Below are positions 1-64,000 of a stretch of DNA of 64,000 nucleotides, in pieces. Origin of the DNA: Adineta vaga (lineage: Eukaryota > Animalia > Rotifera). The translations under genes were made by a program, and so were the position numbers. The notes under the pieces are model-generated. The model had not been told where the DNA came from. It saw only the letters and a program-made list of their open reading frames with translations, and ran no database searches. Each line of letters opens with the position of its first letter. Position 1 is the stretch's first letter. The stretch covers positions 1,922,001 to 1,986,000 of the forward strand of contig CP075493.1 in assembly GCA_021613535.1 (NCBI GenBank), written 5' to 3'.

Positions 1-919
1 AATGAAGCTGCTGTTATTCCTAGTCGTACAATTCTTAGTAATAGTCGTAGTATGAGTCAAAATTCTTATTCAACCAATAGTGATTATGATTATGGACCGA
101 ATGGAAATACGAATATGCCAGCTTATCCTTATATACAATGTGTAGCTTATATAAACAAAACTCATTCACAAAGGTAAAGATTTAGTAGGAATTTTCCATG
201 AAATTTTATTTTATTTTTTCTAATAGAATCAATCAAGATCTTCGTTCATGGGTACAAGATCATTCTGAAAAACAACAAAATACGCAACCTGTAATTATTC
301 CTGATCCAAAATCTCTTACAATTAAATCGAATTCTGTCGTTGAACCTTTACATCATACAACAAGAAAAGTTGCTCGACAAACAAAGTGTGTATTGAAATT
401 TTTTGAGAGAAATTTTTTGAAAATTCTTTACTAAATTTAGAATACAAACGGATAATAAAGGTCAACTTCAACCATATAAAACATATGAAGCTAATTATGA
501 TGATTTTATTCATTCATTGGATCGAAAAAACGATACATTATATTTTGTTTCCTTCAAACGAGTATGTCATTACTTTCGATTGTAAATTTTCAATAAATTC
601 GTTCTTCTCTATTTTCAGGATCATCTCATTCTCCCAGCTAATATACAAAACCAAACTCAACGACCAAAAATGTCCTTGATATTACCAGCATCAATGGCCA
701 ATTTGAATAGTATGTTGCAAATATTCTATTCTTATTTTATTTCACATATATTTCATTTTAGAATCGATTCATGTTCCAACAAATCATGTTCCAATGATTA
801 AAATCGATTGTGAAGTTGAAGATACCAAACTTGTTTTTGTTAAACGTACTCACATACCTTCATCGTATAGAAATGACTTATTCGAATATTATTCATCGGT
901 ATCACAAACGACGATTTAA
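1..919 (+). CDS. ATF6: ATF6 (ER stress bZIP factor), luminal C-terminal part; 5'-truncated by the window edge; 5 exons visible
   Basis: Spliced translation gives PSRTIL (RxxL site-1-protease-type motif), CVAYINKTHSQRINQDLRSWVQDH, YDDFIHSLDRKNDTLYFVSFKRDHLILPANIQNQTQRPKMSLILPA and MIKIDCEVEDTK. These match the conserved ATF6 luminal blocks (DTFYVVSFRRDHLLLPA...RPKMS...MQIDC). TAA at 917-919. Confidence 0.9.
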
Positions 920-1388
920 TCTGAATGTATAGTTGTTCAAATTTACTCTCTCATTTGTTTTATCCCTGAAAAAGACAACATGTATCGTTTTCAAATAATT
1001 CTTCTTCTTTGTTTTTTCTTGATCTAATGAACTGTATATTATATATACATTTATATGTATTCAGTTTTTGTGTTTATATTTTTATTTAAAAAATAACGTT
1101 TTGCCCGCTATTTTTTTTCTTTTACTTTATTTTTATCAATCGAAAAGGATTCAGACATCTATTGCAAGTATGCAGCTGTGACGATCATGAGAATGTGTAT
1201 TAGGTACATTCGATATGTTACGACAACAAGGGGTTAAAGGTCATATTCATTTCAACATAGTTCTGTTTCTTTTTTTTTTATCACAAACCATTTGTTTTCA
1301 CGAGATTAACGTATTCATCTTATATAAAAACAGACGTAAATAATGGCATATATTTCATTTTTTCTTCTCTATTCCAAGATTTCTTTCC

Positions 1389-2436
1389 ATGGCTAATACA
1401 CTTGACGAACTTCGTCAATCAACAATTATTGTTGCTGATACAGGTGATTTTGAATCTCTGAAAAAATATCAACCAACTGATGCAACAACGAATCCTTCAT
1501 TGATATTATCTGCAGCTAATATGAAACAATATGATCATATTATTGAAGATGTTATTAACAAATGTCGAGAAAAACATGGTTCAACATCGAATGAACAAGC
1601 AATTATTGATGATATTATGGATAATGTATTTGTTCGATTTGGTGAAGAAATTTTGAAAATTATTCCTGGACGTGTTTCAACTGAAGTTGATGCACGTCTT
1701 TCCTTTGATCGTGAAGGACAAATGAATAAAGCTCGACATTTAATTGAATTATATGAGAAACATGGTATATCAAAAGATCGAATTTTAATTAAATTATCAT
1801 CGACATGGGAAGGTATTCAAGCTGCAAAAGAATTAGAAGCAAAATATGGTATACATTGTAATATGACTTTGATCTTTTCATTTGCCCAAGCATTGGCATG
1901 TGCTGATGCTCAAGTCACATTGATATCACCATTTGTCGGACGAATTTATGATTGGTATATTGAGAAAAAAGGTAAACGTGATTATGAAATTGAAGCAGAT
2001 CCTGGTGTGGTAAGAAATGAAAAATATAATTTGGAATATTTTTGAAGAAAAAAAAACTGAATTTCTTTAGATGAGTGTTACACGTATTTATAATTATTAT
2101 AAACAAAATAACATTAAAACTGTTGTTATGGGTGCATCATTTCGTAATACAAAACAAATTGTTGGTCTTGCTGGATGTGATTTATTAACAATAAGTCCGA
2201 AATTACTTGATGAATTAAGTTCAAGTCAAGAAAAAATTCAAGTTTATTTAAGTAAAGAACGAAGTGGACATATACGAGATAAAAAATATGATCAAATTGA
2301 TGAGAAAACATTCCGTTGGATGTTAAATGAAGATGAAATGGCAAATGATAAATTAGCTGATGGTATACGAAAATTTGCAGTAGATGCACAAAAACTCGAA
2401 GATCTTATTCGAGCTCGACTTCAACAAAAACAATGA
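1389..2436 (+). CDS. TALDO1: Transaldolase; 2 exons (1389-2009, 2071-2436)
   Basis: Motifs [44 protein letters not shown] (Schiff-base Lys), ISPFVGRI and [12 protein letters not shown] intron at 2010-2070. Confidence 0.97.
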
Positions 2437-3978
2437 AAACTTTTATTCCAGTTTTTATCTTCTAACCTTATTGATTTCTTAGTTTTAAACATACTTCTAT
2501 CATAGAGTCTCTAGCAATAAATATACTTGAATTGATTTTCTTTGTATTTAAAACTTTCTATCACACAATAATTAAAGAAAGAATTGAATGAATGTTCTGA
2601 TTACATCTTCAAAAAAAAAAAATAAGAAGAAGAAGAAGATAATTGATCAATTAACATTTTTCTTGGGTTATAGTGAACTTCACTAAAAAGAATGACCTTG
2701 TATTTACTTTTCAGGAAAAAATAACTTTAGAAAATTCTTTTCTAAACAACAAGATTGATTGGCACATTCAAATCGAAGAACGTGTTAATCAAAAGAAAAA
2801 TAAAAATAAGTTTTTGAATCATTATATATAACATTATAAATCTCTAAGAGAAAATACTCGAATAAACGTCATTTACACAACTATCTGTAAAAATGTAATG
2901 AGTTTCAATTCTGTGTGTTGCAGCGAGACTCCATGTTTTAATTTTCCCTCGAAGTTTTATGTTCTCAAAGACTGAGTACAAGACTTTCTTCTCATTGCTT
3001 CAATTATTAGACAAGAGACAATTTCTGACGCCAATACTTTACTTATTTAAGAGCGACTATAATTTCTATCCCTGTGAAAGTATGTATTTGTTAATCTGTT
3101 CTAGTAATGAAAGAATGTGAGAACGGGAAGAGCGAATGAAATTCATTTCAAGACAATTTTACTTCTCGTTTGAAGAAACCTGAATGAAATCGTACAATAA
3201 TAAATATGATGTAACTGTTCATTTAATTTCAATTTCATTCATCTTTCTTTTTCAGTATCGATGAACACAAATCAAAACATTTCTTCACCTAACGATTAGA
3301 ATCAACTTATTCTTTTCCTTTCAACTAGCTCTAAGCCATTCACTACAATTGTTGTATTCAAAAGAAAGCAAAGGCGTATGAATAAAATCACACATAACAA
3401 GATTTCTGGCAGATAATAATGATATCAACATGGTAACGTCGAAATGAATCTTTCTGAACAAGTGAAACACGTTTTTTTCGAACATTTCCCAGGTAAATGA
3501 ATGAAAGAAAGAAATTTGTCAATATTCTAAACTTTTCTTTTTCAAATACGCTTAACTAAATATTTTTCTATCCTTTAATTCAAAACTAACAGAGTATCGA
3601 AGGCAAATGGTAAAGATGTGTTAATCACTTTTCTCTCTCTCTCTCTCGCTCTCTCTTCAAAACACATCGAATATTTACCTTTTTTCTTTTTCTCTGCAGT
3701 TAAATCTTCTCAGTTACTTCTACTACAATAACTACGATAAGTTAGATTTTATGCGTTGAAAAAAAAAACATAAAATTCTGTTTTTTTCTTTCTTAATGGT
3801 ACATACTGCACTTTTGTGTATATTAAAAAAAAATATACTAAATAGAAGTGGAAATCGTTGAGTAGTAAAAAGAAGGGGAAAAAAATCTTTTTGTACACTT
3901 AAACAAAATCATTTAATATTGATTGAGAGAAGAAAAAAAAACATTCAATGAGCAAAACGACGATTGACTAATGAATAA

Positions 3979-6900
3979 ATGGATGTATCGATGTTTAAAT
4001 TACCTTCAATTCTTCCTTCAAAAAATAATACTGATAGATCATTAAATGTTAAAATTGGTAGGTAAATGACATGAAGAAGAAAAGAAAAAGTGACAGTTTC
4101 TTTCTTTTCAAATTAGATTCCAATGCATATGAACAATGGCGTGCAAATATTCATCGAGAATTAGAAGAAGATCTTCAACGACAAGTACGAGAACTACTTG
4201 AAGAAACTGAAAGACAAGATCGCCTTAGTAAATCACAACGACATTCTCGACGGTAAGATAATCAAATCAATGTCATTATTGTCTATTTAGTTGTCCTTCT
4301 CCAAACCCACACATATACGCACACTTTTGAATAGATATTCATGTTCACTGCAATCAATAGAATTGGGTATCTGTCTTTAGAAATGATATCGAACATTTTT
4401 CTATTTCACAATCAAAACACACTTCTATTTTGAGAAAAAAAACTACTTCACTAATCAACAACAACACAAAATCAGAACAATATTTTAATTATATCTATAT
4501 TTTTGAGATTAGTAATCAAGTTGAAAGTAACTACTGTTAAGGTCATTTATCAAAAAAAACACATTCATTTAACTACTTTGAAAACTATTGATTGTCCTCG
4601 AGAGTAACTAAAACAAAATAAGTTTTTTCTTTTTTTTTCCTTTTTGTAAAAAAAGAGGGTGAATTTATTTGCATTTCCATCTCGTTACAATCGGAAACTC
4701 AAGAGAGATTGAAAGAAACCTTTGTTTTGTTTTCTTTCTATTTTTTGAATAAAAAAAAAGGAAAGAAAGTAAGACAACATCAACAATAGTCATGTCTGTC
4801 GTTTTTCGTATCAATGGTTTACATTTTTATTTATCTTCTCCATCACTCACTAGTTCTGGTCAATGTCCTCCATTACAACAAGAAGAATCTGTCGATAAAT
4901 GGAGTGAAATTGATCGTCGAAATGCACATGTTCTTCATCCATTGTATTCTAAACATTCTTCTACAGCACCAAAACGTTTTTCAACTTATTATCACGAATT
5001 TGAAAAAGATTCAAATAAATCATTCTATTTCGATTCTTATCATAGTTATCAGTCTCGACGACGATCATCACAACCACTTGATGATCAAAATCTTATGACA
5101 CCAAGTATTTATTTGAATAAATATATGAATAAACCATTGGCTATACCTACGATTACGGATAATACAACTCTTTTATTTGGAAATAGTATTATTAAATCAA
5201 ATAAAGCCGAAATTTTATGTACATTTGAAAGAAATGCATTGAATGGTGACAGTACAAATGTTTATGTGGATAAAAATGGAGTGATTATTACTGAAAATGG
5301 CCCATTTTGGCCAGAAACATTTCGCATTCTTCATCCAACACCGAAATTACTCAGTCGAGATTTAATTCAAGAAGAATCTTATCTTTCATCATCAGTATCA
5401 AGTAAAAAACCAATGACAAGAATTTCACTGTATAGACTTTTCTTTTTTCTCCTATAGATATTATCAATCAACAAACGTATGATAATCAACCAGCTATTTA
5501 TAAATATACTGAATCATTTAAACATCCAGTTATCGTTTATGATATGGAAAAAACAGCGAAAATTCAACCAATCAAATCGACAGATAATGAACAAATGTGT
5601 CCTGCATTAATATTTGAAGCACGATTTGAAAGTGGAAATTTACGACAAGTAAAACGTGTGTAAGAAACGAACAAATTCTTTGTTCTCTTGATTTTCTTTT
5701 ATGTCTTTTTTTTTCTTCGTCTTCTTCTCAAGCGGACAATTTGAATATGAACTTATTCTTCGAACAGATCTCTATACTCGACGACATACGCAATGGTATT
5801 ATTTCCGTGTACAAAATATGATTGCAAATATTACCTATCGTTTTCGAATTATTAATTTAATGAAAAAAAGTAGTTTATACAATGAAGGTAAACATTGAAT
5901 ATTCGTACAGAAAAAAAAGAAGACATTCTGATCAAAACAGACCGAACAAATCAATAATATAGTGGAGCATCTCTATAATGAATACCTCCTATCTGAATTG
6001 CCTATGTAAATTCTACGAAGGTACTGCGCTAAGGAGCATTCTTTGAATAGTCCCGTTAGTGTTCATCTTAGAGAAGTTTCACTATGAATCATTTATGAAA
6101 TAGGTATGCAAATTCTTGTTTATTCTGGTGTCGATGCTCGAAAACAATCTCGTGGTTGGCATCGTAGTGGTCATCATATAAATTATTCGGAATACAAACA
6201 ACGTTCTTATAATTCATTACTCGATCGAGATATAAATTATTATGAATTAGATTTTCAAATGGTATGTTATTGAAAACCTATTGTAAAAAAAAACTAAACA
6301 TTTATGCTTGTTTATTCTAGGAATTTGCACATTCGGGTGATACATGTTATATTGCACATTGTTATCCATATACATACACAGATTTAAAAGATGATTTAGA
6401 ATATTTATCTCGCATACGATCATGTGATGTTTTTCGTCAAGAAATTCTATGTGAATCACAAGCAGGGAATTCATGTTTCTTGATTACTGTTACAGATGAA
6501 TGTAAATAAGAGCATAGATTGATAATAATAAAAAAACGATCTTTTATTTGAAAATCATTTATTTTAGCTGTACCAATTAATAAAAAGAAATTTGTATTTA
6601 TAAGTGCACGAATACATCCAGGTGAAACAAATTCAAGTTTTATGATGCGTGGTTTACTTGAATATATTACATCCAATGATAAAATTGCTCAAGTAAATTT
6701 TTTCATTTGAAACTAATTAGACGAATATTTCTTGTTTAGAAATTACGATCACAATTAGTATTTAAAATCATTCCTATGTTAAATCCTGATGGTGTTATTG
6801 TTGGAAATTATCGTTGTTCATTAACAGGAAGAGATAAAAATCGTAATTTTCGACATCCAAGAAAACAAACATTTCCAATTATTTATCATATGAAAGAATT

Positions 6901-9334
6901 AATTCATCGATTACAAAAAGAAGAGCGTGAAGTAAAAGATTTGATTAATTCAAGAACAAAACGAAAGTTATCCTTTGTTTTATTTTAGATCTTAGCTTTT
7001 TGTGATCTTCATGGACATAGTCGAAAATTAAATGTATTTGCCTATGGTTGTGATGGATGTGATGGACCTGAACCCAATATGAAAGATTTTTTAGAAGCTC
7101 GTGTTTTACCATTTATTATGTCCAGAACAGTTAGAGGATTTAGAGTTTTTACAATGAATCATAACATTTAGTTTTTTTTCAGGCACCGGATATGTTCGCT
7201 TTTGATCATTGTAAATTTCATATACATCGTTGTAAAGAATCAACTGGTCGAGTTGTTATGTGGAAAGAAATGTCAATCAAAAATAGTTTTACATTGGAAG
7301 CATCCTTTGCTGGTTCGGGTATTGTGTAAGTAGTGCTAGTTTTAATTATATACGATTGTTAATTGTTCATTTGTAGTGAAAAACCATCGCATTTTAATAT
7401 GAAAGATTATGAAAAGTTTGGACAATATATTTGTCAATCTTTGAGACAATATTTAGATGTTATATCAGATTCATCGTAAGATTAAAAAAACTTTTTCTGA
7501 GAGATTCTATAAAGAAATTTCATTGTTTCTAGACGATTAGATTCGATTTATATGGATATAACAAGAGATATTGTTGTTAAATTAGATGAAGATCAAATTC
7601 CACCTGTATTATCAATGTCTTCCGATCCCGGTAAGTTTTCTCTTTTGTTAAATTAATCTTTAAATCTTATTTGTTTTTCTCTTCAGAAGAAAAACAAATA
7701 GTCACGTCCAAACCGGTTATTAAATCTGTTTCCAATTGTTTGGATATCTTAGCAAAATGTCATAAGTCAATCAAAGCACGAGATTCTTCTAGGTTGATTC
7801 TTTTCGAATTTTATCTCTATTGACAAAAAAACGAACTATGTGATTCGTTACTTTTTTAGTTCAAGTGATTCTGATAGTGATCCTGAAGGCGGAGAAATAC
7901 CCGAAGTAGTTATGCCAAAATCAGAACGTGTTCTAAAGAAAAAGCAGAAAAAACGAAGATCAGAAAAAGCAATTGAAGATCGCATTGAAAAATTGAATCG
8001 TAAACGTCAGGTAAATATTCAAATCTCTGATAAGTTTGTCAATTGTTTTTAACACATGTTTTTAATGCAAAAAATCTATTAATGAATACACTCACACTTA
8101 GGTGAATGATTGCAAACCTCTTAGTTTATCATCGCATAGATTGGTGAGAAAAACACATATTATTATTGATGTTGTACAATTCTTTCTTCGATTTTATTTC
8201 TTATCATTCATATGAAATCATCCTTCTTTCATTAGACTAAGGAGGAATTGGATAAACCTCGACAAATACGTATACCATATCCATTTGCATCGGAAAATGA
8301 TATAAATTCACAATTTAAAATGACATTTCCTGTCGATCAGGTTTTCATATATATCTATGTATCACAATAGTACCTACCTTGCTAACACATATATACATAT
8401 ATATATTCATTCGCTAAACGATTCCCATATGCTTATTTCGCTTTTCTTCTGTATATGATGATATTTCTATGATAATTTTCATTTAGACGGAAAAAGCAAA
8501 TCGACCATTACCAGAAAGAGGAACTTTATTTACAAGCAAATACGCTAATCGAACTGGATATGGTTTGCCAATTTTCACAACTGAAAGAGCATTTGAACGA
8601 AAATATCAGGTATGTAAAAGATAAGAAGAGCGTTATTTACTTTCATAAGTTCTAGTATTGAACAAACATCGAAATCTTTTCTTTTAGAAAAATCTCAATT
8701 CTGATTTGCAAGATATGAAGGGTGATCGACAAACGGTAATCTTTTTTCTTTTCAGAATAATTTCAACTCATATTTAAAATTCGAATTTCATTAAAACTTT
8801 TTATTTTAGACTGATGAACATGATACCGATCCTGAACAAGGTAATTCGATGAATTTCTTTTCAAAAGAAATTGAACATAACTTTTATTTAGATCATTATT
8901 TTACTACAACTCGTATCTCAAGATACGATCAGACAGCTATATTCGATCCAAATTTGAAAGCAAAACGCGCTACTTCTCTTATTTCATTACCAGAAAAACA
9001 AGTTCGGAAATCTTCGACGGAACATTTAATCAAAAGTGCACTAATACCACCGACAATCTCATCGAAAAGTTCTACTAAAAAACAATCACAACATCGTGCG
9101 AAACAATTCGATCCACTTGATACACCAATGGAAGTAACTTCTGGTCGATCCATACCATCACGTATAAAAATGCCACCTATAAATTCTAATTTTCGACAAT
9201 CATCTTCTCAAAAAGCTCACGGACAAAGTTTACCACAAACACTAAGTTCAATCGAATCGGAATGCAATGAATCAGTTAATCAACGTCTTAAACGACAGTT
9301 TAATTTATCAATTGATAAAACTAAACGAGTGTAA
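3979..9334 (+). CDS. Cytosolic carboxypeptidase (M14D tubulin deglutamylase), AGBL2/AGBL3-like; multi-exon
   Basis: Motifs FEARFESGNL, QWYYF, YPYTY, ARIHPGETNSS (HxxE), PMLNPDGVIVGNYRCS, CDLHGHSRK and FTLEASF, followed by the acidic SDSDSD segment. The start codon and the small 3' exons are inferred by eye. Confidence 0.88.
5960..6084. mobile_element. Degenerate non-autonomous MITE (Tc1/mariner-pogo-like ends) in an AGBL intron
   Basis: Left end atagtggagcatctctataatgaata and right end tgttcatcttagagaagtttcactat are inverted repeats, 20/26 identical. TA flank on the left, TG on the right. It sits in an unusually long intron (5889-6103). Confidence 0.6.
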
Positions 9335-9943
9335 ATTTTGTTTTATATCAATTTTCATTCATGCGTACTTTTGCCAATGTTATGTTATTAATTTCATTTC
9401 TTTTCCATCGCTTTTGTTTTGTTTTCTTTTCCATAATAAAATGTCGTTTTACTTGATAATCAAATATACTATCAATATGGTTGAATACAAACGAAGCAAA
9501 CTGTTCTCTCACAATTCTCGTTTTGTCTTCAAAACTAATAGATAAAAGAGCCTATTAATATCATTTTACTTTCCATTAAAATACACACATGGACAACAAA
9601 TGTCTATGTATGTTAGAGATAAAAGAATTTAATGGTACTACAATTTATGTCAATGAGACATGTCAATTGTTCTTGTATAACAAATCATTACATTAATTAA
9701 CCAATTCAATTACAGTACAATTTTGGTGTTAAGAAAAGAATTTCTTCTCTGTTCATATGTATATATATATATATAAATCAAAGAATTTCTATGAAACATT
9801 TATAGTTTATTTATCATCTGATATATCATGTAAGTATCAATCAAAATCTTTCTTGAATAACAAAAATAAATGCTCCAATCGAATTTTTTTTTCTCTCACG
9901 AGCTCACGATATCTTTTTTCCTATGATAAATAAATTCTCATCT

Positions 9944-10000
9944 AGCCAATCAGATATTCAATCTATTGAGTTAAAGAAAAAGAAAGATATGCATATAAAT
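9944..10000 (+). promoter_or_regulatory. Putative twist core promoter: NF-Y CCAAT box plus TATA box
   Basis: AGCCAATCAG at 9944-9953 and TATAAAT at 9994-10000, about 170 nt upstream of the twist ATG. A second CCAAT lies near 9875. Confidence 0.45.
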
Positions 10001-10169
10001 CTGTTGATATTCTTCCTTTTTCTCTTGTCATATCAAAGACGATTGAGTATAGTTCGAGATATTTGTACACATCAGGCTTAGATCAACATTATTGTGATGT
10101 CAAACACATGAATCTAATCGTTTACATCTGACTAAGTCAAATATTTCTCTCTTGTTCTTCTTCAGTTCT

Positions 10170-10820
10170 ATGGATTATCATTCTCATCGAACATTACTAA
10201 ATACATTGATTAAATCGGAATATTCTTTACGAACAATGAGTAGTGCTGGAAGTGAATCAAGTTTAAGTTCACCATCAACATCGATACTTATTGATGAAAA
10301 TGATGAACATCAACATAAACGTCGTTTAACACGTTTACAACGTCGATTAAATCATCATCCTTATTCTTCATCATCAAAACGTCGACGTCATCAACAAGAG
10401 CAACAAGAACATTCACAACAGCAACAACAACAATTATTGTCACATGATGATGTTCAAAATCAACGTGCAATAGCCAATGTTCGAGAACGACAACGTACAC
10501 AATCGTTAAATGATGCATTTGCTCATCTTCGTTTAATTATTCCAACATTACCATCAGATAAATTATCAAAAATTCAAACATTAAAATTAGCAACACGTTA
10601 TATTGATTTTCTCTATCAAATTCTACATAATGATGATCAACCGAATGTTCAATTACAAAATGATACATCACTAAGTCAATCCAATGAACGAACATTAAGT
10701 TATGCATTTAGTGTTTGGCGAATGGAAGGTGCTTGGTCAACAAATGGTAATACATCAAATGAACAACAGACAACTTTAGATGATATGCCATATTCGCCTG
10801 ATGAATATCAAGACAATTAA
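10170..10820 (+). CDS. twist: Twist bHLH transcription factor; intronless CDS
   Basis: b[54 protein letters not shown] and C-terminal WR motif [17 protein letters not shown]. First in-frame ATG is at 10170. Confidence 0.97.
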
Positions 10821-11623
10821 CATGTGTCGATTTCTTTCTTTCTTTCTTTTTAAACTAATAATTATAACTTTCTCTCATCCTCTTGTTGTTCTTTTTTTGT
10901 TCTTGTAAAGATCTAAAGTATTGGCGTATTTTCCTTGTCTTGTATCCTGCAGAGATAGACTAAAATGAATTATTACAATCAAATCTTTTCTTCATAGATC
11001 ATCGAATAGATATTGAATGTTTCAAAGATTTTATTGAACTAAATTTTCTTCCTAATCAGATGAGTCGTGTGTTGATAAGTCAATTGAAAAAGATAAGCAC
11101 TTGTTTATAGAAGTGAAAATGAAGATGATTCGATATATGAGTAAAGGCATACGCATGTCGAAGAAAAGATAATATAAACATCGGACATTAGAATACGAGA
11201 AATGATATACAGATGTGTGAATTGTTAGTCACATTCGAATGTTGATTAGAAAAAAAAGAACGAAAGTGCTACTGTGTTTGTGATTTATATAAAAATGTTC
11301 TTTTCAGTTTCATTGATGTTTTTTTTTATGTCGTTCCAGTTCATTACAGATTTCTATTTTGAAGAAAGGAAATAAACAAATGTTTTCATGTAATTGAGAC
11401 ATTGATTTTGTTTATATGATCAATTGATATCAAAATGCAACTAGACGACAATGATCATTGATCAAGTAAATGCAAATAAACTATATGACAATAAACTCAT
11501 GAAATATTTTCTGATGGAAAAAGAAACACATCAAATTTCTTTCATCTTTTTCAACATACTGTGTTGATCAAATGAAACATTTGAATAAACAAATACATGG
11601 AGTGAGTAAAAGAGATTTCTTCT

Positions 11624-14600
11624 TTAGGTTTGTCGTGGTTCTAATTTATTTGATAATTGATTGAGAATACGTTGATTATCGATCACATTCATTTCTCTAA
11701 AACAACAAATGAAGGTGTTTTTGTTTTCTTCTTTTCTATAAAGAAAGAATAATAATGATACAAACCGAGTATATTCTTGAATTTCCGACATATTTTTTGC
11801 ACCTTGTGGAACTTGCAATTCTATAAACAAACTTTTATCTTTCTTAAATCGAAAATATACTGCTGTGCAGAAAGCATGCTGAGTATTGTGAAACTCTCAA
11901 TGGACCGAAATATATATCTCTCTTTCTATCTGATAACGATTGATTGTCATCTAATGATCACAATACGTTTTTGTTTGATTCGTATTAACGATCTTCTCAT
12001 TAGTCTAGTCAGAGATTTTGTCGCTTACGTAATGCTTGACTTCGACAAATTTTCATTGTTCGTAATGTATGTGATAACATTCTCTAGATGAAAAAATGGA
12101 AATTTATGGTTTTCTTTTTGAATGAATAGAAGATTGTTTGTTACCATTTTTTCAAAATTAACTAAACCTTCGATTAAGTTTGTTTTATTTCCTTCGTGAA
12201 TAAAAGTTAAATCTAAAAAAGATGAATGATGAAAATAATCAATTATTGTGTTTTGTTTTTGTCATGAATTTAAACCTTTGAGTAAAAGTGGCATAAATAA
12301 TATAATTGGTGGTGTCATTTTTGTTAATGTTGATCGATAAACACGATGATTTCGTGATGGATCCATTAAAGTTTCAAATTCCGAAAACATTCGTTTGATT
12401 TTACTTGGTAATCTCTATTTTTGATTTCGAAAGAATTTCTTTTTAAAATCAATACAATTATATCACTTACTTCCCACGTAATTGATAATCGACTAACAGC
12501 TATATTACTTAAACCCATAACAATTGCAAAGAATGCATTTAAATTTCGAAATTCTTTACAACTAAAATAATAAAAATTGAAGTTTTGCAAAAAAAAGAAA
12601 ATTTCTTTTCAATAGGAAACCCTTACTATGATGCAAGTTTAATAAATTTTCTTAAAAGTTGTACACGTTTTCCAGGACTTGGTGTTAAACATATTTCAGT
12701 TACAATCCAAAATTGTATTTCATTAAATCGTCGCATAAATACATCTAAATTTGCTGTTAATTTACCATATTTATATCGACCAAAAACTTGATAAAGTAGT
12801 TCATGCTAAACAAGAACAAATGACGTATAATTTGAAATCATCGAGATGAATTCCTACCTGATTAATACCCATGAATAACTCATAATCATGCATTGTTATT
12901 GCATAAGCTAATTCTTTCGAACCAAACATTTCTAATTTTTGCCATGTCCCTCGCGTTAAACCTTCTTGTTCAGGTAATGGTACCTATATGAAAATATTCG
13001 TTATAACTTTTAAATACAATAAAACTATTCATTGAACTTACTAAAGCATCGAGATGATCATTTGGTGCAAGAAACAATCGACCATTCAATGATAAACCAT
13101 AGGAAATACTAACATCACTTTCTTTATAAATAATTCGTTCTGAAAATAGGAAAGAAATTTTCTTTGTAATTTGTTTCGTTAATCGATTTTCAACTAACCT
13201 CCAGTTGATTTCACTTCACATAATTTCAAATCATCTGGTTGATCAGAACGTAAACCTAATTTATCTGCTGCTACTCGAATGATTCGTGATGCTGGCGTAT
13301 CAATTCGCATTTTCATTGTTGTATAAGTATGATCAGCACAATAAACTTTGAAAATAACTATACAAAGAGAAAAGAATAAGTGATAAAAAAAGTATAATCA
13401 ATGAAATTTCTTCTAATACCTTCGTCCGATGGTCGAATCATTTTAAGTTTATCAATACTATTTCGTTGTTTCCAAGGTAATTTACTTTTACGTATTTCCT
13501 TATGATCTCTATTCAATAAAAATACAAAGTTTTGTGTCTTCTTTATTTATTGTTATTGACAATGAGAAAATTTCTTCTTACGTATCATTATTTTCAATAA
13601 TTGCTTCGATTAATTTAATTTCTTCTTTTAATTGTACAAAAATTTTCATATCTACTCGTATTAAATGATGTAATTCCTTTTGAAATAAACACACAAAATT
13701 TATTGTAGAATTCTTTCGTAACAAATGACAATAACTTACATCGAGAAAAACATTAATTTTCGAATCTTCAAAAAACGTTTCTCTCACAGCATCATACCAT
13801 TCCAATACAAATCGTATGACTTTAACTTTCTGTTGTAAAACTAAATCAACTGTTTCACCTAATCGTTGTTGGGGTTTAGCTTTATATATCGAAAGTAATC
13901 GTGCACATATTTGATTAATTGGCATAAAAATAACATAAGTCGAAAGAAAATCATCAAGACTTGTATCACCTTCTTCATAATTAACACAAATATATGTGTC
14001 AAGAAAATGTTCAAGCATCTTTTCAGCAGTACCAGACATAACAAAATATCTAAATACAATCAATAACTTCTATAACCGTAATGAATACTCCTTTGATCTG
14101 TCACTAATATAAGAACTTTCATTAACATACTTATAACAAACTTGAAATGTTCCATCGGCTGTTTTTGCATTGATTGGAACTTTATCTAAGATGAGAACAT
14201 CTTTACCAAATTCTTTCAATTTAATTGTATTTGCTTCAACATCTCGAAGAATTCGATCGAAATCATCTTTATCCACACGAAGAAAATGTGTATTATCTTC
14301 ATTTAGAATAATTGTTGCTGTTCTAAATTATATATTTTAAAGAAAATCATTGATAAATATTTCTTTTTCTTTTGAGAAACTAACCGAGGAGAATTATTGA
14401 CTAAACTTAATTTACCAAAATCATCACCTTCATGAAATGTTCCCACAACACCTTTACCATAAACAACACATTGAATTGATCCTTTCAAAATAATATACCA
14501 TGATTTTTCTTCATCACCTTGTGTAAATACTAAAAAAGTTTGTGAATATTTTTCTCTGAAAAAGAAATTTTCTTCATTATCGATTCACATACAAACTTCT

Positions 14601-16365
14601 CCTTTGAATGGATGAGCTTCAAATATTAAAACTCCAGCTAATTCTCGTTTTACTAATGAAGAAAGATGTGATAATGCTTTAACATGTAATAATTCATCAT
14701 AAATAATTTCTAAATCATCAATAGTTCGTTCATGTGGTCTATGAAAAACAAATATATTTCATTCATTCTTATTCAAATCCATACATACGGTTTTCGTAAA
14801 ATCATTCGAAGCATTGCATCTGGTCCAACTTGTGCTAATGTTAAAATCACATCAGGTAATTGTTCACCACATTCATTTTGTTCGACATTACCCGGTCGAA
14901 TTAATGTTCCATCTTCATCACCAGAAAAACGATAGAATAAATATTTATCTTTAAAATAATGTTCTTGTGATACTAAAATCAATTTATTCGAATAGTTTAG
15001 ACAAAAATTCATCAAAATCAAACTTTTCCTACCATGTGAAACTGCTCCTTCTTCTAATAAAGCTTGCCACATGCCAACAGCTTGACTTCGAGAATGTACA
15101 ACTAAGAAAAATAAATTTTATAAATTAAAATTATGATCATGGATTACGAACTCGGACTTTGATGGATTAACCAATCGACCATTTCCGAACCAACTAAACA
15201 ACTTCGATGCATTTTTAAATGATATTTACGATCACGAATCATTTGTGGTGCTTTGCCAAGAATACATGTTCGTAGAACATAAGCTGCATGTTGAATTCGA
15301 ACGGATGTATTCTAGAAAAAGAACAAGTCGATAGAGATCTTTATTAGACAGGGAGAATAAGTTCTCCTACAGGTACAATTGGTAATGCCGGATTTCGAGC
15401 TAAAAATTAAGAAAAAAAGTGTGTTTTTTTTTTCGCAAAAGGAATATAGAAACTTGGATCATCTTTGAAAAACTTTGAACTTGCTACTTGTGGAATTAAT
15501 GATGGATCAAATTCTGATGCCCGTCGTTTGGGATCTAAATGAATAAGAATTGTTTCTATCTTTGTATTCAAAAATTAAATTTAATACCTATCGTATTTGT
15601 TAATTGACTAAGACTAGTAATAACTCCATGTAAATATTGTTTATTACGCTAAATAACAAAAAGAAAACGAAATGAAATGTTTGGTTTGGTTTTTTTTTTC
15701 GAATAAAATTTCATTTGATTTACCTCCCATAAAATTTTAAAATCTTTCTGTTCAACTCGTAAAAGCATGACAACTGATGATGTTATAATCGTCGCATTTC
15801 GAGGTGTATCATATAGAATTGATTCACCAAATGCCGCACCAGCTCCAAGTGTACAAATCAATGTATGACCCTAATTATAATCGTTCACAAATGAAAACAA
15901 AGCGAAAAAAGTAAACTTTATAATCAACAAACTTTTCCATTTTCCGATGGAATACAAACATCAACATTACCACTGAGAATAGCGAACCAATTCGAACCAA
16001 GATCACCTGTTCGAAAGACTAATGACAAAAAAAACCAAACAAGATTTATTGAAATAATAATGAATAACTATTCTCATACGTGTAACGCCTTTTTCTAAAC
16101 TTTCAAAATAACTATAATAACAAAGTTGTTGAATAAGTAATGGATGAAATTTTTCCAAAGCTTTCACATCTTTCAATCTTGAAAATATAATATCAAGATC
16201 ATCACTTGTTCGATCTGTTGGTCTGAGAAAGATTTGTTTGAAACAAAATTTTCTAAGAAAACAAAAAACAATTATTTACCGTTTATCTAAACGTTCAGTC
16301 CATTCTGATGATACAATGATTGTTGGTGCTTTCTCAGCTAAGGATAGACCACTTAATAATTTCAT
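11624..16365 (-). CDS. Epac: Epac (cyclic-nucleotide-regulated Rap GEF), RAPGEF4-like: CNB-A, DEP, CNB-B, REM, RA, CDC25; many short introns
   Basis: Motifs [28 protein letters not shown] (DEP), [85 protein letters not shown] and [11 protein letters not shown] at 16365 reads MKLLSGLSL. Confidence 0.95.
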
Positions 16366-16532
16366 TTTACATGACTGAGATAATTAAATTGATAGACACT
16401 TCTATATATGTAAAAATTGTTCGAATCATTGGTGATAGAAACGAGAAAAGTGAGAAGAAAAACAAAATGCACAAACTCCGAACAGAATCAGATTAACTCT
16501 AATATCTTTTTGATCATTTTTAACATGAAATA

Positions 16533-16552
16533 TAGAGAGAGAGAGAGAGAGA
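16533..16552. repeat. (AG)n microsatellite upstream of Epac
   Basis: Run of about 10 AG units read directly. Confidence 0.85.
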
Positions 16553-19407
16553 TAGGAGAATAAAGAATGACAAATCCTGATGAGTTAGTTTATGAATGGC
16601 AAAGCTTTGGTTTTTCTTTTTCTTTTTCTTTACCATTTTTCACTCCGCCTATTTGTTATATATATATTTAGCATCGTCATTTATTCCGCTCAGTTCATCT
16701 CTAAATCATAGGGATTGTATTAGTGCTTTAGTCACCGGAAAACGGCACTCTCACTATCAACTCATCTCTCATTGTTCACGACGAATTCCATATATAAATA
16801 AAAGATTACCTACAACAAATTTTTTTCTTTCCGAATAATTTACCTTTTGGAAACACATGACGAAAGAAAGAAATTAGAGATCTTATCATTAAAGAGAAGA
16901 TTGATAGTTTCATTGATATATATTACACGTGCTTTGTCTCGAAAGACATATACTTTGAGAATATTACGGGAAAAAGGAAAAGTTTCTTTTTCGTTGGTTT
17001 TCAATAATGAGTCAATTTGGAGATCAGAAAGTCTTATGGAAAATGATAGATGCTTATTTTTAGCTATGATTATATTTCATTACTTTCCTCCGAGAAAAAA
17101 ATTCTCCTGTTTGAAGTCGTTCGATGTTGTGTAGAAACTACCAGAATGCTATTAAAAAGTCCTTTCACACTCATTACTATCATCAACTATAATTATTTGA
17201 GCTTATTAATAGTTGATAGAAAATTGAATATTGAAGGAAAAGGATATTATGGAATAGTTTCTCGAAAGATAAACAACAATATTTTTCGGCAGGTAATTTC
17301 TATTAGAGAAGTAAACTATTGATCAAACATTTAGAAATTTTCACGATCAAATAATGATTTCTTATCAAACGAGAAATATCAAGGACATCAAATCTGACGC
17401 ATTTACAGACATTTGTGACATAAGCTGTTCATCTAAAGATTAATTGTTTTATTCTTAATGAATGATGACCTATTTTACTTCATTAGTTTTTACGGAAGCA
17501 TATCAGAAAGTATTTGAAATTTAAACTTAACGTATGCACATTCCAGGTTTTCATAGAATCAGGAAAAAATTCAATAGATAATTGCCTAAGTCATTCTGAC
17601 TTGTTTCTTTACAGACTATTTTTGACAAGAGACATATGTGTCTATCTATTGTTTACTAATGATGGCGTCATCTTGATAAAAAAATCCATTTTTAACATAT
17701 AATGAAATCGATATTCTAAACGAAATTTCCCTTTTTTATTCTTTTTTTTTCGTTTTACAAATGAAATTATAAGTAAGTTGTTTTTCTTAAATCAACACAA
17801 ATCTTCGCACAATACATATAACCATCTAAGAAACAAAGATAGTTTATATATCCTAGACTCGAAATTACCGAAATATAGATTCAAATTGAATTTATCACGA
17901 TTGATTGACACATTGCTCTAAAAATATAGTGGTGTTAAAGCATTTTGTATATGCAAGAACAGATATTGAAACAATTGAATTGATAGATACAGTCCTTTGT
18001 GGAATTTCACATCTATTTTTCGACGAAGAATAAGTGAGCGTATGTTTGAAATCGAGAAATTCTCGTTCTCGTCGCTCCTCTTTAGAGACTGGTCTTCATT
18101 ATAAGAATAATCCAGTTTCAAGCAAAATCCCAATACTTACAGGCTATTATCGCAAATAGACTACGTGAATTTCATACCTAAATCTTGCAAAACCTTTTTA
18201 TTGTTGTTCAGTAACAACTAAATCTTTCTCGATCTATTTGAAAACGTCATGAAGTAAAATTATTTATAAATATTGAAATAATCTATTGAACAGCATATGA
18301 ATAGTTTTAATTTCTACTTATCATTTCTCTTGTAATGAGAGTCATTCAATTAACATTCTAATTTAGAATATTTATTCAACTGAAAAATAAATTTTTACTT
18401 TTTTTTTTCAGTATTTGTTTGAAGAAAAAACACGTAGAAGATTTTTTTTTCGAACTCAAAAGACTTTAATTAAAAGTATTCACTTAGATGAATTGATGTT
18501 AAAATATGTTCATTTGTTCAGAACAGATATGAAATGTTGAGGTAAGAGATGATTAAAAGATTTCTCTTGACATCGGAGATTGTAAGATAAATACTAAGAA
18601 GAGATGAATTTATTTGGTTTTTTTCATGGCTGAATGCGAAGAATACTAGTTTTGATAGATTATCCTTCAGATATTTGACATGTCATGCATTATTGAATCT
18701 TCATATCGAGGAAAATTGCTTGTATCATTAGTTTACAGAATAGATCAAATGTTCTTTCGAGATTAATTGAAAATACACGAATCAAATTTGACAGATCAAA
18801 TATAGTTTTTGTCATATTGCATGATAGATACCTTCTTCTTCTTCTTCTACTTTTCCTCTTCAAATACTCATTGGAATTGAATGGATAAAAAAATAAGTCA
18901 TGACTTATCATGTTTCCATTCATCATCACATTTGTTCTATTATTCATACAATTTGATGAATATATTCCTTAAGATTTACTCGATTTCTACGATGAGTATA
19001 TATATCGAAGACAAAAAGAACTCTATATCCGATGTAATTATCATCTTCGAATGAATGTGTTTCTCTCGGCAATTTGAAATTGTTTTCTTTTCTATTACAG
19101 GTATTTTATCTATCTCATATATATTGATAGTCTATTAAGAGACACTGTCAGTGATGATTGATTTCGTTTCCTGTTACGAGCAGGAAAAAAAATACGCTTT
19201 TTCTCTTCTATACAATATATTTCAGAGTACCTCCTACTTGTTAATAATGACAGTAGGAAATCTAAAAGAGAGCGAGAGAAAGAGCAAAAGGAAAGAGAGA
19301 AGTGTTATACTTGAGTAAAAGAACGACTTCTTCTTCAAACTTTAGATATTATATACATATAAGAGAAAAGAAATTAACAAATATATAGATATATATATAT
19401 CATTTCA

Positions 19408-20857
19408 ATGAGCTTGAATATATCATCATCATTGTCATCGAAAACAACTTGTACAAAACGTGAAATTCATGGACCTGAAGCTCCATTTTATCGATGGTTA
19501 GCACTTGGTTATGGTGTTTTATTTATTCTTGCATTAACAGCGAATTTACGTGTACTTTTCAAATTATTTCATTATTCTCGTCGTCGTTTTCGTGATCATA
19601 TTCTTCTATTAAATCTTTGTGCAGCTGATCTATTTGTTACACTGGTTTATATTCCAAGTGAAATCTATACATATACAATTGCACGATGGCATAATGATGG
19701 TATTTGTAAGACATTAGCTGCATTGAAAGGTTTAGGAATATATGTATCATCATGTACAATTATTGGAATATCATTAGATCGATATCTATCGATTGTACAT
19801 CCTTTAACTGTTTATCAATCAAATATTCGAAATAAATTATTTGTTGTTGGATCATGGTTAATATCAGCTATTGCTTGTATACCACAGGTGAAGTTTCATT
19901 GATTTGATTTGATTTGTTTTTATTTTAGTTTAGTTTGTTTTTCTTTCTAGTTGATTATATTTAAACGATTAACCAATGAAGATATTTGTCGTGAAATGTG
20001 TGGCGATACATTATCATCCGATCCAGGCAAACGTCTCGCATATAATATTGCTGTAGCATTATTTGCATATATAGCTCCATTATTGACAATTTTCTATTCT
20101 TATTTTCGCATTTTATATGTCTTACATAAACGATCCGACCGGCGAACATTTCGATTTGTTCGAAGTAGTAGCAATCGAAATAGTTGTGATCTCAATCAAA
20201 TTAATTTACCATTAACATCGACACGAAAAAGTTTTACTCATGAAAGAACGACTAATGGACCTTCTGTCGTTCAAGAAGAGATTAATTCTCATAATATCAA
20301 AACAATAACACGAGCAAAATTAAAAACATTGAAACTCACTGCTTTAATTGGTAATAAAAAACAACAATTTTCTTTCTTCAAAACAAAAACATCAAATTTC
20401 ATTTCATTTTCGTTTAGTTATCTGTTTTATACTTTGTTGGACACCATATTATTGTATTGTATTCTTTCTTTTAATAACCGATGCTCGTATAGATTCGGAA
20501 TCTGCTCAAACAATTGTAATCGATTCATTGAATTCTCAACAGCCAACAAATAATGAACGTTCACTTCTAATTGTCATGATGCTTGCTGTTTCGAATTCGG
20601 TTTTAGATCCATTAATATACGGTAGATTGCTTCATTGGATTTCATTTGAGTATATTTATCTTCTAGGTTGTTTTATGGTTCGAACAATTCCAACGAATTG
20701 TTGTGATCGTTTACGAAATCGACGAGAAACAACAACAACATCGAAACGTACAGCAAATCAATTAGCAAGTGATAAAGAATCAAAATTAACTACATTAAGA
20801 AGTCATATTAAGAATGGAAATCTTCAACGAGAAGCAATTGCTGAATGTCAACTTTAA
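19408..20857 (+). CDS. Rhodopsin-class neuropeptide GPCR, GnRH/AKH/corazonin receptor superfamily; 4 exons (19408-19887, 19951-20350, 20418-20621, 20668-20857)
   Basis: Seven hydrophobic segments. Motifs LLNLCAADLFVT, ISLDRY, ITRAKLKTLKLT (family-typical end of ICL3), CWTPYY and SNSVLDPLIYG (DPxxY, as in GnRH receptors). Confidence 0.85.
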
Positions 20858-21379
20858 AAATCTTCTTTGTGTGTTCGTGTTTGTTCTTGTTCTTCTTCTT
20901 GAAAGAGATGTTTTGCACAAAGTTTAAAAGAAAATCTATCAAATCAATATGAAGAATTTGCCAAAAGGAATATAAATATTAAACGGAACTTCAGATCGTA
21001 TTCTTTGATGTTGAAGGTCATGAAAAACTATCTTGTACTTGATTACTGATGGGTTCATTTCCGAGAGAACCCTGGATAAAGAAGATTGTTTTAACGGATA
21101 TTTAATATTGTCAGATCGAAATACAAAAAAATCGAGTAGAAGATTGATTAATCTATCTGTCATAGATTCACATCATTTCATTTGAGGAAGTTAATTTGAC
21201 GCTTGCTTTTAATTGAACAATTTCCCGAGAAGAATAATTTGACATTTGAAACGATATTCTTTTGTTATATGAAGAAAACAAATAGTTAATAGATATATTC
21301 AATGATTAACAGAAGAAGAAAAAGAAAACAAAGAAATTGAACAATAAATAAATAAATAAATAATTATTTTATCTTTCTT

Positions 21380-22378
21380 TTAGAATTCACCATGAAATCC
21401 TGTTGAATGGGAATAATTACTGATATCATGAAAAACAAATGGAGAATTATAATTAACCGAATCATAAGATGGTTGGAATGGATAACTAGAGAAGAACAAT
21501 TACGATTTATATTTGACGTAATTCTCAATTTTATTTACCGAAAATTTGGCCACATGGGATTGTAAAATGTTTGAGAAGGATTGGGTAAATAATATGATGG
21601 AGGTGGTGGTGGAAGATAATTAATAGGAGATGGTTGAGGAAATAAATTCACTGGTGGACTTGTTGATGAAGCACGTGAGATATCGTCATCCTTAGAAAGA
21701 AATGTAAACTAAATCAATTGAGATGAATGATCGATTCATACTAAATGAATTCCACTATCATATTGTTCTTGATTGTCGCGTTCGAATGATTGATGATTTT
21801 CGAGTTTTTGTTGACTTTTTTTTAAACGTGCACGGCGATTTTGAAACCAAACCTAAACGAAATCTTTTTCTTATAAAGAAAATCAAATTTTATATGACAA
21901 AAATTGTGTACTGTAATTTTTTGTGTAGGTAAATGAAGTTGTTCAACAAGATCATCAATCATATCAATAGTTGGATATCGATGTTGTTGAAAAGTAGTTT
22001 CGAGAACATTGATCTTTGTTAGAAAATGATATAGATATTTTTCAAATCGAAACTTATAATGAAATTTACTTGTTCTTGAGTAAATTTAACTCTTGCACGT
22101 TTTTTATAAACAATCGGCATTGGTTCATCCTGATCTTGTTCGACATGAGATGACGTATCTTCATCACTTTGTTGTGGAATATTTTGATCAGAATCTTTAC
22201 GAATAAAAGAAACGAAACGGATAATTTATGATAGACAAAACAAAAAATTGAACTTAATCTAACAATTTGTTGTATATTGAATTGGTAAACCATTACTAAT
22301 ATGTTGTTTCATCATTTCTAACAACATATTTTGTTGTAAATCAACAGATAAATAATGATCAGTATCAGGGTGATCCAT
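21380..22378 (-). CDS. Divergent PRD-class (Q50) homeodomain protein with Pro-rich C-terminus; missed by the ORF track
   Basis: Spliced homeodomain KKRARVKFTQEQ|INVLETTFQQHRYPTIDMIDDLVEQLHLPTQKIT|VWFQNRRARLKK. The intron immediately before VWFQN is the classic PRD-class position. Starts MDHPDTDH at 22378 and ends GFHGEF*. Confidence 0.85.
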
Positions 22379-22775
22379 TGTTAATAATGACGAATAATAT
22401 AAACATCGATCGAACGAGAAGAACGAAAGAAAGAATTACTATATTTCTTCTCTGCACATGTTTTTCTTCAGTTCTACTTACATTATCATTCGATAAGAAT
22501 TAAACAAAGACTCTGAATAATATGTAGATTATATCACAAAAATTTCTACTTGAAATCTTACAAGAAAATATTGATAATATTGCAAAAATAGGTTTACTGT
22601 TAGTAACTTTATAAGAATATCTATGATAGATTTGATTTTGTTTTTAAAAAGAATCATCCAACGAAATGTTTGTGTTTAAAAAAAGTATTTTTTTTCTCTG
22701 ACAACAATGAAATACAACAAGTTTATTTAAGCCTAGAAGACGGACATTGTCAAACTATCAATCAAATGGCAATAA

Positions 22776-23290
22776 TTAACGTCCACGACCACCGCCGCCA
22801 CCACCACCACCACCACCTGGACCACCACGACCACGTCCGCGACCACGACCTCTTCCTCGACCACCTCTGGGGCCACCAGTTGGACCTGAAATAGTAAACA
22901 AACATAAACATTTTCTTCGAGAAAACAAAATAATACAAACCAGTTCTTTCACGTTTTGGTTTAGCCTTTGGTGTATCATCGACAAGTAATGTATCCAACG
23001 GAAGGCTATCCGGTAATATAAAATATCGAATATTGTTACCTAGAAGAAAACAAAAACATTTTCTATGTTGATTGATGAAATTTTTTCCCAATGGATGAAA
23101 TCAAACCTCGAATTGTAATAAAATCCAGTGTAATGGGTTCACCATTTTTTGGTGTTAATTTCGCCGATTTCAAATGTGTATTCATTGACATATCCACACC
23201 GATAACTGTACCAAAAACATTCGAACCATTCTTCAGTGCAATAGTTACACTTTCATGGGTTAATTTCATAAGAAAACGAACGAGTTTCAT
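22776..23290 (-). CDS. SNRPD1: Small nuclear ribonucleoprotein Sm D1; 3 coding exons
   Basis: [22 protein letters not shown]...[11 protein letters not shown]...IRG|[18 protein letters not shown] followed by a GR-repeat tail. Confidence 0.97.
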
Positions 23291-23495
23291 TCTGTCTAGT
23301 TGAATAGAAAATGAATCTTTGTCAAAAAAAAACACACACACATATACATATACAAGAAAGTCTCGTTAACCAATGGATAAAGTTCAACCAATTGAAAGAA
23401 AATTTTCTTTTTTACCTCTAGAGTATAAGAAATAAAATTCAAATAAAGCGACATCTAGGAAAATTATATCGAAAGCAATTTATTCAAATATAAAT

Positions 23496-24113
23496 TCAAG
23501 AAAAGATTTTTTTCATGTCAATATTTTGTTGTTCAATCGATATCGTTGAATTCGTCATTTTTTCATGAATATCGTTAATTGTATCTGCTTGATCAGTTAG
23601 TTGAACATTGATTTCTAATGCAATACCTTTTAAACGTTGTATAGCATTTTCAATATTATCAAGTGATCGATCGATCGGTCCATCCGAAAAGGATTTTGTC
23701 GATGGAATATTATGTCGAAGTAGTTTTGGAGATGAATCTCTCTATAAAAAAAACAGGCAAACGAATATAGATCCTTTTCTCTTGTCTCATTTTCTTACTG
23801 TTCGTGGTGATGATGTTGAAAAGAAATTTTGTTTTTTTGTTGAATTCAAAAGAATTTTTGAGAAAACTTTTCGATGTAATTTTGTTCGAACAGAATCAAT
23901 CACACGTCGTGTAACACCTTTTAAACGATTGATATTTTGTTTTGTATCAACTAATGCTGTATCAACAGTTGTTAGACTTGATATTATATTTTCAAATTGT
24001 TCATTCTGGTGGTTTAGTAAACGAATTGTTTGAATACCCGTGATTTCAGCATCATGACATATTGATTGAATTTCACCTTCTCGTCGACGTATATCTTCTT
24101 GATATTCCTCCAT
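23496..24113 (-). CDS. SNAP25/SNAP29-family double-SNARE (Qb+Qc) protein; 2 exons
   Basis: N-terminal heptads TGIQTIRLLNHQNEQFENIISSLTTVDTALVDTKQNINRL and C-terminal IDRSLDNIENAIQRLKGIALEINVQLTDQADTINDIHEKM, each with a central Q. No palmitoylation Cys cluster. Confidence 0.75.
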
Positions 24114-25470
24114 TATGTACTCAACTAGATAGAAAGTTCTTTCTACTTGATATGATTTAAAAAAATGTTCTTCAGAACAGATGGATAAAAGATTTTCTTC
24201 TTTCTTCTTATGCAAATAGAAGAGAGAAAAAATAACATAAATTTATTATATTATTCTTCCTCCGTTTTACATCTATTTGATGCCATAGAAAAGCTGATAA
24301 TTCTGACGCAGATATTTCATTGTCTACGTCATTGTTCTAGAGATTTGACGTCGATAAATTTTAAAGTGAATATAAAGAAATCTAAACTAAGATATTCTTT
24401 TATAATATATATTTTTAAAAATTAATATTTTCTCATGAATAAAATGACGAAATTCTTCTTTACCTTTGACATAGTAGAAAGAACAAGGTTCTATGTCATG
24501 ATTCAATACTAGAATTTGTTCACTGCGAGATATATTTTTATATTTTTTTAAAGTAATTATCATTGTTTTTATTTTGAAAGCGTGGAAAGGAAATATTATC
24601 TTTATTAACATACAGCTAATCTATATATATATATATGAACAGATTGAGTGATAACAGTGATTCAACGAGAATCTTCTCGTGCCTGAGAAAATATGATTCG
24701 ATCATTATAAATTTTCATTCGATCTTTTTACTCCAGTGTAGACAAGACTAGAAGGTTAAATATTGATTGATTTCATGTGTACAAAGAAGAAAAAACTTGA
24801 ACGAATTAGTCATCGTATAATGTCGACATGTTACGTCGCATTTATCGTTCTTCATGGAAATGACGATATGTCTATGATAGAATATTACACACGAAGAAGA
24901 GTGACACAAGAAAGAAAGAAAGAAAGATATCTACCTCGATAGGACATTTCACGCTCAATCAAATGTACTAATCGTTATCTTTTTTTCTTGTCCTCTTTTC
25001 ATCAAATATTACTTATGTCATAAAACTAAAATGCTAATTCTTGAATATTTAGATTAATTGAATGATATCTTATCTCGCTTCTTTTTCTTCCCTGCAATGT
25101 CAACATGATTAACTCGTATGTCATTTCGATAATGAACAAATTGCAAGATATTCTCTAAAAATGATCAGTGAATCAGTTTTTTTCTTCTTCTTCTTCTTCT
25201 TCTTTGATATGACACAGAAGAAAACGATCGAGGATAAGAAGGTTTGATCTATAAGTAACAAAATCACTAAAGTGTAACGAGTGAGCACGTATGCGTAGTT
25301 TTGAATCAAATATCTAATCCATCTTCACCGCATAGAATATCGAACTACGATCGTATACGAACATTTTCTCTTTTTTTTCATTCTCAATGAACATATTGCA
25401 AAGTTGGTCTTAATCGAATAACAAAAAATATCAAAACCTTATTGTTTAAATCCAAACTATCATAGTAACA

Positions 25471-26654
25471 ATGGAAGAAGGTCACTATCATTATCATCAT
25501 CATCATCATCGCCATCATGGCCCTGATGCAAGTAGTACTACTGAAGGACATAGCAGTCAACAAGAGTTAAGTTGTAAGAAGATGAAATATTTATTCAGAG
25601 AAAACGAATAAATTTTCTGAAATTTGTTTTTCCAGCACAAAGTCAATTTAATGAACAACAACGATATGCATCTCAAGCAATTGCTCAACCTGTTATTGTT
25701 CAACGTGCCAATGAACAAACAACTAGTGGTGTACAAGCAACAGGCTCATTTCATTCTGTTTCAAGTATGGATTCATCAGCCGAAATGGCACGATATTTTC
25801 CTGATCCTCAAACGCCTACTCTTTCACCACTGAGGCTTGATAATAATCTAATGATATTTTGTAAACATATTTTGATTTTGTTTCTCTTAATAGATATCAT
25901 CAGCTAAATGGAGGTCAACAATTACAACAATCAGCTACATCTTCAACGATTGCTACTAGCAATATGAATACAGGCCCATATGCACCAGTACCAGTACCAA
26001 CTGCCGTTCAACCACCACCTCGTCAACCTATGCGAGCACCAATTATAATACCACAACAACAAGCTCAAGGACCTGTTGCACCTCAACTTCCACCAGGTAT
26101 TCCAAGTTATTCATCGCAAATTGAAGGATTATCGGTTTCACAAGCCATTGTGAATGATGTTATTGTTGATCTTCAATCGAAAGTCATTAATGAAACTCAA
26201 CAACAATACAATAATGATCCAACTAGTGGAAATTTTCTTGGTAAAATCGAATTCTTTTTCTTCTTTTCTTTTGTATTGATTCGAAAATTTATATACATTG
26301 TAGAAACATTATCTCCAATCTACATTCGAGCACCAAATCCAACAATTATACTTCGATCAGATCTTCATCGTCTTCGTGCTCAACTGACTGCTCGTCCACC
26401 AAGTAATTAAATTTATCGAACAAGATTACTGGATCTTTTTCTATACTTCCTTTCAGCTGTCATTCGTCCAGTTGCAACTATCAATCAATTTCAACAAAAT
26501 ACCTATCAAGTACCTAGTTTTCCACCTCCTCCGCAACAACATATTCCTCCAGGTAAATATTTCTTAAACAGAAAAATTAATTATTCACTTTTCATAACCT
26601 TTATTTTAAGAATGTTACGGAGAATATCACAATAAAACGAATGTGAATGCCTAG
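25471..26654 (+). CDS. Orphan His-tract, Gln/Pro-rich protein: either a short isoform or the 5' half of the downstream repetitive gene
   Basis: Starts MEEGHYHYHHHHHHRHHG. Exons join in frame, but one junction needs a GC-AG intron (25835-25893). Terminal exon 26611-26654 reads ECYGEYHNKTNVNA*, with AATAAA downstream near 26786. Confidence 0.6.
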
Positions 26655-27128
26655 ACGTTCAACACAACGACACACATATCGAACATAACGCTCTACTTTA
26701 ATTTGTTTCTTTTGTAAAAAAAAAAAATGAACGGTTCTTTTCATCGTTACTAGATACATATGTTATCATGCGTTATTCATTACAAATAAATAAACTAGTA
26801 GACTATATAGACATAATCATTGGCGTTAAAAAAAACCTTCATAATAAAATAAAACGTTTGCTTATAGAAATAATAAATCCTTGTGTTAATCGTCTTAGTT
26901 TTCGAAGTACTGAATAACAGACGATATCGACAGGTCAAGAACATTGAAACTAAACAAAAAAGAAAAAGAAAATCGATTGGATAATCAGTCTTTTCTTAGA
27001 CAAGCTCAATGACGATAATATAAATGATAATAACAATCATAAACCGAATAATTTTCAAGGTTTATCTATCGCGTCAAATGATCGTTCCGCTTGCTCAAAA
27101 TTACTTTCTTCATTTTTTGTCCCATTAG

Positions 27129-30100
27129 GTAGACTATTGCCAGGACAAGAAAAAGCAAGGTAACTAGACGACTGTCTTCCTAACCATCGGTACGATTAAC
27201 AAATATCTTCAATATGTTTCCGAGACCTCTTTGCCCTGATTCCAATATGCCAACGGAATTAGAAGAATGTTTATATCATTGTTTTGAAGCTCATCGTCAA
27301 CGAGTACTCGAGCGACGAAGTGCTCGACGAGCAAAACGAGGTAAACAACAATCGGATCAAAATCAGAATGTATCAACAGAACAGTCTCCAACAACGAATT
27401 TTTCTAATACATACGAAGCATCGTCACAATATCAAACTTATCCAACTGAAACAACCGATCAATCAATAGATTATTCAAATTTACTTCAAAATTCACAACA
27501 ATATCAGAATTTATTGACACAACCATCAGATACGTCAGGATATCAAACGAATGTACATCAAGACACATCACAATATCAACAAGTACCATCAAACTTATCG
27601 GAAACGCAAACAGATTATTCAAATATTTTTCAACAATCGCAACAATATCAAGAATTACTTCAACCATCGAACACATCTGTGCCAATGGATACATCTCAAC
27701 AAAATACATTCGAACAAGCAAATATTGATCATTCCGTTACTGTACCAATTCATGCGAATTATCAAACAAGTATTACTAGTACACCAGAACCGTATCATCA
27801 TTTGAAAGATGTTCAATACGCTTCCGAACAAGCTACAACATCATTTACTGATAATCAAGAACAAAACCAAAACTCTACTGAATTTAATAATTATACGCAA
27901 TCATCAGAAACGACAAATTATAATAATGAAAATACTCAATTATATGATCATGGAACAAATCAGAGATTAGATGGTACTTCTATACCAAGTGGCACAGTAG
28001 AATATACAAGGGAATCACACTATTCTCAAGAAACTACAATAAATCAACCAGAAGACACATCTTATATACAACAAACGCAAACATCGGCTGATCAACAATA
28101 CAACGATAATTATACAAACCAAACATCAGCTGCACAAAACTATGATCTGAATAATTATACCAATGAACAGGCAGTTCCACAACAATCGACATTATCATCC
28201 TATGAACAAAATCAACAAGTTTCACAACAAAATATTGCCAATGTACCAATACGATCATTAACACCGAGTGATAGTGGAAGTAGTAGAGATGCACAGGAAG
28301 ATGAAGAAATATTTGATTTACGTAAATGTATTTGTCATTGCTACGCGAAATTTAAAGACGCATGGAATAAAGATCAACAAGAAAGATATCAAGAACAATT
28401 TCGTGGTATTCAGGCACCAATCGCTCAACTAAATGAGCAACAATACCAGCAAGAAACACACCAGGAACAATTTCGTGGTATTCAGGCACCAATCGCTCAA
28501 CTAAATGAGCAACAATACCAGCAAGAAACACACCAGGAACAATTTCGTGGTATTCAGGCACCACTCGCACAATTAAATGAGCAACAATACCAACAAGAAA
28601 GATATCAAGAACAATTTCGTGGTATTCAGGCACCAATCGCACAACTAAATGAGCAACAATACCAGCAAGAAACACACCAGGAACAATTTCCTGGTATTCA
28701 GGCACCAATCACGCAACTAAATGAGCAACAATACCAACAAGAAACACATCAGGAACAATTTCCTGGTATTCAGGCACCAATCACACAACTAAATGAGCAA
28801 CAATACCAACAAGAAACACACCAGGAACAATTTCCTGGTATTCAGGCACCAATCACACAACTAAATGAGCAACAATACCAGCAAGAAGCACACCAGAACA
28901 ATTTCGTGGTATTCAGGCACCAGTCACACAACGATATGAGCAACAATATCAACAGCTACAACGGCGAACACCATGTCCCCCATGTCCACCTTGTCCTCCA
29001 TGCCCACCTTGTCCTCCATGCCCATCCTCCATACTCTGGCATTCCTGAACAGCCATCTATCCCTATTTATCAACCACCACCGACTCCAGTATATCGACCA
29101 CCACCAACACCAGTTTATCAACCACCACCAACCCCAGTTTATCGACCACCACCAACACCAGTTTATCAGCCACCACCTACACCAATTTACCGACCACCAC
29201 CTACACCAGTCTATCAACCACCATCTACACCAATCTACAGACCACCACCTAGTCCAATATATCGACCACCGCCTACACCAGTCTATCGACCACCATGTCC
29301 TCCTTGCCCACCTTGTCCGCCTTGTCCACCGTATCCTTGCGAACCACCAATTCCAACACCAATTCCCTATTTACCTACTCCAGTTCCAACTCCACTACCT
29401 TTTAGATCAACTCCAACTCCTTATTTACCAACTCCTATTCGAACTCCAATTCCTGATTATCGACCACCACCAAGTAATCCTCCTTCTAACCAACAAATCA
29501 TTCAGCAGCACAATACGTTCTTAGCTGTGCATTGTGATCATGCAAAACATGTACCCATACCTGTTAATCAATATGAAATAAATTATACAGATGCAGGAAC
29601 ACAAACGCAATCACTAGTACCACCATGTATTCCAACACCAATACCTGAAATACCAGTAGAACCTTTCTATGAACCACCTCACATACCATTTCAACCAAGA
29701 CTACCAACACCAATTCCATTATTACCACCACCAGAACCATATATTCCTCAGTCTTCTTCATCAGGACGATGGTGTGTAAAATGTTGTTGTGAACCTGGAC
29801 GAACATTGATTAAAAAAATTGTTTACAGAGAGGTGGAAGGTGAATTAACATGTTTTATTTGATTCTTTCACTTACAAATTTTCTCTTCTATTTATTCAGA
29901 TGAACAACAACAACAACAACAGTATCAAGCACAAGAAAGCTATCTTGATTATGGTGCTGTTATGGATCAATTAGAAACGAAAATTACCGTTCGATATGGA
30001 AATGAGATTATGGAAGAAGGCGGCGCGTTCGATTGCGGTAAGAATCAATCAAGTCTATTTATTTTCATATTTGACTTATTCTTTTTCACGATTATAGGTA

Positions 30101-30186
30101 GTTATAATGAACAATTACGTATAACTGATTTTCCTGTTTATGTATCTGGTGGATTACATGACAGTAATCTAACAAGACTTGTATAA
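27129..30186 (+). CDS. Large repetitive Gln/Pro/Tyr/Cys-rich orphan protein
   Basis: An 882-codon ORF (27214-29862) with a donor at about 29841 and two further exons ending ...NLTRLV* at 30186. A small exon at 27129-27159 could link it in frame to the upstream gene; otherwise it starts at ATG 27214. Confidence 0.75.
28390..28950 (+). repeat. Coding tandem repeat, 72 bp (24 aa) unit, 7 full copies plus a frameshifted 8th
   Basis: Units QEQF[R/P]GIQAP[I/L][A/T]QLNEQQYQQE(TH/RY/AH) start at 28390, 28462, 28534, 28606, 28678, 28750, 28822 and 28894. Confidence 0.95.
29068..29331 (+). repeat. Coding tandem repeat, 24 bp (8 aa) unit Y[Q/R]PP[P/S][T/S]P[V/I] x9, followed by (CPP)x4
   Basis: Read directly from the ORF. 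Q and R alternate in the first eight units, giving a 48 bp higher-order period. Confidence 0.93.
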
Positions 30187-30505
30187 CAAAATTGCTTAGA
30201 GAAAAAAAACGTCTTTCCTTTTATATTGTGTTTTTATGAAAAGTATTCATCTCGATCTTGGATTTACTTTTTTCTTTGTTTTTCTTTTCATTTCGTTCGA
30301 AATAACATCAACTCGATATATTTCGGTTAACGTTTTTAAATTTCATTAGACTAGGAAAACAAAAGAAAATCTTTTTCTTTTTCATCAACTCTATTTGCTT
30401 CTTATTTGTTTCTTTTTCTTTAAATAAAATTCAATTTTTATTTAAATCATTTATTTACATCAATGGATAAGAAAAACTATCGAACAAAAGAGAGAAAAAA
30501 ATGTA

Positions 30506-31144
30506 TTAATGCACAGATTTGTGATTAATTCGTCCACTGTATATGAATAATAATGAACAACTAATCAATGGAAATAAACATGTTACAGGAAAAACAAACC
30601 ATAAATGATTTTGTTGACCAATTGGAATTGTAACAGTCAAATCTCTTGGAGATTCGATACCTGTTTCAGCTAAGGGTGCTGGACATCCATTACCTAAATG
30701 AGGACATGGTTTCGATGTAAAATGTATAACTGGTTCAGGTAATGGAAGAATTTCATCAAATTGATTATTATCTGTAGTAGGATCAAGATATCGACTATGG
30801 ATATTTAATGAAAATGACTGAGTATGTTGAAATGGTATTTTTGTAGAATTGTATAAAATAAAACAATAAGCAAATGGATGAGATTGTGATGCTGATGATT
30901 CAATATTAATTGAACCTAGTATGGTTGCATTCAATTGAAGAAGTTCATCTGGTTCAATGTAGAGATAAGGTGGTAAACGATGCCATACGAATAAACATCG
31001 TGCAGGTGTAGCTGGATCAGGGTCGATGGAATATTCAAGGCGCGAATGAAAACCAGTACCCGTATGACGACTACTTACATCAGGTGCAGAAATAATTGAA
31101 TATGGAGCAAATATGAGAACGAGATAGAATGAAATCAATAACAT
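30506..31144 (-). CDS. PIGX: PIG-X/PBN1-like subunit of GPI mannosyltransferase I; intronless
   Basis: Signal peptide from M at 31144 (MLLISFYLVLIF). Motifs GTGFHSRL, LPPYLYIEPDEL, NIESSAS, NIHSRY and TIPIG, then a C-terminal TM helix. Confidence 0.8.
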   Translation of the reverse strand: MLLISFYLVLIFAPYSIISAPDVSSRHTGTGFHSRLEYSIDPDPATPARCLFVWHRLPPYLYIEPDELLQLNATILGSINIESSASQSHPFAYCFILYNSTKIPFQHTQSFSLNIHSRYLDPTTDNNQFDEILPLPEPVIHFTSKPCPHLGNGCPAPLAETGIESPRDLTVTIPIGQQNHLWFVFPVTCLFPLISCSLLFIYSGRINHKSVH

Positions 31145-31703
31145 TTCTATTGAATTGTTTGATCGAATGAATTGTATGATATTTTTTATATTGCTTTCTT
31201 TTCTTTTCACCTTTTGATATTTCAATTCAATTGGAATAAATGGTCAAACCATAGGTAGACAACAAACAATAGATGTCACTAAAGTTAGATGGTCATTCTA
31301 TCACATAATATATACCTTAGTTGATCAATCTTTACCTTGACCTTGACATAACGTTGCTGATGAAATAAACCGAATGGAGCATTTCTCATTACAGCCTTTG
31401 CCATTTTGCGAACTCTTACCGGAAACTTCTCAATCTTTAGACAACATATTTCCTTTTTTGAAATATAAGAGTAACTATTTCTCTCACTTAAATTGTCATT
31501 AAAACTCTGGTTTCTCACTTAAAAAGATCAACAATAATGAAAAATTCCAATTTACACAGTAAGAATTTTTCTTTCAATAGGAATAGATATGATAAATAAT
31601 CAAACAAAAAGAAAAAAGAAATGTATATATACAGATAAAATGACGCACAAAAAAAAACTGCAAATAATTTTCAACCTCTATATATTTCAATTTGTTATTA
31701 AAG

Positions 31704-33349
31704 CTATTCAATTTGTATGGCATTTGTCGATGATTTATCCATTCGGTTATTATTACTATTCGATCGATTGAGTCTTTTCAATCTTTTAATCAAAATATCT
31801 ACAAAAAAAACACACATTCAAATATCATCAATATTTTCTTATCGGAACAAATTCTTTTACTTCGAACACGTTGTAGTTGAAGAAAATTTTCTTTAAGTTG
31901 TTGTTTACAATCTTGTTCTTTAGTTATTTCATTTTTAAGATCATCTAATAACAAACAATAAATACAATCATATATATATATATAATTGATTCATTTCTAT
32001 TTCATACTTATTTCATTTTCTAATTGTTTTTCACGTTGTCGAGCATTTTCAACGGTTAATTCAATCATATTCTTAATCGGTAGGAAACTTTCCGAAGTAG
32101 TCAGTTGTTGTAATGATAATATTGATGATGATGTCTGTTCGGTAGTCGTCATTGATAGATCAATCGGTTTGGTTGTTAAACGATCTAATAGATAAGAGAA
32201 AGAAAGGATCATTAATCTCATTATTAATCAAAAAGAAGAAAAGTACCTCGATGATGATGATGACTAAGCATTGCATCAATAGTAAAAGATCGTGATTGAT
32301 CTAGAAGAAGAAAAAAAAACGCAAGTTTATCTGATCTTATTCTATTGAATATAAAGTAATCATAGCTAAAGGGTATCTCTTGTCCTCGTTGAAGTTCTTT
32401 TGTGACATGATTGAATTTATTTTGCGTGTCGATATTAATGAACGTGAAAAAGGAAACCATTACTTTCGGTCTGTCTGATTCAACATAAGCTATTCAAATC
32501 GATTTTGACAACAATAATCTTCTGACTTACTTGAAGAAGAAATCGATTGATCAACTGTTGTTAATGGTTGCGATGAACGTATAGAATTACATTGATATGG
32601 ATGAGAATACGAGGATGTTAATGGTAAACAATTGAATAAAGAGAAATTATTTATGGATGGAATTGTTAAATAATCTTGATTTGAAGGTATTGGATATTTG
32701 TAATCCGAAAATGAATGAAGAAAAAGATTTGTAGCTAATTTTAAACGTTTCTCATCTGAATAATCTTCAACTTGATAGGAAGAATTACGTTTTGGTGGAC
32801 GACCAGGACGAGAACTATAAAGACAAAAAACGAATCGAATTATCAATCTATTTAGAAATATACATACCCTGAATTAGTACAATCATCATATAAAACATCG
32901 AATTCATCTGGTGCTAGAAGTTTACATCGATTAACACCTGGTTGTATAGCACCAAGACTTCTTAAAATTCTCACTTGTTCAACATTACAAACAATTGGTA
33001 TGATTTCTAATCGTTTTAATTTCGTATAAACAGTATGTAAACCACCAACTAGATTTTTCAGAAAGAAATCAAATGCTTGCGGTAAACATAATAATTGTCG
33101 ACCGTCAACATTAAATGATGTTAATTTAATTCCACGATAATGAATCATTTTGACACGATTATTTTCGATGGTATTTCGAGCGATAGGTGCTGATTCATAG
33201 ATTGTTTTTTCAAATTTCATAGCATTTAAACGTTGATCATGTTCATAATCATAATGAAGAGAAGTTCGCGATGGTGATGAAGGAGAAAATGCATTCATTG
33301 GTGAATTACTATCATTTGTTGAACAATGTTCTTGTGACATGATAAGCAT
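31704..33349 (-). CDS. dac: Dachshund (Ski/Sno/Dac family); short form with DD1 and a diverged DD2 coiled coil
   Basis: DD1 LLCLPQAFDFFLKNLVGGLHTVYTKLKRLEIIPIVCNVEQVRILRSLGAIQPGVNRCKLL, then SRPGRPPKR. DD2-like IKNMIELTVENARQREKQL. Ends ...AIQIE* at 31704. Confidence 0.95.
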
Positions 33350-34332
33350 TTCGAAATGTTCCTCGATGTTTAATTAAATAAGATGAAGAAATGTTTCTTT
33401 CTTTCCATTAATTTTCACTGGTCGAATATACTGATTGGTGGGAAATGTCGGAGAGAAAGAGAAGAAAAATCTATTTGTTTGACTTATCTCTACCAATGAG
33501 AGAAATAAAATAAAGACGAAGAAGAACAAGAACAAGAACAAGAAGAAGAGAAAAAGCGGAAATTGTTAGTGATGTGAAATATGATCAACAGAGAAAGAAC
33601 ATCTTCATGTCAATTATAAGACGAAAAGGAAAGACTAATGTTTGTTGAGACATTTTTCTTCCCTCTACTTTTCATAAAAGAAATTCATCAAGCGATATAA
33701 TCTGTATATATTGATAAGCTTAACTTCAGGGCTTTGAATGCATGATTAACCACGAAGTTTACAAGACATAGGAATAATTCTATGTGGAAAAAACTTCTTT
33801 ATTTTTCCATTGGACAATTAAAATAGTAACTTCTTGAGAAAGGAAACCTTTTCACACCGGATTATTTGACAAAACGATTAATCTATTAACAATATCTTGA
33901 GCATGTGAATTGAAACTTCCGCTATTTATATTATTATAAAAAATGTTTATTTAGTCAATGTCGTCGATAAAAAATAGATTCTTTTTTTAAATTTAAGCAC
34001 AAAAAGCATTAGTTTTTCAATTAGAACTAATCCGATGATTAAATTTTGAAATAAATATCACGAGAAAGATTGTCTTGTCAAGACATCCTCAATGATTTCT
34101 ATCCCTAGAAGAAAAAAAGAAGAAGCATATCTATCATTTTATTCCCTTTTATTTTTTTTTAAAGAAACTGTTTCTATATATATATACGAGATCAAAAAAA
34201 AGCAAAACATCACCATGAAAAGAAATATCTATAAAGTGACTTGTGAAACATACATGACATTCCAAAAAAAGATTAAAACAGTGAGCGTCAAAAAAAAAGA
34301 ATGAGAAGTAATGACCATAACCCATAGTGAGA

Positions 34333-35661
34333 TTAGTTATGCAACTGTTCTAAAAAAGATTTTTTCTCTTGATTGATTTCACCATTGGTAAGAACTTTGA
34401 GATTGAATTGTTTCATTGTTGCATCAAGAGCTTGTTGATTACCAGAAAAATATGCCGCAATTGCATTATGAAAAAGAAGTAATTGTTTCTTCATAACTTT
34501 AGTCTAGTAAAACATTGAACAATTGATTAAAATCGATTTCAATAACTTTTTCGTACCTGATTTTCTTCGAGAAATTGTAATTTAATTCCTACATCACATT
34601 TCAATTTTTCATATCTTTCTTTATATTTTTCAAATTCTCGTTGTTTTTCATTCAATTGAGAACCTAATGGAAGCAGTTCCATTTCAGTTCGACATGCATC
34701 AAATTCCAATCTAAATAAACATTTGAAGAAAGAAAATATTTATTGAATTCGTGTCTGAAATACAAACCTCGATGTTTCATAGAGTCGAATTGTTGTAATT
34801 GTATCTTCGATTGTTTTATTGCATAATGTATCCAAAGTTGAAATAAAATAATTTAAAGCACTCATTAATGCTTCACCATGACGAACTAATAAAGTTTGTG
34901 TATCAGCATTATAACCATATTCATCACATAATTGAAATGATTTATGTTTTAATTCAAGAAATGTATCGCCTAAATGGAAGTTTAATATCGAGAGATGAGC
35001 TTTTTGAACTTATAAATACAAACTTAAAGCTCGTTGAGTGTGTAATAAATTAGAAAAATGATTGGCGTAACTTCTTGCTAACGAAAGAACTTGTTCATAT
35101 CGACGTTTTGTTTCTCTTAATTCCTAAAGAGAATTAATGTAAATTTGAATGAATGAAATTGTTTTTTGTTCTTACTTCGATTTGATTGTCAAGTTCAACA
35201 TCAATTGTACGTGTGGTTTTACCTAATTTTTCATATATACTTTGTTTTGTACATTTATATGTTGAACGACCCCATTGTTTTAATTTATCAATCGTTGGTC
35301 CAACAGCAGCAACAGCTGCAGCTGATGATGCTGTTAGTTTCGATATATCAGGAATAGAAATACGTTTATCGGATAATATTGACGATGGATCAAATGTTGA
35401 TTTTGATGAAGAATTCGAAGGAAAATCTTGCGATGATGATGATGATGGAATTACTGTTGAATCAGAATGTAATGTTGCGGCATCAGTTAGACTAACATAA
35501 GATGAATGTTGTTGTGATTGAGCGTGTTGAGGTGAACCTGGTTGTTGATCAAGATCAATACTAGAAAAATTATTTAGTTCTTCTTCATGATTATTAGATG
35601 TTGCATTATTTAAATTTTCATCATGACTCGACGAACCAAATGCACTAGCGAAGGAAGTCAT
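34333..35661 (-). CDS. ARFIP2: Arfaptin (AH/BAR domain); 5 exons
   Basis: [59 protein letters not shown] and [22 protein letters not shown]. Ends SFLEQLHN*. Probably co-orthologous to ARFIP1 and ARFIP2. Confidence 0.93.
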
Positions 35662-36686
35662 TAATTCTTTTTTCTAAAATAAAAATACAGATTTTCAAAT
35701 AAATAATTTCTATTGACATTTAAAACATTAGTTGTGTATATATATATTAATTATTTCGTCGATGTTTGGTTGACCTCGTAGAACACATTGAAATGCCTCT
35801 CGATAGATGGCGCTAGATTTCAATCAATCTAAAACTGAATCATCTTTGAAGTTTTATATAGCCTTCTCAATCTACGATGAGATCAAATTAGAACTTCGTT
35901 TGCTATTTTCAGTTATTCTTTTTATTCATATAATTAATACATATATTTATATATATAAGCACACACACAAGAAAAAGAAAGAGAAAAAAAACACTTAGAA
36001 GGACGGACGAAATCAATTGAACAAAACAAAAAAGAAAGCGATGCAAGGTGGATTTATCACCGGTAATACAGAAGTTGAAAAAGAAAACAAAAAAATTGGA
36101 AGTATACATATACAATATATCAATAATATGTTCTTAAGTTTTTCGGACAAATCAATTATTGAATATAAGAGAAGAGAGAACAACAAAAACAAACAGAAAT
36201 AACAATTAATATGAACAATTTTTTTTTTGTTTCTAGAATTTCTTTTTTTCCTTTTCATTTTCGATGTTTGTAGATATGTACACCATACATGAAACAATCT
36301 CATTGCTGTTCTTACTAGTCTATAGAGAACGAAAACACACACACATGCACTGCCTATACTTGTTTTTAGTGTAATTTTTTTGTGGAAAGAAATGAAAGAA
36401 GAAGAAGCAACAGAATAATAATAATAATAATAATAAACGGAACAATCATTTCATGCATAGAAGATAATATTGAAATAAATAACGCGCGCACGAAAATGAG
36501 AAAAAGCAAAATATACAGCGTGCGAGTAGGGGAAACATTGAATGACGATAACGAAACAAGCACCTGGAGATATATATATATATATATATGTAAATAGTTA
36601 GAAGAAAATGATGTATCCTGATGCAGAATACAACAAAAGTGAATTTCTAATGGAATATCTTCCTGGTTTGTTTTCTTCTACTTCTT

Positions 36687-39600
36687 CTATGATGGATAGA
36701 TATGATTTGGTACTGTTGCTGATTTTGACTAGAATTTAAAAAAATATGAAATTGAAATCTTTATCTTCTATTGAATGGAAACATACCTGTATAGATTCAT
36801 TATTGCAACTATCGAATCCAGTTAATGTTCTTGGATTATCCAAGGATGGATAATTATTGTATTTTCTTTTTGAAAAAAAAACAAACAAGAATCGATTGAT
36901 GATCAATTGATCAAGAGTTTTACCTTTGAATATTTGAATTGTTTCGCCGGTATGTTGGATGATTATTCACAAGCGGAATGTCATTTGTACTGTTCGAATG
37001 TGAATATGGATACGATGTTGATTGATTGTAATAATATTTATACTGTTCATTTGGATTATATACTGATCCATATGACGATACTGAATTATAATAAGATGGA
37101 GGATGATTATACGTATAATTTGATGTAGATGGATGATAATAATAATATGAATTCATGTCTGTTGATTGTGATGAAGGATGATGATAATATTGAATAGAAG
37201 ATGAAGGACGAGAATAATTTGGATAATATGTTGGTGGATGAGTTGGTTGTTGAATAGGATTTGATGGAATGATTGTTGATGTATCTAAGATAATCAATGA
37301 TCAATGAAAACAAAAAAATGTTCTAATTAAAATGAACTTACTTTCACAACGATTTAAATAATCTTCTAAATCCGGTAAAAGATCACTGGTTAAATCAATA
37401 TCATTCTTATTTAATAATTCATTTTCATATTCAATATTATGTACGAATGGTAAGGAAATTTCTTCGTCATTGATAATCAATGGTTGAGAAAGAAGATAAT
37501 CATTTGCTAATGATGATGGTAAAATAAAATCTTCAATAATTGTTGTTAATGTTGATGAATGAAATGTTGGATTAATAAATGTTAATTTACCATTAATTAA
37601 ATCATTTAATATTGATTCAACTTCTATTTCTTGTTTACGACAATTTAAAGCTAAGATAAATGAAATTAAAAGAAAATTTTTCATAATCCTATTTACTTAC
37701 ATAATACATAGAGATAAAAATATTTGACAATTAAAGTGATTTCATCAATATATTCAGTTAATAATCCAAGTGAATGTTTTGTAACAAAATATTGAATTTT
37801 TTGTGTACAAAAGATATTTGCACGATTGAATTGTGATGAACATTTTCTGAAAAAGAATATTTCATTTAGAAAATTTCATTTATTGAAAAACGTGTAATTT
37901 ACTTTTCTAATTCACGTTGAAGTTGTTCTACTTTTTCATTCTGTTTTTTTATTGTTAAACGTATAAAATCATGAATAGAATTCGTAAATGTCACTAATGA
38001 ACATGAAAGTTTATCTAAACCTTTAGCACCTTTGATTAATTCATTGACTATATCACTGAATATATGTGTTTTAGTAATAGTCGATTGATTTGAAGGTGAT
38101 AATTGTTCATCAATTGATACTGATGATGGAATGGAATGAAATGATAATGGTGTTGATGTTTGACGAGTGAAATTATTCGTTTCTAAATAAGAAATTTGAA
38201 GAAGATTAATAGATAGTTGATGATAGATTACCATCATGAGTTTTGCTTTGATTATTGTCTATTGGACAATTCGTTTCATCCATATCTAAGAAAAGAAATT
38301 TCCCGCTTAAAATGAAAATCTATGTCAATGACTTACGTTCGTGAATTTCATTCGATTTTGATTCATTGGATGTTGAATGAGATTCTGAAGAGGATTTCTA
38401 GATTGAGTTTAGATGTTGAAATTGAAAATTACCTGAAGTTTTATCGTTTATTGAATTGATCGAGAATAGATTTGGATGAACAGGTGTATTTAATAAAGTT
38501 TTCAATGCTTTATTTCGATCGGTATCAAACAATTCCACTTGTCTAAAAAAAGAAAACCGAATTCAAGGAAAAACAATATTAATCATCTCAAAGATTTACT
38601 CGATCATATGATTTAAAACTTCTTGAACAACGAGAAGATTTTCTGGTTCATTTTTCGTTCGTATTTTGAATTTTTTCATATAAAATTGATTATCTTTTCG
38701 TTTTTTTCGTAAACGTTGTAAAGCATTGTTTTTCATGATGGGTGATGATGTTTTCTTTTGATTAATTATACGTGATAAAGATTTCGATTTGTATGGAGGT
38801 GTAATTGGTTTACTTTTATCACCATAATTTGGTAAAACAGGACATGATAATGATAATGGTCGATACCGACGTTTCATTGCTGATCGATGATTCTTCAGAT
38901 CAAGTTCAAGTGTTAAATCATCTGATGGAAAATTATTTTGAGATAAATCCGGTGATGAAGATGTTAACGATGTGGGAGATAATTCACTTGTTGGCGGAAC
39001 AGACCAATCATGACGTTTAGTTACTGCAATCAATGGATCGATTTCTTCATTTCCTAAAAAATAGAGTTTTACAAGATTCTGTATTTTTCCAGGCTTTTTT
39101 TTCTATTACATAATGAAAGAACCTAGAAGTGCCGGTAGAGATTTGAGCAATGTCAAAATAAACTCTAAGCTGCCTTATAGTACTAAGGCGATCGTTAAAA
39201 GGATATATATACATATATATCAACTACACCTGACTGATGAGCAAAGAATGTTTTCTTTTTTCTGAGAATAAGAAGAGATGAGACTTTGCTGATAGATAAG
39301 AATACTGTCAAACTCATTCTATGAACATACTTTTATTGTTCATTGTTGTATCTTCTTTGACTTGATTAGAATTCATATTTTTATTTTCAACAACAATAAT
39401 AACAGGTGGTGGTGGTGGTGTTAATGGATAATCTACAACTGATTGTTGTTCCGAACGAATTACGATTGTTGATGATAGTACAGATGACTGATCTTCATTT
39501 TGTATAGATGATATTGGTAATGTTTTTGTTAATTGAATTTTAGTTGGTATACGTAAAGCAGATGAAAGACCACCAGCATTTGAAAGCATTTTAATCGATT

Positions 39601-40290
39601 GTGGTACAAGTAATTTAACAAATTTTGTTGATGTATTAGACTTTGAATCTGTTTGTTGAATAATAACATTGTTATCCGAACGTGAAGATTTAGTTGTTGT
39701 ATCTGCTGATGTCATCAGAGGTGTGACTATCATTGGCTAAATGAAAGAAAGAAAATAAATAAATATTGACATAAATATAGAAAGAAAAATAATAGTCTCA
39801 CTAGAATTTGTTGGGAATTTGTTTTGATTTTATCTAATGCTTCGTTACTATCATAAGATGTAGCAAGATTAGATTTTCTTTCTTCCAATTGATTTATTGC
39901 CATGGATTTTGATACGAATGAAACAATTGAAGATTGCATATTTACTGATTCAATCGAATTTCCATGTAAATCTACAACAAATTAAACAAAATAGGCTATG
40001 AAAGTTTAAACAATTAAAAGTCTACCTTTTATTTCATTTTTATTATCATCATATGAATCAGTTAATGTTCTTAATGTTGTTGTTCGATTATTTTCCGTTG
40101 TTAATGGAATATTTGTTATTTTTCTTAATGAATTCGAAGAGTATATTGCTCGACTTGGTCGTTCATCTTTTGAATTCTTAATTAATTCAGATCGACGTAA
40201 TCGCTTTCTATTTGTTAATGATACTCCACTTCGTTTCCGTTGATGATGATTCGTCGTTGTTGTTGGTGGTGGTGATGATGATGATGGCAT
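36687..40290 (-). CDS. Uncharacterised low-complexity, probably nuclear protein; multi-exon
   Basis: Chain of same-strand ORFs separated by short GT-AG introns. Contains basic clusters (RKRSGVSLTNRKRLRR, RLRKKRK), a helical/coiled segment at about 37560-38060 and a Tyr/Ser/Pro-rich tail. Ends PNHIYPS*. No family recognised. Confidence 0.7.
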
Positions 40291-40615
40291 AATAATAGAT
40301 TGTTCAATTATTATTCTTTTTCAATGAACATTGAAGATATATTTACACATAAACGAACAAAAAAAACAACGATGAAGATTAAAATCTAAAAGTAAATATC
40401 CTTGAATATCGAATAGATTCTTTTCTTCTTATGGAATCAAAAAAAAACGATGATGATGATGATAGACAAAACATATTAATTTGAATTTAAATCGGATTGG
40501 TTGATTCTGTTAACCAATAGAATGACTTTGTTTATTTAAAAGGGTAATTACTATAGAAACAAATATGAACTATGGAGAATAGAGTAAAGCAAAGAAAGAA
40601 AAGTTAGAATAAATT
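40291..40615. promoter_or_regulatory. Short divergent promoter between the orphan gene and SPEF1
   Basis: Head-to-head starts 325 nt apart. Opposed CCAAT boxes (gattgg near 40495, ccaat near 40514), a forkhead-like TGTTTA near 40529 and an X-box-like ATTACT-AT-AGAAAC at 40547-40560. Confidence 0.45.
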
Positions 40616-40739
40616 ATGCTTATACTCGACTGGTCATATGTATTTGATCGAGCACAACTTATTGTTCTATATTCCTGGCTTGATAGTATACCATTTAAGA
40701 GAAAAAGAACAAAGCTTGAAAGAGATTTTGCTGATGGAG
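40616..40739 (+). CDS. SPEF1: Duplicated alternative first coding exon (1a) of SPEF1
   Basis: MLILDWSYVFDRAQLIVLYSWLDSIPFKRKRTKLERDFADG followed by G|gtattc. Ungapped homologue of exon 1b with the same phase-1 donor. Confidence 0.8.
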
Positions 40740-40895
40740 GTATTCGTTGATAAACTCGAAGATATTTCGCATGTTCTCTTTAGTTTCTTTTGTCTTATGG
40801 AATGAAACTTCTTTCAGATCTTCATACATCACTTTGTGTTTGTTTGCCACTCTCTCTCTCTATCTCTTTCTCGTTTGTTCTCCATTTGAACAAAT

Positions 40896-42545
40896 ATGTC
40901 TTGGGATATTGAATTGGATGATCAATTATTACAAGATCTTTATGCATGGATCGATCAAATACCATTAAGTCGACCTAAAAGACGTATTGAAAAAGATTTT
41001 GCTGATGGTGGTAAGAAGATTGTTCTCTCATTTCACGTGTGCTACTTCGAATTTTCTTTTTTCTTCTCTCATTATTTCATTACTAAGGTTTCCGTTTTGT
41101 TCTTCTGTTTACTTTTAGTTATGATAGCAGAATTGATCAAATATTATTTTCCTAGTTGGGTAAAGAAGACAATCAAATGTAGATGATTTAATTAAAGAAT
41201 TTTTGATTTTCATAGGTGGAATTACATAACTATGCAGCAGCGAATAGTACGCAACAGAAATTAGTTAATTGGGGACTTTTAAATAGGTAAGTGTATCTTC
41301 AATGAATCTTTTGAATAAAGATACATGATTAACGAAAAAAGAGAAATCCTTTTTTTTTAGAAAAGTCTTTTGTCGATTTGATCTCAATGTTCCTGAAGCT
41401 GTTATGCGTGGTATATGTCTTGGTCGATCTGGCTTAATTGAAATTTTTCTTTATAATTTACGAACAAAAATCGATGAGTGAGTATACAACTCTTTCTTGG
41501 TCGTCTATTTCAATCAAAGCTCGCAACTTATTCTCTATTATTTCATACGAATAATCTCTCTATACTCTTTCAGTTATCTCTATGGAATGGAAACCAATCC
41601 TAGTGATCCTCAATATCGGTTTGTTCTGTTTGTTTTTTTCTATCGAAATTTTCCATATTAACTCGTTTGTGCATGTGAATTGATAGTTTCTTTTCTTTCC
41701 CTTCTTTAATCTATTACTAATCAAAATAGAATGAAAGTAATAGACTTTTTGTTTTTATAAGACGGAATGAATTAGAAATGAAAATCAATCGATGATCTTA
41801 TATTTTTATTTAGTGTTCTTCATCAAAAAGCAAAAATAACAGAAGCAAATGCAGCTACACCTCGACAACCTCAACCGTTTTCACCAAATGAACAAAATAG
41901 TTATGGAAACATGCAATCCTCATCAAGTAAGTGAAATGTTATTTAGAGAATTTGACTAATCATTTTCTAGATAATCATAATTCTTCTCGAGCATATTACT
42001 ATGAACAAGGTGACAATAAAAACTACACTTTATGTTGTTGTTGTTGTTCTGTACTTCTTCTTCATTTACTTCTTTAATTGATTGTATTTTATACTAATAT
42101 TCTTTTTTTCTTTTAAAGATTTGACATCAAAACCACGAGTATCGAATGACAAGTAAGACTATTTCTTGACGATTTCTTTCTCATAATATACAATGAAATG
42201 ATTGTAGTATACAGAAAAAATCCTCTTCAATGCATACTATCAGCGCAGATATGGTTAGTCGTATTGAATATGATGAAAAAGAACAAGAATGTTTAGCTAA
42301 AGATGAACAGATTCAAGTATATTTTTCAATTGATTAAACAAGAAAAGTTCGATTTCATTTTCTTTTTTTTTATTCAAATTAAGATTTTACAAGCAAAAAT
42401 TCGTCGTCTGGAACATTTGCTTCATTTAAAAGATGTTCGCGTTGAAGATTTATCGGAAAAACTTGATCGAACACGTGGTATAACAGGTGCATCAAATCGT
42501 CCACAACAACAACAACTACCTATGGTTTATAATGGACGGAAATAA
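40896..42545 (+). CDS. SPEF1: Sperm flagellar protein 1 / CLAMP (CH domain plus C-terminal coiled coil)
   Basis: LQDLYAWIDQIPLSRPKRRIEKDFADG|VMIAELIKYYFPSW|VELHNYAAANSTQQKLVNWGLLNR and C-terminal KEQECLAKDEQIQ|ILQAKIRRLEHLLHLKDVRVEDL. Confidence 0.93.
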
Positions 42546-42938
42546 TTAGTACAGCTACATATATAAATATATATAGATGGTGCTTGTTATGTTTAGTGCC
42601 GTTTTATTTATTCAGTTCTTCATATTTTCTTTGCTTCGTGACTATTCGTGGTGGCTTCTTCTTGTGCATACGAAAAAAAAGAAACAAACAAATAAATACA
42701 GACATTCTTCCATAACTCATAAAGTGAATAAATACGTTGGATAAAAAAAGACACGTGATTATAAAATATATATTTGGTATTTCTTGTCTCTTTCAAACTG
42801 TATTGCAAATCTAGCACAAACAAAAAATTATATAACAAAACTGTTCATTTCACGAGAGAGACAGTAGTCCGAGCAAATAAATACTGAGAGAAAATATGTA
42901 TTTGACACGATTTTACAAATGTTTTGATTCGATTGTAA

Positions 42939-45900
42939 TCAGGATTTATTCTTAGTAAAGATTGTTTTTAACGAATGTTTTGGTGGAGTTGGTTTTAAAT
43001 GAGTTGCAGTTCGATTATTACGAATTATTGTTCCATTTAAAGTTAGTGTTGTATTTACTCGAGGTTTTGTTTGATTATCTAGAATAGAAAATGCTGAAAG
43101 AAATTAATGAATATTGGAATTTTCAATTTTACCATCATGTGATTCTCGTTCAAGTGATTTTTGATGTGTTAACGATCGTAATAAGAATTTGTCAGTAAAT
43201 GCTTTATTATTGTTATTTATTTCTACATATTCTGATTTTTTAACTAAAACAAACTTTGAATTTGTTGACGTCCATAAACGTTGAATTCCATAAATCTTTT
43301 CATCATCAGTTAATAAACGACGTTTTATTGATTCTCGATGATTTGTACTATTCAAATCTGTTTCTTCAACAAGGCCATAATCATTTGGCATACCATTCAT
43401 ACGAATTTTTCTCATTAACTACAACGATAAAACTTAAGCTTTGCAATGTGAATTTCAAAAGATTTACTTGTGTAATAACATGACTAGCAGTTGAATTGAT
43501 AGGTGTTCGAAAGGTCGTATGTTTTTGTATGGATGATATATTGTAGATTGTAACAAGAAATGTTCGATCACAATTTTCCCAATTTTGAAGAGTTTTATCT
43601 ACTAATGTTGACATTAAGAGATGTTGCTAAAAAGAAAGTTTTGATTTGGAAGTTTTTTTATGAAAGAAAATTTTACTTACAGGTGTTTGAGCTTTTCTCT
43701 TACAAAGAATAACAGTTTCTCGACCAACACGATCCATAACAACAAGTATACGTTCATGTTTTTCTAAAATTCGTGGTGGTATATCAGCATGTTTTGAAGA
43801 TAACGCTTTCTTTTTCCAAGTTTTCGATGATTCTGTAAGAATAATATCATTAATTGTTTCACCAACTTGAAGAAAATCATTGGTTTTAGCGATCTAAAAT
43901 AAAACAATGTTTGTGACAAAGAAAAGAATGTATTATTTTACCATTTCGATTAATTCTTCAACAGTTGTATATTGTGTTACAGCAAATGGTCGAAAGTCTT
44001 CATCACGTCCTTCTTTACCGTAGACTTTAACTTCAAATGTTTTATGTTTAGGTCGTATCGAATCACGATTACCCTATACGAAAAGAAAGACATAAAAGTA
44101 ATCTTATGGAAAAAAAGAGAAATCAATCTGAATAAAATACACTAAGAGCATCCGGTGGATCAATTGTTCGTCCAAATATTCGATTACGAAATAAATGTGG
44201 TGTATTTGATGTTGATAAATCTTGTTCTGTATTACGAAGTAGTATACTTTCTGTTGTTTTTGAATAGATAAATAATGTTGCTAATTCTAATGGAATATTA
44301 GCAGCATCTCTTAAACGAACATGTCGATAACCTTGTCGAAGACATTTTAATGGCATAACACGTTGAGACATTAAATGATTACTTCCGGCATCATAAACAT
44401 GAAAACGTATGAATGCTAATTCCATAAAGAATAACTGAAAATACAAGAATAAGTAAGTCAATGGACTGATATAAATCGTTTCGGAGCGAGAAATTTCTTA
44501 CTTGAAAAATAAATGCTTCTTGCCAAATTGGATTAAGGGAATTTTTAACTGATGGTTTCGTTTTTCTTGACATACAATCAATGGGAATACCAAGAAGTTC
44601 AACTTCAATATAAACACTTGATGTTGAATTGATATTTTGAGTTAAATATTGACCAGAAATAATCTAAGTAGAAAAATACATCTTTTCCTATCAACTATTC
44701 GTTATTAACTTACAGTAATCGTTAGTTCAAAACAAGCACCTTCACGTTCAATAATTGATGGATTAAATCGACCATATTGTGAATGTTCTTTATCCCAAAA
44801 GATAGGCGGTTTTAATACATAACCACAATTACCATTTTGTTCAAACATAGATAAATTCAAAATTTGACCAGAATCTAAACACAACCATTTCTACTGTTTC
44901 AAAAAGAAAAACGCCAAAATTCAATGTACTTACCAAGTGTTTGATAATTCGTTGCAGCTAATCTAAAACAAAATAAGCCATGAAAATATCAACTATAAAA
45001 ATGACCTGAATCAAACACATACTGAATACCATAGATCCATAAATGTAATGGATTAAAATTCGATGAATCTACACGAAAACCACTTGGATAACATCGAATA
45101 AGTTGCGTTTCCGTATGTCTAAATATGAAACTATCGAAAATCCAACGTAATAGACATCGAATAACTTACATAACCATATCACCACCTTGATTTTTACTTA
45201 ATTTCTTAGCTTTATTTTCAATTAATGAAACTATTTGATGGCAAGGTGAAACTTGATCAATTGATCGTGAACTTTCCGTACCTAAAGATCACATAAGAAG
45301 AAAAAACTCGAATGATTTGATTTTTATATTGAAAAACTAACTCGTTGTACTTGGTTGAGCAACAAGTTGTTGAATTGTACGTTTTGGAACTTTACGAACA
45401 GCTTTACCACCAGCAAAACTTGCTAACGTTGATGAACATGATAATCCTTTAAAAAAAAGATAAATGATTTCATACTATCTTCATTAATATTTTCCTACCT
45501 CGAAATTTGATTGCTTGAGTATAAATAACAATATCGGATAATTCTTTTGCCACCAACATTGCTGGTATTTTTGCCATAACATTTGATGATTTATTGATTT
45601 TTATTAAATGATTCGCATCAATTGAACTACTACTTTTTAAACGTTGTCTTGGCTCATTATTCATAATACTATACCGACGATGGCGATATGCTCGTCTAAA
45701 CAAATCAAATAATTAATCGACTCTCATCGATAAGAAGGATAAACTTACAAATCATCTCCATCATCTTGATCAGTTCCAATCGTGATAATTGTCTTTTTCG
45801 GTTGATATATCGGTGAATCAGTAATGGAATTTGATCGTTGTGATTCTCTTCTTGTATATGGATCATAATTATAATCATCTATTAAATCATCATCATCAGA

Positions 45901-48900
45901 ATCATCATCTTCTTCATTATCATCTGGAGATGAATAAACTGAATTTCGATAATTCACACTTAATTGAACTTTTTGTCGACTTAATTGTGATGCTGAATGT
46001 AATTTATTAATTTTCTTATTTTTTATTAGAATTTTATATTTCAATTGATTTGGTGATGGTAATAATGGATCTTCATAGAAATCTGTATCGAACATGTATT
46101 TTGTTATTAATTTATCACCGAAAACTTTCACAAATGTTTGAGCCATACGTGCTTGTTGAATTAATGAACAACGATTTTCAATTGATAATATAACCGGATA
46201 TGGAGATGTTAGAAATGCACTTTCATTGATTACTTCAACGACAAGTTTAAACGAAATTTTACTAACAAATGTTCGTCCATGATAAATTACCGGATAACCA
46301 TCATCACCATCCCAACAATCAAGTTCAACACAACGACATCCAGATAAAAGAGTCTAGAAAGATGAATTTCGATCATCAAAAAAAAACCGAATTCAATGGT
46401 AGATTTCTTACTTCACGATACATTTCAACCGATGATTCACCACGTAATTGATGACCCGTAAGATAAGTATTATGAGATGAAGCAATGAAATAATACGATA
46501 ATGGATTATCCATTTCCTAGAAAACGAACAATAATGAAATTTGCCAAAAAGCCAAATTGAATATCTTACTTGTTCATTAACTTTTGTATGTTCATTAACA
46601 AAAGCATAGTTTTCCTTATCTAATAAATAACGTGAAAAACCTTCGAACGAAAGTACCTTATTCAATCGATTTTGTCGATGTGGTTCATGACGCTATAAAG
46701 AGAACAAAAAACTGAAATTGAAATTCGATGAAATTTACAGATAACTTACATAGATAATTTGTTCAATTTCATATGCACTTTTCTTTTCTTTTTGATGTTC
46801 AAATAGAAAATTTTGAAATTGTTCTTGAGTAATAAGAACATTGCCTCGATTATGTGTACTAATTGCATAACATGGTATGGATGATATAGCAATCATATCA
46901 TAAATACGACGAATATTTGCATCAGTTACATCATCAATCATATTTCGAGTAATAAGACCAGTTAAATGTCTTGAAATATCAAATAAATCATTTTTATATT
47001 GATCTTTCATTATAAAATTTTGTTCAAGATTAATTTCACATGCAAATTTATCGAATAGATCTTTTAAATCACGTCGACAATGAAAATAGAATGATTTAAA
47101 TAATTCGACAAATTCAGGAAAATCCATATGACTTTCATTGATAATCCATGGTGATGACGAATCTTGTATTTGAGTATTGGAATTTAATAATTGCAAACGA
47201 TTACGTTTATTAATCAATACATTAGTCGAAGGATTTAATGTTAATTGATTGATTAAACCAAAACGTTGCTTTGTATTAGTATGATGTTGACTTAATGAAC
47301 GAGCAGTTTTCGTTATTTGAGATGAAGGAGTCGATGATGATGATGATGATTTCGCTCGATGATCAGGAGTTTTAGATTTATCTCGTGTAGCTATTGTAGA
47401 ACTATGTAGTTGCCATTTTGATCTACCCGAAGGTTCAGATTCAGTCGAAAAACTAGCTTTTCGATCCTAAATTGAAAACAAAACGGATCATTATTATAAA
47501 TTATTCAAATTTCGAAAAACATTTTTTCGTTTCATAAATCGTTCAAACAAACCTGTTCAAATTTATTTCGTCTTCGTAAACCTATATTTGACCAGGATTT
47601 TATCACACTTCCCGATTTTTTCGATGTCGTATGTTCACGTTCGTATGGAAATAATGAATTTGAATTCCATTGCCTTCCACCAAAGGTAAGTATAGCATTC
47701 ATTGGTGTTGGCCCTTCAAATCGTTCATTTTCATGATATAATGCAAGATATTGATTTTTAAGCCAAACTATTCGTCGATCCGAACATAGACGATGTTTAC
47801 GATATTGTACAAGTAATTTATCGATATTTGAATACCAAATTTGTGAACAATATTTCGGACTAATAAAGCAAAGACTTCTACAAGAAAGAAAAAAAACATC
47901 AGTTTTTACTTTGAACGAAACTACTAACAGAATATCACTTACTTATTCTCATTAATCGATGCTCCGTAAATAATTGTAAAGCAATTTTCAGGATTTGTTA
48001 TATCATTTAATTTATATCGTTTTATAATTGGTAGTAAATCACAATGAAGAATACCATTACGTATATGTTTAACATATTTTAATTGAATAAAACCTTCGTC
48101 CATATCAACAAAAGCAACATCACGTAAAATATAACGTTTCATTAATATTGAATAATGTGCTGTATCATTCGATACTTGACTATTTAAATTGACATTTTCA
48201 AAACTTCGATGTGTATCCCAAGAAGGTTTTGTCCTAAAATTAAAGAAATCATTGATTAAAACAGATGATTTTATATCAAAAATCAATTACCAAGTTAATG
48301 TACAATTATCTAATTCTAATCGAACAGTAACTAAACATGAATGCATTGTATCTTCATCATAAAAAATCATCGTCGTACCATTTCTATATGAAAATAAGAA
48401 AAACAAACTAGTTGTGGAAAGTGAATACAATTTCGTTCAACAAACCGAAGTATTTGTAAACTATTAAAATCAATAATATGATGCATAGATAATAAAGAAA
48501 CTTCATGATTATGTTTTGGTTGAGCAATTGGTTGATAAAATGAGACATTTAAACAATAGAATGTCTCTGCTTCATCAATATCTAATATCGAACGATACGG
48601 TAATACTGAATTCGCTGCTGCTGCTGCTGCTTTTGTTTCATCAGTTGTATTCATAACATCATTATCACCGATAACATTAATGGCAATATTAGCCATATGA
48701 CGTGAATCAATTTCTCCACCGGTTATGGCAGTATTTGGAAATGATCGATTACGTGTACTTCTTGGTTTTGGTATTCTGAAAGAAAAAAGAGAGTTTCTGA
48801 ATGAAGAATAGTTTTGACAATGAAAAAACAGAACATACTGATCGGTTAAATTATCACCATAGGGTACAGAAACAGTTGCTGAATGTTTTTCTTTCATTTC

Positions 48901-51900
48901 AGGTATGATTGATTGTCGTGGTAATTTCATACGATTAAGATCATTACAACATTTAAATAATGGTAAACGACGATGACAATTATGAAACATAGCAATATCT
49001 TTTAAAACCATATGAACAAGTTCAATCTTGCGCGTATTGATTAATCCACCAACACCAATACCTACAATTACAAAAGATTCATTCTTTTCTTCAATTGAAA
49101 AAGAAAAGTTAAATTATACGTGTTAAAAAATGTTCTTGATTTTGAACTTCAGCAACCGTCTAAATTCATAAAAATCATCAAATTAAAAAAATCATGAACT
49201 TATCAAAGATTTTACTTCAAGTGGTTTTTGTGTATTTCGATTACAGAGAACAACAATACTGGGTACACCACTTAAGATTGTTCGAAGATCTTTAAGAAAT
49301 GTACCAAAAAATGGTACAACTTTACATGTTGGTATATCCAATGCTCGACTAACAGCATCACAATACTGTGGAGTTTTATCATTAGAATTAAATGCATCGG
49401 TAAGAAATTTAAAACCAGGAATTTCATCCGTTATTGTTAACCATAATGGACGAAATGCTTCAATTCTAAAACGAACAAAGAAAACGATATTGATTGATTT
49501 CTGTTCTTTAATAAGACATACTTCAATCCAGCTAAGATTTGCATAGCACTATTGAAATTGCCCATATACCAACATGTTATTGCGCATCGAAGTATGGATG
49601 CAACAATCGCTTTTCGTTCTTGAAAATTTGTTTGTGAAACAATTAATTGTTGAATAAATGATCCAACCTGAATAGAAACAAATCGATCTTTTGAAGAACA
49701 AAAAAAACAAAATTAACTCAATGATAACATACCGCTTGAAAACGTTCGACAAGTATTCGAATACTTTTACCTTGAATTGATGTATCATTTGGTGATAAAA
49801 CTGGTATATCTAATGTTAAATGTCTCAGATATTGTAATGGTGGTACACTAAGAAATATTTCATGTTCAATTTCTGTTAAACGTATTGCAACTTCTTCGGG
49901 AAAATCGAAAAGATATTTCAATTCTTCAAGATCTGATGAGAAACAAAATGGTTGTGTATGATCTATTGGTTGAAGATACGATGGATTTAATACTAAATGA
50001 GATAAGACTGTTGAACGTGTATTTTGCATTAAACGTGTTAAATTTTGTATATGATCAGGTGAAGATTTTCTTGTTGAATGATTGTCATTTGTTTGATCTT
50101 TCGAGAAATTTTTATATAAATCTGTTATTGTTTGATAGGGATTCTTATTTGAATGGGTTGCTAATGATGTTGGTAAAAGTGTCATGCGTCGTCCGCATTG
50201 ATGTGGTTGAGATGTTCGACGCATTGATGAACTGAATGGAATATGTTTATCAAGTAATGCGAAACCTTCGACATTAACAATTTTCCATAAATAAACAGTT
50301 ATAGCACGTAAATCAGCGGTATTATTTAATTGTAAACGCCATTTTGTTTTATTATGAAATTCTAGAACAAGTTCATTGATTCCTGCACTTAAATGATGTC
50401 CACTAGTTATCCAATGGACAAGATCAGCAATACGTTGTTCTTTATAGATAATACGCGTTTTCATATTTAATAAACAGATCTTATCGGAACGAATACAAAG
50501 AAGACGATTGCCCTACGAAAGAAAAAAACAACGAAAGTTAATAGAAGAAGAAATAATTGAAATCGAATGAACAAACTTTTCGTTGTGATCGTTTGGCTTG
50601 GATTTCTTTAACAACATAGATTTCAGCACCATAACTTGGTAAATTTCGACATAAACGAACATAACATTCTTTCAATCGTGTTGGATTGTCGTAATCATTA
50701 ATATGAAATAGTTTACGTTGTTTATCTTTGATTAATTTAAGTATTTCATTACTATGACGAAAATCTGGTGGAAGAAATGGTCTCTTAGATTTATGTGTAT
50801 TAGAATCGGCATCTTTACAACAAGCTATATCAACGAAACGAAATTTTCCCAGATTACGTCGATGTCGATGACGCCATGATGGTCGAATTGTATGAGAACT
50901 ATTACGATTATTTGTACCGGCTGAAGAATTATTTAAAACAATATTTAACGTTTGTAATTCATCCTCTGAAGGGAAGAAAAAAAAAGAATTAATCAATGTG
51001 TTTAATGTAGAATTTTTACCTTCGGCAAGATCAAGATTTTCTTCAGGCCATACTTCAAGACGTAGTTGTAAAGCTGCTAGAGCAGCTGATTCTTCCTTCG
51101 AACATATTAATCTTCCTGAAACAATATCTCTTTGAATTTTAACATATTCTCGACAAATATCTTCGATAATAACATCATCCATTTCTAAATCATTTGCCAC
51201 ATCGGTATCCTAGGAATTAATAGAAATTTCACGATTATCTTTCGAAAGAAGAGGGAAACAACTAAGAATTTACTTGAAGAGCAAGAATTTCTTTAATTTG
51301 ACTTGTCCAAACACGAAATGAACTTCGTAATGATTCGAGTAAAGTAAAAAAACTTTTCAATTCTTTTTGTACAAGATAATCTAGAAGAATGAAATGATAT
51401 AGAATGCATGATTTTGTATTTTATTCGATCACTTACCTTTAAAATCTTCAGGAGATCGTAATACCCAACTTGCAATTAGAACGAGAACATCATTATCCTG
51501 TTTTGTTGCTTTATCTTTTGTTGTTGCAGCCATAATTAATGATTTAATCGAACGTTGTTTTTGTTTTGGTGATGAAAAACTAAAAATTGACTCTTGAGAT
51601 TTATTCAAATCAATTTTTGCTATTCCATTCAAGTGTTGAGTAGATAATTGTTGTTGAGTAGAAAGATAAGCAGAAAGAGAAGAAACTGTACTATCCGATG
51701 AACGTAATGATGCCGTATCACTATGATTTGGTTGTAAACAACCCATCGATGGAGTTAAAGATGATTTTGAAATATTTGTTTCTTGATTATTTGTTGGAAT
51801 AACAATACCATCATTATATGAATGACTGCGATGTAAACCATCGGAATCAATTGGTAAATGAAGTCCGTGACGAGTTAAAGGTATTGATTTTGTCGTATCA

Positions 51901-54900
51901 AGAAAGGTTTTTGGTGAATCATTTCGACGTTCAATTAAAGGTGTTTGTTCAGTATGATTGATCAGATGTGAATCTGTGTGAAGATCTTCTGTCACAAGTG
52001 GTTGTGAATGTGATAGATGTGAAGATGCTTTCAATTTTAAAAAACGTCGATTATACTTGGAAATATTTGCAAAAAGATGATTCTTATTCATTAATACTGC
52101 TGACATATTATCAATAGTTTTCGATGGATGAAAGAATTTTTCAACAGTTTTACGAACCGATGTACGAGTATTAGTTGATATTTTTTGTTGAATTGCTTGA
52201 GAAGAAGAATCATCTTGATCTGAATTGGGATCATCATTTAACGAATGATTACTGTCATCCGATGGAGTACGAACAGCTACAAATGGGATAGGATGAGCGG
52301 TAGAAAGACAACGACCATCAGTGATATTGCTTGTTCCTGATAAAGTAACTAAAAAGAAAAGAAGAAAATCTTTGGGCTATATTCTATATCGTTCAAGAGA
52401 CTAATTAGAATCTTTCCTTCCTTCACTCAGCTCAAATTCTAGTTCTTTCATGAATATTTATGTGAAGTCAGTTTGAGAATCTTTGAACTAAAAAATCAGT
52501 CGGTTTTAAATTGTTTATCTACATACGATTATCATCATGAACGTTTGATTTATTCAATCCATTTGAGAAACTATGTGCATATTCTCGATTAACAATCACA
52601 TTTATCATTGGACTTGCTGGATCAAAATGTGCTGAAAAATCATTGAGAGAAGTTGGACTTGGTAAAAGTGGATTTTGTGAATCACTTAATTGAAATGTTG
52701 GTAAATTTAATAATTCTTTTTCAAATAACTTTATTTCTCCAACACCAGCCGTATTTGTTGTTGCGGTTGTTGTTGGTATTGATCCTGATAATAAAATTGG
52801 ATCATTCTCTACAATTGCTTGTAATAATGAATTACGATCACTGGTATTATTTATTTGTGTATTTTTTTCTGTATTTCTCCAGAACCATTTTCTTGTAGTT
52901 GGTATTGCCGTATTTGTTGTTGATGATGATACCAATGGATTTGAATTATTTGTAGAGAGCGTTGTCGGTGTCGAAAAACGTGATGGATGTTCTAATGAAT
53001 TGATATTATTCGATGGAAAATCATTTGTTGGTGCTGATTGTGAACTTGCTGCCGATGCAGTTGAAATTGATGCACTTGGTGTCACTCGAAGTATTGTACG
53101 ATTTTTGTCAATCGTTGATTGTGAATATTTCGTTGTAGAATTTCCTTGTTGAAAAAGTATTTCTGATCGTGGTATTGTTGGAATGGACGTATTTAGAGCT
53201 GTATTAATAATTGGTGATGTTACTCCATTATTAATCGTTTTACTATCATTTGAGAGATTTCCTGGATTTGTTGTAACTGATTTCTTTTTAAATAGAGGTG
53301 TAAAAATACGATGTTCAAGTAAACGAAGGATAATAACCGGATGTATCACAGATGATAAATAGGAAAGATTATAGAGAAGATTATCATTCGAATTAATAGT
53401 ACCATTTGGTAATGTTGGACTTGTAGGAATTTGTGGAACATCTTGAGATTCTTTTGATGTCGACCTTTTTTGATTAATTCCATTCTAAATGATCAATGTA
53501 GGAAAAAAGACAAATGAATTATTTTCTATTTTGAAGAAAAAAAACAAAACATCCAATCAAATTGATATTTACTTTAAGTAATTCATCAAGTAATTTTTCA
53601 ATACAAATACCAGCAAATGATGCCCATAGAGTACCGACTATTGTTTCACCTACTGCCATATGATGAACGAAATTATTTTCAAATGATTGAGGTTTTTCAC
53701 AATCGAGTGGTTCAGGTTCAACATCTAAATTCATTCAAACTTAACATCTTTCCACTTCCAGTTAATTGCAAATTAAAAGTGCTGTCTGTATGTCATTATA
53801 TATATAAGATACATAAGTTCTTAAGCAGCAGCATATAGAGAAAAATTTGACTTCAAGTAGCATCTCATTAGTATGATAAAGGTAAATATGTACTTACCAA
53901 GGATATCGAATAGATTAACTTTATTACTGACTTTAGTTAATAAACCCATATAAACAAGTATTCGTGCTCCTAGATGTTTAACATAACGTGCAAATTTTGT
54001 GGTTTGATTTGTATAAAACATTTCATCGGCTGGTAAAATTAAATGTAAAACTGTATCAGGTATATCAGCTTGTGTTAAAATTTCATGTGAATCAGGATTT
54101 AATGCTACAACACCCAATGTTTGTAAAGCCAAACAAATTAAATGCTGAAAAAAAAACAAGAAACATATTTCAATGACGAAAAATTATGAAATTTCGACTT
54201 TACCGGATCATTGTTTATATTTAACATATCGATAATAATTGTAAGATTTTCTTTTGTTCGAATAAATCTTCCTTGAAATGTATGATCTTGACAAAGTATT
54301 GTTAATAATCGAGCAGCTAAAATAACAACACAATGATGTGTACAAATTGGTGAACGTGTCGATGGTACACATTTAGGTCGATTATTAAATTCTTTTCTAT
54401 GTCCATCTAAACGTGTATGCATTAAACGTAATAAATGTACTGGTTCAATTTGATAAAGAAGTGAAAATGGTTCAAATGTATATATAGAATTGGAATGATC
54501 ATTTGAAAGAGGAGATAATGAATCGGAATTAAGTAAATGAGGACTTTTTGATAGATCAGATGTTGATCCTTTTGCTGATTGTACTAATGTTGATGTCGAT
54601 GATGAATGAACGATATTTTCATGACTTGATGATGAAATCCATCGTTTTGAAGTTTGACGTGGTGTATCATTTGATATTCCAATATTATTTAATCCTATTG
54701 GAATTGTTGATTGTGGTGTTGTAAGTATTGATTTCGAATTTGATGATCCAATACCAATACTTGATGTTCGTTTTTCATCACCTTCACGAGATATTCGCCG
54801 TAAAATATTCGATAGAGTTGATGATTTTCTCGATCGATTATTCGTATTTTTTATCGTCGATTCATCGTACGTATTTGTTTGATGAATTACATTTTGATTT

Positions 54901-57900
54901 AATTGTCGACGTGATGTTGGTATATAACATGCATTATATCTACCCGGATTAATTAAATTATGATAAACATATATATCATATAAACGATTGATTGTTAACA
55001 AGGCAAGATATTGCATATTAGCTATATCACTCGATAATAATTCTAAGGAAATATCAATTAATTTTTTTGTATGATTTTGAAAATTTTCAATATGTTCACG
55101 TTTATCATGATTACGTAGAAATTCTTGATAGGATGTCTAAATGAACAGAGAAGAAAAATGTTTTAGAAAAATAATCTCAATCTAGATATCTTAACAAACT
55201 TGATAATTCATTTTCTAAGAATCTTATATCGATGAGAAATAATCGCTTCTATTTATTATGTCTTTAGTCATGCTATATCAAGCGTTTTCTCTCAATATAT
55301 ATATATATGTATAATTTGTGACCTTAAACGATCGTAATATATTGATAGAAAATAGAAACAATGATGATTTCAACATCTGTAGAATTGATTAAGAACGTAT
55401 GAAGATGACAGACAATTTTCTGTAAGATTCATTATTTAACATCAAGATGGCAAGTAGTCCTTGGAGGAGAAAGAAGAATATAAATATATATTCAATCATT
55501 TAGAAATCTAATTAACTATTTTCCATTCGAATCTCATTTTTGTTTGATTTTCTTTTTCTATTCATCATCATACACAAGAGAAATAGAAATTGAATTGAAT
55601 TCGTTGACGAATAGAGAATTTTTAAAGAAAATTTTAATCTTATCAATCAATCGAATCCCTTGATTATTTCTAAGAGAGAATTATAACGGAACTTACATTA
55701 AGTAATGTTTGAAGAAGTTCGGCAACTTTTACATGTACTTGTGACGATGTAACTTGACTGATTAATGTTAAAATTTCGTCCATGGAATTTTGCACACGTA
55801 ATAAATCCATTAATTGATCGATACATTCGATATTTGTTGCCAAACGACTTAATTCAGAAAATCGTTTATTAAGACGATCACTAAGTGTATTGGCTAGAAT
55901 AAAATTAGAGAAATTTCAATTGTTGATATCTTAATACTGATGAAAGAAACTTTGTGAACAAAAAATTCTTTCTTTTTTTTTTCTTCTTCTAATAATTAAA
56001 TTTTCAAGTGACGTGAAAAACTGACAGTCAAATGTGATTTCTATTCATTATCTATAATGAACGAAATCAAAAGAAATCAGTCAATGATGTATTCATCAAA
56101 ATGTACTAGAAACTAACGGAAGAACTATGAAAAATGTCCGGAAAAACATTTCTCTCATCGTTATTTTAGATGCATCAGAGAAATCGAGACATATCGTGTT
56201 CAAGTACAGAAAAACGAGTCTATAAATTAGAACGTCCATTTAATTATACAATATTCGTTTGCTTTTTCTATTTCATAGGCAAAATGTTGATTATTTTTGT
56301 TTTCTTTCCGATAAACTATATGACCTAGATTAAATTGACAAGATCAGAAACACATTCTCCAAACAGCCAAGAAATTTCAAAAAGACACCGATTATGAATG
56401 ATGTTACTATCAATAGAATATGTAAGGTATGATGAGAAATGTTGAATACAAAGTTAATTAAGGAAATGAGGTTCTAAAGGAAAAATAAATGGAGTTAAAT
56501 TATAGATTTTTATAATGAAGAATCTGTTGATATCCGGAATTTACAAAGAAGTATCAAATACTAGAATAAATTCAAAAAATTTTTCTTTTACTCTTGCTAA
56601 TGATAATAGTGATTTTTATCAAGGCGTTGTTAATAGTCACGTACATTTCAAATCAGACACTGACTAAAAAAATATGTATTTATTATTTAAAAGCTCAATT
56701 AACAGAAGAAGAAGAAGAAGAAAAGAAGTTCCTTTGCTTTTTAATAAATTACTTCATTCTTTCTTTTTTTGGAACATTTGGTTAATTTAATACATATTAT
56801 CAAGATTAACATATGGAAAAAGGAAAAGAATACGAATGTTATTTGAGAACTTACTTTCTGCTGATGTTTGAGCTGTTGTTGCAGCTGATTGTTGTTGTTG
56901 TCGTGATGATCTATACCATGTAAGATACTAGCAGCCAACGATGCAGTGCCCGTCTATAAAAAACGATATAAAACCTGAAAACATCTTTTCACTATGTTAA
57001 CATCATCGTTCTTTTTCTCTCTTATTCTTTATGTTGATGTAAATCTTTGAAGGTACAGTATAGGATGAATATAATGTTAGAAAATATCAAAACATGCACT
57101 TCCTCTCAAGAACGGAAATTACATTAACAACAATTGAGATGGAAAGATCAACAGACAAGATGAACGATTTGAAGAGCAATGAACTAGATTTTGTACCTAA
57201 AGTTTTAAGTATTAATTCGAATTCATCCGAGACAGATAAATAAATTATTTCTTTCTTGAAATGAGAAAATATTTTTATTCTCAGACTATTGTTTTTCTCA
57301 TATACGTACTTTCCGTTTGGCATGTGATAATCTTCCTGCATGGGAATTTTCTACATCATCACGATCTTCAGAAACTTGTCTCGATTCATTGGGAAGACCT
57401 GTTACACCTTGAATACTATTTTGTGTATTTGTTCCAAAAATTCGTCTTGATTTGCCCATTGAACTTTGAGATGAAAAACTCTTTTTAAACGATTTCGAAT
57501 CATAAGAATCACTTCCACTATAACGAAGAACACGTTTTAAATTTCGCAAACCATTTGCTGGAATAAAACTACTATTTATCGATGTATTATTATAATTAAG
57601 TAAAGATGTTGTTGTTTGATATTGTTCAAGATCTCGAGATAAAAATCGATGACGCTTCGAACTGGATGAATGTTTACGACATAATTTACGAAATTCACGT
57701 TCAACAAAATTTGTTTGTAAATTCTTCACACATGGCCATAATGATAATGGTGTATCACCATATTTATTTGATATTGTTATTGCTGCATGATGAGATATAA
57801 GTATATCACATACATTATATTGTAAACGTGCAGCAAGATGTAATGGACTACAATATAATTCATCACGTACATTGACATTGGCACCATATTTAAGTAAAAG

Positions 57901-59277
57901 TGTACATGCATAATGATTATTACGTTGAGCAGCTAGAAATAATGGTGGTAATGTATATAAACGTTCAGTTGTATAATAACTCGTATAATCAAGTGTACCA
58001 TTACGACGAGATGATGCACGTGGTAGATCAGTTAATAAACGATCAGATATTTGTGATAATGTATTTGAAGGTGATAATTGAGAATTTGATGAAATATTAA
58101 TTGCACTTGGATGTACTATGCATTCGGATCAATACCATATTTCAAACAGATACGCATTACATCTTGAGAATCTAATTTAAAATATAATTAATTATTAGAT
58201 AAATTAGATTAAAATACGGAATCTTTTTTTTTCTAATGTGCCACATCAAATTAATTGACAAGAACAGATAGAAATATGTTAAGAAAATATGAGCGAAAGA
58301 TAGTTGAATTCAATCAAATGAATCTTACCATACATAATTGCAATATGTAAAACATTTCGAAATATTGGTGGTGCATCATTCGGTGAATCACTTGTTGGAT
58401 ATCGCATTTCCTTATGAAAACTTGTTGGTGCTGTAAACATGGAATCATGTTCTGTTTCACAACGTTCATGAATTGATGAACCAATGTTTAAAGATGATGG
58501 ATTCGATGTTAAATGTGTATGTTGATGATTATTAATTAATGCAGCTGCAAGTGGACCTGTTGTATATGTTAATATACTACTTGCTGCATCAAACATAGAA
58601 GTTGTATGTTCAGGTGATGAAAGTGATGGTTGTTCATCGGTATCATTACTAAATAATGCTTGTTTACTATATACTTCAAGTAAATCAGTGTTACTAGTAA
58701 TTGATGGTGAACCAAAGGATGTCGTTGTATGTGAAGGTATTTGTGTAGGTGGTAATGGATGAATTTGAAAACCTGATTGATGATGTGACATACTTGCACG
58801 ATCTTTAATAAGATTAAATTTTGTTTGATGAATATCAATAATTCGACGAACAGTATATTTATCATTATTAATAATTGCTTTTTCTAAATTTTCTGATTCA
58901 CACTAAAACAAAAGAAGAAATCAATGATATTTATCTAGTTTTTTTTTCTTTTTCTCGATTGTTTTCATTACACTCATATCAAGAATTGAACAGATATCCG
59001 ATGTATCATGTGAACTAAATCGTACGACACTATTATTCGATGATCGTCGACTTGTATTCGATGTATCACGTACATCTAAATAACTGGATGATGAATCAGG
59101 ATCAGTTATAATACGCCAATAAGGTGATAATGAACGTGATGAATTCGATTCATGATCAGATGCAATTGATTTTGTTGAATGCAGTAATTGACCATCAACT
59201 TCATCTTCCACCGGAGTTTGTCGTTTAAGTTTTGGTGAACGTACACGACTCAATGGTACAGATAACATTTGTGACAT
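42939..59277 (-). CDS. PLCE1: Phospholipase C epsilon with an extended N-terminus (ankyrin, ARM-like, REM, FERM, CDC25, PH, EF, X, Y, C2, RA1, RA2)
   Basis: X box [25 protein letters not shown] and IYHGRT (both catalytic His present). Y box [24 protein letters not shown] and [15 protein letters not shown]2 NSLNPIW and [13 protein letters not shown]25 [10 protein letters not shown] and [11 protein letters not shown]. Two RA-like C-terminal blocks; TGA at 42939. The 5' exons are phase-compatible back to ATG 59277, apart from one frameshift at about 58117. Confidence 0.9.
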
Positions 59278-59420
59278 ATTCGTTGTTGTTTAAATACAAT
59301 TAAATATAATAGACAAACTTCTCATTGAGTACTCTTTCTGTATGACCACTGGCAGTCGTCTTGATTACCAGACATCATCTAGATATGAGAAGAAAAGAAT
59401 TCATCCAAACATGACAGTTG

Positions 59421-59438
59421 TATATATATATATATATA
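59421..59438. repeat. (TA)n microsatellite upstream of PLC-epsilon
   Basis: Run of about 9 TA units read directly. A similar run lies at 36571-36588. Confidence 0.85.
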
Positions 59439-62400
59439 TGTGGATGTAATGAGTAATAGAATGAATAAAACTATAATCTAAATGACGTTTTCCATACACA
59501 CAGACGGAGAAGAAAACTAGGATATCAACTAACAAAATTGACATTTCGAGTACTTTTTCTTTCTTTCAAAGAACTTAATTAAGTTAAATAATTTAATAGT
59601 TCGATTTTCGATGAGAATATTTTTTAATATTTATATTATTAACAAATAAAATATACGTTTTAATGAAAATCTTTCAATTAATTATTTCTTACTTGCATTT
59701 ATTCTTTTCATTATTTGAACAATTTTTTAATAACTACTTCTCTCTTTCTAGATTTATTTTTCATACCTGAAATTTATATCTTTATACATAATTTTTGTCA
59801 TATTTACTCACATAAAAACTATTCATCATAAGGATAAATTTTCCTATTATTTATCTATATTTTAAAGTTAACGAAGCGATCTTCTTACTATACTATATAG
59901 TCATAACCGACCTATGGAACAAGGTCAAACAAAACTCAATGTCAAATAATCTTCTGGCAAATTTCTTCGTCTTCTTTTCTCATTTTTATCTATCAACCAG
60001 ATGCTCTTCTCTCTCTCGTTCTCGACTCAATATATATATATATACCTTTAGGCTTATGAATATTTTCCTATTGACTAAATACACCGTTATCCTTGTTCTT
60101 TCAGATCTAGAATAATTAATATACTTTGTGTGTGCTCGAAGAAACTGTTGTTTTTAGTTAATTGATGTCTTCATATCTCACTTTTTCCTCATATATCATT
60201 AATATTTTTTCTTGAAAATATACATAAGCAAGAAGAAAACGAGAAAGCATGAAACGACTGCATCATCATGCTTGTCAGTCGATCAATACTCAAGGGAAAT
60301 GAACACACAAGAATCGAAAATGAATATTAAATAACTTAACAACTTTTTTTTTCTAATTCAAAATTTAACGTATTATATTTATTGAAAGAGCAAACTGGAA
60401 TGCTTAAGAATAACAACAGCAACAAAAAAAAATGAGAGACGTTTTTCAATCAATCATGATTTTCTTCTCGTTGATAGAATTCTAATGATATTCTTTTTTA
60501 TGATCTATCGAATCAATAATTTATTCGGAAAGAATTCTTCTCGTTTGAATTTTCTTCTATTTTTTATGAATTATTAAGACTGAATACAATGCTATTTACT
60601 ACCTGAAAATAGAATGGAGAGAGAAAAAAAAAGTAGAAATCAATATTGACTCTTATTTCCGATAGTTCTATGAAGAAAATCGTCTTTTTTCTCTTTATGA
60701 AAGAAAGTAAAAGTCTACCGTTTCGTAAAATATCGAATATTCTTACATCAATGATAATCTAGTTCAAAACAAATGAATATTACCTTGAGATAACTGTATT
60801 TGCCTTCCGGATATGGTAGGAAATGAATGTAAACGAGTATTTTCTTTTTTCTCTTTAACTAACTTGTCTCTATAGAATAAATCGAGAAATGAGCAACATT
60901 CTTTTTTTTTGTTATTGTCACTTGACGAGATGATAAAAACCATTTCTTCTAGATCTGCTAGATTATTTTACTTAATAATTGATTATCAACCCAATTATAC
61001 GTCTTCTTTTTGAATGTTAATTCACTGTAATTATCATTTTTTATAGAGACAAATAGTTAAATCTTATCTATCATGTAAGTGTTTAAAAGAACACAAAGAA
61101 GCAAATAGAAAAAGGAAACAAAAAAGACTAAAGATGCATTCAAAGAAAAGAAAAAATGTTTAGATATGGTTGGATAATGTTGGCAGTATAATACAACTTG
61201 ACGTCTAGAAGATCGTCTGTTTTTTATATATATTTTCTTTTCTATTTGCGTGTTTATGTGGGTGTTCAGTATATAAAAGATAAACAGAAAATGACACGAA
61301 GATTTTTTGAGACGTTTCCTAATGATGATCAATGACGTACGTCTTTTATCAATTTGATTTCATTTATTTAACTAAAAGAAGAAATCTTTCAAACTTACTT
61401 GTATAGATAAAGTTTAATAAAGAGCAAAGAAAAAACAAAATGATACTCAAAGACATCAAAAATATGTTAGATGAACTACCGTTCCGTTTTCTTTATGTGT
61501 TCTCTTTCTATTTACATCTCTTTCCATGCGCTACAACATCTTCACTTCCTTATGAATTAAACGATGTGAAAGATGTTGAACATACGACGACACTATTCGT
61601 TAGGTGTAGATTGAACTAAACCCATCGACGGAAAAGAACTATGTTGCTTTCAACATAACGTATTAACGATAAGAGAAAAGAAAAGTAAAGTAAACTGATG
61701 ACGTATAATATTTCTATCTCCATTTTCATCTTTTCTTCCGTAAATTCATGTCGTTTTGATATCCGATAGAAAGAAGAATAGACACAATGAACAAAATTAA
61801 ACACAATCTTGATCTCTCTTATGTGATTTTGTTTTGAACTAATAAGCAGGGTGTATTTATGACAATTTCTTATGACAATTTCTCACATATGCACTACGAA
61901 ATCATTTTTCTTTTAAATAAGAAAAAAAATGTCTTTCTTTTTTTTTTTATTATTAATAATCTTGACGCCCACTTTCCAAATAAATAAGAAGAAGAAGAAA
62001 AAAAAAGAGGAAAGTCATTCATTGACTTCATCTCTATTAGAAAATAACATTCTACTTTTTTCTATTGAAAAGAAAAGCATTTATATAATTATATTATAAA
62101 ATGAAGTTGTTTATTACTATTTTCAATTTTAATATTAAATAAAACAATAATTATACTTGTCTGAATACAATAGAATCGATGGTTAGATCAATAATGATTC
62201 GTCGAAGATAAAAAAGAGAATGACATGTATGATAATCTATTAGATTTTATTGGTTATTTCCTCTTTTGTACTTGAAGTTTATTTAGAAGGAAAGTTGTCT
62301 GTCGGACGAAGATGATATGTGTCATGAGAAAAGAAGAAAGATAGATTTCGATGTGCTTGTCAGATGACTTTTGGAAAGAATTACTTTTGATCATGTTTTG

Positions 62401-64000
62401 TGATTGACTGAATAGGAGAAGAGAAAAATCAATTGTTTCTTTATCTAAAGACAAAGAAGAAGAGATGATACTTGAACATATCTTGTCTATCTACTTATGT
62501 GTTCTTGGCTAATCAACGAATCATCATCTACATATGATTTCAAGGCTAACAAGTTAGGAAAACGTAGAGGGAAATGTTTATTTATAGATCATAGGAATCT
62601 ATGATCATTATAATACCTTTCAAGAAAGATGAGTAGGAAAAAAGAAAATCATCTTTGTTTTTATCTTTATAAATGAGCTATTCACAGGCTTTTTTTTCTT
62701 CTTTACGTTGAAAAATATTTGTAAAAAGAGATTTTATAGAGATATCAATGTATACATTTTAATGAAAACATAAACTTTCGAATAGTTTTTGTAAATACTT
62801 GTGTTTCTTGATGAAAAACTCATAATTTTCTATCAATTGTTGTCAACGTTGAATGATTATGAAATAATCATATTTATCTTTGGAGGTCAACTATGTAATT
62901 GATAATCGAAATGTATGAATGGTAAGAAGGAAAGAAACATTGATGTAATACAAACTAGAATAGTTTCTTCTTATCAATATTATAAAGAAAACAGAAAAAT
63001 TCAAATCATTTGAAGATTCTAATTCTTTTTGAAACGTTCTTTTCGAAATGACAGAAGATGACATACTTATAAGTTAGTTCGTCTTTGTTTTGTTCATGAT
63101 AATAAAAAAAAATCGAATGAAAAAGTATTTGTCAAGGAAAATCTCCTTTGTTTAAGCTGACATTCTGTACACTTCACATGTTATGGATGGTACTAGCGAG
63201 GTACAAATTAGTCTTTGTAAATAAATGTATTTAGATAGATTCGAATAAACTAAGCTGCTTAACTGATGTTTTTACATGAAAGAAAATGCCATGGACTAGT
63301 TAGACTCAAAGAAAATACATACTTAGTACGTCTTTAATCAAATCGAAGAGTTTACATATAATGAATGTGTATAGGTCAAAGAATCTTACAGGATAGTTTA
63401 ATATACAAATATATTTCCGGTGATAATTAGTTGAAGAATGTTAAATAGAATATTTTTGTTTCCATTTACAAACTGTAGATAAATTGATATTAATCTTTTG
63501 TTATTTCATTTCATTTTGATTATAATCTCAGTTGTTTATTCGATACAAAAAAACGAATTTCATACACATTATTGAGATTAGAAGATCTTCTCGTACTATC
63601 GAAACTCAAATCTGTATAAACCAATGATATTTCCTTCGTTCGAATAAATAAATGTCCCTTCCTATAGTTACTTTCATTCTAATGCTATTATAACGGAACA
63701 CTTTTTCTCTCTTACTATTTTTTTTGTATTTCATTACGAAACAAGAATGATAAGTATATAGTTATTATTTCGAAGGAATGCGCATATGTTACATGCAGAA
63801 AAAAGAATTCTCTGCCTGTCATACATCGTTACAATGAAACAGATACGATACAACATGTCTTCGAAAACTGATCTAATGTCATAACTCATCAAGTTTAATC
63901 GAAACCTTTTTCTCCTTGAATACATGATATACATGATGGGAGAAGAGGTCGCTAGTAAACATTCATTTTCATCTACAAGATTTATCACCTATTGAAATGA

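What the first reader, a model, noticed from the sequence alone, without database searches (positions are those of the whole stretch)
48930..59277. Giant PLC-epsilon with ankyrin, ARM-like and FERM modules fused upstream of the RasGEF
Seen: I could chain phase-compatible exons from ATG 59277 into the PLC core. They encode ankyrin repeats (NVLHIAIMY; [29 protein letters not shown]; SPLHLAARL; NKYGDTPL), a helical ARM-like block (about 55890-53900) and a FERM-like central and C lobe ([31 protein letters not shown]; [24 protein letters not shown]; [13 protein letters not shown]; about 51200-50270). Established: the characterised vertebrate PLCE1 and C. elegans PLC-1 have CDC25-PH-EF-X-Y-C2-RA-RA and no ankyrin or FERM domain. 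Inference: this is a scaffold-type PLC-epsilon that could be anchored to cortical receptors or the cytoskeleton through FERM/ANK, either an ancestral architecture trimmed in vertebrates or a lineage-specific fusion. I cannot tell whether similar predicted proteins already exist in other invertebrates.
Basis: partly seen in the sequence, partly recalled or inferred. Interest (0 to 1): 0.8.

Follow-up and report, generated by a model that had tools for sequence, protein, structure and literature searches.

The report
Long ancestral-type PLC-epsilon in rotifer
This rotifer gene is the long form of the signalling enzyme PLC-epsilon that worms, arthropods, snails and starfish also have, so it is not a rotifer invention; the unreported point is that its long front end hides a split helper (REM) domain for the Ras-switch module, which the chordate proteins checked lack.

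Summary
The gene is real: a ~4,040-aa PLC-epsilon on the minus strand (59277 to ~42940) of a bdelloid rotifer, with a collinear second copy on contig C4. Ankyrin and FERM-central domains pass Pfam cut-offs, and the FERM C-lobe and CDC25 start share one exon.

The novelty premise fails. The same ANK-ARM-FERM-RasGEF-PLC order is annotated in C. elegans long PLC-1 isoforms (NP_001360637.1), other nematodes, an acanthocephalan, arthropods, a snail and starfish. [quoted passage not shown]

Not found in papers: (1) the N-terminus contains a REM domain split by disordered loops, with a FERM F2-F3 bi-lobe (no F1) inserted between REM and CDC25; (2) Capsaspora has ANK-REM-FERM-RasGEF without PLC, a likely fusion partner; (3) amphioxus, hagfish, eel and frog proteins lack the whole module. 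The two joints linking ANK to ARM were not seen in RNA contigs.

The parts
42939..59277 (-). PLC-epsilon gene, about 38 exons, about 4,040 aa (boundaries of exons 30-32 and the last exon not fully resolved)
   Evidence: exon/phase tables; collinear second copy G000:C4:12632196-12653735
58120..58416 (-). First ankyrin repeat, split by intron 58328-58172
   Evidence: HMM built from homologues; joint 58329/58171 in a spliced contig
58117..58118 (-). Apparent frameshift: 4 nt missing in this assembly
   Evidence: present in runs X5 and X7; C4 copy in frame
57679..57969 (-). Main ankyrin-repeat block
   Evidence: Pfam Ank E 1.3e-9, Ank_2 E 2.7e-9; dN/dS 0.24 against the C4 copy
56855..56953 (-). 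Small linker exon 4; 1 nt missing at 56914 in this assembly
   Evidence: run X5; C4 exon is 100 nt; its joints were not seen in RNA contigs
53898..55893 (-). Armadillo-like helical solenoid (55893-55697, 55136-54930, 54479-54204, 54144-53898) with a disordered loop
   Evidence: homologue HMM blocks; spider homologue model matches beta-catenin Z 15.1, rmsd 4.0 over 222 residues; joints seen; dN/dS 0.03-0.20
53281..53724 (-). REM (RasGEF_N) first half: exon 53724-53573 and 53400-53281
   Evidence: dN/dS 0.06-0.10
51525..53280 (-). About 525-aa Ser/Thr-rich insertion that splits the REM domain (with one short conserved patch)
   Evidence: dN/dS 0.42-0.85 in the loops; low pLDDT in the homologue models
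51274..51524 (-). REM second half (51524-51437 and 51380-51274)
   Evidence: dN/dS 0.10-0.18
50577..51185 (-). FERM F2 (central) lobe; a 54-nt stop-free intron at 51019-50966
   Evidence: Pfam FERM_M E 4.3e-10; the C4 copy changes frame across that intron
50258..50509 (-). FERM F3 (PTB-like) lobe, in the same exon as the start of CDC25
   Evidence: homologue HMM E 1e-20; Atlas leads IRS-PTB/PH; homologue model matches talin F2-F3 Z 14.9, rmsd 2.2 over 184 residues
48950..49963 (-). CDC25 (RasGEF) catalytic domain over five exons
   Evidence: Pfam RasGEF; dN/dS 0.01-0.14
46012..46516 (-). PI-PLC X domain with both catalytic-histidine motifs (SSHNTY, YHGRT)
   Evidence: Pfam PI-PLC-X E 1e-41
42939..45551 (-). 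Y, C2 and RA regions (inferred from motifs and position)
   Evidence: conserved in the C4 copy; the two pieces scanned alone gave no Pfam hit

Best explanation
This is the bdelloid orthologue of the long invertebrate PLC-epsilon (C. elegans PLC-1(L) type): ANK - ARM - split REM - FERM(F2-F3) - CDC25 - PH - EF - X - Y - C2 - RA. Shown here: the domains and their order, purifying selection on every folded block, and the same order in single annotated proteins of nematodes, an acanthocephalan, arthropods, a snail and starfish. Supported by a model of a spider homologue: the REM halves fold together and pack on CDC25 as in RasGRP, Epac and SOS, with FERM F2-F3 looped out between them. Inferred mechanism: F2-F3 holds the enzyme at PIP2-rich membrane or on NPxY-type receptor tails; ANK and ARM bind partners; REM-CDC25 loads a Rap/Ras GTPase, which binds the C-terminal RA domain and sustains PIP2/PI4P hydrolysis to DAG and IP3; the loops within REM are likely phosphorylation sites. 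Inferred history: PLC-epsilon arose by fusion of an ANK-REM-FERM-CDC25 exchange factor, still free-standing in Capsaspora, to a PLC core, and chordates kept only a short form starting near CDC25.
For: Pfam per exon. FERM F3 and CDC25 start in one exon. Six spliced joints. Collinear C4 copy; dN/dS 0.01-0.24 in folded blocks against 0.42-0.85 in loops. Window exons match single 3,300-4,400-aa proteins in the same order; names; Pfam ANK+FERM_M+RasGEF+PLC in C. elegans, Trichinella and Asterias proteins. REM: weak Pfam RasGEF_N in 3 of 16 homologues; composite profile against Capsaspora REM P 96.8, E 3e-10, against amoebozoan REM E 7e-4, score 26.9 versus shuffled maximum 16.5; structure alignment covers 297-339 residues of REM+CDC25 chains but about 200 of CDC25-only chains. 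Capsaspora CAOG_03360 = ANK, RasGEF_N, FERM_M, PTB-like, RasGEF, no PLC. Chordate proteins lack all N-terminal blocks. PLC-1(L) is needed for taste-avoidance learning and has a FERM domain (PMC8752840).
Against: Joints 57309/56953 and 56854/55893 (ANK to ARM) were not covered by any RNA contig. No full-length rotifer cDNA was seen. The REM packing comes from a model of a homologue (pTM 0.57, rmsd 4.6-6.4 A to REM-CDC25 chains), not of the rotifer protein, and two of its rotifer pieces score weakly alone (E 0.3 and 0.6). ARM homology to Capsaspora is not significant. The chordate loss rests on six annotated proteins of four lineages and one amphioxus locus with 10 kb upstream. No tree was built. 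No activity was measured.
Confidence: 0.85

Rival explanations
1. In this rotifer the ankyrin exons form a separate transcript, and PLC-epsilon starts at or after the ARM block.
For: The two joints across the longer introns were not seen; these introns are 1-2.8 kb in the C4 copy and could hold promoters; C. elegans annotation once had separate 'FERM domain family' proteins.
Against: Exon 3 ends at a donor conserved in both copies with no conserved stop; exon 4 and its phases are conserved and fit exon 5; the acanthocephalan and many other animals have ANK and PLC in one protein.
Confidence: 0.07
2. The long form is real, but the helices between ARM and FERM are only further solenoid repeats, not a REM that serves CDC25.
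For: No Pfam RasGEF_N hit reaches the cut-off in any animal protein; the ARM+REM model returned only armadillo-type matches; PDB sequence search found no REM.
Against: The pieces align in order with the Pfam-positive REM of Capsaspora and add about 100-140 aligned residues to REM+CDC25 structures.
Confidence: 0.12
3. A rotifer-specific fusion of ANK and FERM modules to PLC-epsilon.
For: None beyond the short domain diagram in vertebrate literature (PMC13022664).
Against: Same blocks in the same order in protostomes and deuterostomes.
Confidence: 0.01
4. The window copy is a decaying pseudogene with two frameshifts, and the C4 copy does the work.
For: Stop after the first ankyrin repeat and a phase break in exon 4 in the assembly.
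Against: Read contigs carry the missing letters; low dN/dS throughout; spliced contigs exist.
Confidence: 0.02

Closest known systems
C. elegans PLC-1 long isoforms, PLC-1(L) (NP_001360637.1, NP_001359720.1; Tomioka et al. 2022, PMC8752840)
   Same: ANK, ARM-like block, split REM, FERM F2-F3, CDC25 and PLC core in the same order.
   Different: The rotifer protein is about 500 aa longer through loops; the worm RXRXXT Akt sites are not conserved; the paper's text names FERM only, not ankyrin, ARM or REM; short isoforms are known in the worm and untested in the rotifer.
Vertebrate PLCE1 (review PMC13022664; cryo-EM PMC12501065)
   Same: CDC25 domain upstream of the PLC core.
   Different: Lacks ANK, ARM, REM and FERM blocks in the frog, eel and hagfish proteins tested; neither paper mentions REM, FERM or ankyrin.
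Capsaspora owczarzaki CAOG_03360 (KJE92380.1)
   Same: ANK, REM, FERM F2-F3, CDC25 in the same order, collinear with scorpion PLC-epsilon (E 3e-33 for F2b-F3-CDC25).
   Different: No PLC core; REM compact and above the Pfam cut-off; ARM homology not significant.
REM-CDC25 exchange factors (RasGRP, Epac, SOS, RasGRF)
   Same: Predicted REM-CDC25 arrangement.
   Different: Here the REM is split by loops of hundreds of residues and a FERM bi-lobe sits between REM and CDC25.
Talin head and KRIT1 (ANK-FERM)
   Same: F2-F3 fold (talin Z 14.9, KRIT1 Z 13.2).
   Different: No F1 lobe; ANK is far from FERM; fold similarity only.

Membership tests
PLC-epsilon | PI-PLC X domain with catalytic motifs | tested here: met
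   Pfam E 1e-41; SSHNTY, ELDCWDG and YHGRT present
PLC-epsilon | CDC25 domain N-terminal to the PLC core | tested here: met
PLC-epsilon | C2 and C-terminal RA domains | tested here: inconclusive
   two single pieces gave no Pfam hit; conserved in the C4 copy; present in full-length homologues
PLC-epsilon | Y domain | not tested
   motif [14 protein letters not shown] seen in the sequence; not scanned
PLC-epsilon | Phosphoinositide hydrolysis and Rap1 exchange activity | not testable with these tools
   needs biochemistry
PLC-1(L)-type long PLC-epsilon | ANK, ARM-like and FERM blocks in conserved order before CDC25 | tested here: met
PLC-1(L)-type long PLC-epsilon | All blocks on one mRNA | tested here: inconclusive
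   six joints seen; the two ANK-to-ARM joints not covered
FERM domain | F2 acyl-CoA-binding-like lobe | tested here: met
   Pfam FERM_M above cut-off
FERM domain | F3 PTB/PH-like lobe | tested here: met
   homologue HMM; homologue model matches talin F2-F3; Pfam FERM_C itself not hit
FERM domain | F1 ubiquitin-like lobe | tested here: not met
   F2 follows the last REM helix within about 10-25 residues and the model is all-helical there; so a partial (F2-F3) FERM, not a complete one
REM (RasGEF_N) | Pfam PF00618 above cut-off | tested here: not met
   best E 0.0035 in homologues, none in window exons; the domain is split
REM (RasGEF_N) | Profile similarity to known REM with elements in order | tested here: met
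   hhalign; BLAST
REM (RasGEF_N) | Packs against CDC25 | tested here: met
   predicted model of the spider homologue only; moderate confidence
Armadillo repeats | Armadillo-type helical solenoid | tested here: met
   homologue model; no Pfam Arm hit, so 'ARM-like' by fold

The most novel reading that the evidence does not exclude
PLC-epsilon originated by fusion of a pre-animal ANK-REM-FERM-CDC25 exchange factor (kept in Capsaspora) with a PLC core. Most invertebrates keep a long form with a complete REM-CDC25 unit whose REM is split by regulatory loops and carries an inserted FERM F2-F3 membrane anchor, whereas chordates lost the module, so the mammalian enzyme is a derived, REM-less GEF. I found no paper stating this.
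Probability: 0.6. Interest if true: 0.55.

Novelty: new member of a known kind. Interest (0 to 1): 0.38.

Why it matters
The gene itself is an ordinary orthologue of an annotated long isoform. The structural reading is useful to PLC-epsilon specialists: how the N-terminus and CDC25 domain work and how the enzyme reaches membranes are listed as open questions (PMC13022664). It says that the textbook domain diagram is the trimmed chordate form, gives a testable reason for the isoform-specific learning phenotype of worm PLC-1(L), and places three of four worm RXRXXT sites inside the loops that split the REM domain.

Tried and rejected
Word search with the FERM-CDC25 exon found only rotifer fragments, so the one big search was used because the claim rested on relatives. 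PDB sequence searches with the F3-CDC25 and REM alignments found nothing useful. Pfam found no family for the ARM, REM or F3 exons alone. Seven paper searches with FERM/ankyrin/REM terms found nothing on this architecture; the 'long isoform' search found PMC8752840. A recalled link to the gene name frm-9 was not confirmed by papers, though old worm 'FERM domain family' proteins fall in the PLC-1 cluster. An alternative acceptor at 58115 that would bypass the stop was rejected: the spliced contig uses 58171. Conservation of worm Akt sites was tested and not found. The 52.8-kb amphioxus locus gave only CDC25 hits.

Full report
Setting. The window is G000:C1:1922001-1986000 of a 100.8-Mb, six-contig, AT-rich genome. 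The nearest named proteins are from Rotaria, and earlier scan notes name the genome Adineta vaga (not verified beyond these facts). The gene lies on the minus strand from ATG 59277 to about 42940, with about 38 exons and about 4,040 codons. A diverged copy with the same exon order lies at C4:12632196-12653735.

Observation check. The quoted motifs are present. Pfam finds ankyrin repeats in 57310-58128 (E 1e-9) and FERM_M in 50577-51209 (E 4e-10), both above cut-off, then RasGEF and PI-PLC-X. The FERM C-lobe and the first CDC25 helices are in one exon, 50512-49733. The assembled sequence does not chain in phase: there is a stop after the first ankyrin repeat and a phase break in exon 4. The C4 copy is in frame at both places. 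Read contigs carry 4 extra letters at 58117-58118 (one DNA run, one spliced run) and 1 at 56914 (DNA run), so both are assembly errors. Spliced contigs show joints 58329/58171, 55697/55136, 54204/54144, 53898/53724 and 53573/53484, and a loose end at 52527 matches the next exon. The joints 57309/56953 and 56854/55893 were not covered. Between the two copies dN/dS is 0.01-0.24 in every folded block and 0.42-0.85 in the loops.

Relatives. The big search with a Rotaria fragment spanning FERM to CDC25 returned many proteins of 2,200-3,600 aa. They are PLC-epsilon proteins of Pomphorhynchus, nematodes, ticks, spider, Adelges, starfish, Saccoglossus and snails. Two follow-up searches listed dozens more with Ank, FERM_M, RasGEF and PLC families in one chain. 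The window's exons match these proteins in order. C. elegans RefSeq isoforms of about 3,500 aa have the architecture. Tomioka et al. 2022 (PMC8752840) describe long and short PLC-1 isoforms, report a FERM domain in the long N-terminus, propose membrane targeting, and show that the long form and its putative Akt sites are needed for taste-avoidance learning.

Anatomy of the N-terminus. An alignment of 23 long homologues gave conserved blocks separated by variable loops. AlphaFold models were made of the compact spider homologue. The block after ANK is an armadillo-type solenoid (beta-catenin Z 15.1, rmsd 4.0 A, 222 residues). The FERM part matches talin F2-F3 (Z 14.9, rmsd 2.2 A, 184 residues) and has no F1 lobe. 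Three blocks between ARM and F2 read as a split REM domain. Pfam RasGEF_N appears weakly in 3 of 16 homologues. The composite profile matches the Pfam-positive REM of Capsaspora (P 96.8, E 3e-10) and amoebozoan REMs (E 7e-4; score 26.9 against a shuffled maximum of 16.5). In the model, chains with REM+CDC25 (RasGRP2, Epac2, RasGRP1, Cdc25, SOS1, Rlf) align over 297-339 residues starting at model residue 18-27, whereas CDC25-only chains align over about 200. The rotifer pieces are 53724-53573, 53400-53281, 51524-51437 and 51380-51274; they link to these blocks directly or through closer homologues. Caveats: pTM 0.57, rmsd 4.6-6.4 A, and a homologue rather than the rotifer protein.

Evolution. 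Capsaspora CAOG_03360 has ANK, RasGEF_N, FERM_M, a PTB-like lobe and RasGEF but no PLC, collinear with scorpion PLC-epsilon. Echinoderm proteins keep the full module and hemichordate models keep at least FERM, while amphioxus, hagfish, eel and frog proteins hit only the CDC25 block; the amphioxus locus with 10 kb upstream gave no N-terminal block. The simplest reading (inference) is fusion of an ANK-REM-FERM-CDC25 exchange factor to a PLC core before the protostome-deuterostome split, and loss of the module in chordates. Some insect and other invertebrate entries are also short, which may be short isoforms or split models. No tree was built and cnidarians and sponges were not identified among the hits.

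Mechanism. From established work on mammalian PLC-epsilon (PMC13022664), CDC25 loads Rap1A, which binds RA2 and sustains lipase activity. For the long form I infer that F2-F3 supplies membrane or receptor-tail anchoring, ANK and ARM supply partner binding, and REM completes the canonical exchange unit. Three of four worm RXRXXT sites lie in the loops that split the REM and the fourth in the F2 insertion, but they are nematode-specific and absent at those positions in the rotifer. None of these functions was measured.

Verdict. The finding is a real gene and a new member of a known, already annotated kind, with FERM published for the worm. The split REM, the FERM insertion between REM and CDC25, the Capsaspora precursor and the chordate loss were not found in the papers I could search (10 searches, open-access library only; searches show no mention in two recent structural papers). 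They are general to invertebrate PLC-epsilon rather than special to this window. Interest 0.38.

Noticed in passing
window 58117-58118 and 56914 (also non-coding 53501, 53537, 54148, 56209, 56957, 57045): Small indels relative to read contigs; two break the reading frame. Frameshifts in this assembly should be checked against reads before a gene is called broken.
   Followed up: yes
window 51019-50966: A 54-nt stop-free intron inside the FERM F2 region reads through in frame; the C4 copy changes frame there, so it is an intron and not coding.
   Followed up: partly
P0306 / P0182 (Capsaspora CAOG_03360): Stand-alone ANK-REM-FERM-RasGEF protein without PLC; no paper found on it.
   Followed up: partly
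P0280, P0281, P0116, P0217, P0235: Nematode entries that hold only the N-terminal module (old C. elegans 'FERM domain family' proteins and others); either split gene models or PLC-less isoforms.
   Followed up: no
window 59967-59896 (-); C4 12631169-12631240: Short stretch about 650 nt upstream of the ATG conserved between the two copies; possible 5' exon or regulatory element.
   Followed up: no
   Followed up: no
window 27214-29862 (+): 882-aa single ORF with Gln-rich tandem repeats and Pro/Tyr-rich repeats, causing the local GC rise; function not examined.
   Followed up: no
window 1389-2045 (+), 10152-10820 (+), 19408-20857 (+), 32852-33349 (-): ORFs that look by eye like transaldolase, a Twist-type bHLH, a peptide GPCR and a Dachshund/Ski-type domain; not scanned.
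   Followed up: no
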